Shown here: positions 1 to 64,000 of the stretch, one piece after another
Layout of the letters: every line of letters begins with the position of its first letter
Numbering within the stretch: the first letter of the stretch is position 1
Source: a virus
Length of the DNA: 64,000 nt
Direction: 5' to 3' (one strand)
Virus record (IMG/VR): IMGVR_UViG_3300035698_022014
Location: 11,602-75,601 of that record
Notes under the pieces: model-generated
The model's input: only the letters and a program-made list of their open reading frames with translations
The model's database searches: none
What the model was told of the DNA's origin: nothing
Made by a program: the position numbers and the translations under genes

Positions 1-1274
1 ATGGTAACGCTTCCTGTGGCTGCAACAACTTTGCAATATCCACCGTAATTAAAGTTTACAGGCTGGTTACTAACATCAAATGTTGTTGTGTTTGCATTTG
101 GTATTTCGAACAACCTTTTTGAGTCGTTCGAAACTCTATAACCTTTCGAATATGCAACGCCTTCGCCCATCTCCACAAAAAAGGTGTCTGTTGCCTCGTT
201 CTTGAGTATTTTAAATTGAAATTCGTTCTTTGCAAAGTCCCCATTAGTCTCGTATGTTCTTCTTGCCAATTCTCTCGCGATCGAGTTAAACTCAGATACG
301 TTTCTCGTCTCGACAGGATATCCGTTTTCGTATCTACGGAGAATGAAGAATTCAGGATCAGCTTCTGCTGTCGGTGTTGCAATTGCAACAAGTTTCGGCA
401 CTAGCAAAAGTCTGTCAGCGCCAGGTGCATTCTCGTTTGGAGATCCGTTTGCATTGTCGAGCAATGAAGAGTCTTGCTGTGAGCTAACGATCGTCTCGTC
501 TACAGCATATCCAACAGATATATCGTTGGGCTGAATTGCGAATGGGTCGTCTGACTGGGTCATATACTTCTTAACAACAATAGTCTGATCGTCAACAAAT
601 AGGAAGTGGCCACGCTGAAATATGATACCCTCTGAAGCATTCAGGCCAAACGAGGCTCCTATAGGAGTGGAGAAACCTGCAACAGAAGTGCTTGCGACTA
701 TTCCGTTGTCAACAATTGACTCTACAGCCTGTCCTTCGACGGTCTGTGTTCTTAGAATATACTCTCTAACATTAAGGGAATCATTCGGCTCATAGAGTTT
801 CTTTTCGATGTTACCTACAAGAACAGTGTTCAAGTAGGTAACAAAAAACGTATTGAGATCAGGAGCTCTGCTTTGGAAGCCTGATTCGCCTTGGACGACC
901 AGTGACTTCAGACCATTCTCATCTTCGATCTCATAATAATACTCGTCTATCGTACCGTCTTCTTGAACAATAGTACGCTCAACAAATTCCTCAGGAGCTG
1001 CTCTACTCGAATCAGAGCTGAATATTATTGCGTCGACGACCTTTATGTATTGCAAGTTAGTGAATTCAGTGAAGGTACACCCTTTAATGATTGATCCTTC
1101 TTTGTATATGTTCTCCCCAAACTGCTCAATCTGATTTTGAAGAGTAGTCTGTAGTTGAGTCAATTCCCTTGCTTGTACAGCAAAACCAGGCTTGAAAAGG
1201 ATTCGATAATATTTGTTGGCAATGTCATAATCATCGAAGTACGGTGCTATGTTTAAATCCGTTTTGATACCCAT
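1..1274 (-). CDS. VrlC/DUF4815-family virion structural protein, partial (runs off the left edge; not in the ORF track)
   Basis: Manual translation from ATG at 1274: MGIKTDLNIAPYFDDYDIANKYYRILFKPGFAVQARELTQLQ..., the typical VrlC N-terminus of T4-like phages; follows gp8. Confidence 0.85.
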   Translation of the reverse strand, partial: MGIKTDLNIAPYFDDYDIANKYYRILFKPGFAVQARELTQLQTTLQNQIEQFGENIYKEGSIIKGCTFTEFTNLQYIKVVDAIIFSSDSSRAAPEEFVERTIVQEDGTIDEYYYEIEDENGLKSLVVQGESGFQSRAPDLNTFFVTYLNTVLVGNIEKKLYEPNDSLNVREYILRTQTVEGQAVESIVDNGIVASTSVAGFSTPIGASFGLNASEGIIFQRGHFLFVDDQTIVVKKYMTQSDDPFAIQPNDISVGYAVDETIVSSQQDSSLLDNANGSPNENAPGADRLLLVPKLVAIATPTAEADPEFFILRRYENGYPVETRNVSEFNSIARELARRTYETNGDFAKNEFQFKILKNEATDTFFVEMGEGVAYSKGYRVSNDSKRLFEIPNANTTTFDVSNQPVNFNYGGYCKVVAATGSVT

Positions 1275-1289
1275 TGTGTGCCTTTACCT

Positions 1290-2867
1290 TTAGAAGTCTA
1301 TAATAAGACGTAATTGTTCGATTTTGTCTTGAGATCTGGTTATAGGAGTAGAATCCGATATAAAGAGAACATCGCCTGAATCGCTGATATATGGCGAGTA
1401 TTCTATTGTATTTATGTCGATGCCGCCTGTCTCCACACTGATTGGCTGTGTATTTACAAATATTTCCGTGTATGGGCCCACATAATTGGAAACATATATG
1501 GTGGATTCGGCCGAATCCACCTCGTGAACAGTCCCTTCCACGTCTCCTTGAGTCACAACATCACCGACAGAAAGAGCTCCAACGCTCGATCCTAAAAACA
1601 TTTTGAGTCTATTGTCGAAGGTAGTCGCGTCAAACGCACCGTCAAATAATGGCGATTTGACCAAACCTATTTTACTATATGTTCCTGATGATGGTATAGA
1701 AGAACCAGCACCACTCGAAATGCTTTTTGCAATTCCTATATGTTTAGATTTCAGCTCTCTGAATATGTTGGTTCCGTGGCCTCCTCTAGGTGAGATAATA
1801 GGTCTAATTGTAGCGACAATTGCTCCTTCATTGACGTCAAAAGCTTGAACAGGGGTTTTTATATATGCTCCTGCTCGTGTGTAGTTCGATCCATACTCAA
1901 GCATTCTTGTGGAGACTATTTTACCTCCTTCGAAAATGGGCATTGCAACAGCGCCTGTACCGTCACCTTTTATTTCTATGGTTGGTGCAATCTGTATTAC
2001 GTCATTTGCTTCAATAAAGGTGTTGGACAACACCTTGACATAAGGTTTCGAATTCAGAGTGCCTGACTCAATTATATTGAACGCACGCGACTCGAGTATA
2101 GACGAAGAATCGTTTTTTCTAACATACAAAGTTCTGTTCAGATAGAAATTCGGAGTAGTAAAATCAAACGTCTGTATAGGAGACAAATCTGAGCTACTGG
2201 AAGATTCAAGTTTTACAGGCGAATTTATAAATATTGTTGACGTCAACGAGTCAAAACTCTCGACAATGCCTGTTATCAGCTCATACCCACGATTAGATTC
2301 GCCGTTCTCCACAATAATAGAATATATTCCATCGTTGGCGACGGATTCCACCAAGGCATTTCTCACGATAGGTATCAGATTTCTTGTAAAAAATCTTCTA
2401 TATGTAATGAACGGCGTTGACGACATATATTTCCACACATAGCCATCAGCCAACTCGTATATTCCGTCACTTATGTTGTTTATAAAAATGGGTTTGTTTA
2501 GGGATGGTGTGTTTAGGGAGTTTGATAAACACTTGAATATATGATAGTCTCCACCTTCAATGTCAGGCTCAACAACCACAAAGAAGCTTTCTTCAGATAA
2601 GTTAACACTATTGTCGAAGGCTACGTATGTTGTCCCTTGACGCCATACAACACTTGCTAGCATAAACGAAATGTCTTTGGGTTCTACCTGAATACCAAAG
2701 ATGGCCCGTCCAAGAAACTCTTGAGCTGTCATTTGCGAGTTAGTAGATCTTGTTCTTGCTAATTCGCCTGCAAACGATCCGAACAACCAAAAATTGTTAT
2801 CAATTAAGTTTTTCATGTAGTAGTTCTCTACAAGATCGTAGTCGAATTTATCTAATTTTGTTGACAC
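1290..2867 (-). CDS. Baseplate wedge subunit gp8-like
   Basis: IFKCLSN, DGYVWKYM, ISPRGGHG and terminal EQLRLIIDF motifs; synteny. Confidence 0.85.
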   Translation of the reverse strand: MSTKLDKFDYDLVENYYMKNLIDNNFWLFGSFAGELARTRSTNSQMTAQEFLGRAIFGIQVEPKDISFMLASVVWRQGTTYVAFDNSVNLSEESFFVVVEPDIEGGDYHIFKCLSNSLNTPSLNKPIFINNISDGIYELADGYVWKYMSSTPFITYRRFFTRNLIPIVRNALVESVANDGIYSIIVENGESNRGYELITGIVESFDSLTSTIFINSPVKLESSSSSDLSPIQTFDFTTPNFYLNRTLYVRKNDSSSILESRAFNIIESGTLNSKPYVKVLSNTFIEANDVIQIAPTIEIKGDGTGAVAMPIFEGGKIVSTRMLEYGSNYTRAGAYIKTPVQAFDVNEGAIVATIRPIISPRGGHGTNIFRELKSKHIGIAKSISSGAGSSIPSSGTYSKIGLVKSPLFDGAFDATTFDNRLKMFLGSSVGALSVGDVVTQGDVEGTVHEVDSAESTIYVSNYVGPYTEIFVNTQPISVETGGIDINTIEYSPYISDSGDVLFISDSTPITRSQDKIEQLRLIIDF

Positions 2868-2886
2868 TTGAAAACCTCAATCGATG

Positions 2887-5457
2887 TTATGTTGATAAGT
2901 ATTGGAAGTTAGTACTCGATACAAACACACCGTCATCTGAGATGTATTGATTGCCTGTTTCTAAATCCAAATCAGAAACACGAACATCAGGTATGGTAAC
3001 ATCGATAGTAATGACGTCTGTCTTAGTGAATTTGGTGAACAACTTCATCCCAGAAGGGTGTAGTAGATCTCTATATTCCGTCTCGTATATACTTGTAGAT
3101 ATATCTGTATTTATTTCATACGAATAGTCTTGATAAAACACACTATCCTGTAAAACTTTGTTGCTGTTAATTTGTGAGGCGAAACTCGTCCATCTGCCTT
3201 CTGTTAGCCCTTGACGGCGTGACCTTGCAACGCCGACCGAATCAGGTACTGGATCATTAATGACAAACAAATCCAGATTCTCTTGGAACCACTGAGTGTT
3301 CCTCAAGGCAGGAACTATTATTCTGTTCCACATATTCAAATTATTTGGACTTGCTGTCTCTGTGGCTATCTGTTCAAATATAGAAGCATCAAGTGCAGAC
3401 AATATTCCATCTGCACTTATGTCTCCATATATATAATCATTTGTGCCAAGAGTCTTAATAAACGATTCTAACGGGATTGACCTTGTAACATCGCCTGTAA
3501 TAATTTTCGACACTTCTGCGAAAAAGGTTCCGCCTTCTGATTGTGCAACGGGTACAATTGGGGTTATGTTGTCACGAATGGCTTTTGTGGTGTTATAAAT
3601 TTCAACGGAAGAGCCATCTGCATACCCAAAACCGCTGTCAATTATTTCAAGCGCTTCAATTTTTCCTGTGACTGTTTGTACTGTTCCCTTGATATGTGCA
3701 TTCAATCCTATAGGTTGAGATGAAAGGTCTCTAGAAATTGCCGTCACGGTTATTGGTGCTGTACTATCAAGTTTAAATATAGGCTGAGACAACACAAACG
3801 ATGCAAATGACAAGTGAGTCACGTATAAATTGTTACCTTCTACTCTTACGATACGGCCTTTGACTTGAATGTCTACTTGATTACCCTCAAAGGTTTCGAC
3901 AGTAATCTGTTGTCTTATCTCATCGCCCACGAACAATATTACACCTGCAGCAGGGACAATTCTCAGTACCTGATCTCTAAGGTTGAAGCGCCTAATAATA
4001 TCTTCTCTTGCAACAAGGAACACATCGCTAAAATAATCTGTTCCAGGATTCACGTTTGAAAGTGTAGATATTGCTCCTAACGTAAAACTTTCAGGGACGA
4101 ATGCTACGTTCAATTGCGTGGCAATTGACGGAACAACATCGTTGACTCTCGTTCCACTCATTTCTATTATAGCAGGAGGAACGGCAGAGAAGTTTGCTGA
4201 ATCTAGCGGGACGTCCAAATAATTTTGTATTAAATCTGTAATGATGATAATATCTTCTGTGTTTTCTATCAATCCAACATCGACACTAGCGCTGCCATTA
4301 GGCTCTGTGATGAATATAGGGACAGTGGCAATGTTTTCTGGTCTGTCGACTGTATTGATCTCAAAACCGCCTTCAAAGAAGTATGTAGCTGGCTGATTTG
4401 TCGCTTCGTCTGTTGATAGGTCAAGTTTAACCCCAACGGACGTTTTGCTCTGACCAATTACCAAACCTGTGACTAGTGTAGAACTACTGTTGATCTGCTG
4501 TACAGTCTCGCCCACAATGAACTGTACAGTAGCCTCATCGAGTTCTGGATCAGCAGTGAAGAATGTTTGTGTAGATATCTCTATGTCTGTGTTTGATACT
4601 GTGTAGCCATATCCACCCGAAACTACATCAAAGTTAATCTCGCCTGTCAGTTCCTTAGATGTGGCTGAGACTCTTGCTTTGCCGCCGTAACCATCTGTAG
4701 ACGTAACGTCCACAACGTCGCCTATCCGGTTGTCACTGCTAGCGATTGCAGTAGGTTCGATGTCGATGTTTCGTAAGGACCCATACACTCTACCGTATGT
4801 AATGTCTGGATTTCTACTAAAAATTACATCAAACCCTACAAATTCGCCTCTTACGTCACTGATGAACAGAATTGGGATTAATGCTTTGTTGATGGTGATA
4901 AAATAGATGCTATCCACAAACGCCTCAGCTCTACTCTTGTCACCAAACACTTTCTTGTTTACAACTCCCTTGAAGATGTCTGTGTTGTAAACAGCACCAA
5001 GTTGTATGAAAGTACCTACTTTCCACTGTGAGGAAGACGGTGTAAAAATATCCTGTGACGGATAATATATTTCAACTTCTGTATCGAAGAAGAGTTTGAA
5101 AAAAAGCTCAATGCCTTCTTTTGATCCTTTGCGACGATATAAATCTAATATGTGCTTGATGAGGAACCTTGTATCCTCCTGAAAAAACAGACCATTCATG
5201 TATTTGTTTTTGAAGAAAATTAGCATTCGATCGAGTGTAGAATCAATGTCACGATATTCGTAAATTCTTCTTATGTTGTATACTGATTGGTTCTCTTGTG
5301 TCTCCATGAACTCGTAGTATCTTTTTACAAGTTCAATAAGTTCTCTTCCGTCCTCGCGGTACAAAGCAGGAAATTGGTTTTCAACAACGAAAGATGTTGT
5401 TGTCGATTCAGCCAGAACATAGTCTGTGAGACGAATGTCGTTGATGTTTTCGGCCAT
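2887..5457 (-). CDS. Baseplate wedge subunit gp7-like
   Basis: IKHILDLYRRKGSKEGIELFF and C-terminal LQDSVFYQDYSYEI...LLHPSGMK. Confidence 0.85.
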   Translation of the reverse strand: MAENINDIRLTDYVLAESTTTSFVVENQFPALYREDGRELIELVKRYYEFMETQENQSVYNIRRIYEYRDIDSTLDRMLIFFKNKYMNGLFFQEDTRFLIKHILDLYRRKGSKEGIELFFKLFFDTEVEIYYPSQDIFTPSSSQWKVGTFIQLGAVYNTDIFKGVVNKKVFGDKSRAEAFVDSIYFITINKALIPILFISDVRGEFVGFDVIFSRNPDITYGRVYGSLRNIDIEPTAIASSDNRIGDVVDVTSTDGYGGKARVSATSKELTGEINFDVVSGGYGYTVSNTDIEISTQTFFTADPELDEATVQFIVGETVQQINSSSTLVTGLVIGQSKTSVGVKLDLSTDEATNQPATYFFEGGFEINTVDRPENIATVPIFITEPNGSASVDVGLIENTEDIIIITDLIQNYLDVPLDSANFSAVPPAIIEMSGTRVNDVVPSIATQLNVAFVPESFTLGAISTLSNVNPGTDYFSDVFLVAREDIIRRFNLRDQVLRIVPAAGVILFVGDEIRQQITVETFEGNQVDIQVKGRIVRVEGNNLYVTHLSFASFVLSQPIFKLDSTAPITVTAISRDLSSQPIGLNAHIKGTVQTVTGKIEALEIIDSGFGYADGSSVEIYNTTKAIRDNITPIVPVAQSEGGTFFAEVSKIITGDVTRSIPLESFIKTLGTNDYIYGDISADGILSALDASIFEQIATETASPNNLNMWNRIIVPALRNTQWFQENLDLFVINDPVPDSVGVARSRRQGLTEGRWTSFASQINSNKVLQDSVFYQDYSYEINTDISTSIYETEYRDLLHPSGMKLFTKFTKTDVITIDVTIPDVRVSDLDLETGNQYISDDGVFVSSTNFQYLST

Positions 5458-7239
5458 TTATCTCGACTCTATTATTGTAATGGTTGTATCTTTGTCTAAT
5501 GATATCAGGACTCTAGTGTTTGGCGCTGATACGTTTCTTTCGCGTGTCTTGGCAGATACGCGGATTCCATCACCAACGTATGAATCCGCTACGAAGTCAG
5601 AAAGTCGTGCCACGCCGTTCGTATAATCAACCGTTCCAACATTGCGTCTGATGACGTCCAACACGCCCTCTGATCTTCTACTTGAATCCACAATGTTCAC
5701 AATCCCTAAGCCGTTATCTTCAAAAATAGCATTTATACCATCAAACACAAATGGGCTACTCTGAACGATTGAATTGTAGCTTTCAGACCTCGTTGCCTGT
5801 GTCAGACTGTTGGGCGTTTGGAGCGGTGTTCCAAAATCAAAAATAGGATTGTCTTTTAGTTTAAATTGAGGTGAATATAGTATATACGGTACAGCTTCCA
5901 TCGTGTTGCTTGTGATAGCAAGGTTGCTATTGTCTATCAATGCGGACACTCTGGAAAGCTCAAATATAGCTCCAAACTTATCAAGTGAAGCGTTGTTGTA
6001 TGCTTTGATAACTTCTCTGACACTCTGCTCTATTTCAGACTCAGATTGAGTGGTCTGTTTCCTTGAATAGAAGACGTTTATGCTCAAGGAAACATACAAG
6101 AACTTAGGAGGTAAAAATATCGGCTGAATGGCAACAGGTGTCTTGTCTCTGAGATAAACCTCATAGTTTCGTGCAGCAACGTCTGATAGGCCACCATCAA
6201 CATTGACTGCTATTGCTACTTTACCAAAACGTGGCGGGTCAAGCTCATCGCCACCAAATACAGAGATGTCTTTTATTTCGTTAAATCGTTGTTTTAGCAA
6301 AACTTCATAATCACGTGAAGTGACAGCGCGTTCTTGAATTTGTATTGATCTTGGAGCGAAAAATTTAATATCTTCAACTGTTTCTTTTTCAGCGCCACCC
6401 CTTGCGTTTGTGGTAGTTATAATAGTCACGTTGGGCACGAACGCAGTAGTAAATTTGCACGCTCCGTTTGCCTCACTGCCACTAGTTACTCTATACAGTA
6501 ATCTTATTTGCTCATTCTCGGCTGGGCTTCTACCAAATTTTTCGTTGCCAAACAGCACTTCGTATGTACCATCAAAACCTGGTTCTATGTAGAATACAGC
6601 ATCACCTGTTTGTACTCCAAAAACATCGCTGCGATACACATACTCAATTGTATCGAGTGGTTGGTCAAACTGCTCAAATACCTTAATGCTCGACGTGTCT
6701 ACATTTTGGTTGATCAGTCTAATAGATTTTCTCGCTCCAGTGACAAAGAAGCCCTCGTCAACTATTTCCCCCTCGAAAATTTCAACATCATTAGCAACAA
6801 ACACACCCTCTGCTGTTCGTCTTGCTATGAACACATTGTTGGTGTAAAAATTGTATCTTTCACCTGCATGTGTTGTGGTAAACCGTGTATTCGCAGGTAT
6901 TGTGATGACCGATCCTGTCTCTTGTGTATTGGTGATTGATACATTTATTATAGCAACAGCCGATTTGGCAGATCTGGGAAGATAGTTCAACTCTTTTGCG
7001 TGCGATACAACAGAGTTCTCTAATTGAGCACTGTCGAGAAACATTTCAGAGATTGCCATGTTTGTGTAGAAATTGTTCTGGTATGTGTTATAAGCAAGCA
7101 CGTCAAGTAACACAGACATGTTCGAACCTTCAAAGTCAACATCTTTGAATCTACCTGTCGGATCAGCTTTGAGATAATCTTTTAGTTGAGATTTAACACG
7201 AAAGAAATCTAGTTCTGTAATTGGCGTCTTTAATGACAT
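5458..7239 (-). CDS. Baseplate wedge subunit gp6
   Basis: ELDF..VK..LK, DFEGSNMSVLLDVLAYNT, QERAVT..DY. Confidence 0.93.
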   Translation of the reverse strand: MSLKTPITELDFFRVKSQLKDYLKADPTGRFKDVDFEGSNMSVLLDVLAYNTYQNNFYTNMAISEMFLDSAQLENSVVSHAKELNYLPRSAKSAVAIINVSITNTQETGSVITIPANTRFTTTHAGERYNFYTNNVFIARRTAEGVFVANDVEIFEGEIVDEGFFVTGARKSIRLINQNVDTSSIKVFEQFDQPLDTIEYVYRSDVFGVQTGDAVFYIEPGFDGTYEVLFGNEKFGRSPAENEQIRLLYRVTSGSEANGACKFTTAFVPNVTIITTTNARGGAEKETVEDIKFFAPRSIQIQERAVTSRDYEVLLKQRFNEIKDISVFGGDELDPPRFGKVAIAVNVDGGLSDVAARNYEVYLRDKTPVAIQPIFLPPKFLYVSLSINVFYSRKQTTQSESEIEQSVREVIKAYNNASLDKFGAIFELSRVSALIDNSNLAITSNTMEAVPYILYSPQFKLKDNPIFDFGTPLQTPNSLTQATRSESYNSIVQSSPFVFDGINAIFEDNGLGIVNIVDSSRRSEGVLDVIRRNVGTVDYTNGVARLSDFVADSYVGDGIRVSAKTRERNVSAPNTRVLISLDKDTTITIIESR

Positions 7240-7243
7240 TTGT

Positions 7244-7684
7244 TTACCTTACTCGCTCTATAAACACTGTAATTGATATTGGTGCTTCGTTGTCTTTTAC
7301 ATAGAAGTATATAGTGATTTGGACTTTGTTGTCGTCATACAATGATATGACATCTATATCAATTAATGATACTCTTGGCTCGAAGTTATTTATAACATCA
7401 CGTACACGTTCTTCAAGTATTTTCAGAGTAACAGGAGTAACATTTTCAAACAGTGAAGCTCGAACGTCAGAACCAAGATTTGGCTGAAACAGTCTTTCAC
7501 CTCTGTCTGTTAGAATCAAATTCTTCAACGATTCCTTTATCGATTCTTCGTTTGTCCTTAATGCAACGTCCAATGATATAGGATTTACTGTCAAGTCCTT
7601 GTGGAAGTCTGTATATACAACTCTCTTTTTCCGTAGAGGCGACACTCTAGGAATAGGATAAAGTGGATCATTAAGTGTAAACAT
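7244..7684 (-). CDS. Baseplate wedge subunit gp25
   Basis: NLILTDRGERLFQPNLGS, FEPRV. Confidence 0.92.
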   Translation of the reverse strand: MFTLNDPLYPIPRVSPLRKKRVVYTDFHKDLTVNPISLDVALRTNEESIKESLKNLILTDRGERLFQPNLGSDVRASLFENVTPVTLKILEERVRDVINNFEPRVSLIDIDVISLYDDNKVQITIYFYVKDNEAPISITVFIERVR

Positions 7685-7687
7685 TTG

Positions 7688-9820
7688 TTAGCCTCCCTTA
7701 GTGCCTGCAGTGCCTGACAGACTGTAATATTGGAAGTTGCCCCAGTCACCTCGACTTCCCCTCGTATCAACATGCACAAATGTCCCATAAGAGCCGAATC
7801 CTCTGAACCCTACTTGGTATGCAAGATTCATAAACCGTATTTGATTCGATCTTCCTGAAACACTACAATCAAAGGCCTTTCCTGCTAGATGCAACGACCC
7901 TGGTTTTCCACCTGCACTCCTGTTGGCGCGCGGACTTCTATATGCACTATTTATAACAATTGTTTGACCCCAACGTGTTGCAAGTAAATATAGCATGTAC
8001 ATCGATTCGACATCGACACCGCCTCCAATGCTCATTGGGGTAAACCCTGCAGGCCCTGAAAGACTTGAAGAAGGGCCTGGGGAGTACTTGATTCCGCCCT
8101 TACCTGCAACTGCATCTTGATATGAGGGGAATGTATATCCTGTAGGTATGTTGGGGGTTGGACCATATCCAACATATGGCACTGTTCCTTGTGGCAGGTT
8201 TGCAACGCCGCCTCTTGCTGTTGTTGCAGGCAAAGATCCTGACAACCTTGAAGCTTCTAGTCTTGCTTGTGTGTCAAACCTTGTTGCACCAGATCCTATT
8301 GCTGTCAAGGTAGTTCCATTGCCTGCTGCAGACAATACAACATTTGTGTCCCTGAATTGTGTGTGAACAGACTCAAGTGGTTTAATTGAAAGATCAAACA
8401 GTCTTTCTATTTCTCTGACAAGATTACCAAAACGAAGGACGACGAAATCGACTTCCTCTATTTGTGGATCTCTGTATTTTGCAATGGCTATTGCAATTTG
8501 TCCTCTGACAACATCTTTCATTTGATTGGCCGTTTCATCGCTTGCTGCTTTCTGAGCAGATGCTACAAGGCCTGCATTTTTCCTTTGAATCGGTCCCATA
8601 TTGAAATTGAAATTATTACTGAGAATGTCCGTCGCAAAAAAGAATATCTTAGACTTTAGTTGGCTCGATGCACCATCAATAACAGACGACATTTCGCGGT
8701 CGAGGTTCCTCAATACGCCGACAGCAGCAAACCCTCTTACAATCTCACGCATTGCGTTAAGGTCCGTCTCCAACGTGATTCCAAACCCCTTTGAAGCCTC
8801 GCCGAGTGTCGCAAAAGTCGATGAAAGAGTTCCTTCCATTGCTTGCTTGATTGAGTTGCTTATCTCTTGTGTTCTTGAGGGGTTTGAAACAGAAACACTT
8901 TCAGCTTCTGCATATAGTCCACCTGCTAATTCATCAAAGATGTTTGATGCGTTAGCATAATCTTCATACATTTTAACATTCAACTGTGATGTTAAAATGG
9001 ACAGTTGCGTCAACTGTGAGGTCATCGATTCAATACTGACTTTGGAAATGGGACACGAGGTTTCTTTGCCCACATCTTTGATGCTTTGAATGTACGATAA
9101 GAGGTTGTTTATGACAGATGCAAGCTGTGCTGCTTCGACAAAGCCAAAGTCTGAATCAAACGATCCGCTCAATGCTGCTACAGCAGTCTGTGCAGTCTGT
9201 TGTATGTTTGCAAGTAAGCTACGTGCTGCTCCAACAAGAGACAGTAACTTCTTTACCAATGCAAGTACTTCCTCTAGTTTTGCGCCAATAGTATTTACGA
9301 AGGAGGTGAACTCATCACCAAAGCTCCCTGCATTGTTGAAAACGTCCTTGCGACCGCTTACGTTAGAGTATACGTTATTTACAACAAAACACGATCCTAC
9401 AACATCTAAACCGTTTCCAAGACGTAAAAGATAGTTTTCAACGAGCAACAAAACTCCTCTTGGGTTTTGCTGTGTCTGTGACCCTAATGTTGTAGGGTTT
9501 AGACTGTTAGAGCTTATTATCTGCGTGACCTCTGCAGATGTTATGTCACTAAGATTTATTCTCCTCTCAATGCTTGGAAACTCTATAGCGAACGATCTAA
9601 ATTCTTGAGTCCGTAATGGAGTCGTGGAAGCTGTGTTTGGTGATAGACTGTTTCTTGTTGCACGATATATTTTAATCTCGGCATTTATTATTGCTGTGTT
9701 GGTGTTGAGCAGGGCGATGTCCACATTATTGTTTCCAGCCAACGGAGTAAGGATCGCCTCCGAAGCTAATCGGAGACTTTCAACCAACTCTTCGGAATAT
9801 TTACAGCTATTAATGTCCAT
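7688..9820 (-). CDS. Large helical protein with C-terminal peptidase M15A (D-Ala-D-Ala carboxypeptidase-like) domain
   Basis: INSAYRSP..N...GG...SLH..GKAFD and FVHVD zinc-ligand motifs. Confidence 0.8.
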   Translation of the reverse strand: MDINSCKYSEELVESLRLASEAILTPLAGNNNVDIALLNTNTAIINAEIKIYRATRNSLSPNTASTTPLRTQEFRSFAIEFPSIERRINLSDITSAEVTQIISSNSLNPTTLGSQTQQNPRGVLLLVENYLLRLGNGLDVVGSCFVVNNVYSNVSGRKDVFNNAGSFGDEFTSFVNTIGAKLEEVLALVKKLLSLVGAARSLLANIQQTAQTAVAALSGSFDSDFGFVEAAQLASVINNLLSYIQSIKDVGKETSCPISKVSIESMTSQLTQLSILTSQLNVKMYEDYANASNIFDELAGGLYAEAESVSVSNPSRTQEISNSIKQAMEGTLSSTFATLGEASKGFGITLETDLNAMREIVRGFAAVGVLRNLDREMSSVIDGASSQLKSKIFFFATDILSNNFNFNMGPIQRKNAGLVASAQKAASDETANQMKDVVRGQIAIAIAKYRDPQIEEVDFVVLRFGNLVREIERLFDLSIKPLESVHTQFRDTNVVLSAAGNGTTLTAIGSGATRFDTQARLEASRLSGSLPATTARGGVANLPQGTVPYVGYGPTPNIPTGYTFPSYQDAVAGKGGIKYSPGPSSSLSGPAGFTPMSIGGGVDVESMYMLYLLATRWGQTIVINSAYRSPRANRSAGGKPGSLHLAGKAFDCSVSGRSNQIRFMNLAYQVGFRGFGSYGTFVHVDTRGSRGDWGNFQYYSLSGTAGTKGG

Positions 9821-9831
9821 GAAATTCCCTC

Positions 9832-12126
9832 TTACGTAAATCTTGTTTGATCAGGCGACGTGATTGATCTGATAGGTGGCTCAGGGATGCTGTCACTTTC
9901 AGGAGTAGTACCTTCTAATGGAGGCTCTGCTCCATCAGCCCTTTCACCCACACTGGACGGGTTGTAGTTGAACTGCGGTGCGTCTATTTTCTGCTTGACT
10001 TCAGCAGGTTGAGCGCCACCGTCTGCCAATTGTATAACGTCGTCAATGTATACAATCGGTCCAGCTATATGAACATTGCCTGAACCTGTTAATCTCATTT
10101 CTGAATTGGAAGATGCATTCAATCTCCCACTTCCTGAATCTAGGAACATGGCTGTCGACTTCAATGAAAGTAGTCCACCTGAATTTATGTTTGTTGTTGT
10201 TTTTGCATTGATGAACACATTTGTTTCAGATCCTATAGAGACAAAGCTCTCTGACTTCATTGCAATCGCACTTCCTGAATTGATTCTAAGATTACCCTTC
10301 GACTGCATAGATATTGTTCCTTCGTCAGAATTGAGAAACAAGTTTTGCTTAGGACTGACAAACATGTTACCTTGTGATTTCATATGAATGCTGTCTTGTG
10401 ACTCTACATATACACCTTGGTTGCCTGTTATACTTGTCCACTCCCCACCTATTCTGATATTTTTCGACTTGAAGTTTATTGATTCGCCTGACTCAAACAC
10501 AATGTTTTTTGCTGTCCTGATGCTAATGTTTTCAACATTGGAATCGAATCCTATTGAAGCACTTCTTATGTCTGTTCGATCAGCACCATTGAGTTCAATC
10601 TTCCCTGCACTACCAATCTGTACATTACCGTGAACTATTTGCTTGTAATCGCCTTGGATTTCCTCGACCTTGTTCCCTTTAATTAACGTGTGACAATCGC
10701 CATCGATTGTGACGAGATTGTTTCCTCTTATATACACGTGATGGTTTCGCTCGTGTATATCATACGTGTCGTTGACGTTCTTGTGAGTTGTGCTCGTCGG
10801 TGCTATTTGAATATAGGAACCACTGTGGTGCCATATCATGATTCGTTCTGCACCAGGCGTATCATCGAGCTCAATCGAGTGACCTGATGCTGTCTCAACT
10901 ACTCTGTTATACGGATATTGAGCAGCATATGCAGAAGCTGGTTCTTCCCATGATGTAGTTTCAGCAGGTGTCGGCGGCGTTGTGTTCATGTATCCGCTAT
11001 ACGGATCGTTCGACGCAACTTGACCATCAGGTTGAGGCGTGTCAGTAGGTCCGCCTATAACAGAAGGGTTTTTTCTTTGGTAGTATTTGTTGATGCTGTC
11101 TACAGTAATGGTGCCGTCACTGCCACGCCATCCAGGATTATTGGTCCATGCTTGTCCGCCAACAGGATATACGATAGTGTCGCCTGATCTCGAAGCAAAT
11201 GCTGGTGCAGCTTGCATTATACCTAATCCAGATGTGTTACGATAATTCCACCTTTTTAGATACAGACCATAGGCGCGCAACTGTTCTGCAGGTGTCGAAC
11301 TAGCTATTGATTGGGGCGTGTACTTGGTTCCGTTTCTATTGTTTATGTCTGTCAGTGCATTAGACCCTAGTTGGAAAAACCCTGCATAACCAAACCTATT
11401 AATTACAGACGGATTGTAGGTGCTTTCGCCTGCAATAATTCCATAGACTTGTTCTCTTGATAGACCATATTGACTTTTCAATATCGACAATTCACTTTGA
11501 AACTCTTTGTCATTGTCGAGCGCGTCTATCTTTGCTTGCATATCAGCACCAACAAACGCTGATGAAGTTCCTTGACTATTCTCCGACTCGTTTACATCGT
11601 TGCCCCACAAGTTTCCGTTCCCGACACTACTGTGGTTTCTTATTTTGCCACCTGCTATTGGGATTTCTTTTACGCGATTTGTTTCAAGGGCCTCGTTGTA
11701 TGTCTCGTTTAAAAACTCGCCTGTTGCTAGCTTTGAAACTGGTGACAGTCCTAAATCCCTTGGTCTTGATCCTTGGGCTTGTCTATCATAATTTTCAACA
11801 GGGATTGCGCCCCATCCTGTTGTTGCAGGATCGACCAAAGCAGTGATTTGTGTTGGAATCAGGCCCAACAACATTGGCTGTTGGGCATCTCTACCATCAA
11901 CGAAGAAACCAAACATCCACGCGTTCAGCGGCGGAACAGTGAAGTTCACGTCGTGGCTTCCTATAATCAAGGTGGCCCAAGGCAGATCCTCGGTAGGGAC
12001 GTCACGGTTGGAGCCATGGATTCCAAATGCTCTGACCTGTACTCTACCTTCTGCACGCGGATCTTCGCGATTTTCAACTACACCAATAAAAAACAACGGC
12101 TGAATAAAACCTAAACCTGTATCCAT
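9832..12126 (-). CDS. Baseplate hub/needle gp5 with an internal lysozyme-fold (transglycosylase-like) domain
   Basis: GVVENREDP...GRVQVR OB fold, YPYNRVVETASGH, beta-helix repeats; insert with GESTYNP...GFFQL. Confidence 0.9.
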   Translation of the reverse strand: MDTGLGFIQPLFFIGVVENREDPRAEGRVQVRAFGIHGSNRDVPTEDLPWATLIIGSHDVNFTVPPLNAWMFGFFVDGRDAQQPMLLGLIPTQITALVDPATTGWGAIPVENYDRQAQGSRPRDLGLSPVSKLATGEFLNETYNEALETNRVKEIPIAGGKIRNHSSVGNGNLWGNDVNESENSQGTSSAFVGADMQAKIDALDNDKEFQSELSILKSQYGLSREQVYGIIAGESTYNPSVINRFGYAGFFQLGSNALTDINNRNGTKYTPQSIASSTPAEQLRAYGLYLKRWNYRNTSGLGIMQAAPAFASRSGDTIVYPVGGQAWTNNPGWRGSDGTITVDSINKYYQRKNPSVIGGPTDTPQPDGQVASNDPYSGYMNTTPPTPAETTSWEEPASAYAAQYPYNRVVETASGHSIELDDTPGAERIMIWHHSGSYIQIAPTSTTHKNVNDTYDIHERNHHVYIRGNNLVTIDGDCHTLIKGNKVEEIQGDYKQIVHGNVQIGSAGKIELNGADRTDIRSASIGFDSNVENISIRTAKNIVFESGESINFKSKNIRIGGEWTSITGNQGVYVESQDSIHMKSQGNMFVSPKQNLFLNSDEGTISMQSKGNLRINSGSAIAMKSESFVSIGSETNVFINAKTTTNINSGGLLSLKSTAMFLDSGSGRLNASSNSEMRLTGSGNVHIAGPIVYIDDVIQLADGGAQPAEVKQKIDAPQFNYNPSSVGERADGAEPPLEGTTPESDSIPEPPIRSITSPDQTRFT

Positions 12127-12128
12127 AA

Positions 12129-13607
12129 TTAACGACCACCTCTAAATCTTCTTATATCAACAGATTCTGACCAATCTTTTTTTATCATTGTGTAATAGTT
12201 TTTCATTTCATCTTGTTCCATTATGTGGCTAACAGATTTCAATATGTACTTCCCGCTCAGATGTCTGTTCTGCTCAGGCTCGCCAAGATTTGTGCCATCA
12301 GGCTGTTGAAGCTTTTTGACTTCAAGATCGATAATGTCCCCTGCTGTGATGTCTAGTCTACCAGGTCCTGATGCAGAAACAATCACACTCTCAATGTGTC
12401 TGGAATATGCCTGTCTATTAGAGACGATTTCCGCATAATACGTTTCAGCGGAGAGTACAGTTCCCTCATCAGCATTTTCTCTATCTTTGTCGTAATTAAC
12501 AACAATTAAGAACTGCTTCTGAACATCTTCGTCTCTTCCATTTGATGAAGATGTCCGATGTGAATTGTTAACGAATTTTCTTGTGTGTCTATCCTCAAGC
12601 TGTTCAAACGCTTTCACATCAAAGTATTTTCTACGTTCGTCAAAATAGTTATACTGTCCATCTTCATTCAGTAGATTCGTCTGTCTTCTCAATATGTCCA
12701 ACTCAATAGCTTTGTTGCGGTATGCACCATTATACAAGTCTCCAAGACTGTTGATTCTCTCTGTGTTCTCTATTGTCTCAAGATTGTTCAACTGCATGTC
12801 GAAGTTGTCAAGTGTGTTTGGGATAGCATCAAGAAATGTAAACTCAAACGTCCTTCCCAGATCGTAATCAGGATCGGTCGTGTCCTGTGCCATTCTAAAC
12901 AAGTGCTCGTCCGTAACAAAGTGGTATCCACGTGTAGACTCAAAGAAGCGATATGTGCAAGACGGACTTTTTGAAGTGGAGTACGATCTTTTTGTCAGAA
13001 ACGCCATTGCTTCTTCAGGTCTCATTTTTGGTATGATACAACGTGCTCTTCCACTCGTCTCCTCAACGATGAACGGTTTTTTGTCCTGAGGCTCCAAAAA
13101 AGTATCTGCAACATTGTCAAAATAATCATCGAACACTGTTTGAGCCATTTCTGATATTTGAATATCGCGGAACGGTCTTGTGATCTCATATGTCCCTGCT
13201 TTGTATGATTGATACGAGATAAAATGCATGTCGTATTGGATACCGTCATTAGTATCCTTTGTTGTCACGTTATCGATTTTATACACAAATCCTACAAAGC
13301 GGAACGGCTCAGCAATGTTTCCACCACTAAGGCCACCATTTTCATTTATTGATCTCGAATCAGCGATCTCAAGAATAATCTGTTCTTCTCCACGCAAAGG
13401 AGGGTTGTCACCAACACCTTCAAGCAGACCGACAGAATCAATGACACTAATTGTACCATACATTGTCTCGCTGTCTATTGACGAGTTTAGACTGAACGAT
13501 GGTATCAGTCCTGTTATGTCGAGTTCTATTATCTCAGGGCTGAATTCAAACCTCAGCAATGCTCTTTGAAGGTTGTAGTATGTGGGGTTTACGAAGGTCT
13601 GAGTCAT
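12129..13607 (-). CDS. Putative baseplate hub protein (gp27-like)
   Basis: YRFFES..GYHF, GDII.L, LSGKYI...H motifs; lies between gp53 and gp5. Confidence 0.55.
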   Translation of the reverse strand: MTQTFVNPTYYNLQRALLRFEFSPEIIELDITGLIPSFSLNSSIDSETMYGTISVIDSVGLLEGVGDNPPLRGEEQIILEIADSRSINENGGLSGGNIAEPFRFVGFVYKIDNVTTKDTNDGIQYDMHFISYQSYKAGTYEITRPFRDIQISEMAQTVFDDYFDNVADTFLEPQDKKPFIVEETSGRARCIIPKMRPEEAMAFLTKRSYSTSKSPSCTYRFFESTRGYHFVTDEHLFRMAQDTTDPDYDLGRTFEFTFLDAIPNTLDNFDMQLNNLETIENTERINSLGDLYNGAYRNKAIELDILRRQTNLLNEDGQYNYFDERRKYFDVKAFEQLEDRHTRKFVNNSHRTSSSNGRDEDVQKQFLIVVNYDKDRENADEGTVLSAETYYAEIVSNRQAYSRHIESVIVSASGPGRLDITAGDIIDLEVKKLQQPDGTNLGEPEQNRHLSGKYILKSVSHIMEQDEMKNYYTMIKKDWSESVDIRRFRGGR

Positions 13608-13855
13608 TCGCTGATAGACCTTTTAAACTCCTCAACAGCTTGATTACGAAACTGTTTGTCTATCAAAACAATTTCTCTCTTGTTTTCATTAATCTGCTTT
13701 TCATATTCGTAAACTCTTATTGGAGTCCACTCTTCTGGAATTATTTGCCTTACTACAATTCTTCTTCCTCTTTCGGTTAGGAGGATCTCGTCTGATTCTG
13801 TTCTAAGAAAAAGCGTCTTAAAGGATTCAGGACTGACTCTTACAATATCAATCAT
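13604..13855 (-). CDS. gp53 C-terminal-like fragment
   Basis: VYEYEKQINENKREIVLI resembles the gp53 C-terminal motif; ATGA-coupled to the upstream ORF. Confidence 0.6.
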   Translation of the reverse strand: MIDIVRVSPESFKTLFLRTESDEILLTERGRRIVVRQIIPEEWTPIRVYEYEKQINENKREIVLIDKQFRNQAVEEFKRSISE

Positions 13856-14235
13856 TTGATTACATCCTTATAGTAATATACAACATTGTCGGTTGAAGTT
13901 GTGTCCTGACCCCATCGTAGAACATCTATGCCTTCTTTTTTTGATATTTTGGCATACTTGTTGATAAAATATAAGTCGAACTCTTCGTCGGTCATTGGCC
14001 ATTGGGTATATGGATCTACAATGTTATTTGCTAACATCACTAGCCACGTATCATCGACTGATCCGTAATAATAGTACGCTACATCTTCAGCCTTCTCGCC
14101 TTCTCGGACTGTATATGGCAAAAATATGTACGGATCGCGTAGAGTTTCGTCAATCACCTTACTACGTCTTGTAATGTCACGTACCATTTTGCCGTCATAT
14201 CTGATTAACGGATAATTGGAAAAGTATTTAGACAT
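13852..14235 (-). CDS. Baseplate wedge gp53, N-terminal (LysM-like) part
   Basis: YF..YP, YTVREGEKAEDVAYYYYG...W.V..AN.I.DP..QWP. Confidence 0.85.
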   Translation of the reverse strand: MSKYFSNYPLIRYDGKMVRDITRRSKVIDETLRDPYIFLPYTVREGEKAEDVAYYYYGSVDDTWLVMLANNIVDPYTQWPMTDEEFDLYFINKYAKISKKEGIDVLRWGQDTTSTDNVVYYYKDVIK

Positions 14236-15212
14236 TAAATCCCTCCTCTTATTCTGCCTGCTTGGTCAGTACTATTTAAGTTTGTGCTTGTACTTTCTGT
14301 ATCAATGTCAACACTACTACCGCCATAATCTTCTGATGTGTGGATATCCGATTCAATAATATTCATCTGCATCTGAACCACGGCAGGACGTCCACCGCGA
14401 AGTATGGCATTTCCATTGGTTGTAAAGTTAGAGCTGAAGGTTTGAATCATTGCCGTTTTAAAATGGAAGTAGTAATCAGGATCAACCCCTACAAAGAATA
14501 TGTCAACCATCGCAGGATATTTAAACATCGCTCTTTGAATCACAGACGTATTGACGTATTGCGGTAACATGTTTCGCTTTATTGTATCGGATATTTGTTG
14601 CAAGTTTACAGATTCTTGTGAACTCTTTGGAGCCATTGTCCAGTCAAAACTATGTGTCTTCATTTCCACACCGTCGAATGACAGAGCGGCTTTTGGGTTT
14701 ACAAAGGTTCCTGTTCCTGCATCTATGTTTCTGCCTTGATTTGGAAATGCTTGATCGATACCTTTTCTTGCAAGAAAAGCCAGATCCTGAGAGAGCTTTC
14801 CTGCAATCTCACTCGCGTTTGATCCTTGTATGTTCGGCATGCTCTTGAGTGCACTGCTACTAAGAGCGCCTGTTATACTTCCTATTCCTAAGTTGTCTAT
14901 GTCAACTTCAGATATCAAACTTGACACAGTCTCTCCCATAGAACCCTGATCAAAACGTTGTATCCTCACAGCAAACGAGTCGGATATGTTGGCAGGCAAA
15001 GGCAAAAATATTGTGTCTGAAACTGTCGATCCTGCACTCACTAATTGCGAGAAGCCTCTTTCAGAGGATGGACGAAACTGATAATCCCTAAACATCAACA
15101 ACATCCCATAATCATTGTCTTCAATGGGAAAGGAAAGGTTGGTTGACGTTGAGGATTTTGATGCTCTCATTATATCCTGTTTTATAGGTCTGAATCTTTG
15201 TCCGTTAGGCAT
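14235..15212 (-). CDS. Baseplate tail-tube cap gp48
   Basis: IFLPLP, NP....F.G..K.HSF.W...PKS..ES, YP; start moved to the ATG at 15212, downstream of a late promoter. Confidence 0.85.
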   Translation of the reverse strand: MPNGQRFRPIKQDIMRASKSSTSTNLSFPIEDNDYGMLLMFRDYQFRPSSERGFSQLVSAGSTVSDTIFLPLPANISDSFAVRIQRFDQGSMGETVSSLISEVDIDNLGIGSITGALSSSALKSMPNIQGSNASEIAGKLSQDLAFLARKGIDQAFPNQGRNIDAGTGTFVNPKAALSFDGVEMKTHSFDWTMAPKSSQESVNLQQISDTIKRNMLPQYVNTSVIQRAMFKYPAMVDIFFVGVDPDYYFHFKTAMIQTFSSNFTTNGNAILRGGRPAVVQMQMNIIESDIHTSEDYGGSSVDIDTESTSTNLNSTDQAGRIRGGI

Positions 15213-15280
15213 ATTGGTTCCTATTGTTATCGACGTGGTCGCTTTTGTCTCACCTGCTATTGATAACAGGTGATTACAGG

Positions 15281-15288
15281 TATTTATA
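15281..15288 (-). promoter_or_regulatory. T4-type late promoter TATAAATA (gp48 operon)
   Basis: Exact consensus in the divergent intergenic region; gp55 is in the window. Confidence 0.75.
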
Positions 15289-15364
15289 CGAAAACAATCA
15301 CACATCAACCCAATTTACATTCACGACAAATAAAAGTATTCAACAGTCAATGTTTTATTTATGT

Positions 15365-15372
15365 GATAAATA
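15365..15372 (+). promoter_or_regulatory. Late promoter variant GATAAATA (gp4 operon)
   Basis: 7/8 match upstream of gp4. Confidence 0.65.
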
Positions 15373-15417
15373 GTACACGCGTGCAATTTGCACCTATTGA
15401 TACGAAAAGAGGAAGTT

Positions 15418-15882
15418 TTGGCTTACAGAGGAAAATTTAGACCTAACAACCCTGGAAAGTACAAAGGGGATCCCACAAAGATCACCTACAGATCTTTGTG
15501 GGAGCTTAAAGTGTTCAGGAGATGCGACGATCACCCTGATATTATAGAATGGCAGTCTGAAGAAATCGCAATTCCTTATATGAACCCTGTAAAAGGCAAA
15601 ACAAGCAGATACTTTCCTGACATTGTAATAAAAAAGCGTGTTGGTATTGATAAATATGAGATGATCATGATTGAGATCAAACCTAAAAGTCAAACTAAAC
15701 CGCCCGACCCATCAAAAAAGAACAATACGCCTACAGGAAGAATATCAAGACGGTATATAAATGAGGCTGCTACATACGCTATTAACGAGGCAAAGTGGAA
15801 GGCAGCACAAAGGTATTGTAAAGAACGTGGGTGGATTTGGCACATTATGACAGAAGACGAAATTAAACCACTAGGGAAATAA
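15418..15882 (+). CDS. Head completion nuclease gp4
   Basis: KYKGDPTKITYRSLWE, RYFPD, EIKPKSQT, N.AKW.AA; probable TTG start at 15418 after GAGGA. Confidence 0.92.
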   Translation: MAYRGKFRPNNPGKYKGDPTKITYRSLWELKVFRRCDDHPDIIEWQSEEIAIPYMNPVKGKTSRYFPDIVIKKRVGIDKYEMIMIEIKPKSQTKPPDPSKKNNTPTGRISRRYINEAATYAINEAKWKAAQRYCKERGWIWHIMTEDEIKPLGK

Positions 15883-15883
15883 C

Positions 15884-16480
15884 ATGGCTAGTTTATTTGA
15901 TGATATATTGCTTAAAGGTGTGCGTGCAGGTCAGATGCCTGCACGCTCCTCGACAGCGCGTGAATGGTTCCGCGAAAAGGCAAAAGGCCTTGGGAAAGTA
16001 ACAGAAACAAAACTTCTGCGTGATGACACAAGTCGACTGAAGGATAGAACAGCTATAGGCAAGATGTACTTCTTCATGTATGATCCAAAACACAAAAAGA
16101 CATTGCCCTACTATGACTCGTTTCCGTTAATCTTTCCTGTAGATCGTGCTGAAGGCGGCTTTTACGGTATCAACTTCCATTATCTGCCACTGCCTATGCG
16201 TGCTGATTTGATGGACGCTCTCTATGACATTACAAACAATCAAAGATACAACGAGGGTACAAAGCTCAAACTTTCATACAGTGTACTGAAGGGCGTGGAA
16301 AAATTCGACGCCTTCAAACCTGCATTCAAGAGATATTTAAGTGCCCAAGTTCGAAGTAGATTCATACAGGTGCAGGCTGCAGAATGGGACATAGCTTTGT
16401 TTCTCGGCAGCGAGCAGTTCGTTGGTGCTTCCAAAACTAAAGTGTGGGCCGATTCCAGAAAAATAATAAAGGGCAAGTAG
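15884..16480 (+). CDS. DNA end protector gp2
   Basis: YDPKHKKTLPYYD.FPL, G.NFHYLP, VWADS. Confidence 0.93.
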   Translation: MASLFDDILLKGVRAGQMPARSSTAREWFREKAKGLGKVTETKLLRDDTSRLKDRTAIGKMYFFMYDPKHKKTLPYYDSFPLIFPVDRAEGGFYGINFHYLPLPMRADLMDALYDITNNQRYNEGTKLKLSYSVLKGVEKFDAFKPAFKRYLSAQVRSRFIQVQAAEWDIALFLGSEQFVGASKTKVWADSRKIIKGK

Positions 16481-16484
16481 GCAC

Positions 16485-17207
16485 ATGTTCAACATATCAG
16501 AATTTAAATCGAGAATGGACCGTCACGGCGGACCTGCACGTACAAGTCTGTTTGAGGTGTCTATATCATCCACAAATAGACGTGGCGAGATAATAGTTCC
16601 TGGTGTGATATCAACAGACGATCTCAGATTCTTTTGTCAGACTGTTACGATGCCAGGAATCAACCTTGAGGTGATGTCATACAAGCCTAACGGTGTTGGG
16701 TATGGTGAATCGATGCCCATGAACGCTACACCAGACCAATTGAACGCTGTGTTCATGCTTGACAGCAATAACCGTGTAATGACCTTCTTTCATCGTTGGA
16801 TCTCATCTGTTGTTAATGTTAGTGGAAGTCGTGGTGGGAATTCTCGTGGACTTGCACCAAAACTCATTGAGTATAAAGACACATACGCTGCATCCGAACT
16901 ATCAATAAGGCACTACTCTACTCACAGCCCATTACAATTCTACGAGTGCCGATATGAAGGCGTGTATCCTACACAGGTCGGTGCAATAGATCTTAGTTGG
17001 GCTGCCAACGATGTTGCAGCCACAACAACAGTAAACTTCTCATATAACAGAATGATATATTCAGGCTTTGTAGATGGCAACTTCGAATCGACAGACAATT
17101 TCATTGGAACTCAGTCATCTCAAGTGAGGGGCAACGTGATAGGACAAACAGTACAATCGTTTGATCGTAGGTCTGTAGATGCGCTGACCGCACCATCATT
17201 TTCATAA
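16485..17207 (+). CDS. Tail-tube initiator gp54-like (gp19 fold)
   Basis: ARTSLFEV, C....PG, YP..VG.IDL.W; synteny gp2-gp54-gp26. Confidence 0.75.
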   Translation: MFNISEFKSRMDRHGGPARTSLFEVSISSTNRRGEIIVPGVISTDDLRFFCQTVTMPGINLEVMSYKPNGVGYGESMPMNATPDQLNAVFMLDSNNRVMTFFHRWISSVVNVSGSRGGNSRGLAPKLIEYKDTYAASELSIRHYSTHSPLQFYECRYEGVYPTQVGAIDLSWAANDVAATTTVNFSYNRMIYSGFVDGNFESTDNFIGTQSSQVRGNVIGQTVQSFDRRSVDALTAPSFS

Positions 17208-17228
17208 TATCCAAGGAGACTACACATT

Positions 17229-17930
17229 ATGCCACTACCTAAAATTGATCTTCCAGTCTACCAATGCGAATTACCTTCGACAGGCAAAAAAGTAAAATTT
17301 AGACCGTTTTCTGTTAAAGAGGAGAAGATCCTCTTAATGGCTCAAGAGTCTAAAGACACTGAACAGATGATGCTGTCTATCAAGCAAATTGTCAACAACT
17401 GTCTGATCAACAATACAATTGAAGATCTTCCTATATTCGATGTTGAGTATTTGTTGATTCAGTTGCGGTCCAAGTCTGTAGACAACATTGTTGTGTTTCA
17501 GATTGAAGATCCTGAAACACAAGAGACGATCAAGCTTGAAATAGATTTGAGCAATGTCAAAATACAAAGAGATGAAAACCACACAAACAAGATCACAATT
17601 TCAGATGAGTATTCCTTGTTCCTAAAGTATCCTACAATAGATCAGTTTGAAGGATTGGTAGGCAAAGAGAAGCAAACATCAGACGATAGTTATGGTGTCA
17701 TGATTGCTTGTATAGACAAACTTGCATCTGCTGAAGAAGTCTTCACCTTCAAGGACTTCACCAGATTGGAGGTTGATAATTTTATCGACAGTCTTCACAG
17801 TGACACGATCAAGAAAATCAAACAGTTTTTTGATACGATGCCGAAAGTTCGTCATGAAGTTCCGTACAAAAACTCAAAAGGCGAGGACAAGAAGTTTGTC
17901 GTTGAAGGAACACAAACTTTTTTTATCTAA
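17229..17930 (+). CDS. Baseplate hub subunit gp26
   Basis: MPLPKI..P.Y...LPSTG..VKFRPF.VKEEKILL, LRSKSV, FF.TMP. Confidence 0.92.
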   Translation: MPLPKIDLPVYQCELPSTGKKVKFRPFSVKEEKILLMAQESKDTEQMMLSIKQIVNNCLINNTIEDLPIFDVEYLLIQLRSKSVDNIVVFQIEDPETQETIKLEIDLSNVKIQRDENHTNKITISDEYSLFLKYPTIDQFEGLVGKEKQTSDDSYGVMIACIDKLASAEEVFTFKDFTRLEVDNFIDSLHSDTIKKIKQFFDTMPKVRHEVPYKNSKGEDKKFVVEGTQTFFI

Positions 17931-18103
17931 TGTTGAGCCACAATAAACTATCACTCTACTACCAGAAGATATTTGCCATGGCTCAACACCACAAATACAG
18001 TATTACAGAAATTGAAGAAATGCTACCATACGAAAGAGACATTTATTTTGCATTGTTGTTGAATTATATCGAGAAACAGAAAGAAGAGCAAGGGAAGAAT
18101 TAA
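17930..18103 (+). CDS. Baseplate hub assembly protein gp51-like (57 aa; not in the ORF track)
   Basis: MLSHNKLSLYYQKIFAMAQHHKYSITEIEEMLPYERDIY...; TAATG overlap with gp26. Confidence 0.85.
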   Translation: MLSHNKLSLYYQKIFAMAQHHKYSITEIEEMLPYERDIYFALLLNYIEKQKEEQGKN

Positions 18104-18105
18104 CA

Positions 18106-19824
18106 ATGGCAAAACAAACACTTCAAGGTGTAGTAGACAAGTTGGTGGAAGAGGGCCAGCTCACACGCGAGTCGTCTAAGGACGATTCAAGTAAACTAGA
18201 AGGCGTTCTGTTGAGTGTTTCTGAATCTATCGTTGATCAGACAGTGTCTCTTCAGCAGTTGTTAAACCTCAACGAGAACACACAAGAGCGGATCGAGGAG
18301 CAGAGACGTCTTGCTGCTGCGGATGGGACTCCTACAGTGGCTCCACAACCTGCACCCAGTGCAGATCCGCCCAGTGGGAACGGAAACGAGGGCAGATCGT
18401 CTATCCTTGCATCTGTTTTTGGTGGTACTTTTTTTGGTACTGGATTTGCAAGAGTGTTGTTGTCAGTCGGAAAAGTCCTAGGCAGTGTAAAGTTGTTGTT
18501 TAAGAGCCTTGCGGTGGGCGGTGTCATCGGCATTGCAATATATGGCATCAGCGAGGTGTTGAAAGATATAGGCGAAAACGAACAATTCCAATCAGCACTT
18601 ACATCGATCAGCAGTCTGTGGAACGACAAGGTATTGCCCACATTTAACAGGATCGAAGATTTACTTGCTAACATCTCAGGCTTGGGCGAGTTTGCAGAAA
18701 GACTTAGAACCAATGTACAGGACTTTGTGGTCAACACGTTACTGGTACTTTCTGAAACCGTCGGATCGATATTTGAAGGAATAAATCAAATGTTAGATGG
18801 TGATTTTCTAGGCGGTACTCTTACTATACTCAAAGGCTTGGGCACAGGATTGTTAAGCATTTTTGACTCGTTGGTGACCAACGTCCTCAACATCTTTGGT
18901 GTCGATTTTGCAGAAGACGGATCTTTTTTTGGTATACTGTCACGAAAGTGGTCTGAAATGACACAAGGGGTCAGTGACGTTTGGGACAACATCACCACGT
19001 TCATTGGCGAGAAATTTGAATCCTTCAAGAGTTTCATGTCCCCCATAATTGATGAGTTCAGTGTAATTACAGACATCTTCACACTTGATCGAGATGATAT
19101 GTCCGCACTTGGTGCGCTAGGCAAACTTAAAGATATTGTTTTTGCACCTGTCAACATGGCTATAAACTTTGTCAAAGGAATATTTGGATTTGACAGTACA
19201 GGCGAGCCTTTCAAACTACAGGATTTTGTTACAGACAAAGCCAATGAGATATTCGAATGGATAGGAGATTTGTTTTCGTCTCTTCCGTCCATTGAGGGAA
19301 TGAAAGCCGCTCTATATTCTCGCTTGCCAGAGTGGATGAAACCTGATTCTATCGATGAACAAAGACAGAGCATAATATCTGATATCCAGACTGAAAGAGA
19401 TCTACTTAATTCGGGCGACACGCGCAATTGGAGAGGACAAAAGAGAACAGAAAGCATCTCCAATCTCGAGCGTGAGTTGGACATGTTGCCTCAATACAAT
19501 AGGGGATCAAGCGGCTTCATGAACTTTGGCATGGGTACACCTGCAATGTTACACGGGATAGAGGCAGTTGTGCCAAAAAACTCGCCTGCAGGCGCTTTTC
19601 TATCTAGAAATTTTGACGAGAACTTCGATCCAATCAACCGTAGAATCCAATCTATTGAATCCTCTGCAATGTCTGGCTCCTCTGCTCCTGTTATAATTGC
19701 AAGTGCACCAACGATAGCTCCAGTGACAAACAACGTTAGAGGAAGTACAAATTACAGCAGTCAGCGGATAACAGCAGTAGGAAACGGATCGAGTGGATCT
19801 GGTTTAGGCAGGTTTGCAAATTAA
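18106..19824 (+). CDS. Probable tape measure/baseplate hub protein (gp29-like)
   Basis: Long amphipathic helical repeats with regularly spaced W/F, AMLHG.EAVVP motif, position after gp51. Confidence 0.65.
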   Translation: MAKQTLQGVVDKLVEEGQLTRESSKDDSSKLEGVLLSVSESIVDQTVSLQQLLNLNENTQERIEEQRRLAAADGTPTVAPQPAPSADPPSGNGNEGRSSILASVFGGTFFGTGFARVLLSVGKVLGSVKLLFKSLAVGGVIGIAIYGISEVLKDIGENEQFQSALTSISSLWNDKVLPTFNRIEDLLANISGLGEFAERLRTNVQDFVVNTLLVLSETVGSIFEGINQMLDGDFLGGTLTILKGLGTGLLSIFDSLVTNVLNIFGVDFAEDGSFFGILSRKWSEMTQGVSDVWDNITTFIGEKFESFKSFMSPIIDEFSVITDIFTLDRDDMSALGALGKLKDIVFAPVNMAINFVKGIFGFDSTGEPFKLQDFVTDKANEIFEWIGDLFSSLPSIEGMKAALYSRLPEWMKPDSIDEQRQSIISDIQTERDLLNSGDTRNWRGQKRTESISNLERELDMLPQYNRGSSGFMNFGMGTPAMLHGIEAVVPKNSPAGAFLSRNFDENFDPINRRIQSIESSAMSGSSAPVIIASAPTIAPVTNNVRGSTNYSSQRITAVGNGSSGSGLGRFAN

Positions 19825-19854
19825 AAAAGGGACCCTTCAGAAGGCTCCCTTTTT
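19823..19854. terminator. Bidirectional intrinsic terminator
   Basis: A6-GGGAcCCTT-cag-AAGGcTCCC-T5 between convergent genes. Confidence 0.8.
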
Positions 19855-19878
19855 GTTACGATGGTGTTGAGATGGATG

Positions 19879-20394
19879 TTATTCTACTCCCGTCGAACCT
19901 AAACCACCTTCACGGTCAGTCTTTTGAGTCGGACGTGACAAACGCTCTGTGAGTTTGCACTTATCCTTATCGATCTTCTGCAATTGTGCCTGGGCAATTC
20001 TATCACCTGCATAAATTGTAATCGGCGTATCGCTTGCGTTGTAGACCATTACGTATGTAGGATCAATGTAGTCTGAATCAATAACACCAACACCGTTTGC
20101 AAGCATCAGTCCATATTTTAGAGCCATGCTTGAACGAATGTAGATCTTCATCTCGTGGTGTTTGGGGATATCAAATATCAAACCTGTAGGGACAAGAGTT
20201 CTGAACGATGCGTGAAGCTGGACAGAAGGTTTGCCACCTGCAATTCTGACTGGTAGTTGCATAGCTTTATTGTGAGGATTGTATGCTGTAACTTTGTCTT
20301 CCAGATCAAAGCAAGCACGAAGATCAAAGCAAGCTGACCCTTCTGTTGCAAATTCAGGGATTACAGCCGATTCTTTATCACGAAATATTCTCAT
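19879..20394 (-). CDS. dut: Trimeric dUTPase
   Basis: SACFDL, RSSMALK, GVIDSDY, GDRIAQ, REGGLGSTG (all five motifs). Confidence 0.93.
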   Translation of the reverse strand: MRIFRDKESAVIPEFATEGSACFDLRACFDLEDKVTAYNPHNKAMQLPVRIAGGKPSVQLHASFRTLVPTGLIFDIPKHHEMKIYIRSSMALKYGLMLANGVGVIDSDYIDPTYVMVYNASDTPITIYAGDRIAQAQLQKIDKDKCKLTERLSRPTQKTDREGGLGSTGVE

Positions 20395-20827
20395 TGTGTG
20401 TTCTTCCTCTTTTGGTGCCAACTGTGTATTTGCTCTCCAACGACCAATTACTTTTTTCTTTGAAGGCGATGATTTTAATTTTGTTTAACTCTGCGACAGG
20501 TGCATCAGATTGATCAGGATACACGATTTCTAACAGTCCCCATTCTTCAAGAAGATTGGCTGTGGTGTTTCTACGTGCAATGTCTTCTTCGTCTAGTGTG
20601 TTGTGCTTTCCATCAAGAATAAACAACTCCTTGAAATGCATAATAGCGTACCGACTTACATCCGTACTTTTGTCTTTTTTGTGTAGTATGTGACAGGACT
20701 GGTACAAGATGCGCTCTCTCCGTGACGCAATTCCTATACGTGTTAGTGTCTCTTTTATCTTTAGGAAATTGTCTGGGACGATCAGCTCGATTTCTACACC
20801 GTGTCCTCTAAATAGGTTCTGATCCAT
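20378..20827 (-). CDS. regA: Translational repressor RegA
   Basis: FLKIKETLTRIGIAS, LYQSCHILHK, HFKELF.LDG. Confidence 0.95.
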   Translation of the reverse strand: MDQNLFRGHGVEIELIVPDNFLKIKETLTRIGIASRRERILYQSCHILHKKDKSTDVSRYAIMHFKELFILDGKHNTLDEEDIARRNTTANLLEEWGLLEIVYPDQSDAPVAELNKIKIIAFKEKSNWSLESKYTVGTKRGRTHNENIS

Positions 20828-20889
20828 GTTATGTTCACTCTCATTTCTTGTTGTTATCTACGACGAGTTCATTGTGAATGTTCGCATGT

Positions 20890-21381
20890 TTATTTATCTT
20901 TTTTATTTTTTGTAGGCTTCTGCTCTCCTGTTTCTGATAATGCACGCAGATCGCTGAGATTCTGCTCTGTAAGTAACTTCAGGTATTGTTTTGCTATCTC
21001 TGGACGAACACCATACATCTTTTGAACCATCACAACATCGTCGTTCTTTTCTAGCTTGTGCCACTTTGAAAATCTCTTTCGCTTTCTGAGCGAACCCATG
21101 TAATAGTAGAACTGTGCTGTGTCAGGTATGCACGAATGCATATTCATTTCGTTAGCGTGTAGGACCGAATCAGGAAAGAACCCAAACCCACGGTTGATAA
21201 TATACGCTACATAATCTTTTGCAACCTCAGGCTCCTGTGCAATCATATCCTTTTTTGTTTCTGACACTGCCGTCATGAACTCAAACGGACTTTTCTTCAA
21301 CGTCTTTGTAACAACTTGCTCCTCAACACAAGCTTCGTGTGGCTTTATCACATCACTCGCATCAATTTCTACCAAACTCAT
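20890..21381 (-). CDS. Clamp loader small subunit gp62
   Basis: Y..YIINRG...F.D....ANEMN, RKRKRFSKW. Confidence 0.88.
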   Translation of the reverse strand: MSLVEIDASDVIKPHEACVEEQVVTKTLKKSPFEFMTAVSETKKDMIAQEPEVAKDYVAYIINRGFGFFPDSVLHANEMNMHSCIPDTAQFYYYMGSLRKRKRFSKWHKLEKNDDVVMVQKMYGVRPEIAKQYLKLLTEQNLSDLRALSETGEQKPTKNKKDK

Positions 21382-21542
21382 AAATCTTTCCCACTAATCA
21401 TTTTTTGCATTGTATCAGCACACTCTAAACACACAACGAGTACGTGGTCGCCATCCGCTGTGTTGATGTGCAGACTGAACTTCTCTTTTTGGCTAACCAT
21501 GGTTGTGCACAACTTACATTTCACCTTTTTGGCTTTGAACAT
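21378..21542 (-). CDS. Small CxxC...CxxC zinc-binding hypothetical protein
   Basis: CKLC...CLEC; fills the gap between gp44 and gp62. Confidence 0.55.
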   Translation of the reverse strand: MFKAKKVKCKLCTTMVSQKEKFSLHINTADGDHVLVVCLECADTMQKMISGKDL

Positions 21543-21544
21543 AC

Positions 21545-22489
21545 TCACAAATCGCACGATGCCATTATCTCTGTCAAACACGCAACCAAATTCAGCTCGT
21601 GGTCAGGAACAGATGCGTGTTGAAACTGGTACTTTCCGAGAAGAACAACAAAGTCGGCCATAGAGTTAAGAGGAACAACAGTAAGTCCCGTATCGAACAG
21701 TTTGCGATAGATGTTTGCAAAATCTTGGTCGGTATTAGAGGCGACCCACTTACGCATTTCTGTGAAGTTCTTGTGTTTCAAAAACAGAAACAATCCATCA
21801 ACAGATTCTTGTTTGAAGTTGACAAATATCCCCTCATCAATTCGACCTGACGAAGCGTACTTTTGCAATTCGTTAAGGGTCCGACGAAAGTCAGGAAAGT
21901 GCTTTTCAACGACTTTCGCTACAACTTTCTGATCATAATCAACATTTTCTTCTTTAAGGATCCAAAGCACACGTTTGAAGAACTGCGTGGCTATTGCAGG
22001 CTTCTCAGACTTGTCGATTGAGAATTCAACAAGAGAAAAACGTGAGTGAAGTGGCTCAATGATACGGTTTTTGAAGTTGCACGTGAAAATGAATCCGCAG
22101 TTGCGGCTAAACTCCTCAGAGAACGATCGAAGGGCATATTGTGTGTTTGGAGTAAGGTAATCAGCCTCGTCGATGATCACATATTTGCGGCCACCTGCAA
22201 ACGATACAGAGGATGCAAAATTTGAGATCTCATAGCGAAGAGTGTCGATGCCACCGTTTAACGATCCATTGATAACAATATAGTCACAATTAAGTTCTTT
22301 CAGCATTGCGACTGCTGCAGTTGTTTTACCTGTTCCAGGTGTTCCAGAAAGAAGCAGGTTAGGGATGTTTTTATCGTCTACAAACTTTTGAAAAGACTTC
22401 ATTGTCTTTTCTGGTAGGATGATGTCAGAAACCTTTTGAGGTCTGTATTTCTGACACCATAGCATTTCAGCAGCAATTGAATCGAGCAT
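21545..22489 (-). CDS. Clamp loader large subunit gp44
   Basis: W.QKYRP, GTPGTGKT, IIDEAD, PLHSR. Confidence 0.95.
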   Translation of the reverse strand: MLDSIAAEMLWCQKYRPQKVSDIILPEKTMKSFQKFVDDKNIPNLLLSGTPGTGKTTAAVAMLKELNCDYIVINGSLNGGIDTLRYEISNFASSVSFAGGRKYVIIDEADYLTPNTQYALRSFSEEFSRNCGFIFTCNFKNRIIEPLHSRFSLVEFSIDKSEKPAIATQFFKRVLWILKEENVDYDQKVVAKVVEKHFPDFRRTLNELQKYASSGRIDEGIFVNFKQESVDGLFLFLKHKNFTEMRKWVASNTDQDFANIYRKLFDTGLTVVPLNSMADFVVLLGKYQFQHASVPDHELNLVACLTEIMASCDL

Positions 22490-22545
22490 AATATAATACC
22501 TTTGTGTGGTGTGTTAATCAAATAGAAGGCCAGCGATGAAGCCCT

Positions 22546-22761
22546 TTAAATGTCATCATCGTTAGTATCGTCTGCTTGGTCAGGCTGCACTTCGGTGGCC
22601 TTAGCAGTGTGGCTCTTTACAAACTCTGCAAACTTCTCGCGTACAGTTCCCACTGCAACTAACTCGTTTCCTTTGAACGAGCCACGCTCTGTACACGTAT
22701 CGATGATATTGACCATCATCGTGAAATCGTTTAGTGTCAGGCTGTTTTGTAGATCAGTCAT
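22546..22761 (-). CDS. Conserved T4-like hypothetical protein
   Basis: IID.C.ERG.FKG.EL..VG motif; ATG at 22761. Confidence 0.65.
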   Translation of the reverse strand: MTDLQNSLTLNDFTMMVNIIDTCTERGSFKGNELVAVGTVREKFAEFVKSHTAKATEVQPDQADDTNDDDI

Positions 22762-22765
22762 ATTG

Positions 22766-23428
22766 TTATCCTTTTTTATATGTTGATTTGGATTCGATTG
22801 CAATGAAGTATGTAACTTTCGATGAACTGAACTTCGATATTCCTTTTGAAGACAGTTCAACCTCATAATCTCCTGAAAGAAGAGGTAGATTCTCTGTTTT
22901 GATAATCAGCGAAAAAGTATCATCTGTGTCGCCCAATTCAAACCCATACGAGTCAGCAGATGGGTTTGCACTGTCAATTGCTTGTAGATAGCACTTACCA
23001 TCAGTGCCCACAAACGCAATCTCAGGCAACTGAAAGACGCTTGACGCCTTCAACACCTTTGACAGATCGTCTGCAGACAATGAAACAGACACATCAACAG
23101 ATGGCAGCTTGATCTCTTTCTCTGGGGGCGAAATTATCATGGACGGGTCAGCATAAACATACTTCGCCTTGCTCTTTCCTTCAACGATTGTGATGAAGCT
23201 GCTACCAAAGTCGAGATCAGGCTCTGAATATAGACTGCACACAGACAAGAAGCGTGGAAGGTTGTATATTCCTGCTGTTCGTGGAAACTCGTCAGGAACA
23301 GTAGCAACTGCCATAATAGTTTTTAGTGGACTAATAGTTTTTAGTGTGTTACCTTCTTTAAGAAGTATGGATTGATTGATTCCTGCAAAGTTCTTTAGTA
23401 CCATCATCGTTTCACTTGATAGCTTCAT
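22766..23428 (-). CDS. Sliding clamp gp45
   Basis: MKLS.ET..VLKNFA.INQSI, GIY.L..FL, YFIA.E. Confidence 0.95.
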   Translation of the reverse strand: MKLSSETMMVLKNFAGINQSILLKEGNTLKTISPLKTIMAVATVPDEFPRTAGIYNLPRFLSVCSLYSEPDLDFGSSFITIVEGKSKAKYVYADPSMIISPPEKEIKLPSVDVSVSLSADDLSKVLKASSVFQLPEIAFVGTDGKCYLQAIDSANPSADSYGFELGDTDDTFSLIIKTENLPLLSGDYEVELSSKGISKFSSSKVTYFIAIESKSTYKKG

Positions 23429-23458
23429 AATGTATCCTTTATGGTTGTTGTAATTATA

Positions 23459-23683
23459 TCAGATCTTAGGGGTGAGGGCAATAGGAATCTGTCTGAATGA
23501 CATGTGCTTTTCAATAACACTATCATATAGAAATATCATCTTGTGATAGATGATCGCTTGCTCTTCGACTGTTGTTCCGTCGTCGAACGGACTCTCCCTC
23601 TTGTCAATAATTTTATAGTAATTGGGATTGTACCCCAGACACAAACTAATGATCATTTCCTCACGAGCAGTTGCCATTTGCAT
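23459..23683 (-). CDS. Hypothetical protein
   Basis: ORF in operon context with a GGAG RBS. Confidence 0.5.
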   Translation of the reverse strand: MQMATAREEMIISLCLGYNPNYYKIIDKRESPFDDGTTVEEQAIIYHKMIFLYDSVIEKHMSFRQIPIALTPKI

Positions 23684-23709
23684 GCTCCGTTTTTATAGAA
23701 AGGTGATTG

Positions 23710-24354
23710 TTATCTATCGACATTTTCCATGTCGAGCTCTGCACGCATAATCGCTTGCATACGAAGAACATTAGCCACAACGTCAATACTCGAGTCTGCT
23801 TTTACATAAATGCTTTTCCAATATTCTTCATCGTTAATTGGTGTCATGTCGAGCTTGGGGAGATTGAACTCAAACTTCGAATCAATGAATGTTGACATGT
23901 CACGCGACTTCCAACGAGGAAGATGTTCGCGGATCACACTTTCTTTCTTTGAGTCGCAAAACAGACGCCACAAGATTGCTGCATCATCCATACTATTCCA
24001 CGACCACCAAAGATCAATTCTGCCATGCGGCAGAAGATAATTTACGAACTCTCTTGTGAATTCGTCTATTGTAAGATCTTTAGAATGTGGTTTCAACGTC
24101 CTTTCGATGATCGCTTTTGGTTGGGATTTCCAAAACTCGACCCCGTCTGATGCTGCTAGATATCCACGATCTTTTTGGTCAGCGATGCTAAGCTTGAATC
24201 GTTTGATACTCGAATATGCTGATTTTGTAGTGTACGGAGAAGTCGATACCATTGTTTTTGTATCAACCACAGCAACAGAGCAGTCCAATACAATACAATT
24301 CTCGGGATGGTAACCAAGCATTGAGAAATCTATGAACAGAAACTTATCCTTCAT
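23710..24354 (-). CDS. DexA-like 3'-5' exonuclease with an atypical active site
   Basis: FIDFSMLG, FWKSQP, W.....D..IL, W..RD..T pattern of the T4 DexA family. Confidence 0.65.
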   Translation of the reverse strand: MKDKFLFIDFSMLGYHPENCIVLDCSVAVVDTKTMVSTSPYTTKSAYSSIKRFKLSIADQKDRGYLAASDGVEFWKSQPKAIIERTLKPHSKDLTIDEFTREFVNYLLPHGRIDLWWSWNSMDDAAILWRLFCDSKKESVIREHLPRWKSRDMSTFIDSKFEFNLPKLDMTPINDEEYWKSIYVKADSSIDVVANVLRMQAIMRAELDMENVDR

Positions 24355-24877
24355 TGGACGTACCTGTTTTGTATAAATCAAGTTCCATCTGCTTCGTTGT
24401 GCCGTTCTTTGTGCGTCCATAGTCGCCGTCATACATCTTCAACGCTTCTGCCTCAAACAACACAAATTGAGCAATTCGAGTACCTTGTTTGACTCTGATA
24501 GGGCCTGTTGTAACATGCAGTGCACCGCCAACATTCCCACTATATCCCGTATCATAAACACCTGACGTGATGAACACTCCATTACGATTGAACGAGGAAC
24601 GAATTACCAACCACCCTGCCTCACCGTCCCCAATGGTGACATCGCTACTCATTGCGACGTCATATACACCAATGTGCAGGTTAAAATAGCCATCATCATC
24701 AACCTCTACATCAATGCGATCACGGTGCAGTTTTTTATCCTCATCAATCACGAAAATTGTGGGTGACAAAGCAATAACTCTGTCCAATCGCATGTCGACC
24801 GCATTGGAGCTTATCATCTCTACATCAACGTTGGTCGCAGTACTGTTGTTTTGCTCGCTAGCTATGTGTCTCATCAT
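24344..24877 (-). CDS. dCTP deaminase/dUTPase-fold protein
   Basis: AVDMRL, RSSFNRNG, YDTGYSG, GTRIAQ, YDGDY. Confidence 0.75.
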   Translation of the reverse strand: MMRHIASEQNNSTATNVDVEMISSNAVDMRLDRVIALSPTIFVIDEDKKLHRDRIDVEVDDDGYFNLHIGVYDVAMSSDVTIGDGEAGWLVIRSSFNRNGVFITSGVYDTGYSGNVGGALHVTTGPIRVKQGTRIAQFVLFEAEALKMYDGDYGRTKNGTTKQMELDLYKTGTSNEG

Positions 24878-25224
24878 GGTTGCTTACGCTCCTTGTCTGT
24901 AAAATGTGTTAGAAGGATTATGTAATGCATCGACTTGAGAAGGTCCTTCCGGTTGATACCTTCTTTACGTCCAAGTCTCATCAGATACTTGATGGCTGTC
25001 CCTTGACACATTTCACTGGCAATGTTCAATGATTCCCACACATCGATTGTTTGTATCTCCTCCTTACCAACATAGTGTTGAGAATAAGTACTTGCGACGT
25101 ACTCTCCTAAGTCACGGAGTATTTCTTGCTCACTAAACTTATATTTGATAGTAGACGTATCACTTTGTGGGCTGACTGTCGTCTCAACTTTCGTCTGGCA
25201 GGGGTTATCTAATTTATCTCGCAA
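24874..25224 (-). CDS. DUF3310-like protein
   Basis: TY.QHY, G.AIKYL.R.GRK.G....DLLK..HY; probable TTG start at 25224. Confidence 0.7.
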   Translation of the reverse strand: MRDKLDNPCQTKVETTVSPQSDTSTIKYKFSEQEILRDLGEYVASTYSQHYVGKEEIQTIDVWESLNIASEMCQGTAIKYLMRLGRKEGINRKDLLKSMHYIILLTHFTDKERKQP

Positions 25225-26083
25225 AGTCAGTCTCCATGTTAATAAGGTTGTCGATGTAATCGCAATTCGTCTTTGCAAGATCGATCAGGGTCGAATCAGT
25301 GCACACTGTATCAAAATGTACCTCGGGCTCATACTTGCCATTCACCAATCCTGAAGGACTGTTGTCAAATCCAATGTTGTTCAATCCTGCCCACACAGCA
25401 GCAGAGCTATCCCACGTGTTGATATACCCAAGGTGATCTTTGACCAGAGATATTTCATTAGGACCGTCGATCATTCCAAGCATGTGTACACGCTTGTTGT
25501 TGTCTTGGATCTTTTGTACAATCCCACGATCAACAAGGATGTTCAGAAAGTGCCATCTGGAAAGAAACCGTTGAAGCTTATTACCTTGCTCTACGCCATA
25601 TGCATTCGGTATAGCAAGAATGGACACTCCAATGTAATCTACGTGTCTAGATTCAGCGGCCCATGCAAATCCATCGATTAGATCTTCGATGTCGCCAACA
25701 TTCGACTGTGGGACAAAGAATGTCCCAAACCCACCATCCCTGATTTCTCGACTAGTTTCAACGGCTTTGTCAATTGTTTTTTGACCTGGCTCAGCAGGAT
25801 AGTCCGACATTACAATGTAATCAGCACTGACTGTTGTACCCATCTCTACAAGTTTAGACGAAGGATACATAGGCGACCCTTGCTTGAACATCTCAAACCC
25901 GCCATTGTCAAGAATTGTCACACTCTCAGGATTCTCAAACTTTTCGTCCCCATACCACTGTGCATAACGCGGATCTGATTCGACAAGATGTGCCAACACG
26001 AGATGGGTCTTTCTTCCTTTAGCAAAGTTGTCGAGGTGGGGAGTGGGTGTAATGTGGCAAAAGTCTGTCATGCAGTTCTCCAT
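25214..26083 (-). CDS. TGT-fold transglycosylase-like protein, candidate DpdA (inserts 7-deazaguanine into DNA)
   Basis: ILDNGGFE, SDYP, VPQ, VHMLG, WDSS motifs in TGT/DpdA order; clustered with folE/queD/queE. Confidence 0.6.
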   Translation of the reverse strand: MENCMTDFCHITPTPHLDNFAKGRKTHLVLAHLVESDPRYAQWYGDEKFENPESVTILDNGGFEMFKQGSPMYPSSKLVEMGTTVSADYIVMSDYPAEPGQKTIDKAVETSREIRDGGFGTFFVPQSNVGDIEDLIDGFAWAAESRHVDYIGVSILAIPNAYGVEQGNKLQRFLSRWHFLNILVDRGIVQKIQDNNKRVHMLGMIDGPNEISLVKDHLGYINTWDSSAAVWAGLNNIGFDNSPSGLVNGKYEPEVHFDTVCTDSTLIDLAKTNCDYIDNLINMETDFAR

Positions 26084-26096
26084 GTTGTAAATACAA

Positions 26097-26128
26097 ACAA
26101 GCGGAGATCATCAATGCTCTCCGCTTGT
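26097..26128. repeat. 11-bp inverted repeat (intergenic hairpin)
   Basis: ACAAGCGGAGA / TCTCCGCTTGT. Confidence 0.7.
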
Positions 26129-26137
26129 CAATTCTGG

Positions 26138-26521
26138 TTATTGGTAGATTGAAGTAGAGCCGTTCTCGCCATCTTCAGATATTTCGATGTGGATACCACG
26201 GTCAGGATATCGCGCTGATATCTTCTCTGCAAGGTCATCAGAAATCATCTCACAGCTTTTGTAGTCTAACTGCAAGGCACCGTCACCATACAACGATTCG
26301 AGCCAACGTTTGAATTGAATAAATTCAATGTCACGATCGTTGTGAAAGACGTCAATAGCCACTTTGATATGAAAAATGTGACGGTGTGGATAGCCCAAAA
26401 AGCTGACATCGTACTCATCACCTGTAGCGAGTTTTGGATCAGTCAGCGCAGCTGGATATTTGTGGACACCTTCTCGCTGAAACTTTACCCAAATACGGTT
26501 TGTAATTTTACTTAGCATCAT
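26138..26521 (-). CDS. QueD-like T-fold paralog, candidate DpdL (CDG decarboxylase)
   Basis: LGYPHRHIF (LxxxHRHxF), DRDIEFI, SCEM, SEDGENG. Confidence 0.65.
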   Translation of the reverse strand: MMLSKITNRIWVKFQREGVHKYPAALTDPKLATGDEYDVSFLGYPHRHIFHIKVAIDVFHNDRDIEFIQFKRWLESLYGDGALQLDYKSCEMISDDLAEKISARYPDRGIHIEISEDGENGSTSIYQ

Positions 26522-26593
26522 ACATCTCCATTATATAGAAAATGATGCAGGACAGAACCTACATCATTTTGATTATCGTTCGTCGGTTTGTTA

Positions 26594-26848
26594 TTAGTCG
26601 ATTTGCGTAACAGGAACCATGGTCATTCCTTGGTTGTTGTCAACTTCAACTTTTGCATAAGATCTGCCGCCGCGGTTCTCAAGACCTTTATAACGGCCAG
26701 TTGTTTTGACACCCTTGGTGTTTGTAAAGGATACAGGATCACCTTTTTTCATCTTTTGCACACGCTTTTTAGCTTTGTCATATTCTGCAGGCGCGTCCTC
26801 GGAAAGCTTGACTTTGATTGATTCTTCGATAAGTTGTTTGATTGACAT
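26594..26848 (-). CDS. Small basic late protein, possible internal head protein
   Basis: CATAAATA upstream (26890-26897); N-terminus MSIKQLIEE. Confidence 0.55.
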   Translation of the reverse strand: MSIKQLIEESIKVKLSEDAPAEYDKAKKRVQKMKKGDPVSFTNTKGVKTTGRYKGLENRGGRSYAKVEVDNNQGMTMVPVTQID

Positions 26849-26908
26849 GTGTATTTCTCCTGTCGTTTGACTACATTAGCATTCTTGTCTATTTATGTGA
26901 AAACTACA

Positions 26909-27139
26909 CTACACTACACGGTTATCTGGAAACAGTGCAAGCTGTGCTGCAATCCGGTCAAGTTCATTGGGAGTAGAGGCTTTGCGGATTGTAGACTGAA
27001 AGCGTTTGACGTTTTGGCTATTCTCGCCTTTAGCGACAAATTCTTTCACAGCTTTCAAGAGAATCTGTTGTTTTTCGTCTGCTGATTGTGCTGCCCATAC
27101 TTTTTTTGCTACGTCGCTGTAATCATTCAGAGTTTTCAT
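26909..27139 (-). CDS. Hypothetical protein
   Basis: ATGA-coupled to the upstream ORF. Confidence 0.55.
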   Translation of the reverse strand: MKTLNDYSDVAKKVWAAQSADEKQQILLKAVKEFVAKGENSQNVKRFQSTIRKASTPNELDRIAAQLALFPDNRVV

Positions 27140-27543
27140 TCGATATGTCCTTTGGTTGATGCTTCATGATACCATTTATAGCGACGAAAGTCAACACTGG
27201 TACTCATGAATGTAGGAAGATTATCACAATAAAGTATCCTATCACCTCCTTTTTTGAGATAGCCTTTTAAGATTTTTGTGTCACACCATGCCATCCATTG
27301 GTGTGAATTGTCAACAAAGAACATTCGATGTGTATTGACAGGTTCAAGTAATTTGTCATTGAGCATGACACAACCTCCTGAATTGAATGGAACGACAGTG
27401 CCTGTATAACCATTTGACCACTTCGGGTTCTTGAATCTTATCGTGTTGTCACCTGTTCTGTAGCATTCCCATCTCCATTTGATAATTGCATATACTGCAG
27501 TCTTTACTGCACCATCCAATTGTCGATCAACCAATTCTTCCAC
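27136..27543 (-). CDS. Hypothetical protein
   Basis: GAAGGA RBS, GTG start, operon context. Confidence 0.55.
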   Translation of the reverse strand: MEELVDRQLDGAVKTAVYAIIKWRWECYRTGDNTIRFKNPKWSNGYTGTVVPFNSGGCVMLNDKLLEPVNTHRMFFVDNSHQWMAWCDTKILKGYLKKGGDRILYCDNLPTFMSTSVDFRRYKWYHEASTKGHIE

Positions 27544-27559
27544 AATTATGTTCCTTCGA

Positions 27560-29271
27560 TTATTTTGTATACTTCAACTTTCCACAATCATACACCTTTA
27601 AAAACCCATGATCAAGTGCGTTCTGATGCTCTGTCAATTCGGGACAAAAAGTGTCAGGATATTTTGCTTGGAGTTTAGCCCTTGTCATTTGTCTCCGAGG
27701 GATTCTCCTCTTTGTAGCTCTACAGTAGTAAGTGTAATCTGGTTTTGTCTGATGAGCCAGATTCATCCCCGACTTTTGATATATGTTGTTTTCAAAATCA
27801 GTCCACAACAAATCAGCATACGTGTAGACGTTAGTGACATTTGACATTATTTTTGATAGTCCACCCACAACAGGGAGTTTTGACGCAAATCTTGTAAGGT
27901 CGTGACTGTCACCATACCGTTTAAATGTCGCAACAGAAACCAACTGACCCTCATGCTCGAGGCCTATGTTGAAAGAGTGATTGACATGCCCTTGAATGTG
28001 ATGATGCTCGAGAAACTCCTTCAATCAACATCATATACTACTTTTGTCTTTCTTGCCCCTATAGATGTGTCTGATGGCTCCAAAAGAGACATGATTTTTC
28101 GTCGGATTAGATCTGGACCATCTCTTAGATCATCTTCAAATAGGTGGATCAATCTTATGCCATTGTGTGCAGCATCTTTCTTTTTGTCTAAATGATAATT
28201 TGTAGGTTTGAATTTCTCAGAATGCCAATAACAACCGTTTATTTCAAACCCTATGTTATAATCAGGGAGAAAGATATCAATCTCCTTGCGGTCACTTAAC
28301 AATGTTCTATCATTGAATATAGGGGAATAATCGGCTAGCCATCCACTAACTAAATGCTCGTAGGATGAAGGTTGTCCAATTCCCTTTCTCAGAATGTCGA
28401 AACTATCAAGCATCTCTGCTACAATAGGGTGGCTACATCCTAGAAATTCGCCCATTTGCTCGAGTGACATCGTTTTATAAAGTTCCTCCAACAGAACTTT
28501 GTCGTAAAGACCTTCAATGTTTTCTCTTGGCGTTCCTTTTGTAAACACGCCCAGTTTGCGTATTTGTGTGTTGATTGTGTGATTCTTGACATTGTATTTT
28601 TTCGCAATTTGTGGTATTGTGTATTGCTCTCTTAGTTTACGTAGAGTATCAGCACTCTGTATATCTATATGAATCTCTACATGCGTGTTTCTTTTTGTGT
28701 CTTCTCCAGACTGTTTAATAATGTCTGATGCTGTCTGAATGCTACAGCCAATTTGTTTTGAGCATTGTGTAACATTAGAACCGCTATGCCACTGTTTCAA
28801 TATCTGTGTTTTGACACTCTCTGTATCGAACTTAAACTTGTCAAACTTTTTGTACTTTTTGGCCCACTTGGTTACAGTAGAGGGTGCGTGTCCTGTAATT
28901 GCTGATATTCTAACAATTGTCTCGCACGTATCGAATAGGATAGGATCGAAAGGGATTGATTTAATTGCAACAAGATTGCTAATTCTCACAAACCTTCGAA
29001 CAGAATCAACTGGAACCTCTAACCTATCTGCAACGACTCTACAATTGATAACTCCACTAATATAATCGTCCTGAAACTCACAGAACCTACGCGTGACAAT
29101 ATCATAGAATGTCTCTTTCAAGGTTACACCCCAACGATCTGCAAGCTCCTGCACAGACGAGGATGATACGCCGTACGTATTTGCAATGGAAGAGAAGCTC
29201 TCCCCTGAATCAATTAGATCCTGAAAAGAGCTTCTAGTAAGAACAGACGTAAGTGTTCCTCTCTTAGACAC
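27560..29271 (-). pseudogene. Hef-like homing endonuclease broken into two ORFs (28021-29271 and 27560-28024)
   Basis: HTH-like repeats, EIDIFLP..IGFEINGCYWHS, GIRLIHLFED; the usual continuation KEFL..HHIQG...VVGG.SK...YAD...VYDCG lies in the -1 frame. Confidence 0.75.
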
Positions 29272-29978
29272 TATGCGCGATTACCTGCAAACTGCTGCTG
29301 CATCTTCACATTGTCAAAGAACTCTTGCTTGACACTTTGGTTGAAGAATTGTCCCCTAAGTTCCGTTGTCTGAGTCAATGAGCTGTTTGCCATCACTCCT
29401 CGTGTGGAACAACATCCGTGTGTAGCTTGGATGTAGACAGCAACATCGCGCGTTTCTGTTGCCTTGCTGATCTCGTTAGCAATGTCCATCGTCAACTGTT
29501 CTTGGAGTGTTCCACGACGTGCTGCATGCTGAGCAATACGAATATACTTCGAGAGTCCGATCACACTTGACGATGGTAATACTCCGATGTATGCTACACC
29601 TTGAACGTCCTTGTGGTGGTGACTACACATTGAGTGGATCTCTGCACGAACAACAATCATTCCGCCATACCGTGTATCAGGATCAGTGTTTGGGAATGAA
29701 GTTACAGGTGGTGGTGGTGCGTAGCGACCTTGCATCGTTTCGTTGATGTACATCTTTGCAAGACGTTTTGCTGTTCCCATTGAGTTTGGATCTGTGTTGC
29801 GATCGATAATTAGGGAGTCGAGTACACCTTCAAACTTAATAGCCAATTCATCGATCAGCATGGCCGTTTCACCTTCTTCAATGAATGTCGATATGTTGTC
29901 ATTTGCCCAGAAACGGCTATTACTATCTTCTAGCCGCGCTCGTATTGTATCGGAGATTGATTTGTTTTCTTTCGTCAT
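29271..29978 (-). CDS. folE: GTP cyclohydrolase I
   Basis: TAKRLAKMY, SMCSHH, IGLSK..R, LQEQLT, HGC...RGV; ATG at 29978. Confidence 0.95.
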   Translation of the reverse strand: MTKENKSISDTIRARLEDSNSRFWANDNISTFIEEGETAMLIDELAIKFEGVLDSLIIDRNTDPNSMGTAKRLAKMYINETMQGRYAPPPPVTSFPNTDPDTRYGGMIVVRAEIHSMCSHHHKDVQGVAYIGVLPSSSVIGLSKYIRIAQHAARRGTLQEQLTMDIANEISKATETRDVAVYIQATHGCCSTRGVMANSSLTQTTELRGQFFNQSVKQEFFDNVKMQQQFAGNRA

Positions 29979-29988
29979 GTTTGTAGTG

Positions 29989-30035
29989 CCTTTCAGATTG
30001 TGTTTTATGTCAGTGGAAAGGAGCGAGGACTGACA
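29989..30035 (-). promoter_or_regulatory. Candidate H-type pseudoknot sequestering the folE Shine-Dalgarno sequence
   Basis: P1 UGUCAGU/ACUGACA; loop CCUUUC complementary to the SD GAAAGG; A-rich linker. Confidence 0.55.
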
Positions 30036-30091
30036 CACTCGGCCAACAGAAAAACCTTACGGTGCAACCTGTTGGAAAGTCTTGTTGCTTT

Positions 30092-30532
30092 CTATTGTTG
30101 TTCCCATGGGAACGTGGCCCACGGTGCATCAGCCTGCAACATCATAGCTGTCACACCACTGTTGAATATGCTGTCTACTTTTGTAACAAGTGATGCATAC
30201 ATGACGTTGTCTGTGCCACCATACGCACTGCTTATTGAGCTAAAAGTATGACCAGTATCATTGATATCATCAACAAATACAACTCTTTTACCTGCTTTTA
30301 TGCTTTCTTTTAGTGTGGAGTTGTGCTCGCACTTCTGCACATCACGTGTTTGCCAGACAATAGTTTGAAGTGGTACCTCAAGATGGTGTGATAGGTAAAG
30401 AGCAGGAAGAAGCCCCCCTCTTGTAATTCCTACAATAATGTCAGGACGATGTGTCTCAACGTGCGTCCTCAGGTGTTTGCACATAACATCAATATCATTG
30501 TAGCTGATATACATTTTAGCGACTATGCTCAT
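30092..30532 (-). CDS. Purine phosphoribosyltransferase (Gpt-like, type I PRT)
   Basis: VGITRGGL.PA, VFVDDINDTGHT, W..FPWE. Confidence 0.9.
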   Translation of the reverse strand: MSIVAKMYISYNDIDVMCKHLRTHVETHRPDIIVGITRGGLLPALYLSHHLEVPLQTIVWQTRDVQKCEHNSTLKESIKAGKRVVFVDDINDTGHTFSSISSAYGGTDNVMYASLVTKVDSIFNSGVTAMMLQADAPWATFPWEQQ

Positions 30533-30559
30533 TTACGTGCTCCTATTGTAAGCGGAATG

Positions 30560-30596
30560 AACGACAGATCTGATTGAACGTAGCAGATCTGTCGTT
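30560..30596. repeat. 13-bp perfect inverted repeat between queE and the PRT gene
   Basis: AACGACAGATCTG / CAGATCTGTCGTT. Confidence 0.75.
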
Positions 30597-30602
30597 TGTG
30601 TG

Positions 30603-31487
30603 TTACGCTAAACTAGCATAGAGGTGGATCTGAAGATTGAGAACGTAACCATGTTCGATGCAGTATTGTGCTGCATATTCATGATTGCGTTGATTTGCAC
30701 TCATGTCCAACAATCCAGGTTCCCAGAAGCTAATCACCTCATCGACTGTAGATCTTTCTCCGATCTCAATTCTGTTTGCTCCACTGTTCCGCAACTCCTT
30801 ACTCTTTATTGGCTCGTCGTTGTATACGTTCATTGGACTGATGTAGATTGGCTTGTTTGTCTTTTTGTGCTATTCTTGTGCCCACTCTGGGATTGAGCTG
30901 TATGGACTGTCCGGATCCGCTTCCATCACGAACTTCAAACAATCTGCATCGATCATGTTGTCTTTGTGTGGTTTGATGTACTTGCCCATCATTCCACCCT
31001 TCTCAATGCACTTTGGACTCATAACCAAAGTCGTTGTTTTCGGAATGCTTGCTTGATGAACGATCCCATTAGACTCGATTTGAGTATTCTTAAATACCTT
31101 ATTCATCCGTTCCAACAGCGGTCCAATATTCTTCTGTAAGAGAGGTTCGCCACCCGTCATTACAAGAACCATTTGCTTTTTAATTCCCAGAACCGGATCA
31201 TGCAAAGTCCAATTAGGACGATTTATTCCTTTGTCTGAATAGAATTTGTCTATTGCTGTTTCTATGTGAGCATCAATCTCATCGAACGTCATCCAATCAC
31301 CATCATCAAAGAACGTGTCACAAAAACTACATGCTAGATTACATTTTGCTAATCTAACAAAGAAAGCTGGTTCACCTCGGAACGGCCCTTCTCCTTGTAA
31401 AGTCATGAACATCGATGTGACGAATAATTTGTGTTCTTCTACGTCCTTAAAATATTTCTGTCCTACTATCTCGTTTTGCCCAAACAT
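30603..31487 (-). pseudogene. queE: 7-carboxy-7-deazaguanine synthase QueE interrupted by one in-frame TAG (30870-30872)
   Basis: TLQGEGP, CNLACSFCDT radical-SAM motif, TGGEP, ESNG, SPK; the same frame continues past TAG to the conserved LNLQIHLY end. Confidence 0.85.
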
Positions 31488-31645
31488 GTATAATTGTCCT
31501 TATTTATTGAGTGTTAAATTTTCATCGATCAGTTGAAACTGTGTGTGGTTCACTTTACGGTGCGCCACGAGAACAGTCATAACATCTTATATTTTGTTTC
31601 TGTTGTACTTTTATCTGAATAGGTTACAATTTTTGTTAGATGTGA

Positions 31646-32233
31646 TTAGGATCCAAGACGCTCAATCGCATCGCGTGGCGCTTCCCAATCCCACCGCGAT
31701 TTGATAGGAAGAGTTTCATGGCCACTGTCAATCTTACTGTTTGCATCTGCAAAGGCTGTTTGTTTATCTACTTCGCACATTGAATCGTTGCGGTTGTGCT
31801 CATATACACGTACGCGCTCTACGTAACAGCGTCCGTCCGTTACCTTATATACGTAATGGTTGACGTGTTCCCAGATAAACAGTGAGCTCATTTCCATAGA
31901 TACGCCGCTTGGCAATACTCGCAACGTGCCAAGTATGCCACCAGGTGCTGTCAGTTCAGACGTGATTTGTCCAAGTCTCGGATCGTCGGCAGGAAGGACT
32001 GTGACATGATCGAAGTAGTATTCGAGGAACTGTTTGACAGGACCAAGTTCGCCAAACGGAACGATCCATCCATGTTGATCAATTTCTCCTGCAAATGTAA
32101 ACTCAACTTCACGATCATATCCGTGAACACTTGCACAGTCGCCAGGTGTCCCGTCAGGATTCTTGTCAAAATATTGTGCATGACCACATGGAAGGTACTT
32201 AAATACCTTCGTCGCCTTAATCTGTATTGCCAT
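31646..32233 (-). CDS. queD: 6-carboxy-tetrahydropterin synthase QueD
   Basis: GHAQ, CASVHGY, FDH, SME, VYEH..N. Confidence 0.88.
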   Translation of the reverse strand: MAIQIKATKVFKYLPCGHAQYFDKNPDGTPGDCASVHGYDREVEFTFAGEIDQHGWIVPFGELGPVKQFLEYYFDHVTVLPADDPRLGQITSELTAPGGILGTLRVLPSGVSMEMSSLFIWEHVNHYVYKVTDGRCYVERVRVYEHNRNDSMCEVDKQTAFADANSKIDSGHETLPIKSRWDWEAPRDAIERLGS

Positions 32234-32240
32234 TGTAATT

Positions 32241-32293
32241 ACTCCTTTGATAGTCGGTCGGAGTGTTTAGAGAGGGTCGATCCGTAGTCCTCT
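32241..32293 (-). promoter_or_regulatory. Candidate preQ1-I-like pseudoknot with anti-SD upstream of queD
   Basis: AGAGG-ACUACGGAUCGAC-CCUCU-CUAAACAC-UCCG, then SD AAAGGAG. Confidence 0.5.
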
Positions 32294-32304
32294 TGTTTGA
32301 TCTA

Positions 32305-32763
32305 TTATACACCAACGCCGTAGTTGACATCAACAAAATTGTCGGAGATAGACGTGCCGTAATATCTATACCAACGAGGTTTAGATTGGATTCGTTCGAC
32401 GACTCTTGCTACATTCACAGCGAGATCTACACTGTTAGGAACCCAATCTTGCCACAGGCCCTCAGCTCGTTGAAACACTGTCCAATCTATCACCCTTTCT
32501 TCTGGTTTCATGTTGTAACCACGTTTACGCAACTCGGCAACGAGGCTATGGTACCTGTTAAAAAGATACAGGCCTTTGTCATAGTGAAAGGTTACGTGTC
32601 CCTTATTTAGCGTATAATTCTTAGGGATTCGTCCTTTGACTAGTCCACTTTTTGAGTCTAATGTGCGTCTCAGAGATGCATTGACCATAGGCAATTCCCT
32701 ATATTCAGCCATTGCATGTTGGTCTGTCAGTTTCGACGGAGGTATCACATTAATTCTTGTCAT
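32305..32763 (-). CDS. denV: Pyrimidine-dimer DNA glycosylase (endonuclease V)
   Basis: MTRINV...L.DQH..AEYRELP, YTL..GHV.F.YDK, KP.WYRYYG. Confidence 0.95.
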   Translation of the reverse strand: MTRINVIPPSKLTDQHAMAEYRELPMVNASLRRTLDSKSGLVKGRIPKNYTLNKGHVTFHYDKGLYLFNRYHSLVAELRKRGYNMKPEERVIDWTVFQRAEGLWQDWVPNSVDLAVNVARVVERIQSKPRWYRYYGTSISDNFVDVNYGVGV

Positions 32764-32764
32764 T

Positions 32765-32950
32765 TTAACAATTCCAAAGGTAAGTAGTGTCCGAATACTG
32801 GGTTTTGAGAACGTCTTCTGACATTCTATCAATCATATTTGCTTCTCCTTGAATATCGCCTTCAAGTTGTACAGTGTCAACGTAATGCTCCATCGCTTTT
32901 TTGATGGTCTCAAGTTGGTTGGTGTCCATCTCAATGATAATTTTACTCAT
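32765..32950 (-). CDS. Hypothetical protein
   Basis: Short acidic ORF, AAGGGG RBS. Confidence 0.5.
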   Translation of the reverse strand: MSKIIIEMDTNQLETIKKAMEHYVDTVQLEGDIQGEANMIDRMSEDVLKTQYSDTTYLWNC

Positions 32951-33008
32951 TGTATGCCCCTTGTTGGTGTTGCTCGTACTAATAGTGTATGTGCAACCTG
33001 GAGCCATG

Positions 33009-34721
33009 TCAAGCGAAAAAGTCTTCCAATGTGTCCACCTTTGTGGCAGACCACCCCAATGAATCGAGAATGTTTTGAATTGGATCTAAGAACACTTTTG
33101 AGAACTGTTTCTCTCTATCAACGTAAATGTCTATTTCCATTTCTGTGGGAGGACTCTCAATGAACGAGATTATATTTTCGCGAAGAGGATTCGGCAGCTT
33201 CAAATACACAAACTTGATCTTGTCTCCTGACTGTATTAGGGGATAACGGTTAACGAGGTCATTATCCACAGTCCACTTGTTTGATAGAAGACAACCACGG
33301 ATGTGAATTGGACAGGCCTTCTTGTATATCGTTCTTGGATCTGCATAGCCATCCACGTCGTTGGTTCCAGAGACCTTGGCTATATGCTGAACAGGCAGAC
33401 TAAAAAACTCCTCCTTGAAGTCTCTTATAAATTCCTGAGTCTCAGATTCACCTTGTGTGACAATAATCTTAAACGCCTCAAAGAACTTCTTTCTACAAAT
33501 TTCAGGCGTAGAGCTTCTTGCTGCATCAATGCCCGTGACAGACACTTTTGGCTCATCATAGTGAACACCCTCGCTGTTAAGGACATTTAAGATGTATCGC
33601 TTCTTTGCAACAAAGATGGCTTTGTCTGCAATCTTTTCACGCTTCATTTTCATTGCGTTACGATATGCGCCCATTCTTTCAGCTAAATCATCATATGCAT
33701 CATCAAGCAACGGTTCAATCTTTTCTTTACATACCTTATCAATAAAAGACTCGCCTTGCTCGCGCGTAACATTGACGGTTCCAAACACCTTTTCTACAAG
33801 CGGACCAAGATTGACATACACGCTGTCTGTATCACAATACACACAATAATCAACGTCTGTTGTTTTGAGCACCTTGTTCACATACAAGTTAATTGCCTGT
33901 GCGGCCCATTTTGTGGATAGCTGTCCTGATGTTGTGATTCCCTCTGCCATGTCACTAATATAGTAGATGAAAAATGCATTGGCTGTACTCCCATAAAGTC
34001 CGTTCATTAGAATCTTGATAGACATTTGACTGTTGTGTAGCTGGGTTATCAGCTTTTTCAATCGTACAATTTCGTCTTTCGTTGTTGCTGTCTCAAGCTC
34101 AGACTCAGCTATAAGCATGTTTACTTTGATCTCTGCACGCTCGTCGTAGTAGCCTTGAATGATCTGAGGAATGATCCCCTCACGTTCTTTGGAGAAGCAC
34201 GCTCCATTTGCTGCTACTGCATATTTGGTTGTGTTTCTGTATTTCCCATCAAGTACAATCTGCTGTGACACATCTTCTTTTACGTTGTGTTGATACGTTT
34301 CTGGTGACATGTTGTATTGCATCATTAAGTGTGGATAGAGGCTGTTAAGGTCAAAGGACACAACCCAATCCTTCATTCCCTTTTGTGGATCCTTTACATA
34401 TCCACCAACGATACTCGTTGCACGTTGCTCAGATGTGGACTTGACGAATGGTACACGTCCTTGATCCATTAGAGCTCTGAATATAGTTGTGTCCCACAGT
34501 CCCACAGTTCCAAACGCCTCGTTAAAATTCACACCACTCTTGTATGCAACAGTAAACGACAGTGCGAGAAGGGCTGCTTGTTCTTCGAACATCTCAACAA
34601 GTCTAGTATCATATAAGTTGTAATCTAATCCAAGCTGATGATATTCGCGATCAGCAAGATCGGAATACTTGCGATGCATTTCAAGCAACTGCTTGTCTGT
34701 TAGGTCTTTCATATCTTCCAT
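33009..34721 (-). CDS. DNA polymerase gp43, C-terminal subunit (ExoIII + palm/fingers/thumb)
   Basis: DYNLYD, SFDLNSLYP, KILMNGLYG, YCDTDS, KKRY, C-terminal TLEDFF clamp-binding motif; GGAGA RBS before ATG 34721. Confidence 0.9.
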   Translation of the reverse strand: MEDMKDLTDKQLLEMHRKYSDLADREYHQLGLDYNLYDTRLVEMFEEQAALLALSFTVAYKSGVNFNEAFGTVGLWDTTIFRALMDQGRVPFVKSTSEQRATSIVGGYVKDPQKGMKDWVVSFDLNSLYPHLMMQYNMSPETYQHNVKEDVSQQIVLDGKYRNTTKYAVAANGACFSKEREGIIPQIIQGYYDERAEIKVNMLIAESELETATTKDEIVRLKKLITQLHNSQMSIKILMNGLYGSTANAFFIYYISDMAEGITTSGQLSTKWAAQAINLYVNKVLKTTDVDYCVYCDTDSVYVNLGPLVEKVFGTVNVTREQGESFIDKVCKEKIEPLLDDAYDDLAERMGAYRNAMKMKREKIADKAIFVAKKRYILNVLNSEGVHYDEPKVSVTGIDAARSSTPEICRKKFFEAFKIIVTQGESETQEFIRDFKEEFFSLPVQHIAKVSGTNDVDGYADPRTIYKKACPIHIRGCLLSNKWTVDNDLVNRYPLIQSGDKIKFVYLKLPNPLRENIISFIESPPTEMEIDIYVDREKQFSKVFLDPIQNILDSLGWSATKVDTLEDFFA

Positions 34722-34818
34722 AGAGTCTCCAAGATTGGTTATTTTTTTGTAGAAGGGGGAACCACAGTACAACGGAACATCAATTCTGACGCTTAACAGA
34801 AATTGTAATAGACGCAAA

Positions 34819-35865
34819 CTAGACAGAAAGTCCTCTACGTTGGATCTCTTCTAGTAAAACATCCCTTCGTTTTACATACGTTTCCCCATCTGTCAGTATA
34901 TCGTCGGGGAGGTCGTGTGATATTTTTACGTCCTTGGCCCCGTCAGAAATGAATCGGTGAGTATCGACTTTGTTTCCGTGTGCCTCATAAGAAAGCTTCT
35001 TTGTCCCCAGCACGACTGCAGCGACGTTGTCGAGCTTATATGACTGCATCGTGCCATATTTGTATCCAAACTTCTTAAACGTATTCATGTAATCAACGAT
35101 ACTGATACCACTAATTACATATGTTTTTTGCATCTTCTTGAACATCTCAAATGACCGTTCACGAACGTGGCCCCATGGTGAGAGTCGTTTGACAGCAGCC
35201 ATTCCGAGTATGTTTTCAATTCTCTTCACAATGTACGCGATGTCAAATAGCTCGACGTTCCATCCTGTGACGACATCTGGATAGTCACTGCACCACAAAT
35301 CGACAAACCTGTTCAGCATGTCGTACTCTGATTCACATTTGTGGTACTTGATTAATGACGGATCGATTCCTGTAACGGTCTTTTCTGGATCGTAGTCTTT
35401 TGTACCGAACATGTAGTAGTTGGATGATTTAGATGATTTAATTGCAACAGACGTAATCTCGTTGTCCGCATTCTCCATATCAGGCTTTTTCTTGCTGATA
35501 TCTACCTCAATATCGAAAGTAAAGATGTTGATCAGCGAAGGATCAAAATCAATTGTACCAGGATACATGTCATATGTGAAAGATGCGACGTAATTGGTAT
35601 TGCCACACATGATCATGTTTTGGACGTCTTTATATCTCTCTACAAATTCTGTTGCGCCCTTCATGCTATCACATTGGATAGACTTCAATGGCTTGTCACC
35701 TATTAACGATACGTGCGATGGCTTTTGATCCCCATTCTGTCGATCCTCTACATAGAATGTAGGCTGATATTTGACCTTCTTGTAGAACCGTTTGCCGTTG
35801 TCATAACCTGTCCATAGTATATCATTTCCATACCGTTCGATCTTTGTATACATCGTGCTGCTCAT
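34819..35865 (-). CDS. DNA polymerase gp43, N-terminal subunit (N domain + ExoI/II)
   Basis: FDIEV, TGWNVELFDI.Y, LSPWG, SYKLDNVA. Confidence 0.9.
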   Translation of the reverse strand: MSSTMYTKIERYGNDILWTGYDNGKRFYKKVKYQPTFYVEDRQNGDQKPSHVSLIGDKPLKSIQCDSMKGATEFVERYKDVQNMIMCGNTNYVASFTYDMYPGTIDFDPSLINIFTFDIEVDISKKKPDMENADNEITSVAIKSSKSSNYYMFGTKDYDPEKTVTGIDPSLIKYHKCESEYDMLNRFVDLWCSDYPDVVTGWNVELFDIAYIVKRIENILGMAAVKRLSPWGHVRERSFEMFKKMQKTYVISGISIVDYMNTFKKFGYKYGTMQSYKLDNVAAVVLGTKKLSYEAHGNKVDTHRFISDGAKDVKISHDLPDDILTDGETYVKRRDVLLEEIQRRGLSV

Positions 35866-35916
35866 TATATATCCTTATGTGCGGATTCTTCATTATACGT
35901 CAAAACGTATGAAAGA

Positions 35917-37647
35917 TCAATTGCCATCATCTGCTGATTCGGCTACTTGTGTGAAATTCTTTACCTTCTCAAACTTGAGATGGCGGTCAAATCGCTCTGT
36001 GAAAGCATCGCCACGATGGGTAATGACAAAGATGTTATCATTTGCGTTCAACCTCTTGAGGATCTCAAGGAGTGAATCGACTCCTTGTGCGTCGCTACCA
36101 CTGTCGAGTATTTCGTCCAGAATTAACAGGTTGGTTGATACACTGTTTCTTAGTTTCGATAATGCTCTCCATGAGAACAACAAGCTCAGGTTAATTCTCA
36201 TCTTTTCGCCTTCTGAAAAGGAGCCGAACGAAAATGTATCACGGAATCTACTTTTTATCACTTCATTGAAATTCTCGTCAAGATTAAAGTCTACAAACAA
36301 CTCGAACCCTGAAAGATACTGGTTGATTAACGTGTTCATTATAGGAATGTAGGTCCTGACAATGCTTGTCTTGATTCCTCCATCCTTTAACATCGTTGCT
36401 ACAACACCAAGAGTCTCTCTTTGTTCGTACAAATCTGTCTGAACACCTTCCAAACCTGTCAAACTTGCTGCATATTCAACAATTCTACTTTGATCGATCT
36501 CCTCAACGTCCCTTTCAGCAGATTGTAGCTCTTCCTTGATGTTGTTTAGTTGACTGATGACCATCTTGACTGACAGACGGCATTCGCTTGCCTTGGTATG
36601 CAATTTCTGAATATCATCTTCTACGACAGATATTTCTTCTAATCGCTGTTCCAGTGTAGTTTTTTTGTTTTGAAGTTGGACAATGCCATTTCCAAGTTCA
36701 ACACCTTTGTTTGTTTTCTCCTCAACAACAGTCCGTTTGAATTCGTGTTCGATCCCCTGCTTGCAGGTAGGACAGTTGTCATGTACAGAGTAAAAGTCAA
36801 TCTCTTTTTCAAACGCCCTTTGCTTTGTGTCAAGGTCGTAAATCAATTCTTTGACTTTTTCGTGTGATGTCTTCTGTTTGGACTTATCACTTATCGTTGT
36901 TCCTAGTTCTGTAATATTCGTCTCATATCCTTCTATCTCAACTTTGTCACGCTCTATTGTAGTCAGATATTCCGAGACTCTCAGTTTGAGCTTATCAACC
37001 TCTGTTAATTTGAGTTTTCGGATCTCTGCATTGTGCTCTTTGGCGGATGTGATTTTCATCTTCAGCAAATCAACAGAGTGGTTGTTGTCTGATATAAGTG
37101 TCTTGTTTGAGGATATGCGATCCTTTAGCAGCGTGTTCATCGTACTAAACACTTGAATATCGAGGAGATCTTCGATTATTTCCCTTCGTTGACCTGTAGG
37201 AAGGTCCATGAACGGGACGTACGTTGCACTTCCCAAGATTACAATTTGCGTAAATGACTTGTAGGTCATTTTGAGAATAGACTGTTCCAAATAATCCTGA
37301 TAGTCTTTTGAGGCTGCATCCTTGTTGAGAAGCACACCATCCTTGAGGACCTCAAATATGTTTGGTTTGATTCCTCTGCGAATTGTGTAGTCACTCGACC
37401 CTATTGAGAATTCAATTTCAACAAGCATGTCCTTTTGATTGACAGAATTGACAAGCTGTGGTTTGTTTATTTTTCTGAAACTACGACCATACAACACAAA
37501 AACAATTGCTTCAATCATCGTTGACTTGCCTGCACCATTACTACCTGACAGCAACGTGGTCTTCACGTCCGTGAAGTTAATCTCAATAAATTGGTTTCCG
37601 ACAGAAAGGATGTTTTTATATCTAATATTCTTAAAGTGAATGTGCAT
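35917..37647 (-). CDS. Recombination ATPase gp46 (Rad50-like)
   Basis: GSNGAGKST, CPTC zinc hook, FSEGEK, LILDE, VITH. Confidence 0.95.
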   Translation of the reverse strand: MHIHFKNIRYKNILSVGNQFIEINFTDVKTTLLSGSNGAGKSTMIEAIVFVLYGRSFRKINKPQLVNSVNQKDMLVEIEFSIGSSDYTIRRGIKPNIFEVLKDGVLLNKDAASKDYQDYLEQSILKMTYKSFTQIVILGSATYVPFMDLPTGQRREIIEDLLDIQVFSTMNTLLKDRISSNKTLISDNNHSVDLLKMKITSAKEHNAEIRKLKLTEVDKLKLRVSEYLTTIERDKVEIEGYETNITELGTTISDKSKQKTSHEKVKELIYDLDTKQRAFEKEIDFYSVHDNCPTCKQGIEHEFKRTVVEEKTNKGVELGNGIVQLQNKKTTLEQRLEEISVVEDDIQKLHTKASECRLSVKMVISQLNNIKEELQSAERDVEEIDQSRIVEYAASLTGLEGVQTDLYEQRETLGVVATMLKDGGIKTSIVRTYIPIMNTLINQYLSGFELFVDFNLDENFNEVIKSRFRDTFSFGSFSEGEKMRINLSLLFSWRALSKLRNSVSTNLLILDEILDSGSDAQGVDSLLEILKRLNANDNIFVITHRGDAFTERFDRHLKFEKVKNFTQVAESADDGN

Positions 37648-38708
37648 TATAGATTCAAAGCCTCCTGATAGAGATCATCGACTACGGTCTTGATCTTTGT
37701 TTTGTTGATTTTTGTGTCAACCAAATCTATGTATGTGTGCATCACATCTTTGGTATCTTTTGCTCCATCCATCACAACATCAACGCCAACATCAGAAAGA
37801 TTTAAGACGTCCTCTACAGCTTTAACATCTGCAGCATTGCTATCATTGAGACGATTCATGAACACATCATACAAGTATGGATTGGTGCGATTCTTTACCA
37901 TTACCTTGACATAACAACCGTCTAGCATTGATAGATCAAGAGATGTAATCTCATCAATTGTCAAATCTGAATCATCATACTCAAGCTTGTGGTGTATTGT
38001 CGACTCATTAGCAACAAATGTCAACTCTCTTGTTTCACAATCAAGTAAGTAGAATCCACGACGTGAGTTATAATCAGACCAACTCATTTCATATTGAGCG
38101 CCGAGATAACGTACATTGCCGTATTGGGAAGGGTGATGAAAATGTCCTGAAAACACAGACTCAAAGTGGCTAAACTTTTTGTGATCGTCACCGTGATCAC
38201 TGACGAACCCTTTCATCATCTCAAAGCCTTTTAGTTCGAAATGACCCATCAAAATGTGAGCTGTTGAATGTTCAATAGCGTTCATCGAGTATGCATAGTT
38301 CTCCTTTACAAGCCATGGACACATCATTATCCGCGTCTGATCAAACTTGAGCTCGACAGGATCCTTCTCATAGACATGAATGTTTTTATACTCTTTTAAC
38401 AGCAAAGACGACGAATTCACATCGTTTGTTGTTGTATATGTAGTATCGTGATTGCCAAGTATTGTGTGCATGGTAATATTCTGATCGCGTAGCACATCGA
38501 AAAAGAATTCCTTGCTACGCTTCAGTGTTCCAAAGCTGATATATTTTCTACGGTCAAACACGTCCCCAAGGTGCAGGACCGTATCCACTCCATGTTTAGC
38601 CAATGTTGGAAAAAACGTATCTGTGAAGAATTTAGATTGGTGATCAAGGAAGATCTTCGAATCGTTTCTCACGCCAAAATGTGTATCGTTAAGTAGCGCT
38701 ACCTTCAT
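37647..38708 (-). CDS. Recombination nuclease gp47 (Mre11-like)
   Basis: DTHFG, LGD.FDRR, GNHD, SGHFH. Confidence 0.95.
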   Translation of the reverse strand: MKVALLNDTHFGVRNDSKIFLDHQSKFFTDTFFPTLAKHGVDTVLHLGDVFDRRKYISFGTLKRSKEFFFDVLRDQNITMHTILGNHDTTYTTTNDVNSSSLLLKEYKNIHVYEKDPVELKFDQTRIMMCPWLVKENYAYSMNAIEHSTAHILMGHFELKGFEMMKGFVSDHGDDHKKFSHFESVFSGHFHHPSQYGNVRYLGAQYEMSWSDYNSRRGFYLLDCETRELTFVANESTIHHKLEYDDSDLTIDEITSLDLSMLDGCYVKVMVKNRTNPYLYDVFMNRLNDSNAADVKAVEDVLNLSDVGVDVVMDGAKDTKDVMHTYIDLVDTKINKTKIKTVVDDLYQEALNL

Positions 38709-38711
38709 ACA

Positions 38712-39230
38712 TTATTCCTCACGTTTTTTAGCTTTTGCTTTATCTCTTGCAAGTTTATCCTCAAAGTCACCAATGAAGGTGTCAATGTAATCTGCATCGA
38801 GACTTAGGTTCATTCCTATCTCGCCGCCACCGACGTGCGTTTCGCCCATCGCAAGCAGTGCCTGTGAGGACTTGAGTTTAGTGTAAAGGAATTTCTTCTC
38901 TTTTGCGATTCGACGTAAAAAAGCGAACCAAATGATCTGAGTGAAATATGCAAACGGATTACTCGATTTAGCTGCATCGAAATTCTCGATGTATAGCAGT
39001 GAGTTTTCTATTCCATCCATAACCATGTCCTCTCTGAACGCGTATCCTGAGAAGTTAGGCTTTGATGATAGTCGGTTGGAAATGTGGTAAATACACTCTC
39101 CAAGATAATTAGGAACAACAGGGAGCTGCTTACCTGCATCTCTCGCATCTTGACAGTTCTTCTTGTGTAGAATTAGCGCTTCGAGAAAGTCAGGATTGTT
39201 GACGTAGTTTCTCTTTTTTCTCTTTTCCAT
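38712..39230 (-). CDS. Late-transcription sigma factor gp55
   Basis: NYVNN, PNFSGY, SSNPFAYFTQI...AFLRRI.KEKK. Confidence 0.95.
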   Translation of the reverse strand: MEKRKKRNYVNNPDFLEALILHKKNCQDARDAGKQLPVVPNYLGECIYHISNRLSSKPNFSGYAFREDMVMDGIENSLLYIENFDAAKSSNPFAYFTQIIWFAFLRRIAKEKKFLYTKLKSSQALLAMGETHVGGGEIGMNLSLDADYIDTFIGDFEDKLARDKAKAKKREE

Positions 39231-39247
39231 TTTGTACCCTCTGATAG

Positions 39248-39284
39248 TTACAGCGGTGTGGACAGAACGCCCACACCGCTGTAA
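39248..39284. repeat. 14-bp inverted repeat just upstream of the gp55 RBS
   Basis: TTACAGCGGTGTGG / CCACACCGCTGTAA. Confidence 0.75.
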
Positions 39285-39300
39285 TTGTTGGTTTAATTGT

Positions 39301-42300
39301 TTAGATTGTAGTCGGGGTGTTCTCTTTAAGATATGCTACAAACTGTTCCATATAAAGAACCAGGCCATCACCCACTAAAAGACCAGCATAACGCTCATCA
39401 TACACTTCACTCACTGTTGCACTTGGAAAAACAACTGCAGGTCCTTGACTTGTTATGTCATAGAGCTCCTTAGGCAGTTTGCCTTCTTGTAGAGCCTCTT
39501 GAAAATCGACATATTCAATTTCATTCGTTTCCACATCTACAATAGGGATCATTCCGTCCCTGAATATAAATGTGGTTGTTGGTGCATAGTTGCTCATTAA
39601 TTCTTCCGTGATGTAATTTTTGAAGGTAGATACCTTGTTGTTATTATTAGAGTATACACCCTCAGCCAGGTGCTTGTCAACGTTTTGTTTTGTGGTTAAC
39701 TCAACTTCGTACACTTGCTGAATGCGCAACTGTGCAGGTGGATTAAACACACACCATTCAGGCGATCTGATACCACCACCTGCTCCAGGAACACCTGCAA
39801 CCTCATAGTCTGTTCTTTTTTTCCCAAGGTTAACATCCATCGAGAACAAATAGCCTTTTTGGCCTGCACGTCTTGAGTAGCCGCCATTAGAAACATATTG
39901 CAACGCTTTATCGACCTTGTTGCTGAAATATATACCATCGCCAAGCATTCTACCCACAACACCTGAATCAGAAGGCTTGATGACTCTGAACCCATATCTC
40001 AAAATCATCGATGCTGCAATACCGCCTGTGCCATGGTAAGCAGGTTCTACTGTTCCATCACCAAACTTATTGTTACGGAAGTCGTCAAACAGAGGGTTGT
40101 CTGTTGTTCCGTCATACACGTTTAGAATCTTAGGAAACACATCGCCATGCTTTCCTGCATGGTCTCTTTGAATGATGGTTTTGTTCAGTGCATTCACGTT
40201 TATAGTATCGTTTTTTGCAACATCCGGTTCGGGAAGAATTGTCCCTTTCTGAGCAATTGTAGCCTTTGCACGCGCAAAGAACTGCGTATACGTCTCGCCC
40301 TTCTTTTTCTTTGATACTGTGCCTGATACAATTGCAGATAAATCAATGTCGTTATACAAAAACAACTGCTTTAATCTATTTTTATCAATTTTATCGAACG
40401 GTTTAATGTCTCCGCTAGAAATTTCATCTATCAAAACTTGTGAGCCGACAAGTGACATTCTAATCTTCTGTACGACGTGAGGTGCAAGTCCATCGATGAT
40501 GTCATTAACATAATCTTCGACATCTGTGCCAATAGCGTCAAGAATGATTCCTGTCAGCACTTCAACATATTTTCCCTTGTTGTCCTTGTTGATATCTTTA
40601 TACAAATCTGCACTCATGATGTATTTTTTGTTTGAGGATTTTGCGAACCTCATCCATTCTAATACTGTCTCTGATGTTGCACTTGAAAGAAGGTTCATGA
40701 TAGTATTGCCACCCTTTGACGTATCAAAATCAAAACCAGTGTCTTTCTTTGCAATGATCAATGACGCTTTGGCCAAAGCGTCATTGATCTTGTCTTTATC
40801 ACCAGGCGCAAAACGTGCGACACTTACATTACCGTAGAAATCGTTTCTCGATTCAAGGAAGTTTGCTAACACCTGTGTATCAAGATCAGCAACACCGTCA
40901 CGTCGAACCTTAACACCTACTAGTGCTACATCACTAGGGAAATTGTCCATCATTTGCTCAAGATCAATGTTAAGCGTTCTAACAACATTGACAATTTTGT
41001 CAGGATTGTTAGCGCCGATAATTCTACCAATGGCTGATTTTTCAAAACCTACATCTACAAGGTCCGCTGCATAGCGGTCGTGCAACAGCTCAAAGAGCAC
41101 GCCGCCGTTTTGAGGAGCCTGTGTATTGTACACCTCTTCCTTTGTGAATTCTTCAAACAATTTTGGAACGATAGAAGCCTCATATGTAGGAAATAAATCA
41201 ACTCGAATGAAGTATTGAGCCATTTCCTCAATGCGGGCAATAGTTGCCCGTTTAAATAACTCGGGATTATAACCAATTGTTGATCTACTATTTCCTGATA
41301 CTATAAGGAGCCTGATAAACGAACCCGTAAACATGCCATCGCTGACCATATCATTATATACAGTTGATAAGAAATCTATTGATTGTGCAGCAACAAAATC
41401 TAACAAAATCGAACCATCACCGTATGTATATCTGATATTTCCATCAGGGTATTGTCGTATGATGCCATTAAACACGTTTTTAATGGGTATTTTACTTGAT
41501 GTTTCTGGATCAGAGACCATGAACGAAATCAATCTTCTTTTTTGTTTTTCCTCAACAGTTTTGTTGTATACTTCTGACAGAAGATAATTATTATTTTTAT
41601 TATTTATATATACGATACGCTTTATTAGTGGATCTTTTGCCTCTATTTCAAGTGCAGCATGTACAAGCCCTTCTATAGATGATTGGCGATAGGATGCTGT
41701 ATTACCACTGCTGTATATCTGATCGACGAACATTTCAAGAAAACCAATTGGCGTATATTTAGTCTTCCGTACAGCATTAGCTTGTTTAAGCACTGATGTA
41801 AAATCTTGGGAGGTGTCACGATCTCTAAAAGCTTGAAAATAATTTTCAACGTTGTACACTGTTTTATATATTGCTTCATATGCTTTGCGAGGAGCATCAG
41901 GTAGTTTAACAGCATAAAGCAAGGTATCTGCAAGATTGTATTTTGTTTTGATAAATTTAAGGGCCGCTGCTTCAAGTCTGTAATTATGATTTATATCGTC
42001 TGTGTGTATATCTATAAGGATCTTTATGCCCTCATCAATCAATTGATCTATATCGATGTTACTTGCAACTAATGCCTGCGCTGCCTCTCTTTCCTTCTGA
42101 TCAGCAGCAGCTTGGTCATCAATCACCTTCTGATCAATAGCAGCCTGAGCGTCAATCGCTTGTTGTGCTTGTTGTGCAGCAGCTTGTTTAATCAGTTTTT
42201 GACGTTGGTAGTAATTCAGCTTCGGTGCTGTAGGTGTAGCAACAACAGGGTCAACTGGTGCGCCTGTCAGTGCCGCAAGCTTCTTCAGTTTTTGACGTTG

Positions 42301-43014
42301 ATAATAGTTCATTGGTGGCGCAACAGCAGGTGTTGGAGCTGTACCGACCTGAGCTGATGGATCAACAATTGGTGTTGGCACTGCAGGCACTGCAGGAGTT
42401 GCAGCTGTGGCCATAGGAGACATTCCAGCAGGCTGTGGTGTTATTTCTGTCAACCCAAAGAATCTCTTGGCATATTTTTGATAGTCGCCACCACCATCAA
42501 CTGTATTGACTCTCTTCTTCAATTGAACAGCAAACCTGGAAACATCAACAGTCGTTCCGCCACCACCTACGAAATCATCAAATACTTGACGCATCTTTGT
42601 ATCTTTAATGTTCAATCGGAAACTTGGAACCATCCCTCTAAGCCATCCTGCAACAACGTTCGAGTCAATTGAATCGATTTGGCCTGATTTCAACTTAAAA
42701 AGGAATTTCGTTATTTCATTTGCTGTGATGTCCTGTTTGAAGAATCCAGCCTCATGAGCCAACTTAACAGACAAAGAAATGTCGTGGTTATCATCACCAA
42801 TTGATCCAAGACGTACCTGTTTGTCTTTGCGCAAGAACTTGATAATTGTTCCACGTTGGGTGGCGTTCGTTGCGTTAATCATCCCCAACATTCCGAGGAA
42901 GTTGAACATGAAAGCAGCAGCAACTCGATCTTTATCTGCGAGTAATGCTGCTCTTTCTGCATCGTTAGAGTAAAGAGAATTTTCCCCAAGAAAAGATTTG
43001 AAGTTTTTGGTCAT
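39301..43014 (-). CDS. 1237-aa putative internal virion protein with a PARP-like (H-Y-E) ADP-ribosyltransferase domain
   Basis: YHGT...ILRYGF...GRMLGDGIYFS...KALQY...SPEWCVF; N-terminus FKSFLGE; late promoter GATAAATA at 43055-43062. Confidence 0.8.
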   Translation of the reverse strand: MTKNFKSFLGENSLYSNDAERAALLADKDRVAAAFMFNFLGMLGMINATNATQRGTIIKFLRKDKQVRLGSIGDDNHDISLSVKLAHEAGFFKQDITANEITKFLFKLKSGQIDSIDSNVVAGWLRGMVPSFRLNIKDTKMRQVFDDFVGGGGTTVDVSRFAVQLKKRVNTVDGGGDYQKYAKRFFGLTEITPQPAGMSPMATAATPAVPAVPTPIVDPSAQVGTAPTPAVAPPMNYYQRQKLKKLAALTGAPVDPVVATPTAPKLNYYQRQKLIKQAAAQQAQQAIDAQAAIDQKVIDDQAAADQKEREAAQALVASNIDIDQLIDEGIKILIDIHTDDINHNYRLEAAALKFIKTKYNLADTLLYAVKLPDAPRKAYEAIYKTVYNVENYFQAFRDRDTSQDFTSVLKQANAVRKTKYTPIGFLEMFVDQIYSSGNTASYRQSSIEGLVHAALEIEAKDPLIKRIVYINNKNNNYLLSEVYNKTVEEKQKRRLISFMVSDPETSSKIPIKNVFNGIIRQYPDGNIRYTYGDGSILLDFVAAQSIDFLSTVYNDMVSDGMFTGSFIRLLIVSGNSRSTIGYNPELFKRATIARIEEMAQYFIRVDLFPTYEASIVPKLFEEFTKEEVYNTQAPQNGGVLFELLHDRYAADLVDVGFEKSAIGRIIGANNPDKIVNVVRTLNIDLEQMMDNFPSDVALVGVKVRRDGVADLDTQVLANFLESRNDFYGNVSVARFAPGDKDKINDALAKASLIIAKKDTGFDFDTSKGGNTIMNLLSSATSETVLEWMRFAKSSNKKYIMSADLYKDINKDNKGKYVEVLTGIILDAIGTDVEDYVNDIIDGLAPHVVQKIRMSLVGSQVLIDEISSGDIKPFDKIDKNRLKQLFLYNDIDLSAIVSGTVSKKKKGETYTQFFARAKATIAQKGTILPEPDVAKNDTINVNALNKTIIQRDHAGKHGDVFPKILNVYDGTTDNPLFDDFRNNKFGDGTVEPAYHGTGGIAASMILRYGFRVIKPSDSGVVGRMLGDGIYFSNKVDKALQYVSNGGYSRRAGQKGYLFSMDVNLGKKRTDYEVAGVPGAGGGIRSPEWCVFNPPAQLRIQQVYEVELTTKQNVDKHLAEGVYSNNNNKVSTFKNYITEELMSNYAPTTTFIFRDGMIPIVDVETNEIEYVDFQEALQEGKLPKELYDITSQGPAVVFPSATVSEVYDERYAGLLVGDGLVLYMEQFVAYLKENTPTTI

Positions 43015-43086
43015 TGTGTATTATATCCTTGTGAAAGCTGGTGCGTGTCTTCCTTATTTATCAAAACATCACACGCTTTGACTCTT

Positions 43087-43404
43087 TCACGCGAATTTTA
43101 CAGATGTGTGCCAATACTCAACTTGTTCAGACGTCACGATCATTTCAGGATTATCATCAATCCACACATCAACTTTGATGTTGTTATCTTGTGCAAACGT
43201 CTTCTTATAACTGCCACCTGTGGGTCTACAATTGTGCACTCCAATAGTCATGCCAAGCGTATCATGCACTTTCTGCATTTCGTCGTGTCGTCTAAAGGTG
43301 ATGCACAGAACTGTGTGTCCCCTTTCCATGGCTGATTTGGCCCACAACGTCCAAAGGTCAGGATCTGCCGTATAAGTCCCATCAAAATCCAAAGCAAAAA
43401 TCAT
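43087..43404 (-). CDS. Capless HAD-family phosphatase-like protein
   Basis: ALDFDGT, ITFR, K, WIDDNP. Confidence 0.8.
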   Translation of the reverse strand: MIFALDFDGTYTADPDLWTLWAKSAMERGHTVLCITFRRHDEMQKVHDTLGMTIGVHNCRPTGGSYKKTFAQDNNIKVDVWIDDNPEMIVTSEQVEYWHTSVKFA

Positions 43405-43466
43405 GTCTTTATCTATCCCTGACATACAAAAAATTAGCACCCCAAATCACAAGGATGTTATTTTTA

Positions 43467-43793
43467 TTACATTGTGCGTGTTACACTCGAAAGCTTCTGG
43501 TAGTATGTTGCTGCTGTGCCGCGTGACACGCCTTGCTTGACTGCAAGGTCGATCACGTCTTTGCGACGAAGCAAACCGTAGTTTGCTAGAAAGATCTGAC
43601 GAAATTCAGCAACAGGAGATACAATCGAGGACGATACAAGCGAGGCTTTTTTTGTCTTTGCTTTTGCAGCAAGTGTGACAAGAATTTTACCGTCATCGCG
43701 TTTGATGAAAATGGGCTGTACCAAGCCTGCGCGAACTGCGCCGCGCTTTGCACTTGACATTGAGGTATATGTTTTTTCAAAGTTCTTAGTCAT
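43467..43793 (-). CDS. Basic hypothetical protein with possible C-terminal helix-turn-helix
   Basis: RKDVI..AV..GVS..TA.TYYQ. Confidence 0.55.
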   Translation of the reverse strand: MTKNFEKTYTSMSSAKRGAVRAGLVQPIFIKRDDGKILVTLAAKAKTKKASLVSSSIVSPVAEFRQIFLANYGLLRRKDVIDLAVKQGVSRGTAATYYQKLSSVTRTM

Positions 43794-43883
43794 TTTTATG
43801 TTCCATTTGTTTGTTGTTGTTTGCTTACCTTTATAAGCTAGCGCCAAACAAATGGAATGGCAACAATGTTTTTTGGAATATTC

Positions 43884-44381
43884 TTAACTAATTTCTACCA
43901 GACTGACTTTTATCTGTTTTTCGCCTCTGAGTTGAGCAGCGACGACAGCATGGTGCCCATCACTTATAAAGAACTTCCCAGCGTGCTTAACAACGTGAAT
44001 GTGGTTAGGGTTTGTATTTGCGATCTTGCCGCGTAGCTTATCAACATCGTTTGTCATGACATATGGCTGTGTAGCAATTAACTGGCTGATGTTCAATGTC
44101 GCCTGTTTGTTCATTTTGTCGTACTGACGTTGGCCTTCATCTCTTACCTTCTTGTCTGCATCCTCCATTCCTAGCTCCATCTGCAAGTCATACAGTGCCT
44201 CTGCTGCTTGACCTGAAAGTTTTTCATCAAAGGATGTGAGGGGGATGTGACCTCCCTTTGGGACCTTCTCCCATGTGCCAAAGCTTGAACGTGTTCCATA
44301 TCTGCGAGATACACGCTGCGCGAGCCTTACAGGGTCCACCTTACGTTCAAATATTTGACAAAATTGTGTGAAAAGTATCAT
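43884..44381 (-). CDS. ParB/sulfiredoxin-like domain protein
   Basis: L.ATQ, I.VV......FISDGHH...A..L.G. Confidence 0.7.
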   Translation of the reverse strand: MILFTQFCQIFERKVDPVRLAQRVSRRYGTRSSFGTWEKVPKGGHIPLTSFDEKLSGQAAEALYDLQMELGMEDADKKVRDEGQRQYDKMNKQATLNISQLIATQPYVMTNDVDKLRGKIANTNPNHIHVVKHAGKFFISDGHHAVVAAQLRGEKQIKVSLVEIS

Positions 44382-44464
44382 TTTGTTGTTGACCTGTTTG
44401 TGAAAATGGGGATAATAGAGTTATGGCTCTAGATATAGAAGGCTATGGTAGATGCTGCGGTGAC

Positions 44465-45955
44465 TTAGTTGAGGTCAATGTTGAAGACTTTGAAAGGAAA
44501 TTGTTCAGAAGAATATATCTCAATTCGCTTCTTAAAGTGGTCTAATGTATAATTAGTATATGCACCATGAGTGATGTCATCGGCAATGTCATACAGTGTA
44601 GCTTCGTCAGCATTGTTACCTTTTCTTAGTACCCTACCAATAGATTGGAGAATGCGAACTTCTGATTTTGATCCTGATGCGAGAATTAGATTATCAAGCT
44701 TTTTGAGGTTCGTACCTGTTGAAAAAGTTCCGAATGAGGCGAGTATATCATGTCTCTTTATAGGATCATTTTCAATCTGATCACGTATCCGCTCTCTTTC
44801 CTCACCACTGACGTTTCCATGAATGAAGTGGAGGACGCGTCCTTCTTTGCGGAGCAAAGGCTCTAACACCTTACCATGCTTCTCTACAAGTTCAAACAAA
44901 ATAAGATTGTTCTGATCTTTGAGTGACCAGACGAGATTGCGTATGAATATGTTTCTCTTGCTGCTATTTATGATGAACTCACGCTCTGCATGGTAACGCT
45001 CTTCTTTTTTCAGCTTCTTAATTGCCTTTGAGAATGTTGATCGTGTCTGTGCAGGGTGTTTGAGAACAATTGCCTTAACATTGAATGTTGCAACCGTACC
45101 ACTATCAATCAGATCCTTTGTCGACACATACCTCTTAACATTTCCAAACAGTCCTGTCAAGATTAAAACATGCGTTTTAGAATCAGAGGAGATGGTACCA
45201 GTAAAGCCAAATCTATAAGGAGCTTCAGTACATTTCTCCATGATCTGGGTAAGTGACTTGCCAGTAAACAAATGTGCCTCATCACCCATCACAACGCGGA
45301 ATTGGTCAAACCACTCCTTTTGTAACGGTCCTAATGACTGCCATGTTGATATTACAATTTGTGCCGAGGTGTTTTTGTCAACCCCTCCTTGTATCTTGTA
45401 TATCAAGCTTGGATCACAGCCATAATCGATAAAGTCTCCTGCCATCTGATGTACAAGGGAAATTGTTGGGACGATTATCAGAACACGGTGTTGAAAGGCA
45501 GAAATGTAGTGGTGAGATATTAAATACTGCATGAACGATTTACCACTAGAAGTCGGCGAAAGAGATAGGGTTCTCTTTTTACGAATGGCATTGACAATGT
45601 AGTCGTTTTGATACTCACGAAGCTCGAGCTTCGTCCCTGTTTCCTTTGCTAATTGGTATCCGTAGTCGTCAGGAACATTTGGTTCGTCACATATTTCTTT
45701 GTCTACAATTAGATCATATGATCTAATTTCACAAAATTGTCGAAGTTGATCGATTAGACCTATGTGGAGATAAGGCTTGAATGGGGTGACCAGGCGAATA
45801 TACCCATCCCAAACTTTCGCTTTGTATTTCGGCGAGAATTGATAGTTTGCAGGTCGGAAGGCAAAGAATTCCATCAACTCCTGCATTATGCTCACATCAG
45901 CAATTACCTTCATGTGAACCTCATTCATCTTCTCAACTCGAATTGTGTCAGTCAC
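44465..45955 (-). CDS. uvsW: DNA helicase UvsW
   Basis: WDG.IRL, PTSSGKS, DEAH, GFTGT, LQSIGRVLR. Confidence 0.95.
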   Translation of the reverse strand: MTDTIRVEKMNEVHMKVIADVSIMQELMEFFAFRPANYQFSPKYKAKVWDGYIRLVTPFKPYLHIGLIDQLRQFCEIRSYDLIVDKEICDEPNVPDDYGYQLAKETGTKLELREYQNDYIVNAIRKKRTLSLSPTSSGKSFMQYLISHHYISAFQHRVLIIVPTISLVHQMAGDFIDYGCDPSLIYKIQGGVDKNTSAQIVISTWQSLGPLQKEWFDQFRVVMGDEAHLFTGKSLTQIMEKCTEAPYRFGFTGTISSDSKTHVLILTGLFGNVKRYVSTKDLIDSGTVATFNVKAIVLKHPAQTRSTFSKAIKKLKKEERYHAEREFIINSSKRNIFIRNLVWSLKDQNNLILFELVEKHGKVLEPLLRKEGRVLHFIHGNVSGEERERIRDQIENDPIKRHDILASFGTFSTGTNLKKLDNLILASGSKSEVRILQSIGRVLRKGNNADEATLYDIADDITHGAYTNYTLDHFKKRIEIYSSEQFPFKVFNIDLN

Positions 45956-45961
45956 GGTATA

Positions 45962-46399
45962 TCAATAGCCTCCGTTTTGGAATTTCTGAAAGTCGATCAT
46001 GTTCTTTATGATGAAGTTTCTGTTATTTATCTGTTTGATTACATCTTCGAGAAATTTGGCCATTCCTGTATAGTAATCGATCTGTAGGGACAATTTAATT
46101 ATCTCCTTGTCAGAGTGAATATATTTATCCATATCGCTCCGAAGTATCTTCAAAGGGTTTGGCTTCCACCCACGCTCTTTCAAATCTTCCATCGCCATCG
46201 TACCGTTGTAATATTCTATCTTATCTTTTTCAAGGACTTTCAGGTCTGCTTTAAGTTTGTTCGCTTTCATTACAGCGCGGTAGTATATCTTGTAGTATTT
46301 TGCATGTAATCCAGGGATCTTTCCTGACTCTTGTGATAAGTTGGTTTCGTTTATTATTGCGTCTTCGGCCCACATCTTTTCATACTCTTCAATGTCCAT
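45962..46399 (-). CDS. uvsY: Recombination mediator UvsY
   Basis: W.ED..I, IP.LH.KY, I.NR.F.IKN.ID..KF..G. Confidence 0.9.
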   Translation of the reverse strand: MDIEEYEKMWAEDAIINETNLSQESGKIPGLHAKYYKIYYRAVMKANKLKADLKVLEKDKIEYYNGTMAMEDLKERGWKPNPLKILRSDMDKYIHSDKEIIKLSLQIDYYTGMAKFLEDVIKQINNRNFIIKNMIDFQKFQNGGY

Positions 46400-46417
46400 A
46401 TATTCAATCCTATCATA

Positions 46418-46909
46418 TTATTTTGGTATCTTTTCAATTGTGAAAGTGTCGTATTGAAACGTTGCTGTCGCCTGAGGGTAGGTGACGTCTGTATCAGTCA
46501 CATTTAACTGAACATCACTGAGCGATATTGGAAAGCAATTTTTATATTTCACGAGAATGTTTGAGTTCTTCTTGCTGTTCATTATTGTGATCGTTATATC
46601 TGAAAACAGTCCTTCTACAGTGTTCTGTATTTTCTCGTATTGGCTATGGTTGCTTGGAAATGCTGAACCGACAATCCAATCAAAGATTTCCACGTAGTTG
46701 TTCATGTCTTCATCGATTATAAAAACTAGATCGAGATTTGAGTATGTTATGTTGTCAGGAGTCTGAAACACAGGGTTGAACCTTGTAGGCTGCACAATTG
46801 GTGATGTGCTGATATTTGGGATCGAGGACTGCTGTGTGAAGAACTCGACGTTGGGTAGCCTCTTTATTGCTACCCTGAATTCAAGTGGTGAAAAATAGTT
46901 TGGTACCAT
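46418..46909 (-). CDS. Tail completion/sheath stabiliser gp3
   Basis: P.VEFF.Q...IP, F.IDEDM.NY.EI..W, FP.SLS; CATAAATA at 46957-46964. Confidence 0.88.
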   Translation of the reverse strand: MVPNYFSPLEFRVAIKRLPNVEFFTQQSSIPNISTSPIVQPTRFNPVFQTPDNITYSNLDLVFIIDEDMNNYVEIFDWIVGSAFPSNHSQYEKIQNTVEGLFSDITITIMNSKKNSNILVKYKNCFPISLSDVQLNVTDTDVTYPQATATFQYDTFTIEKIPK

Positions 46910-46925
46910 GAGATCCTGTTCCCTG

Positions 46926-46954
46926 TTGACTAAGCAATTTCAGACGACTATAGT
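46926..46954 (+). promoter_or_regulatory. Sigma70-type early promoter
   Basis: TTGACT-N17-TATAGT at the strand switch; similar gTTGAC elements at 47262, 49483, 53585, 54293, 60441, 62425. Confidence 0.6.
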
Positions 46955-46986
46955 GCTATTTATGTTTAAAGATAAAGGACAGTTCA

Positions 46987-47232
46987 ATGAAACAGAAGCA
47001 CCATGACTTTGATGTAATCAGTGGAGACAGAGTCGAAGACACTCGAGGAAATGTGTACCTAATTACAAGCATCACAGAGTCTGTCGGATATGAATTGAGC
47101 AGACCGTATGGGGGCAGAGTCGTCAACCTAATTTGCGTGTCAGGGCCAAACGCACCAAACGCACGTGACATTAAATATAGGGTGCTGCACGAAATGTCAC
47201 GGAACTCTAAACTATGGAAGTGTAACACCTAG
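46987..47232 (+). CDS. Hypothetical protein
   Basis: AAGGA RBS, downstream of the promoter. Confidence 0.5.
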   Translation: MKQKHHDFDVISGDRVEDTRGNVYLITSITESVGYELSRPYGGRVVNLICVSGPNAPNARDIKYRVLHEMSRNSKLWKCNT

Positions 47233-47321
47233 TATACCACAATTTCCAGGAAAAACAACTGTTGACTGTGTGTTCCACAGCCTGTATATAGAACATATAA
47301 CAAACATGAAAGAAAACTAAA

Positions 47322-47516
47322 ATGAAATATGCAATCATCGCTTCTGTCCTGCTTCTGTCAGCTTGTTCTTCGCCATCGATTACAGACCTTGAAAAACACC
47401 TCCGTGCTGAGGAAGATTTTCACTCGCACCAAGTGTACATCGAAGAACTATACACCAAATATGACCCCGAGTTTGTAGATGACTGTATCTTCTACAAACT
47501 CGAATGTGGATTTTGA
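47322..47516 (+). CDS. Small putative lipoprotein
   Basis: Signal peptide with lipobox LLSAC. Confidence 0.65.
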   Translation: MKYAIIASVLLLSACSSPSITDLEKHLRAEEDFHSHQVYIEELYTKYDPEFVDDCIFYKLECGF

Positions 47517-47572
47517 AATAACGATACATCTATTTTACAGTAGCACAAATAAGACGTAGTATAAAAGAGAGT

Positions 47573-48808
47573 GTGGAAATGAAAAAATATCTTGTGGGTG
47601 GTGCAGTTCGTGACATGCAAATGGGCATTGAGCCTAAAGATCTTGATTATGTTGTAGTCGGTGCTACACACGAACAAATGATTGCTGATGGGTTCGAGAA
47701 CGTTGGTGCTGATTTCCCTGTGTACCTCCATCCTGTTACAGGTGATGAGTACGCACTCGCACGACGTGAAAAGAAGACAGGTGTAGGATACATTGGATTC
47801 ACATCTGAATTTGATGTGAGTGTGACTCTCGAGGAGGATCTGGGGAGGAGAGACATTACTGCTAACAGCATGGCATATGATATTGATGGTGATGAAGGAT
47901 TAATTGATCCGTTCAATGGCCAAGATGATGTTGCTAACAAAGTTCTTCGTCACACTGGTATTGCCTTTGTTGAAGATCCTGTTCGTGTTCTTCGGATTGC
48001 ACGACTTCGCGCAAGGTTTGGCTCAGAGTGGACAGTTGCACCAGAGACAAAGATTTTGATTCATCAGATGGCCAAATCAGGTGTTCTCAATGAGCTGCAA
48101 GCTGAGCGTGTGTGGAAAGAAATGAGTCGTGCACTGATGGAACCAAACCCACAGCTTTTCTTTGATACGTTGCTTGAATGTGATGCGCTCCATGTTATAT
48201 TCCCTGAAATCTACAAACTGCTAACTGCACTAGAAAGCAACCGTTGGCATCCTGAGAAAAACGCCTTTCAACATTCTATGCTTGTACTCGAGCAATCTGC
48301 AAAGTTTGATTTTCCTCTTGATGTGCGCTTTGCATGTCTTGTTCATGATATTGGAAAAGGGCTCACACGTTTCGAGAATCTTCCAAGTCACCTTGGTCAT
48401 GATGTTAATGGGGTAGTTCTTGTAGAATCGTTTGCAAATCGACTTTCTGTTCCTGCAAAGATTCGTGATCACGCGATGAAGGCGACACGCTACCACATGA
48501 GCATGCATAAACTCGACACACTGAACGACAAGACGTTTGTCAAGATGTTTGATGCTATGAATGCTAAGAACGACCCACGCTGCATAGAGGTTTTACTACA
48601 GGTTGGTATTTGCGATGAGAGAGGGCGTCTTGGTTCCGAAAACAATCCTGTCGACCATCTCAATGTTCTGACTACACTGTTTGAAGCATATCACAGTGTG
48701 AAGTTTGCTGATGTTTTTCCAAACGGTCAAACAAACGTCAACAAGATTAAAGACGGTTTGTACAAGGCAAGAATCCAAGCAATTAAATCAGCTAGAGCCT
48801 CTAGCTGA
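47573..48808 (+). CDS. cca: Multifunctional CCA-adding enzyme (nucleotidyltransferase + HD phosphatase)
   Basis: YLVGGAVRD, D.DYVVVG, EYALAR.E.K, RRDIT.N, EDP.R.LR.AR, ERVW.E, LVHDIGKG. Confidence 0.93.
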   Translation: MEMKKYLVGGAVRDMQMGIEPKDLDYVVVGATHEQMIADGFENVGADFPVYLHPVTGDEYALARREKKTGVGYIGFTSEFDVSVTLEEDLGRRDITANSMAYDIDGDEGLIDPFNGQDDVANKVLRHTGIAFVEDPVRVLRIARLRARFGSEWTVAPETKILIHQMAKSGVLNELQAERVWKEMSRALMEPNPQLFFDTLLECDALHVIFPEIYKLLTALESNRWHPEKNAFQHSMLVLEQSAKFDFPLDVRFACLVHDIGKGLTRFENLPSHLGHDVNGVVLVESFANRLSVPAKIRDHAMKATRYHMSMHKLDTLNDKTFVKMFDAMNAKNDPRCIEVLLQVGICDERGRLGSENNPVDHLNVLTTLFEAYHSVKFADVFPNGQTNVNKIKDGLYKARIQAIKSARASS

Positions 48809-48811
48809 TTT
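48785..48811. repeat. 27-nt near-perfect palindrome spanning the cca stop codon
   Basis: AAATCAGCTAGAG-C-CTCTAGCTGATTT. Confidence 0.75.
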
Positions 48812-48859
48812 GAACTAAATGATAAATAGGGCATCCACGTCATAAAAAGGCTTGCTTTA

Positions 48860-49480
48860 ATGATATCATTTAAACAGCACATGAACGAGAACTATAAGAA
48901 CTTCATAGGTCCCGCTGAAACAAGAGTTCAACGTGAGAAATGGATTGATCAAGTGTGGGACATCGTACAGAAGTCTTATGCACCGATTGGTGGGATTCAA
49001 GGAAGTGGTTTTGGCTCCAAAAAAGACATGATTGAAAAGATCCCCTTCTGGAAATTGTACACCAAGGGGGATAAACTTCTAGCTGCAGCCTTCTATAAAG
49101 ATAAGGGTGGGCGAAAGTCAGTTGCAATTGCAACTGACGGGTCTGATGCTGGCAAGAAAGTTGTCGTGGATATATTCAAAGCGTCTCTTGGCGTTTCATA
49201 TGGTGAAAAGTCAGGGCCTGCTCTTGCAATGATGGTAAAAACAGTCCCGTGGGACGTGTTGCAGAACTTCATGCTCACACCAAAGCAAATAGCAAGAATT
49301 AGTGGCGTGGATGTAATGACAGTGGCGGAGTTTGGTGTAGAACAGTTGAATCCAAAAGATAAATTTACATACGATAAATTTCCTCAATTACGTCCTTTCT
49401 TCTATGTGAGATCACTTGGTGGAGAGATGCATCTGAAAGCTGCGATGGGAACTCCTAATCTTGATATAATTTCAAAATAG
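48860..49480 (+). CDS. Late hypothetical protein, probable internal head protein
   Basis: GATAAATA at 48821-48828; N-terminus MISFKQHMNE. Confidence 0.65.
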   Translation: MISFKQHMNENYKNFIGPAETRVQREKWIDQVWDIVQKSYAPIGGIQGSGFGSKKDMIEKIPFWKLYTKGDKLLAAAFYKDKGGRKSVAIATDGSDAGKKVVVDIFKASLGVSYGEKSGPALAMMVKTVPWDVLQNFMLTPKQIARISGVDVMTVAEFGVEQLNPKDKFTYDKFPQLRPFFYVRSLGGEMHLKAAMGTPNLDIISK

Positions 49481-49531
49481 CGTTGACGTCCGTCTGTATT
49501 CAGCTTATAGATATACATAAGGAGACATACA

Positions 49532-50110
49532 GTGCATTACATTTACTTACACGGCTTCAATTCAGCGTATAGACAAGACTCACAGAAGGTTGTTGATCTT
49601 TCCACAATCGGAGAAGTTTCAGGTATTACGTACGATACCTTTGACACGTTCTCGAACATATTAAATCACATCGTCAGCCAAGTTCCTGATTCCTCAGATG
49701 TTGTGTTTGTTGGAACATCGCTTGGTGGCTTCTGGGCTGCGCATATGGGGAGATACTTTGGTGTCCCCTCTGTCATAATTAACCCATGTACTGATCCGTT
49801 TACAATGCTTCGTAAGTATGTAGGGTTGCCACAAGTCAACTATCAGACAGGCGAAGAACGTACCTTAACACAACGTAACGTGGATACCTATCGCACAGCT
49901 CTGGTGAACGACGAACAGTTTGATCTACTTCCTCTCGTACTTCTCGATATGGGCGATAAAACCATTGATTCACAAGAAACGTTAACCAGACTTCAAGGAT
50001 TCCCTACTAATACGTGGGAAGGTGGAAGTCACCAGTTTGAACACATGAAAGAAGCACTCGAACACGTCGCTGTGTATATCAATCACACCTCATACGTATG
50101 TAACACGTAA
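49532..50110 (+). CDS. YqiA/YcfP-family alpha/beta hydrolase (esterase)
   Basis: YLHGFNS, GTSLGG, INP, D.GD, GGSH.F. Confidence 0.9.
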   Translation: MHYIYLHGFNSAYRQDSQKVVDLSTIGEVSGITYDTFDTFSNILNHIVSQVPDSSDVVFVGTSLGGFWAAHMGRYFGVPSVIINPCTDPFTMLRKYVGLPQVNYQTGEERTLTQRNVDTYRTALVNDEQFDLLPLVLLDMGDKTIDSQETLTRLQGFPTNTWEGGSHQFEHMKEALEHVAVYINHTSYVCNT

Positions 50111-50144
50111 CACACACATATACAGTACTGATAAGGTGAGAAAA

Positions 50145-50306
50145 ATGTTTGAGGCTGCTTGCGAGATGTATGGTACTTGTATCGGCGAGATGTACTGTAA
50201 AGAAAAGACTGTCGATCGAATGATGAGCGTCTATAACATCAATGAAGAAGAAGCAGTTGCTCTTGTTGAAGCCGCGTTTGAAGAATGGGTTGAAGCATAC
50301 GAGTAA
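50145..50306 (+). CDS. Small acidic hypothetical protein (53 aa; not in the ORF track)
   Basis: AAGGTG RBS; MFEAACEMYG...WVEAYE. Confidence 0.5.
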   Translation: MFEAACEMYGTCIGEMYCKEKTVDRMMSVYNINEEEAVALVEAAFEEWVEAYE

Positions 50307-50343
50307 CACCAACTTATGTCCCACACAATGAAAGTGAATAATA

Positions 50344-50529
50344 ATGTATAATGTCTTTTTTACTCGACCGTACTCCAACAAACCGCAAATTGCCGAGTGT
50401 AGCACGTATACGCGTGCTCTGGAACGTCTCGACGAGGAACTGTCGAACGGCTCTGTCAAATGTCAAATGGTTTCTCAAGGCACATACGAAACTCTTGAGC
50501 GTGAAGAACAATTCCTTTATGAGGACTAA
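50344..50529 (+). CDS. Hypothetical protein
   Basis: ORF in co-directional context. Confidence 0.4.
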   Translation: MYNVFFTRPYSNKPQIAECSTYTRALERLDEELSNGSVKCQMVSQGTYETLEREEQFLYED

Positions 50530-50576
50530 AAAGCTGTTGGCCTCAATGAGCTAAACAGGTATCTTTACATTAAGCA

Positions 50577-50864
50577 ATGAAAGGCTTCAAAATGCAAAAA
50601 GAAATAGAAACTCTGATTCAGACAGTCGCCAATAACTACTTCACGTACACGGATCTGTATCCCAAAATCACACGCACAGAAGGCAAAAAGTACATCCGTA
50701 TTTCTGTAAACAATTCTGCGTGGGGCTTTGTTGTGAAAGAAGATGGTGGGAAGTTTCGTAAGGGGGACATCTTGAAAGCTGCTGGATACTCCACTCCAGC
50801 TAAAAACTTCTCACGTGGCAACATCTTAGATGGTGGATATGCAGCTTCGTGGACAGGAGCTTGA
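50577..50864 (+). CDS. Conserved phage hypothetical protein
   Basis: KYIRI..SAWGFV...GDILKAAG...PAKN..RGNI. Confidence 0.7.
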   Translation: MKGFKMQKEIETLIQTVANNYFTYTDLYPKITRTEGKKYIRISVNNSAWGFVVKEDGGKFRKGDILKAAGYSTPAKNFSRGNILDGGYAASWTGA

Positions 50865-51469
50865 TTAAAATTCAAGGTAAAATCGACCGTGAAGTAAACG
50901 TTGCTTGTTCAGGTGGAGTCGACTCCATGGCTGTTGTCGACTTCCTGATGCAAAACCACAAAGTGAATTTGTTGTTTTTTGATCATGGTACAGAGACATC
51001 AACTGATGCAAGAAACTTCATCACAGAGAAATTCACACAAAGAGAATTTTCTGATGGAACACGTGTTGAATTTGGCAACGTCCAAAACAGGAAAACAAAA
51101 TCTGAATCGTGGGAAGAATATTGGAGGAATGAACGATATGCGTGGTTCCACTCATTTGACAGTCCTGTTATTACCTGTCACCATCTTGACGACTGTGTTG
51201 AAACGTGGCTATGGTCATCCATTCATGGGAACGGTAAGATTATCCCATATGCAAACCTAAACGTCATCCGTCCGTTCCGCCAGAACAGAAAAACAGAATT
51301 TACCAACTGGGCAAGACGAAAGGACATCTCTTGGATCGAGGATGCATCTAATCAAGATGTGAAACACATGAGAAACTTCATTCGTCGTGATCTCATGCCT
51401 AAAGCATTGGTTGTCAACCCTGGACTGCACAAAGTTGTGGAAAAGAAGGTTGTGGCAGATGCACCCTAA
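50861..51469 (+). CDS. tilS: TilS-like PP-loop ATPase (catalytic domain only)
   Basis: ACSGGVDS, R..RY, T.HH.DD..ET, IRP, W.ED.SN......RN.IR. Confidence 0.82.
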   Translation: MIKIQGKIDREVNVACSGGVDSMAVVDFLMQNHKVNLLFFDHGTETSTDARNFITEKFTQREFSDGTRVEFGNVQNRKTKSESWEEYWRNERYAWFHSFDSPVITCHHLDDCVETWLWSSIHGNGKIIPYANLNVIRPFRQNRKTEFTNWARRKDISWIEDASNQDVKHMRNFIRRDLMPKALVVNPGLHKVVEKKVVADAP

Positions 51470-51629
51470 CGATGACGAATATAAGCAGTTCAAACAATCT
51501 TTTTGGTTGTGGTTTGACGAACTCTCGATTAAAGACAAAGATAAGTTCTGGAGTTATAAAGATGACATATCTGAAACAAACTACTATTTCTCTATGTGGT
51601 CAAAAATTAACAAGGACAACTACAAATGA
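51459..51629 (+). CDS. Hypothetical protein
   Basis: Overlaps both neighbours; aromatic-rich. Confidence 0.5.
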   Translation: MHPNDDEYKQFKQSFWLWFDELSIKDKDKFWSYKDDISETNYYFSMWSKINKDNYK

Positions 51630-51990
51630 AGCCTCCAATTCACGCGCGGAACTGAGTTCCGCGATATGGTGGAACAGTTGAAAACTATATCGAAATTCAC
51701 AACTGGTTTGACAGTACAAAAGCGTCCACAGCAAATTTTTACCATCGAGCAATCCTCCACAACACGTTTGGGATCTTCCTCTGTGAGCAGTTGTTTGGTG
51801 TTTACATCACCAATACAGATGGCAAGCAAATATCTGTTCGGGACATTGCTGAGGATCATGTTAAAGAAGATTGTCAAGGTAAGATCCCTACCATCGACCA
51901 TCCAATCTTGGGGATTTGCCTCCACAAGATTGGATGGTCGGCAAAGGTTTGCGAAAGCACATAATTAATATGGGAATGGAGGCTGATTAA
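51626..51990 (+). pseudogene. Conserved phage protein (DUF6915-like) with a TGA at codon 10 and a frameshift near 51900
   Basis: MKPPIHARN*VPRYGG...IHNWFDSTK...HRAILH..FGIFLCEQLFG..ITN.DG..ISVR.I.E.HV.ED...IP, then LPPQDWM in another frame ending TAATG into the next gene. Confidence 0.75.
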
Positions 51991-52277
51991 TGGAAAGACA
52001 AGAGTTTAACGAGATTGTAGATGGTGATAGTGAAGATTATTTGCACGTCAATGAGGTAACGATCAAAGATCAGAGTCGGTGGTCAATCTACAAGAGTATT
52101 GTAGTGCAACAGTTTTCGACAGCGAAATTCTTCGAGTGTTATTGGGGCGAAGGCGCCACAGAGATACAAGATGGCCAAGACGAGATGTGGACTTTTCATG
52201 AGGTCGAATCATACACTGTTTCAGAAACAAAATGGAGGCCCGTCAAAGATGGGATTTTAATTGAAGGGAGTCGTTAA
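51990..52277 (+). CDS. Conserved phage hypothetical protein
   Basis: SRWS...GATE.Q motif; GGAGG RBS. Confidence 0.65.
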   Translation: MERQEFNEIVDGDSEDYLHVNEVTIKDQSRWSIYKSIVVQQFSTAKFFECYWGEGATEIQDGQDEMWTFHEVESYTVSETKWRPVKDGILIEGSR

Positions 52278-52279
52278 AA

Positions 52280-52954
52280 ATGGACACGAAAGTACTCAAA
52301 CTGCTGAAATTTGAATGTGATGATCTTAACAACCAGACAAAAGCGTTAAAGACGAAGATGCAAGCGAAGTCGCGTGACCTGATGGTAGAAGGGTTCAAAG
52401 AGTTTTTTACGCGTCATGGGGAGCACGTTCAAAACCTGTTTTGGACCCAATACACCCCACATTTTAACGACGGTGAGGAATGTTCGTTTGGTGTCAGTGA
52501 GGTCTATATATTGCTCAAGGGCGACGAAGAAGCGTGCGAGTATGAAGGGTCGCTACTGTACGACCAAGAGAAAGTCGTTGAAATTGAAAATGACATTGCC
52601 ACAACTATTGCATGGCAAAAAGATCCTATTGGTACGGCACAGAAGTACGCAAATGATTATTTCGCAAAGTATAAGAGGGATCTGTTCCAAGTAAATACTT
52701 GGGACAGAGAAACTGTTCAACAAAAAATGGAAAAATGGACACCGTCTCGTCAGAGCATCGTCGAACTTAACACTGAGCTACTATTTGCTACGCAGTTTGT
52801 TTCGAAAAGCAAGAATCTCAAAGAAGACTTCGAACACATCAAGAGGATAGTTGAATCGATGGACGACGATATGATGAAAATGGTGTTTGGTAATCATGTC
52901 AAGGTGATTGTTTCTAATGATAGTCTTGAAGTAGAAGAATATGATCACGACTGA
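52280..52954 (+). CDS. Conserved phage hypothetical protein
   Basis: WTQYTP.FNDGE.C.F, FG.HV.V, EY.HD end. Confidence 0.7.
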   Translation: MDTKVLKLLKFECDDLNNQTKALKTKMQAKSRDLMVEGFKEFFTRHGEHVQNLFWTQYTPHFNDGEECSFGVSEVYILLKGDEEACEYEGSLLYDQEKVVEIENDIATTIAWQKDPIGTAQKYANDYFAKYKRDLFQVNTWDRETVQQKMEKWTPSRQSIVELNTELLFATQFVSKSKNLKEDFEHIKRIVESMDDDMMKMVFGNHVKVIVSNDSLEVEEYDHD

Positions 52955-52983
52955 TGTTTGTTGAAAAATGAAAGGAATCCACT

Positions 52984-53235
52984 ATGTTTGAAGTTATAAT
53001 TATGGTTTGCGCCAGCACATTTGCGTTTGAGGTTGACTTTGATAATTGCACACACTTAAAAGATGCGTGGGGTCCGTACAAAACAGAATACAATTGTGAG
53101 ATAAGGTCGAATCAATTGTCGAAAGAACTACTTGTTGGCGAGCTTAATGGACACTTTACAGTATTATTAGACTATCCTGAGATGCTATATGTAATGGGAC
53201 ATTGTAGAAAAGTGGACGGTAATGACATAACATAA
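52984..53235 (+). CDS. Hypothetical Cys-containing protein
   Basis: AAGGA RBS; C..D..GPY.T...C..R. Confidence 0.55.
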   Translation: MFEVIIMVCASTFAFEVDFDNCTHLKDAWGPYKTEYNCEIRSNQLSKELLVGELNGHFTVLLDYPEMLYVMGHCRKVDGNDIT

Positions 53236-53266
53236 ATAGCTGTAACCTCTAACTAGGAAGCAACTA

Positions 53267-53575
53267 ATGAATACATTCAAGGAATACATCGTCGAGTCGG
53301 AAGCACAGCTGAAAGCAGCAGGTGTTTCCAAGTACAACGAACCAAAAAGAACGCCCTCACATGCAACAAAATCCCATGTGGTCGTCGCAAAAGAGGGCGG
53401 TAAAATTAAACTGATTCGGTTTGGCGAACAAGGAGCAGAAACTGCTGGTGAGCCTAAAAAAGGCGAATCGGATAGAATGATAGCTAAACGTAAATCATTC
53501 AAGGCACGACACGGTGCAGACATCGCTCGTGGTAAAATGAGTGCAGCGTATTGGTCTGACAAGGAAAAATGGTGA
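53267..53575 (+). CDS. Small basic late protein, probable internal head protein
   Basis: CATAAATA at 53231-53238; MNTFKEYIVE; RFG..G, R.SF.ARH, SA.YW. Confidence 0.7.
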   Translation: MNTFKEYIVESEAQLKAAGVSKYNEPKRTPSHATKSHVVVAKEGGKIKLIRFGEQGAETAGEPKKGESDRMIAKRKSFKARHGADIARGKMSAAYWSDKEKW

Positions 53576-53649
53576 TCAACACTGTTGACTAAAATTGTTG
53601 TGACTGTATAGTTAGACATGCAAAGCAATTTATAAATGGAGGATTTGTT

Positions 53650-54138
53650 ATGAAAATTGAATATCGTCATGGTGATGTGTTGAGTACAGACGTCACTCAC
53701 ATTGTACATGGCTGTAATAGTCACGGAGTGATGGGTTCTGGCGTTGCTAAGATGGTCAGAGCAAAATACCCCGTTGCATATCAAAGATATGTAGATGAGT
53801 ACAACTGTGTTGGTCTTAAACTAGGCACAGTCATTCCTTCTATTCAACCTGACGGCAAAGTGATTTATAATGCCATCACACAGCAAGACTATGGTACTAA
53901 TAAAAATGTAGTCTATAATTCCATCGTACAGCAAGACTACGGTACAAGCAAAAATGTAGTTTATGTGTCGTATTGGGCGATTGCCGAAGCTTTCAGACGT
54001 ATTGATTCGGCCAATATCAAAAAGATTGCGCTGCCGATGATTGGTGCAGGATTAGCAAACGGAGATTGGAATGTAATCTCTGCAATCATCGAAAACACCC
54101 TGACACGAACATTGCCTGTGGTATACATCTACGAATAA
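53650..54138 (+). CDS. Macrodomain protein (ADP-ribose binding/hydrolase)
   Basis: GDV, HGCN..G.MG.GVA, P.IGAGLA.GDW. Confidence 0.9.
   Translation: MKIEYRHGDVLSTDVTHIVHGCNSHGVMGSGVAKMVRAKYPVAYQRYVDEYNCVGLKLGTVIPSIQPDGKVIYNAITQQDYGTNKNVVYNSIVQQDYGTSKNVVYVSYWAIAEAFRRIDSANIKKIALPMIGAGLANGDWNVISAIIENTLTRTLPVVYIYE
53866..53961 (+). repeat. In-frame 48-bp tandem duplication inside the macrodomain gene
   Basis: YNAITQQDYGTNKNVV / YNSIVQQDYGTSKNVV. Confidence 0.9.
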
Positions 54139-54292
54139 CTTTTTGTGGTCTTCGTGTCACGTTGAACAAACACCAAACGGTTGGACGATTTTATATCCTG
54201 ACAACACAAGTGCTTAGTCTCAAACTTTCAAAACGAGGGGTTGGGCTACAAGAACGCTGAATTGGCTCAACAAACAGTAGTAATTAGGATAG

Positions 54293-54323
54293 TTGACATT
54301 GTGTGATTTCCCAGGTATAAATA
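54293..54323 (+). promoter_or_regulatory. Overlapping sigma70 and late promoter
   Basis: TTGACA-N17-TATAAATA. Confidence 0.7.
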
Positions 54324-54363
54324 GTCTTACGTCTGCGAAGTTTTAACAAAGAAAGCAAACCCA

Positions 54364-54531
54364 ATGAAACAAAAGAAGAAAAAGGGCCTGCCCAAACAAA
54401 GAAACGAGTTTGTTGTGCAGCTGATTCAAAGAGCAGGAGCAGGTGCAGGAAGTCATCAGAAGTCGAAAAAGGCTTCGAGACGTGACGATAAAATGAAACT
54501 GAACAAGGAATGGTCAATCAAGGTCACTTAA
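54364..54531 (+). CDS. 55-aa basic protein, candidate alternative ribosome-rescue factor (not in the ORF track)
   Basis: MKQKKKKGLPKQRNEFVVQLIQRAGAGAGSHQKSKKASRRDDKMKLNKEWSIKVT; 3' end folds into a 24-bp hairpin. Confidence 0.6.
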   Translation: MKQKKKKGLPKQRNEFVVQLIQRAGAGAGSHQKSKKASRRDDKMKLNKEWSIKVT

Positions 54532-54620
54532 TCACAGTGTCTTTCGTTGACTGTTCCTTTTGATGTTTTATGCATTGTAACTGTCAGAACCCCCAATTAC
54601 CCAAATAGGAGGCTTGAACC

Positions 54621-54818
54621 ATGTTTCAGCTTAATAGACGCGACCTGAGACTTACTCAGGAAGAACGTGACATGATCGATGTAGCAGTTAAAGCAGGCAA
54701 TGTAAACGTCGTTGAATTGGGGAGTGTAGGCTATGTTGACAAGTTTCAACAGAAGCGGGACGATGCACGTAAAGAGCGTGCAAGATTGCGAGCGATTGAA
54801 AAGAAGGCAGAAGAGTAA
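54621..54818 (+). CDS. Hypothetical protein
   Basis: AGGAGG RBS. Confidence 0.6.
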   Translation: MFQLNRRDLRLTQEERDMIDVAVKAGNVNVVELGSVGYVDKFQQKRDDARKERARLRAIEKKAEE

Positions 54819-54820
54819 TT

Positions 54821-56650
54821 ATGACTGAAAAATTTGAAATACTGACACCACGTCAACACGTAAGGCTAAAAACAGGGATGTGGCTTGGTTCGACATCTAT
54901 CGAGGAGATCGATAGGTTTGTTGTGGGCAAGTGGGATAGAGTGTCCTATGTTCCTGCATTGTCAAAAATGATCGACGAGATTGTTGATAATAGCATCGAC
55001 GAAGCAATCAGAACAGATTTCAAGCACGCCAATAAAATAGGGGTCTCTATTGACGGTGATACTGTCACCATCGTTGATAATGGTAGAGGGATCCCACAGG
55101 ATGATATTCTAGATGTATCCACCAACGAAATGATTTCAAGACCTGTTGCAGCGTGGACAAGAAACAATTCTGGTACGAGCTTTTCAAGTGAAAGAACATC
55201 TATTGGCTCGCACGGACTCGGGGCAGCGCTTGTAAATTACATGTCAACAAGTTTTGTTGGACACACATGGCAGAATGGTAAATGCATTGAGGTAAATTGT
55301 CTCAATGGTGCTGAAACAATTGAGACAAAAACGAAGAAGAAAGAAGGGCATGGCACATCTGTATCCTTTACTCCTGATTTCAGTCTTTTAGAAGTTAGTG
55401 GAGTATTAGAGCTTGATACCGTTGCTTTGGTTGAAGATAGGTTGATGTCTCTACAATTGGCATTTCCTGAAATTCAGTTCTCGTTCAATGGAAGCAAGAT
55501 TAAGGTAACCGATCTCAAAAAGTATGCAGCGTTGTTTACTCCACAAGATGCGTCCGTAATTGTTGAAAAGACAGACGACCTATCGTTCTTCTTTGCTGCG
55601 TCTGATGACGGGTTTCGTTCAAATAGCTTTGTCAATGGTGTGAATACACGTCAGGGTGGTGTGTATGTTGACTACATCGTCAACAATGTGGTGGACGAAC
55701 TTGGTGGAATGATCAAAAAGAAATACAAAATTGAAGTTGCTAAATCCACATTGAAGAATGGGATCACCTTTGTGATGTTTGCACGTGGCTTCACAAACCC
55801 AAAGTTCGACAGTCAGACTAAAGAGAGATTGACCAATCCACTTATAGATGTTCGGGAACATTTTGAGAAATCAGGCACGAAACCTTTTCAACACATTGCT
55901 AAGAGACTGTTTGTGGCACATGATATCATCGAGCCGATCATTGCTGCTCAGATTGCAAAGAAAGAGCAACAAGATCGACGTGAGGCACTTCAAGCACAAA
56001 AGAAACTCAAGAAGGTTAAAGTTGCAAAACACATTTCTGCCTCCTCGCCTGATGCGACACTCTTCTTGACTGAAGGCCAATCTGCATCAGGTTTTTGTAT
56101 CAAAGTTCGCGACCCAAAAATGCACGGGATGTATCCTTTGCGTGGTAAGGTAATGAACATCTGGGACATGAAGGCATCAGACGTTTTGAAAAACAAAGAA
56201 CTTAGTGAACTTGTCGCTGTCCTCGGACTGAACATTAACGATCCGAGCAGCGCTGAATTTGCTCACTATAAGAACATTGCAATCCTCGCTGACGCTGATA
56301 AAGACGGTGGACACATTGCTGCTCTTCTGGTAACATTCTTCTATAAGTTTTGGCCAAAACTGTTGTCTGATGGTCGGATCAGAATCACGCGAACACCTAT
56401 TATGATCTCCACAAAGGGCAAGGAGACATCGTGGTTCTACACATATAAGGAAGCAGAGGAATTCAAAAAGGATGCAACTAATGGGTATGTACATCGCTTC
56501 ATAAAAGGTCTTGGATCTCTTGAAGAGAGTGAGTATTCTGTGATTCTGAACGACCCAACAATGGATCAGGTTACAGTCGATGATGTAGGACTGTTTGAAG
56601 TGATGTTTGGCAGTGACTCGAGCCTCCGCAAAAAGTTCATGCTGACATGA
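54821..56650 (+). CDS. Type II topoisomerase large subunit (fused gp39+gp60)
   Basis: EIVDNS.DE, DNGRGIP, FDSQTKE, TEG.SA, PLRGK, DADKDG.HI, KGLGS. Confidence 0.95.
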   Translation: MTEKFEILTPRQHVRLKTGMWLGSTSIEEIDRFVVGKWDRVSYVPALSKMIDEIVDNSIDEAIRTDFKHANKIGVSIDGDTVTIVDNGRGIPQDDILDVSTNEMISRPVAAWTRNNSGTSFSSERTSIGSHGLGAALVNYMSTSFVGHTWQNGKCIEVNCLNGAETIETKTKKKEGHGTSVSFTPDFSLLEVSGVLELDTVALVEDRLMSLQLAFPEIQFSFNGSKIKVTDLKKYAALFTPQDASVIVEKTDDLSFFFAASDDGFRSNSFVNGVNTRQGGVYVDYIVNNVVDELGGMIKKKYKIEVAKSTLKNGITFVMFARGFTNPKFDSQTKERLTNPLIDVREHFEKSGTKPFQHIAKRLFVAHDIIEPIIAAQIAKKEQQDRREALQAQKKLKKVKVAKHISASSPDATLFLTEGQSASGFCIKVRDPKMHGMYPLRGKVMNIWDMKASDVLKNKELSELVAVLGLNINDPSSAEFAHYKNIAILADADKDGGHIAALLVTFFYKFWPKLLSDGRIRITRTPIMISTKGKETSWFYTYKEAEEFKKDATNGYVHRFIKGLGSLEESEYSVILNDPTMDQVTVDDVGLFEVMFGSDSSLRKKFMLT

Positions 56651-58038
56651 GCAACCAACTAACAGACTTCTTTGAACAAGACGAACAAACACAGCGAAAG
56701 GATACTCCTCAAGTGTCGAAATCTAACATCAAAATGTATCCTCTTTCCGCGCTTGCAAGCAACGAGTTGAAAGATTACGCAATGTATACTATTGAGTCAC
56801 GTGCAATTCCAAACATGATCGATGGCATGAAACCTGTCAATAGGTTTTACCTTTATTCGTCTATCAAAAACTCCAAGAAGGAATTTAAGAAGGTGTCTGC
56901 TGTATCAGGCGTAGTCTCAGGATATGGTTACAACCACGGTGAGACGTCTGCTGCTGCAGCAGGTCAGTTAATGGCTGCAGATTGGGCAAATAACATATGT
57001 TTGATTCAAGGACGTGGGTCGTTTGGAACACGACTGGTCAACGATGCTGCTGCTCCACGATACACATATACAAAATTGCACGACAACTTCGAGAAGTATA
57101 TCAAGGACATTGACATCGCTCCTGTTCATAGTGACCCTGAGCATGAGCCTCCTGCATTCTACGTTCCGTCGATTCCGCTTGTTCTTGTAAATGGTATCAA
57201 GGGAATTGGTACAGGATTCGCAACAAACATTCTACCACGCGATCCTATCGAGCTTGCACGTGCATGTGAAGAGTATATCAATACAGGTGACGTAGTCAAT
57301 AAGGTCAATCTGAAGTTTCCCGATTTTCGAGGAACAGTGACGTACGACGTCGAGAATGATCGCTATGTCAGTCGTGGTATTTTTGAACGTAAGGGCAAGA
57401 CTGTTGTCACGATTACAGAAGTCCCTTATGGTTACGATAGAGAAAATTACGTGAAGATTCTCGATGTTCTTGAAGATAAGGGCCTGATCGTTTCATATGA
57501 TGATCTGTGTGACAAGGACGGATTTAAGTTTGAGGTCAAGCTCAAGCAAAACACCTCATCAGGATGGAGCGATGAAAAGATTCTCACGCAGTTTAAACTT
57601 GAGAAAATGTTCACAGAGAATCTTGTTGTAATCGATCACAATGGAAAGTTACGTGAGTATAAAGATGAGCGACAGCTGATCAAAGACTTTTGTGACTATC
57701 GCAATACTGTAATTGAAAAAAGAATTGCAAAAAGGATCGAGGAGTATGTTGAAGAGACGAGATGGCTCAATGCTAAAATGGAATTTATTCAGGCGGTAAT
57801 CGACAACAAGATTATATTCAAGAACATGAAAAAAGACCGTGTAGCAAAACAAATTGTTGACAACACATCTGCCAAAGACGAAGATGTTGATAAGCTGCTA
57901 CGAGTCAACATCATGAGTCTTACAGACGAAATGGTCAAGCAACTCGAAAAAGAATGTCAGGATGCGGAAGTTCAGTTGAAGTTTTGGTCCAAGACAACCA
58001 TCAAGAAGCAGTTTCTCGACGACTTGAAGCAACTGTGA
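56647..58038 (+). CDS. Type II topoisomerase medium subunit gp52
   Basis: RAIP..IDG.KPV.R, Y.HGE.S, AAPRY. Confidence 0.95.
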   Translation: MSNQLTDFFEQDEQTQRKDTPQVSKSNIKMYPLSALASNELKDYAMYTIESRAIPNMIDGMKPVNRFYLYSSIKNSKKEFKKVSAVSGVVSGYGYNHGETSAAAAGQLMAADWANNICLIQGRGSFGTRLVNDAAAPRYTYTKLHDNFEKYIKDIDIAPVHSDPEHEPPAFYVPSIPLVLVNGIKGIGTGFATNILPRDPIELARACEEYINTGDVVNKVNLKFPDFRGTVTYDVENDRYVSRGIFERKGKTVVTITEVPYGYDRENYVKILDVLEDKGLIVSYDDLCDKDGFKFEVKLKQNTSSGWSDEKILTQFKLEKMFTENLVVIDHNGKLREYKDERQLIKDFCDYRNTVIEKRIAKRIEEYVEETRWLNAKMEFIQAVIDNKIIFKNMKKDRVAKQIVDNTSAKDEDVDKLLRVNIMSLTDEMVKQLEKECQDAEVQLKFWSKTTIKKQFLDDLKQL

Positions 58039-58063
58039 ATAAACAAATTGGAGGAATTATAAC

Positions 58064-58483
58064 ATGGTAACTGTAGAACTGATGTGCGATCAAGTAGATG
58101 GTATTATACTAGCAGATCTGAAATCTGTTGTTAGAGGGATACTTAACGATCCGTGGGAATGTCACCACAACCTTGATGAGACATCCCACTGTGTGGATGC
58201 ATTCCTGAAAGTGATTGAATACTACACGATAGTAAAGGATTATCAAGATTTTGTTGAAACTTTGGACTTTGAAAAACTCAAAACAGTTTCACCTTCGTCT
58301 GATAAAGTTGTAGGACATGTAGATATGGTTAACATCACTGAAATGAAAGATGGTTCTGCAGTGGTCGATTTCACTGTTGATGTTGAAAATCAGGCGACGT
58401 TGATCGGAGAAGGATTCAAGTATTTGTTGATGAAAGCAGCACTTGGCAAGACAGACGATGATATCATGAAGGCCTTCGATTGA
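58064..58483 (+). CDS. Hypothetical protein
   Basis: GGAGG RBS. Confidence 0.6.
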   Translation: MVTVELMCDQVDGIILADLKSVVRGILNDPWECHHNLDETSHCVDAFLKVIEYYTIVKDYQDFVETLDFEKLKTVSPSSDKVVGHVDMVNITEMKDGSAVVDFTVDVENQATLIGEGFKYLLMKAALGKTDDDIMKAFD

Positions 58484-58893
58484 TTTACGAGGTATATAAT
58501 AAGCCTGAACGGATCGAGATTGCTTTGCTTGACGAAGCAATCTCGTTTGCGTGTGATTACCTACACGTAGACATTGATGTTGTGTTAGAATTTAAAAAAC
58601 TTAAAAAGCACGTCTGTGGGTTTTGTGATTACGAAGGGGACGATGTGGTCATTACTCTATCACGTCGACTGAACACAAACGACGTGGTGAGGACACTGTT
58701 CCACGAAATGGTCCATGTCAAACAGCACCATGATGGAAGGCTTGTACATGGACGTCCTAGCATGTGGATGGGCGTTCCACACACAGAAATCTACGAGAAT
58801 CTTCCATGGGAATTGGAGGCATTCGATCTCGAAAACAAGATGGTGGAGTTGTTCAGTGTTGACAACTACACATCGGAACTATCGACCACATAA
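58480..58893 (+). CDS. HExxH zincin-like metallopeptidase
   Basis: HEMVHVKQ, Y..LPWE.EA. Confidence 0.75.
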   Translation: MIYEVYNKPERIEIALLDEAISFACDYLHVDIDVVLEFKKLKKHVCGFCDYEGDDVVITLSRRLNTNDVVRTLFHEMVHVKQHHDGRLVHGRPSMWMGVPHTEIYENLPWELEAFDLENKMVELFSVDNYTSELSTT

Positions 58894-58905
58894 AGGAGAA
58901 CGTCT

Positions 58906-59796
58906 ATGTCGTCACGTGCACAGCTTATGAAGCAAAAAGGTTTGATCAGCCCTCCTAAATGGCTGACACCAAACATCCACTATGAAACTATTGCAGGTTC
59001 TCAATCGTATGGGATTAACACAGACGAATCGGACATGGACATTGTCGGTTTTTGCATTCCTCCGAAAGAAGATGTGTTTCCTCACCTCGCAGGCATCATC
59101 CCAGGATTTGGAACACAAAGAGACAAGTTCAATGTCTGGCAACAACATCACGTCACAGACAAAGAAACACGACAGGAATACGATTTTGCCATCTACTCCA
59201 TTGTATCCTATATGTCGCTTGCAATGGACAACAATCCGAACATTCTCGATTCGCTGTTCACGCCTCAACGGTGTGTGTTGTTTTGTACCACTGTAGCACA
59301 GCTTGTTCGTGACAACAGAAAATTATTCTTGCACAAAGGAAGCTACCAGAAATTCAGAGGATATATGTTCAGCCAACTGCACAAAATTGGCACAAAGGCA
59401 AACTCTGCCAATGAGAAAAGAGCAGCAAACATTGCCAAGTTTGGTTTTTGTACAAAATTTGCAACACATACAATCCGTCTCGGACTACAATGTGAACAGA
59501 TTCTTGTTGAGCACGATTTGGACATTGAACGTAATCGAGAAGTGCTTAAATCAGTTCGTCGTGGTGAATGGTCTTATGAAAGAATCAAAGAGTGGGCAAC
59601 GCAGAAAGAACGACACCTTGATGACTTATATCAGAAGTCGACACTTCAACAGGCACCAGACGAGCAAGCAATCAAAGAATTGTTGATGAACTGTCTCGAG
59701 CAACATTACGGCTCTCTTAGCACAGCAGTCAAGCGTGAAGTCCCTTTACATCGCATGGTCAACGAGCTTCAAGCGGTTATCGACAAGTATAGTTAA
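58906..59796 (+). CDS. Pol-beta superfamily nucleotidyltransferase (YcgL/RlaP-like)
   Basis: GSQSYG.....SDMD, NPN.L..LF, K.A.H..RL. Confidence 0.85.
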   Translation: MSSRAQLMKQKGLISPPKWLTPNIHYETIAGSQSYGINTDESDMDIVGFCIPPKEDVFPHLAGIIPGFGTQRDKFNVWQQHHVTDKETRQEYDFAIYSIVSYMSLAMDNNPNILDSLFTPQRCVLFCTTVAQLVRDNRKLFLHKGSYQKFRGYMFSQLHKIGTKANSANEKRAANIAKFGFCTKFATHTIRLGLQCEQILVEHDLDIERNREVLKSVRRGEWSYERIKEWATQKERHLDDLYQKSTLQQAPDEQAIKELLMNCLEQHYGSLSTAVKREVPLHRMVNELQAVIDKYS

Positions 59797-60098
59797 AGTT
59801 TATACTTCAGCATCGGATCATGAGCCCATGTTATATCTGCAAATGTCAGATAACTGATAGCATCTAGCCTTGTCATGTCAAACCATTCACCTTTCAACCG
59901 CTTGTAGCCAATGTCCTTGTGCAAGAATTTTTCTAATGTGCGGACATTGTCCTCAGACACCTGTATCGTATGATGCAAGTGTAGTGTTTCAGAGTTCCCT
60001 GTTTGCAATTGCTTCAGCCTTGCTTCGGGATTTTTGCTGAATCCTATTTTTTGCTTCGTCTCAGTTCCAATCACGTAGATTTCCATCACATTCTCCAA
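59793..60098 (-). CDS. GIY-YIG (T5orf172-like) domain protein
   Basis: IYVI...KIGFS.NP..RL.QLQTGN...E..LH......GEWF; AATAAATA upstream. Confidence 0.85.
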   Translation of the reverse strand: MENVMEIYVIGTETKQKIGFSKNPEARLKQLQTGNSETLHLHHTIQVSEDNVRTLEKFLHKDIGYKRLKGEWFDMTRLDAISYLTFADITWAHDPMLKYKL

Positions 60099-60177
60099 TA
60101 AAACAATATTTATTAGAGTTGACTTCTGATTGTAACCATTATACGTTGATTGGGAACTACAAGGGATACGTCAACAG

Positions 60178-60417
60178 GTGGTCTACATGAAAATAACTTG
60201 CTCTGTGTGTGGCCTTCGTTGTAATCAGTCTATAATGCGAAACGAAAAGGTTTATGTTGAAACAGGGAAGTCCAAACAAGGTCTTTCGTGGGCAACATGG
60301 ATTGGAGCGTTGTTCGGAAATCGAAAGAGTCGCCGAGCAGTGTGGACATGGATTTTCAATTCAGGCCAGAGAACCTATAGCAGAAAGAGAACTGTCTGGT
60401 TCTGTCAAAACTGCTAG
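60178..60417 (+). CDS. Hypothetical zinc-ribbon protein
   Basis: CSVC...CQNC. Confidence 0.5.
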   Translation: MVYMKITCSVCGLRCNQSIMRNEKVYVETGKSKQGLSWATWIGALFGNRKSRRAVWTWIFNSGQRTYSRKRTVWFCQNC

Positions 60418-60474
60418 AGTACACGTACAAAACATCCTCGTTGACAAACACCTGTAGTTGAGGTTATAATAAAC

Positions 60475-60729
60475 ATGCAAAACAACATAGACGTGGAGTC
60501 AAAAACAATGATCACAATAGCTTCCATCAAATTGTTAAAAGTCGGCGAGCCCGACTCAGTTATTATGACCAACACCATCACAGAAGAAATTCGAGGTATT
60601 GTAGATATTGTTCACACTGCAAACCATGTAATTTTCAAAGTCAAAAACATCAAGCACGGTGGAACTTCAGAGGTCGTGTTTCGCGCTGACAGAGTACTGA
60701 TGTACTACACGTTCTTTGAGGAAGTATAA
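60475..60729 (+). CDS. Hypothetical protein
   Basis: Downstream of TTGACA-N18-TATAAT; start may be the ATG at 60508. Confidence 0.5.
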   Translation: MQNNIDVESKTMITIASIKLLKVGEPDSVIMTNTITEEIRGIVDIVHTANHVIFKVKNIKHGGTSEVVFRADRVLMYYTFFEEV

Positions 60730-60733
60730 ACAC

Positions 60734-61114
60734 ATGAACATCGAACTCACGTCCGATTTTGACAGAAACGTTGTCGAAAGATTTATTACCTTTTTATGTT
60801 CGGAATTGAACATTGTGCCACGAGAGCTAACGATCGCAACGTATCACATGTCTGACGCTCTGGGGATGTGCATTGATACGTCTCCAGACGAGTTTATCAT
60901 TCTTGTTAATGAGGAAGAGAGAAAGCCGATTGATATCTTTGTCACAATTGCTCATGAGATGGTTCACGTGAAGCAGTATATGAAAGACAATCTGGGGTGG
61001 TTTCTTGATAATCGGTCTGATATCCCTTACATGAAACGGTGGTGGGAGGTGGAGGCTTACAAAGACTCTGTCACACTGGTTGAAAAGTTTATACACACCA
61101 TCCAAAAAAATTAA
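60734..61114 (+). CDS. HExxH zincin-like metallopeptidase (paralog of 58480-58893)
   Basis: AHEMVHVKQY, PY..RWWE.EA. Confidence 0.75.
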   Translation: MNIELTSDFDRNVVERFITFLCSELNIVPRELTIATYHMSDALGMCIDTSPDEFIILVNEEERKPIDIFVTIAHEMVHVKQYMKDNLGWFLDNRSDIPYMKRWWEVEAYKDSVTLVEKFIHTIQKN

Positions 61115-61193
61115 ATTGAAAAATTCCAAGTTTGTTTGTCGAACTTGGAATTTTTGTTATAAATAGACTTACAATTCCACTAGAGAGAAGAAA

Positions 61194-61301
61194 ATGAACA
61201 TTCTACAAACAACATCATCGCTGCAGTACTGGGGACCGAATAATATCAATTCAGGTCGCATTGCATCCGTGAGCAAGATAGCCAAGGCTGCTTTAGAATA
61301 G
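61194..61301 (+). CDS. 35-aa late peptide (possible leader peptide; not in the ORF track)
   Basis: TATAAATA at 61158-61165, purine-rich RBS, MNILQTTSSLQYWGPNNINSGRIASVSKIAKAALE. Confidence 0.5.
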   Translation: MNILQTTSSLQYWGPNNINSGRIASVSKIAKAALE

Positions 61302-61330
61302 AAATGTTTACAAAAACTCTATTCTAAAGC

Positions 61331-61360
61331 AGCCCTGATATTATTATCAGGGTTTTTTTT
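61331..61360 (+). terminator. Intrinsic terminator overlapped by an upstream 17-bp hairpin
   Basis: CCCTGATA-ttat-TATCAGGG-T8. Confidence 0.85.
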
Positions 61361-61521
61361 GTTTTAGTGGTTGACCAAAAGTATGAATGAGTATAATAGT
61401 AACACTGCGGACATCCAAAAAAAGGAAGTTCGAAACGATAAAATGGTCCTCTTAACAAGGGTCCGACGCTCTTTAAATCTAACCGTACCTTATGATCTTA
61501 GAGAATCTTCTCGATAATAGA

Positions 61522-61631
61522 TTGAAAGCAGGATGTTTGAACAATACATGTTCAAACTCTGCGTGAGGCAAGAATTGGTGCGCTGCTCTTCGGAGTGTGT
61601 GTACACGACGATTGTTGCCTTCTGCTTTCAG
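61522..61631 (+). ncRNA. Candidate structured ncRNA (three-way junction)
   Basis: Closing stem UGAAAGCAG/CUGCUUUCA, a 9-bp hairpin, and a long hairpin capped by cUUCGg. Confidence 0.5.
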
Positions 61632-61754
61632 CTACATTGCCCCCAACCAATAAACAATGTAGCTGAAAACAGAAGAACTCACTACAACATTAGATGTTGA
61701 CATGTTTGGTGTTGTATCGTAAAAAGATGTAGTAATCAAAAAAGAGGCAAAGAG

Positions 61755-61967
61755 ATGAACATGAAGCGAGTCGAAAATGACTGGGTAAAGATTGCCCAAG
61801 AGTCTGTCAGAGTCGAACAAATTGGCGGTGCTGTATATGCTTTTTGTTCCGAAATTGCTGCATTGCGGTTGTTTCATAAGTATCGTGCAACAGATGAGAG
61901 TAAGATTCACGCAAACTACAGTGAAAACCTAAAGACTTGGTTTTTTAGTCTTGAGCTTCGGGATTAA
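61755..61967 (+). CDS. Conserved phage hypothetical protein
   Basis: Y.F.SE.A.LRL..KY...YS.NL..WFF.L. Confidence 0.65.
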   Translation: MNMKRVENDWVKIAQESVRVEQIGGAVYAFCSEIAALRLFHKYRATDESKIHANYSENLKTWFFSLELRD

Positions 61968-62001
61968 GAAATTGTTATGCTGACATTGAAGGAACTAGAC
62001 A

Positions 62002-62217
62002 ATGATTCGGAACAAAATTGAAAATCGTGAAATTATTTTGGACCTCACAGGACCTGACGGCAATGCATACGCTCTAATGGGCTATGCGAGAGACTTTGCA
62101 AAACAACTAGGAATTGATCATGAGCCGATCACAAATGAAATGAAAAGTGGTGATTACGAAAATCTCGTACTTACCTTTGATAGATACTTCGGACGTATCG
62201 TAACTTTGGAGCGTTAA
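62002..62217 (+). CDS. Conserved phage hypothetical protein
   Basis: DLTGPDGNA..LMG, M.SGDYE.L...FD..FG. Confidence 0.75.
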   Translation: MIRNKIENREIILDLTGPDGNAYALMGYARDFAKQLGIDHEPITNEMKSGDYENLVLTFDRYFGRIVTLER

Positions 62218-62218
62218 T

Positions 62219-62383
62219 ATGGATGTTTATGAAACCAACGGCTTTGCGAATCGCAAAGAATATCTAGAATCACTTGGAGAGGAGTATGGCCACATTGTTT
62301 TCGAACTCGCAGATCTTCTAGGTCCAAATGAAGACTTCGACGGATTGGTCACGTCACTAGAAGATTACTGCGAATTGTGCTAA
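62219..62383 (+). CDS. Small acidic conserved phage protein (not in the ORF track)
   Basis: NG..NR.EYL.SL.EEYG...LA..LG..EDFDGLV..LED. Confidence 0.7.
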   Translation: MDVYETNGFANRKEYLESLGEEYGHIVFELADLLGPNEDFDGLVTSLEDYCELC

Positions 62384-62424
62384 TCAACACTAACGAGACT
62401 TTTCAAACTGTTTGAAAATAGCTG

Positions 62425-62453
62425 TTGACAGTAAGTGATAATTAAACTATGCT
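62425..62453 (+). promoter_or_regulatory. Sigma70-type promoter for the tRNA cluster
   Basis: TTGACA-N17-TATGCT. Confidence 0.65.
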
Positions 62454-62570
62454 AGCATTAAGAAACAACATTATTTAAAAATCAATTTATAATCCTTGAA
62501 TTGGAAATTATGTGATCAGGTTGGGTGACGAGCCCGTAATCCCTGATTGACTATTTTATTATACTAACCT

Positions 62571-62654
62571 GGGCAGGTGGCTGAGTGGTCGAAGGCGGGG
62601 GACTGTAAATCCCTTTTGAAAGACGCGGTGGTTCAAATCCATCCCTGCTCACCA
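62571..62654 (+). tRNA. tRNA-Tyr(GTA)
   Basis: Full cloverleaf, GGGGA-CTGTAAA-TCCCT anticodon arm, long variable arm, A73, encoded CCA. Confidence 0.92.
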
Positions 62655-62923
62655 GATACAATACAATACAACAAGAAAAGAGTTATCTCTGCATATAACA
62701 TATTTTGTTAGAGCGGCTTTGCTGCACAAATAATGAAAGTTTATAACTTGTTGTGTTGTTAAAAATTGGTACTGGATTTAATATTCGGTTGAATCGCACA
62801 TAGGCGAAAGCACAGTGTAGAGCCTACCACATTCACGACACTATATTCGAGATGCGGGAACTGCAGATGTCCGACAGCATAGATAAACACATAAACCTGG
62901 TAGTGTCGTGAATAATTAATAAC

Positions 62924-62959
62924 GGACCATTAGCTCAGTTGGTTAGAGCAGCGGACTTA
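62924..62959 (+). pseudogene. tRNA 5' half truncated in the anticodon loop
   Basis: GGACCAT-TA-GCTC-AGTTGGTTA-GAGC-A-GCGGA-CTT, followed directly by the endonuclease leader. Confidence 0.8.
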
Positions 62960-63035
62960 AATCTCTTTTTGTATAAATAATAGCGTGGATCTTGGCATAC
63001 CAAGATCCATCTACTCTAGAATGCAAAAAGAGATT
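62960..63035 (+). promoter_or_regulatory. Late promoter flanked by an anti-RBS pairing (homing endonuclease control region)
   Basis: AATCTCTTTTTG (62960-62971) pairs with CAAAAAGAGATT (63024-63035); TATAAATA at 62972-62979. Confidence 0.75.
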
Positions 63036-63040
63036 CCAAC

Positions 63041-63703
63041 ATGAAACTATTTATATGCTGCCATTGTGGTAGTGAGCGTAAGAATGTAAACTCGTGGAAA
63101 AATCACGAACGAACTTGTCCATCTAATTCAAGCCGAAAATACAAAAATGGTATGACTGGTAAAAAAGGATCTAATCAACATACTAAGGCCAAAGAGTTGG
63201 GCAAACCTAAACCAGAAGTGTCAACAGAAACGCGCAACAAAATTAGAAATTCCAATATTGACCGAAAGCATACTCAGCAAACCAAAGATAAAATATCAAA
63301 GGCAAGATTGAAATACCTTGCTGAAAATCCTGACAAGGTTCCTTACAAATTAAACCATTATAGCAAAGGCCCGTCATATCCTGAAAGATATTGGAAGAAA
63401 GTTTTTGATAAGTTAAGAATTGAATATGTCGAACAATACCGAATACACACCTATCAGTTAGACTTTGCCTTAGTAGAAGAAAAGATTGACATTGAAATAG
63501 ACGGAGAACAGCATTATCAAGACGAAAGAATAGTAAAGAGTGATAAGCGTAGAAACGAATATCTTGAAGGTCTAGGTTGGAAAATAATAAGAATTCGTTG
63601 GTCAGAATATAAAAAGCTGATTGACAAACAAGATAGAATAGCTTATGTTGCTAGAATATTAAACAAAATACGGACGGGTACCCAAGTGGACAAAGGGAAC
63701 TGA
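63041..63703 (+). mobile_element. Free-standing homing endonuclease (zinc finger + NUMOD3-like + DUF559/Vsr-like nuclease)
   Basis: C..C...H...C, KHTQQTKDKIS, YQLDFA...IEIDGEQH...D..R..YL...GW.I.RI.W; the last 10 codons overlap tRNA-Lys. Confidence 0.85.
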
Positions 63704-63755
63704 CTTTTAATCAGTCGCGTAAGCTTCGAGGGTTCGAATCCCTCCCCGTTCACCA
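63672..63755 (+). tRNA. tRNA with Lys(TTT) anticodon on a Tyr-type class II body
   Basis: GGACGGG/CCCGTTC acceptor, ACTGA-CTTTTAA-TCAGT, 12-nt variable region, GAGGG-TTCGAAT-CCCTC, ACCA. Confidence 0.88.
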
Positions 63756-63773
63756 CTTAACAGTTTAAATATT

Positions 63774-63848
63774 GCGCCAGTAGTTCAGTGGTAGAGCATC
63801 TTACTCTCAAACCGCGTGTCCTAGGTTCAAATCCTAGATGGTTCACCA
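63774..63848 (+). pseudogene. Chimeric tRNA-like sequence (nominal CTC anticodon) whose halves do not pair
   Basis: Good D and T arms and CCA, but acceptor GCGCCAG/ATGGTTC has 2 mismatches and anticodon stem TCTTA/ACCGC does not pair. Confidence 0.75.
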
Positions 63849-63894
63849 AAAAATGATATGGGATGATCAAATCCTGTGGTCAATACTAAATAAC

Positions 63895-63981
63895 GGAAGA
63901 TGATTTAATCTGGTGATTAAGACTGATTGCTAATCAAATCGTGGAGAAATCCATGGGGTTCAATTCCTCCTTCTTCCGCCA
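63895..63981 (+). tRNA. tRNA-Ser(GCT), somewhat atypical
   Basis: GGAAGA/TCTTCC acceptor, TGA-TTGCTAA-TCA, long variable arm GTGGA/TCCAT, G73, CCA. Confidence 0.8.
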
Positions 63982-64000
63982 ATAACAAAGTATATTTTGC

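Follow-up and report, generated by a model that had tools for sequence, protein, structure and literature searches.

Within a phage tRNA cluster, two fragments that complement each other as halves of one tRNA lie about 850 nt apart, and the question arises which gene they represent, what separates them, and whether they still belong to a working tRNA. The window analysed here, to which coordinates refer unless a relative is named, is a stretch of 64,000 nt (positions 11,602 to 75,601 of the IMG/VR record IMGVR_UViG_3300035698_022014). The window forms the last 64 kb of a 75.6-kb contig, which, going by the sequencing-run records, comes from a T4-like phage in metagenomes of lakes and salt lakes. 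The locus lies near its end; the contig stops 150 bases downstream, within the tRNA cluster, which is thereby cut. In this region ARAGORN called only a tRNA-Tyr (62571-62654) and an 84-nt tRNA-Lys(UUU) (63672-63755), to which Rfam added a tRNA-Ser(GCU)-like gene (63895-63977) and a borderline tRNA (63774-63845; 30.4 bits against a cut-off of 29) whose acceptor and anticodon stems are mismatched. Remnants of tRNA genes are strewn through the cluster, at about 62800-62850 in the window as well as in the loci L002 and L006. A search of INPHARED by DNA returned tRNA-Tyr matches only.

The orphan 5′ half (62924-62958, plus strand), which belongs to a class I tRNA-Lys(UUU), consists of the acceptor strand GGACCAT, a canonical D arm, GCGGA, and the loop nucleotides C32-U33-U34 (CTT). 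The orphan 3′ half of the same gene (63811-63848, plus strand) comprises positions 39-76 including CCA (A-CCGC, GTGTC, the T arm, and ATGGTTC-A-CCA). The pairing between them that was pointed out in the preliminary description is reproduced: all seven acceptor pairs form (one of them G-U), as do four of the five anticodon-stem pairs, with A31 opposite A39, and both helices appear in the minimum free energy (MFE) fold of the entire 925-nt stretch. The misfit of the 3′ half with the 5′ fragment directly adjoining it (63774-63810) likewise holds, since only five of seven acceptor and one of five anticodon-stem pairs are possible, and no tRNA was called by ARAGORN at this 63774 chimera. Position 39 is A in the window, and T both in the JGI contig L086, a near-identical copy, and in the intact allele described below (ACCGC versus TCCGC). 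Because L086 reads TCCGC, the A39 that breaks the fifth anticodon-stem pair is a later change in the window copy.

The identity of the gene follows from its relatives. An exact search of IMG/VR with the 5′ half returned two related phage contigs, L001 and L002, the latter being part of a 208-kb genome rated complete. In both, the 5′ half is identical (35 of 35 positions) and the 3′ half is 97% identical, and the two lie 49 nt apart in a single gene, which ARAGORN (introns allowed) assigns to tRNA-Lys(UUU) (Rfam, 55.9 bits); an origin of the halves in two separate tRNA genes is thus contradicted. Logan contigs of four metagenomes were compared with positions 62400-64000, and in X1, X2, and X3 an uninterrupted allele was found (...GCGGA CTTTTAA TCCGC...). 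In X2 record 10, positions 62929-62958 run directly into TTAATCCGCGTGTCC, which yields an uninterrupted gene with the loop CTTTTAA, and in X1 record 7 and X3 record 16 this allele continues into the downstream flank. The segments 62924-62958 and 63811-63848 are the halves of one tRNA-Lys(UUU) gene, and the earlier suggestion that an insertion at the anticodon loop destroyed it is borne out by the single gene in L001/L002 and the uninterrupted allele in X1-X3. The gene had been proposed to be tRNA-Ile2 in view of the TilS determinants in its acceptor stem. It is tRNA-Lys(UUU) and not tRNA-Ile2, because the uninterrupted loop reads CTTTTAA and ARAGORN gives UUU for the relatives; the anticodon recovered from cassette-free relatives is UUU, a CAU anticodon was not found, and the Ile2/TilS identity of the split gene is ruled out. 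The TilS-like gene itself is present in the window as a TilS-type PF01171 gene (50894-51388), for which a likelier substrate is a tRNA(CAU) with C4-G69 and C5-G68 found in the relative (L002, 4181-4257), at a place corresponding to sequence beyond the end of the window's contig.

The insert between the halves (62959-63810, 852 nt) replaces only two to four loop nucleotides of the intact allele (TT or TTAA). It begins with a leader of 82 nt (62959-63040, plus strand) that contains an TATAAATA box (62972-62979), a hairpin, and a purine-rich ribosome-binding stretch before the ATG. In the hairpin, 62961-62974 are paired with 63021-63034 around an inner hairpin (62981-63013); its MFE is -35.5 kcal/mol (z = -7.4), and none of 200 shuffled sequences folds as well. 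Through the outer stem, the purine-rich stretch in front of the ATG is paired with sequence that lies upstream of TATAAATA. In T4, endonuclease genes have been reported to use late promoters, with sequestration of the ribosome site in read-through transcripts (reviewed in PMC2988022), and by analogy translation of the endonuclease may be limited to late transcripts here as well. TATAAATA is a T4-type late-promoter box, which also occurs in the leaders of the loci L090-L093. Of the four further copies or samples that contain the cassette, three (L086, X2, and X3) have CATAAATA at this box, which makes the late-promoter reading weaker.

The leader is followed by the gene for a homing endonuclease of 220 aa (63041-63703, plus strand), with an N-terminal Cys/His finger, a NUMOD3-like stretch, and a C-terminal Vsr-like (DUF559/MTES_1575/EDxHD-type) nuclease, and by the 84-nt cargo tRNA-Lys(UUU) (63672-63755, plus strand) called by ARAGORN (Rfam, 57.5 bits), which has A73 and an encoded CCA. 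A tRNA-Lys between the halves had been noted before; it is indeed there, but it belongs to the insert and, with its long variable arm, has a class II shape. Its first 32 nt form the last 10 codons and the stop codon of the endonuclease reading frame. After a spacer of 18 nt, a 5′ fragment of another tRNA follows, 37 nt long (63774-63810, plus strand; positions 1-38 as read from the sequence, GCGCCAG..., loop CTCTCAA) and hereafter termed fragment Y, which continues in register into the 3′ half of the old gene at position 39. No anticodon stem between fragment Y and the 3′ half was found by Rfam or by folding, and no exact match to fragment Y was found in IMG/VR; about 170 loci that were compared gave only generic D-arm and T-arm matches. 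In L086 and X2, fragment Y has lost its conserved G18 by mutation, a change that, like A39, fits neutral decay. For annotation, neither the two halves nor the chimera at 63774-63848 should be labelled as a tRNA, a split tRNA, or tRNA-Ile2.

The allele with the cassette is one of two in the population. Cassette and uninterrupted alleles co-occur in the same lake metagenomes, and L001/L002 are without the cassette. Contig depths, which are rough since there is one figure per contig, were 4.2, 7.5, and 6 in the cassette versus 9.4, 31, and 24.6 downstream of it in X1, X2, and X3, respectively, so that by this rough measure the cassette allele is a population minority of about a quarter to two fifths. 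A metagenome scan for the origin of the cassette returned only the near-identical copy L086.

With regard to the endonuclease, the Pfam families PF18741 (3.3e-11) and PF04480 (5.7e-11), both of the Vsr-like restriction endonuclease type, were matched above their cut-offs; PHROG 559/9084 describes the protein as a homing endonuclease, and its best PDB match is 3r3p (I-Bth0305I, EDxHD family; E 9.9e-5). NUMOD3 in the N-terminal region stayed below its cut-off (14.3 versus 20.4 bits), and a precomputed match to PF07460 is present in some homologs. The reading frame is intact and the protein is 100% identical in L086. The number of homologs reached 573, and D141, E152, D154, H158, and D168 are invariant in 28 of them. 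In the alignment, most homologs with 61-77% identity have retained the tail RTGTQVDKGN, whereas the 15 columns in front of it vary; the window encodes this tail in the first 32 nt of its long-armed tRNA-Lys. Because the DNA of the tRNA thus encodes a C-terminal tail conserved in diverged homologs, we take this alignment to mean that the endonuclease and its cargo tRNA probably travel as a constrained pair. The data point to a large family of Vsr-like homing endonucleases in phage tRNA clusters (the 573 homologs), with Lys, Asn, and Gln branches. An unannotated homolog was also observed in the tRNA region of a cultured Tequatrovirus, Escherichia phage F2 (NC_054913, 158892-159515), a copy that makes bench biochemistry possible.

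A profile-guided scan of IMG/VR gave 80 endonuclease loci, nearly all of which lie in phage tRNA clusters. Homologs of at least 42% identity occur in 51 distinct contexts, and in 35 of these the nearest neighbour is a tRNA-Lys, against a 12% share of Lys among the tRNAs of those loci; the end of the reading frame often overlaps this tRNA-Lys by 9 nt. Among the 19 contexts of homologs below 42% identity, the neighbour is tRNA-Asn in eight, tRNA-Gln in three, and tRNA-Lys in three. The same plan, comprising an orphan 5′ half, a leader, the endonuclease, and a complete tRNA, recurs in about 15 distinct loci including the window, which fall under Lys (L090, L091, L092, L093, L096, L139), Asn (L109, L142, L144/145, L146), Gln (L083/143, L157, L162), and Ile (L084). 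In these loci the orphan half is cut after C32-U33(-U34/35), the leader is A-rich and usually contains TATAAATA, and the anticodon of the spare tRNA matches; the orphan halves are unrelated among loci. L090-L092 have a homologous leader beside three unrelated orphan halves, and L109 carries the window's leader and the 5′ third of its reading frame (77% nucleotide identity) with a tRNA-Asn half and a tRNA-Asn cargo. Homologous leaders therefore follow different orphan halves, and the junction always falls after CT(T). The combination of a constant junction, a homologous cassette, and different host genes argues for site-specific invasion rather than vertical descent. L091 retains a matching 3′ half, as the window does.

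Two further comparisons were made among these loci. Agreement between the acceptor strands of orphan and cargo was rejected as a general rule, as it is seen in only two or three of 13 loci (L090, L162, and perhaps L144). In a test for a canonical D arm, 5 of 64 intact Lys genes were positive in endonuclease-bearing loci versus 1 of 10 in control loci; the orphan halves are mostly canonical, and intact Lys genes are rarely so in endonuclease-bearing and control loci alike.

It is most probable that a canonical phage tRNA-Lys(UUU) gene was invaded in its anticodon by a mobile cassette with a free-standing homing endonuclease, and that the two halves are fragments of the resulting pseudogene. The endonuclease is free-standing in that it does not lie within a self-splicing intron or intein: no ribozyme was detected, and the non-coding part of the insert consists of the 82-nt leader plus tRNA sequence. 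Briefly, the enzyme would cut the canonical tRNA-Lys genes of co-infecting phages that lack the cassette in or near the anticodon loop, in line with a junction that in about 15 loci invariably follows C32-U33(-U34). Recombinational repair from the cassette-bearing genome would then copy the endonuclease and the spare tRNA together, and the latter would keep up Lys(UUU) decoding and make the insertion harmless to the carrier. The right junction, from fragment Y to positions 37-39, may have formed when the break was joined by microhomology, in the CT..AA loop frame that both tRNAs have in common. The odd body of the cargo, with its different D arm and long variable arm, might shield it from cutting. 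On the other hand, the GACTTTTAATC loop region is common to cargo tRNAs and targets, and in L091 cargo and orphan half do not differ in their D arm, two features that appear to count against the cargo body as protection from cutting. A spare tRNA of the same anticodon would be a simple route by which a selfish gene enters a gene without cost to the carrier, a design that resembles synthetic cleave-and-rescue drives. It would also offer, beside host anticodon nucleases, an explanation at the DNA level for the variable tRNA shapes and fragment-filled clusters of phages. In the literature searched, no description of an anticodon insertion coupled to a spare isoacceptor was found.

A second type of insert is present in the complete relative G001, in which no endonuclease of this Vsr-like family was found. 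In each of its only tRNA-Lys and tRNA-Asn genes, an insert of 49 or 47 nt separates anticodon position 35 from position 36. The two inserts adopt the same fold, in which a short acceptor-like stem is followed by a linker, a T-arm-like hairpin (loops UGCGAAU and UUCGAUU), and the 3′ strand, with A plus CAG/AAG at the end. As modelled, the insert looks like an armless mini-tRNA, both ends of which coincide with the predicted splice sites. In comparison with the halves in the window, the exons show 100% and 97% identity, and the spacers are 61-72% identical; G001 also encodes an Rnl1-like ligase. A pattern search for further inserts of the L002 type returned only L001/L002 and one chance coding match (L170). 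It has been reported that Lak phages possess tRNA introns of enigmatic mechanism, one of them with a predicted tRNA shape (Devoto et al. 2019, PMC6784885).

These observations allow a joint, still rather speculative reading, according to which the endonuclease family might constitute a natural "cleave-and-rescue" drive on phage tRNA genes, and the G001 inserts might be immunity elements that break the target and are removed by RNase P-type processing and sealed by Rnl1. Such a drive would carry a resistant isoacceptor of odd shape and destroy, at the anticodon, the canonical tRNA-Lys, tRNA-Asn, or tRNA-Gln genes of phages that compete with its carrier. If this were true, the pressure exerted by the drive would explain why Lys, Asn, and Met tRNAs of class II shape occur in these phages and why G001's 47-49-nt inserts lie exactly in the anticodons of tRNA-Lys and tRNA-Asn, and removal of the inserts would be a ribozyme-free splicing route in bacteria.

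Several other explanations of the split gene were weighed against a homing cassette. The arrangement could have arisen by illegitimate tRNA-tRNA recombination in a repeat-rich cluster, the endonuclease being a passenger or an inactive relic and no homing being involved. The cluster is littered with the tRNA remnants mentioned above and the right junction is itself a tRNA-tRNA chimera, as recombination of this kind would leave; yet a relic hardly accounts for an intact reading frame, a protein that is 100% identical in L086, and invariant catalytic residues. Nor would chance recombination be expected to produce the post-CT(T) junction that recurs beside homologous leaders in unrelated tRNA genes, or the strong Lys or Asn neighbourhood of the family, and this explanation is considered unlikely.

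It is also conceivable that the halves are exons of a working gene, from whose transcript proteins, such as tRNA end-processing enzymes acting around the embedded tRNA, remove a ribozyme-less 852-nt intron before a phage RNA ligase closes the gap; the preliminary description had likewise put forward that a functional tRNA may be made from the halves by processing and ligation. The halves still pair in the fold of the whole precursor (acceptor 7/7, anticodon stem 4/5), G001 keeps its 47-49-nt tRNA-shaped inserts at nearly the same site in well-conserved tRNA-Lys and tRNA-Asn and has the Rnl1-like ligase, and enigmatic phage tRNA introns have been reported (PMC6784885). However, the ends of the window's insert are unlike those of the small G001 inserts, T39 is mutated to A in the window copy, and the 37-nt foreign tRNA fragment abuts exon 2 and destroys the loop geometry. 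In addition, the cassette supplies its own complete tRNA-Lys(UUU) and the intact allele coexists in the population. Rfam gave no group I, group II, or other ribozyme family at E ≤ 1 across 55000-64000. A group I intron was rejected in view of the lack of an RF00028-type match, an insert that ends in A rather than G, and a non-coding, non-tRNA part of only 82 nt; an archaeal-type intron was rejected as well, as the cofolded junctions give no bulge-helix-bulge (BHB) motif. The splicing endonuclease EndA (PF01974) is absent from this fragment and the complete relative, and RtcB was not found. Since neither a ribozyme nor a splicing motif was found, rejoining of the halves seems unlikely on sequence grounds, and the intron explanation as a whole is quite improbable.

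An assembly artefact that joined two strains or two tRNA genes might come to mind, given that the tRNA cluster is interrupted by the contig end 150 bases downstream and that the locus is polymorphic in the population, but misassembly, against which a caution had been given, is virtually excluded because independent contigs reproduce both junctions, the cassette being spanned by X2 record 9 (910 nt; 62929-63838), covered by X3 record 15 and X1 records 5 and 6, and present in the JGI contig L086 (99.2% identical over 62771-63930).

A homing cassette in the anticodon of tRNA-Lys(UUU) can be compared with several known systems, of which SegB of T4 is the closest parallel. SegB recognizes a 27-bp site that contains the conserved T-arm motif of tRNA genes, and its homing carries neighbouring tRNA genes along (PMC2330249). 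Like SegB, the gene described here is a free-standing endonuclease gene inside the tRNA cluster of a T4-like phage (PMC2330249), present in some relatives and absent from others. Unlike SegB, which has a GIY-YIG fold, recognizes the T-arm motif, and sits between genes, it has a Vsr-like/EDxHD fold, its cassette splits a tRNA gene at the anticodon, and the endonuclease overlaps a spare tRNA of the same anticodon.

With I-Bth0305I and the EDxHD family (PMC3239194; PDB 3R3P), it shares the Vsr-like catalytic domain, the conserved E/D/H/D residues, and the phage origin. An N-terminal region of the NUMOD type is a feature of I-Bth0305I, whereas in the window the NUMOD3 match is below the cut-off and an N-terminal Cys/His finger is present; the similarity between the two proteins is weak (E 1e-4). 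I-Bth0305I resides in a group I intron in recA, while here no intron ribozyme was found and the putative target is a tRNA gene.

The Lak megaphage introns (PMC6784885) are similar in that they are anticodon-loop inserts in phage tRNA genes to which no ribozyme has been assigned, and their nearest counterparts here are the tRNA-shaped inserts of 47-49 nt in the relative L002. The insert in the window differs from them as a protein-coding cassette with a complete tRNA, and the halves around it show signs of decay.

Finally, in the collaborative or intronless homing of T4-like phages (mobE, and F-CphI with the psbA intron; PMC2790892, PMC2988022, PMC6083498), flanking DNA is co-copied and the carrier is protected by differences in the site sequence. 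By analogy, the endonuclease described here, which is likewise free-standing, would presumably spread by cutting the endonuclease-free allele. The flanking DNA with mobE and F-CphI is an intron or an unrelated neighbour, whereas the flanking cargo in the window would be a functional replacement for the gene that was destroyed. The known kind to which the cassette belongs is that of the free-standing homing endonucleases of phage tRNA clusters, and what is unusual about it is the insertion at the anticodon together with a spare isoacceptor.

In the complete 208-kb relative (contig stretch L002), the genes for tRNA-Lys(UUU) (L002 3279-3404, the same locus as L005 11075-11200) and tRNA-Asn(GUU) (L002 3560-3682, the same locus as L005 11356-11478) carry inserts of 49 or 47 nt within the anticodon, separating position 35 from position 36. 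These inserts resemble armless mini-tRNAs, comprising an acceptor-like stem and a T-arm-like hairpin. Both genes are the sole ones for Lys and Asn in this genome, and their exons are as conserved as the adjoining tRNAs. The complete genome encodes an Rnl1-like ligase; EndA, RtcB, and an endonuclease of the window's family are all absent from it.

The window itself ends at position 64000, exactly where the insert-bearing tRNA-Asn gene starts in this relative (L002 3549 onward), and another polymorphic tRNA gene may have caused the assembly to break there. Close to this end lies a tRNA-Ser(GCU)-like gene (window 63895-63980), 100% identical to its L002 copy, which was scored as tRNA-Sec at 41.6 bits, below the threshold of 47, and for which ARAGORN made no call.

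Other small inserts also occur in phage tRNA genes. A simple 36-nt hairpin is inserted in the anticodon loop of a class II tRNA (L005 15272-15393), which is probably Leu(UAA) and was labelled Phe(AAA) with an intron by ARAGORN. Homologous inserts of 57-90 nt between the D arm and anticodon stem of tRNA-Lys, tRNA-Asn, and tRNA-Ile in further phage contigs (L115 1836-1978 and 2601-2742, L119 4754-4883, and L136 4168-4331) make up a second small-insert family in tRNA genes. On a larger scale, a tRNA-Tyr gene (L006 11588-12750, the same locus as L007 2120-3282) is split by approximately 1070 nt containing an opposite-strand ORF, and is unsplit in the close relative L003 (11273-11360).

These phages commonly encode class II shaped tRNAs that have a long variable arm and a Lys, Asn, or CAU anticodon (window 63672-63755; L006 10998-11081 and 17434-17518; L088-L090, L094, L101, L114, L117, and L120), and the endonuclease often directly adjoins them. 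A class II shaped Asn tRNA copy at approximately L002 3115-3190 has lost its anticodon arm, and a more degenerate remnant of such a tRNA lies at approximately window 62800-62850.

With regard to the endonuclease, the leader and 5′ third of its gene share 77% nucleotide identity between the Asn-linked cassette L109 (2391-2674) and the Lys-linked cassette of the window (62931-63214), while the remainder has diverged (45% protein identity overall), which suggests modular exchange within the family. An unannotated homolog with 33% identity is found in the cultured Tequatrovirus Escherichia phage F2 (NC_054913 158892-159515, the same locus as L171 1501-2124), where it lies between tRNA-Met and tRNA-Arg(UCU), and annotated copies of the endonuclease in Rhizobium phage RHph_TM30 abut tRNA genes.

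Follow-up and report, generated by a model that had tools for sequence, protein, structure and literature searches.

A long-armed tRNA with a lysine anticodon in a probable homing cassette that splits a phage tRNA-Lys(UUU) gene

Introduction

To our knowledge, the textbook rule limits the long variable arm of bacterial tRNAs to those for leucine, serine, tyrosine and selenocysteine. Close to the end of a phage contig, we found a tRNA that joins such an arm to the lysine anticodon UUU and whose 5' end lies inside the gene of a homing endonuclease. The locus raises the question of which amino acid this tRNA carries, how its body relates to the tRNAs around it, and why it is joined to a nuclease gene.

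The DNA analyzed here, called the window, is 64,000 nucleotides long and makes up the final 64 kb of a viral contig of 75.6 kb, which CheckV rates as 36% complete. The phage is a T4-like myovirus with genes for topoisomerase II, SbcCD, DNA polymerase, baseplate proteins, and a CCA-adding enzyme. The runs containing this stretch are lake and salt-lake metagenomes, and RNA runs are absent from the runs listed as containing it. All features of the window described below lie on the plus strand.

Results

A class II tRNA with the anticodon UUU

ARAGORN calls an 84-nt tRNA-Lys(ttt) at 63672..63755, with the anticodon at 63706-63708. The Rfam tRNA model (RF00005) matches the same interval with 57.5 bits at E=3.3e-11, where the gathering score is 29, in a full-length alignment (model positions 1-71) that treats the extra arm as an insertion. 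The acceptor stem, GGACGGG/CCCGTTC, is paired at 7/7 positions, including G2-U71, and is followed by U8 and A9. The D arm, CCCAAGTGGACAAAGGG, has a stem of 3 bp (CCC-AAGTGGACAAA-GGG) with A26 after it; the anticodon arm, ACTGA-CTTTTAA-TCAGT, has a 7-nt loop with U33 and A37; and the T arm is GAGGG-TTCGAAT-CCCTC. The variable region, CGCGTAAGCTTC, is 12 nt long and reads C-GC-GUAA-GC-UUC, with a GC/GC stem under a GTAA tetraloop. The 3' end has A73 and a DNA-encoded CCA.

This tRNA therefore combines the hallmarks of class II (a variable region of at least 10 nt that can form a hairpin, and a 3-bp D stem), those of a Tyr-type body (D arm, variable arm, and A73), and those of tRNA-Lys (anticodon UUU or CUU with U35, plus A73). 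It has neither the 4-5-nt variable loop of a class I body, since its arm is 12 nt, nor the anticodon GUA of bacterial tRNA-Tyr. Logan contigs from three runs of different studies, one of which may be the window's own source sample, span the tRNA with zero differences within it and carry TTT, as the window does, not GTA; the anticodon is thus no sequencing slip. ARAGORN, Rfam, and our reading of the sequence agree with the sequence-only reading of this locus, which had described a class II tRNA with UUU, A73, and pairing in all stems. Together with the independent contigs and the covariation described below, they show that 63672..63755 is a real tRNA with a conserved UUU anticodon.

Relation to tRNA-Tyr and to a phage family

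The sequence-only reading had further proposed that a lysine anticodon sits here on a tRNA-Tyr scaffold, next to a normal tRNA-Tyr. The latter is indeed present: the window has two tRNAs called by ARAGORN, the one just described and, in the same cluster, an ordinary class II tRNA-Tyr(gta) at 62571..62654 (Rfam, 55.3 bits). On nhmmer isotype profiles built from phage-encoded tRNAs, the class II tRNA(UUU) scores 30.9 bits for Tyr, 23.7 for Ser, and 14.6 for Leu among the canonical class II profiles, and the phage's own tRNA-Tyr scores 31.1 bits on the Tyr profile. The scores of the class II tRNA on the Lys profiles are 33.6 bits for class I and 58.9 bits for class II. When its 84 nt are compared with phage records by BLAST, the only matches are tRNA-Tyr genes and 87-nt "tRNA-Lys" genes of Caulobacter phages, which are themselves class II tRNAs with the anticodon CUU. 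Thus, the scaffold claim stands insofar as Tyr is the closest canonical class II type, both by profile and as the sole canonical type matched by BLAST, but the tRNA is no copy of the phage's own tRNA-Tyr, with which it shares 63% identity. That low identity rules out a recent duplication of the tRNA-Tyr gene. A recent switch in the identity of this tRNA-Tyr, as had been suggested, is likewise not borne out, given the same figure and the membership of the tRNA in a large class II family.

This family emerged from the phage-wide search that the earlier reading had called for. A scan of IMG/VR with a loose pattern (CTTTTAA, 17-30 nt, GGTTCGAATCC) matched more than 115 contigs, and at least 91 of them have a class II tRNA(UUU) called by ARAGORN. 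With the anticodon masked, the 13 nearest relatives of the window tRNA among the matches listed are all class II tRNA(UUU/CUU). The closest among the matches listed, in a 318-kb phage (L002:13991-14075), is 81% identical and has exchanged both the acceptor stem (GGACAAG/CTTGTTC) and the T stem (GTGGG/CCCAC). Throughout an alignment of 21 members (the window tRNA and 20 relatives), the cloverleaf is kept, with compensatory changes in 16/20 pairs, and the variable-arm stems of the relatives have 2-5 bp and are often GNRA capped. When 94 class II Lys tRNAs were scored (93 from viral contigs among the matches listed, plus the window's), the best-fitting canonical class II profile was Ser in 61 cases, Tyr in 28, and Leu in 5. 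These mixed profiles, together with the isotype of the nearest relatives, place the window tRNA in a Tyr-like subset of this heterogeneous family and mean that it is not a one-off anticodon switch.

The same pattern applied to cellular genomes finds class II Lys in 10/120 stretches among the matches listed, four of them within tRNA arrays; the viral and cellular scans are comparable as proportions only. Long arms also occur on other isotypes at the loci among the matches listed: Asn(GUU), 9/46; Trp, 8/34; Thr(UGU), 7/26; and Met, 6/52. The phage family of long-armed tRNA-Lys is apparently undescribed. A full-text search of the literature found no description of a class II or long-variable-arm tRNA-Lys in phages, and variable arms are unmentioned both in the PARIS paper (PMC11464382) and in a paper on anticodon-loop evasion.

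Which amino acid

The phage reads AAA as lysine. In its topoisomerase gene, the 28 AAA codons stand opposite K in 71% of homologue residues, and at columns that are at least 90% conserved they fall on 17 K, 1 R, and 0 Y; AAA is the fifth commonest codon. Genes of the LysRS and TyrRS families are absent from both the phage fragment (G000) and a complete relative (G001), so that charging of the tRNA must be done by host enzymes. LysRS recognizes the anticodon UUU or CUU with U35 and the discriminator A73, all of which the tRNA offers. The main determinants of bacterial TyrRS include A73, U35, and the long variable arm, and G34 is another. Since A73, U35, and the long arm are kept, and since the Tyr profile scores the tRNA and the phage's own tRNA-Tyr nearly alike, some charging with tyrosine is possible. 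Moreover, LysRS is a class II synthetase that approaches its tRNA from the side of the variable arm, and the long arm might therefore hinder it.

Several features of the locus and of the family point, indirectly, to lysine. The class II tRNA shares G1-C72, G2-U71, A3-U70, C4-G69, and A73 with the class I tRNA-Lys that it displaces at this locus (see below), whose acceptor end is GGACCAT/ATGGTTC-A, as against GGACGGG/CCCGTTC-A. Among the matches listed, a GGAC start is found in 13/93 class II Lys tRNAs and 6/77 class I Lys tRNAs versus 8/911 other phage tRNAs, a 14-fold enrichment in both classes of phage Lys tRNA relative to the other isotypes (Fisher p=1.6e-10). Also among the matches listed, the best single acceptor match to a class II Lys tRNA is the class I Lys tRNA of the same locus in 14/43 cases versus 4.6 expected, and, in a separate count, tRNA-Tyr is the best match in 2/25. 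The commonest arrangement among the matches listed, at 44/91 loci, is a class II UUU tRNA beside a class I CUU tRNA; 7/91 loci have class II UUU/CUU twins. Finally, U73 is found in 21/93 class II Lys tRNAs, 9/77 class I Lys tRNAs, and 0/32 tRNA-Tyr among the matches listed.

A cassette inside the class I tRNA-Lys(UUU) gene

The sequence-only reading had linked the tRNA and the endonuclease; what is new is that both are enclosed by a class I tRNA-Lys(UUU) gene. Of that gene, the 5' half (62924..62958, GGACCAT...GCGGA-CTT) is broken off after nt 34, and the 3' half (63812..63848, CCGC-GTGTC-T arm-ATGGTTC-A-CCA) follows on the far side of the insertion; both orphan halves are recognizable from the sequence and from alignment to a related locus (L119), the 3' half also from contig ends. 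Between them, comparison by blastn with two related loci (L118 and L119) and the Logan contigs delimit an inserted cassette (62959..63811), which consists of a leader with a 10-bp hairpin, the endonuclease gene, the class II tRNA-Lys, and the first half of an unrelated tRNA. The right boundary of the cassette is ambiguous, lying anywhere from 63808 to 63811, and we take its 850 nt as 62959-63808.

The tRNA half carried in by the cassette (63774..63811, GCGCCAG...TCTTA-CTCTCAA), identified from the sequence and Rfam, is unrelated to tRNA-Lys. It abuts the 3' half of the tRNA-Lys gene, and this accounts for a weak Rfam match of 30.4 bits at 63774-63845, where the anticodon arm and two acceptor pairs are broken and ARAGORN makes no call; the chimera is a nonfunctional pseudo-tRNA. 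An exact search with GCGCCAGTAGTTCAGTGGTAGAGCA for the source of the carried-in half found no match in the fetched loci or in IMG/VR.

Locus L119 comes from a record of 208,230 bp that is rated 100% complete (G001). Its flanks are about 90.5% identical in nucleotides to those of the window, and the blastn alignment runs to 62958 and resumes at 63809, the gap between the two aligned parts being 52 nt in L119 and 850 nt in the window. The cassette matches nothing in the complete record and is likewise absent from L118. The insertion site is occupied in L119 by an intact class I tRNA-Lys(UUU), GGACCAT...ATGGTTC-A-CCA (L119:14104-14229), which carries an insert of 49 nt between nt 35 and 36.

The metagenomes contain both states side by side. 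In four Logan runs of four studies, the depth of the cassette is 4.2, 7.5, 6, and 2, and that of its flanks is 9.6, 34, 25.7, and 4.5, so that the cassette has 22-45% of the flank depth. One 910-nt contig (62929-63838) spans both junctions and reaches 30 nt beyond each of them. In run X2, a contig of depth 24.9 extends past 62958 with TTAATCCGCGTGTCCTAGGTTCAAATCCTA, which is the class I anticodon arm GCGGA-CUUUUAA-UCCGC without interruption, and loose contig ends in runs X1 to X3 lead into an intact class I gene. Thus, there are three alleles: an intronless class I gene, a class I gene interrupted by 49 nt, and the cassette. Relative to the intronless allele, the cassette allele is missing U35 and U36, and its position 39 is A rather than U; the removal of U35 and U36 means that the resident class I tRNA-Lys gene is dead. 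The cassette thus splits the class I tRNA-Lys(UUU) gene in its anticodon loop and leaves the locus with a single intact tRNA-Lys, the class II tRNA, although another could be encoded elsewhere in the phage, as the contig is 36% complete. Endonuclease and tRNA are absent together from a close complete relative and vary in their presence among metagenome sequences, which is the polymorphism of a homing cassette and strongly supports the earlier claim that the two form one mobile unit.

The endonuclease

The gene at 63041..63703 encodes a freestanding homing endonuclease, 220 aa long, whose nuclease domain is of the DUF559/MTES_1575 PD-(D/E)XK type. It was identified from the list of open reading frames, from Pfam (PF18741, 43.5 bits; PF04480, 42.7 bits; both above cut-offs), and from PHROG, where the matches are annotated as HNH or homing endonuclease. 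The reading frame overlaps the tRNA by 32 nt, confirming that the 5' end of the tRNA also encodes the last 10 sense codons of the endonuclease; the TGA stop, at 63701-63703, lies inside the anticodon stem. With the stop placed in this way, any read-through mRNA would lose its last 10 codons and the stop when the tRNA is processed at its 5' end, a detail that may matter but is only a hint. A promoter-like sequence, TTGACA-17-TATGTT (63621..63649; 10/12 in a consensus scan), lies in the 3' portion of the gene, and 22 nt separate it from the tRNA downstream; promoter-like sites in the region are no more numerous than in shuffled sequence, and this site is likewise a hint only.

Three relatives of the endonuclease, 29-37% identical, are found in phage tRNA clusters, each of them flanked by tRNA genes. 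One, which stands 420 nt after a class I tRNA-Lys(UUU), again shares sequence, here 50 nt, with the tRNA downstream of it. The relatives adjoin various tRNAs rather than class II Lys specifically, and the family is one of freestanding endonucleases dwelling in tRNA clusters. We considered whether the endonuclease near the class II tRNA-Lys of L002 belongs to the same cassette and ruled this out, as the similarity covers only 30 aa around the catalytic core (E=0.006).

Discussion

A replacement carried by a homing cassette

We consider it likely that the window contains a lysine-charged class II tRNA that is the cargo of a homing-endonuclease cassette and replaces the class I tRNA-Lys(UUU) gene disrupted by that cassette. 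The tRNA would read AAA and AAG and would most likely be charged with lysine by the LysRS of the host. In this model, the class II tRNA arrives in a cassette of 850 bp, headed by a freestanding homing endonuclease of the DUF559 type, and would take over the job of the dead class I gene. To judge from its position, the endonuclease may cut the class I allele, and the cassette may spread by homing. The simplest mechanism would be homing with co-conversion, in which a donor bearing the cassette serves as template for the repair of a break made in the class I gene or close to it. The altered body could protect the tRNA from the DNA target of the endonuclease, from host nucleases that attack tRNA-Lys, or from both.

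A more specific version of this model is conceivable, and we put it forward tentatively, as something we would not expect to hold in full. In it, the endonuclease cuts the anticodon-loop DNA of the class I gene, whereas the class II tRNA-Lys gene of the cassette that repairs the break would be immune through its different stems, so that homing would spread the long-armed tRNA. The changed body would also hide the tRNA from host defences that cut tRNA-Lys, which would explain why long-armed Lys tRNAs are common in phages. The complete relative encodes an RNA ligase of the T4 Rnl1 type (81 bits). T4 repairs PrrC-cut tRNA-Lys with Rnl1, and the ligase in the relative fits either pressure on tRNA-Lys in this lineage or the handling of small inserts.

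If the lysine identity holds, a long variable arm on a lysine tRNA, common in phages, breaks the textbook rule and raises the question of how LysRS, modification enzymes, and defence nucleases read the shape of a tRNA. Moreover, the locus offers a natural experiment, since one phage species has an ordinary tRNA-Lys(UUU) in some genomes and a long-armed replacement in others. With this pair of alleles, one can ask whether the tRNAs are equivalent in function, what the target of the endonuclease is, and whether the long-armed form is protected against nucleases of the PrrC, RloC, and AriB types.

Alternative readings

The class II tRNA could instead be a passenger that does not decode at all, either hitchhiking DNA or an RNA that serves as a decoy or as a processing signal for the endonuclease transcript. 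Its place in a selfish cassette suits this idea, as do the endonuclease stop within the tRNA, which lets 5' processing trim the endonuclease mRNA, and the dead tRNA half in the same cassette. We nevertheless think it unlikely, because none of the four stems is damaged and the T loop, the CCA, and the 7-nt UUU loop (with U33 and A37) are likewise intact, compensatory changes maintain the structure across phages that are 65-81% identical, and members of the family sit in ordinary tRNA arrays (91 loci among the matches listed).

Somewhat less probable still is a mistranslating or dual-identity tRNA, which TyrRS or another synthetase that reads a class II arm would charge, placing tyrosine at AAA and AAG. 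The sequence-only reading had offered mistranslation as one option, and A73, U35, the long variable arm, the Tyr-like D arm, a Tyr profile score equal to that of a genuine phage tRNA-Tyr, and canonical BLAST matches to tRNA-Tyr alone all speak for it. Against it, a codon as common as AAA lies on conserved lysines and never on tyrosine, and the tRNA has the same acceptor top and A73 as the class I tRNA-Lys that it displaces. The share of the cassette allele, 22-45% of the population in four studies, is hard to reconcile with Lys-to-Tyr errors throughout the proteome. In addition, the TyrRS determinant G34 is missing, and the family includes UUU/CUU twins and U73 variants, with no such tRNA-Tyr in the set (among the matches listed).

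We also asked whether the class I tRNA-Lys gene is interrupted by an intron, the insert of 850 nt, whose removal would yield both tRNAs. The 49-nt insert of L119 at nearly the same anticodon position and a tRNA intron of Lak phages that may itself encode a tRNA (PMC6784885) lend this reading some appeal, yet it is very improbable here. An Rfam scan of 61500-64000 detected no group I intron (no Intron_gpI match at E<=1), the start of the insert has no tRNA-like fold, and the exons lack U35 and U36 and are altered at position 39 relative to the intronless allele of run X2, so that no splice gives CUUUUAA. A nested tRNA serving as an intron is rejected at this locus because of these damaged exons. 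An assembly chimera, in which the assembler stitched the cassette into a tRNA gene near the contig end (150 nt past the cassette) in a region rich in tRNA repeats, can be set aside as an artifact of the most remote kind, since the cassette recurs in independent Logan assemblies of four studies, a single contig runs through both junctions, and no repeat of at least 21 nt is common to the junctions, which makes the cassette biology and not assembly.

Comparison with known systems

The probable replacement tRNA resembles a bacterial tRNA-Tyr(GUA) in the CCC-AGTGG-CAAAGGG pattern of its D arm, its short variable hairpin ending in CTTC, and A73, and differs from it in the anticodon UUU and in the U73 that is frequent in its family and absent from the tRNA-Tyr in the set. 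With canonical class I tRNA-Lys(UUU) it has in common the CUUUUAA loop, A73, and a TTCGAAT-type T loop, and the resident class I allele also shares its acceptor top. However, its variable arm is a 12-nt hairpin where class I has 5 nt, and its D arm combines a stem of 3 bp with a loop of the class II type where class I has the 4-bp GCTC/GAGC arm.

For the cassette, the nearest parallels are presumably the nuclease genes of other phage tRNA clusters, T4 SegB and the HNH genes of T5, which we take to be freestanding homing endonucleases. They likewise stand amid tRNA genes, are present or absent between close relatives, and carry flanking markers along with them. In contrast, the nuclease here is DUF559/Vsr-like rather than GIY-YIG or HNH, the insertion lies in an anticodon loop, and the cargo is a structurally different isoacceptor that would be able to replace the resident gene.

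Insertions in the anticodon loops of phage tRNA genes have been described in Lak megaphages as "enigmatic" introns (Devoto et al. 2019, PMC6784885). They resemble the arrangement found here in their position and in that one possibly encodes a tRNA, and our relative L119 has comparable inserts of 47-49 nt in tRNA-Lys and tRNA-Asn. In the window, however, the flanking exons are damaged and the insert bears a protein gene, which makes a disruptive insertion a better reading than an intron.

For nuclease escape, the system to compare is PARIS, whose nuclease, AriB, cleaves the tRNA-Lys of E. coli between nt 40 and 41 (Burman et al. 2024, PMC11464382). The class I tRNA-Lys(UUU) of T5 neutralizes AriB and owes its escape to substitutions in the anticodon stem (PMC11464382). 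Both this tRNA and the one in the window are phage-encoded tRNA-Lys(UUU) unlike the cellular form, and the proposed logic, a tRNA-Lys that the nuclease does not recognize, would be the same. The T5 tRNA remains class I with changes in its anticodon stem, whereas the window tRNA is changed in the architecture of its body, which may be a route to nuclease escape distinct from that of T5.

Boundaries and leader of the cassette

The right junction of the cassette is marked by a chimeric pseudo-tRNA (window 63774-63848), in which the 5' half of another tRNA, with the anticodon loop CUCUCAA, is joined to the 3' half of the resident class I tRNA-Lys. Within the cassette leader, shortly upstream of the endonuclease start, lies a perfect 10-bp hairpin, TGGATCTTGG-CATA-CCAAGATCCA (window 62986-63009), which scores as a terminator on the minus strand only. 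At the 3' end of the gene, the overlap of the coding sequence with a tRNA is a recurring trait of this endonuclease family, since a relative 37% identical to the cassette endonuclease, found among phage tRNA genes (L133:3001-3615), also ends inside its downstream tRNA, a tRNA-Gln that it overlaps by 50 nt.

A mosaic tRNA cluster with uncalled tRNA-like genes

Judged by sequence comparison, the tRNA cluster shared by the window phage and its cassette-free close relative, a complete 208-kb record (cluster locus L119), is a mosaic. The segment carrying tRNA-Tyr(GUA) (window 62365-62891) is not common to the two phages; its counterpart consists of 680 unrelated bases (L119:13393-14073), including a tRNA-like remnant of an acceptor plus T arm at about L119:13944-14003. 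Kept in both is a Ser-like class II tRNA-like gene (window 63895-63977; L119:14279-14364). In the window its variable arm is long, it carries G73 and CCA, and the loop reads UUGCUAA, giving anticodon GCU, but only three of the five anticodon stem pairs form; ARAGORN does not call it, and its match to Rfam tRNA-Sec (41.6 bits) falls below the gathering score of 47. The 318-kb phage that carries the closest relative of the class II tRNA-Lys has another uncalled tRNA-like gene (L002:13885-13960), located between tRNA-Ile and that class II tRNA-Lys, with a perfect 7-bp acceptor, A73, CCA, an odd D arm and the loop CUUUGAA, which contains the anticodon UUG (Gln).

RNA ligase matches and small tRNA inserts in the 208-kb relative

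The 208-kb relative encodes a T4 Rnl1-type RNA ligase (G001:C1:62860-63282; 81 bits), adjoined by a weak Rnl2-like match (G001:C1:64398-64886; 25.7 bits, under the cut-off), a pair that resembles machinery for mending or splicing tRNAs. In the same genome, two class I tRNA genes, tRNA-Lys(UUU) (L119:14104-14229) and tRNA-Asn(GUU) (L119:14385-14507), are split by inserts of 49 and 47 nt, respectively, each placed between anticodon nucleotides 35 and 36. Both inserts start with GGA and end with AG, and each folds into a minihelix of acceptor plus T arm in which TGCGAAT or TTCGATT resembles a T loop; they are far too small for self-splicing. They are of the same kind as the tRNA inserts of Lak phages, for which the name "enigmatic introns" was given (PMC6784885).
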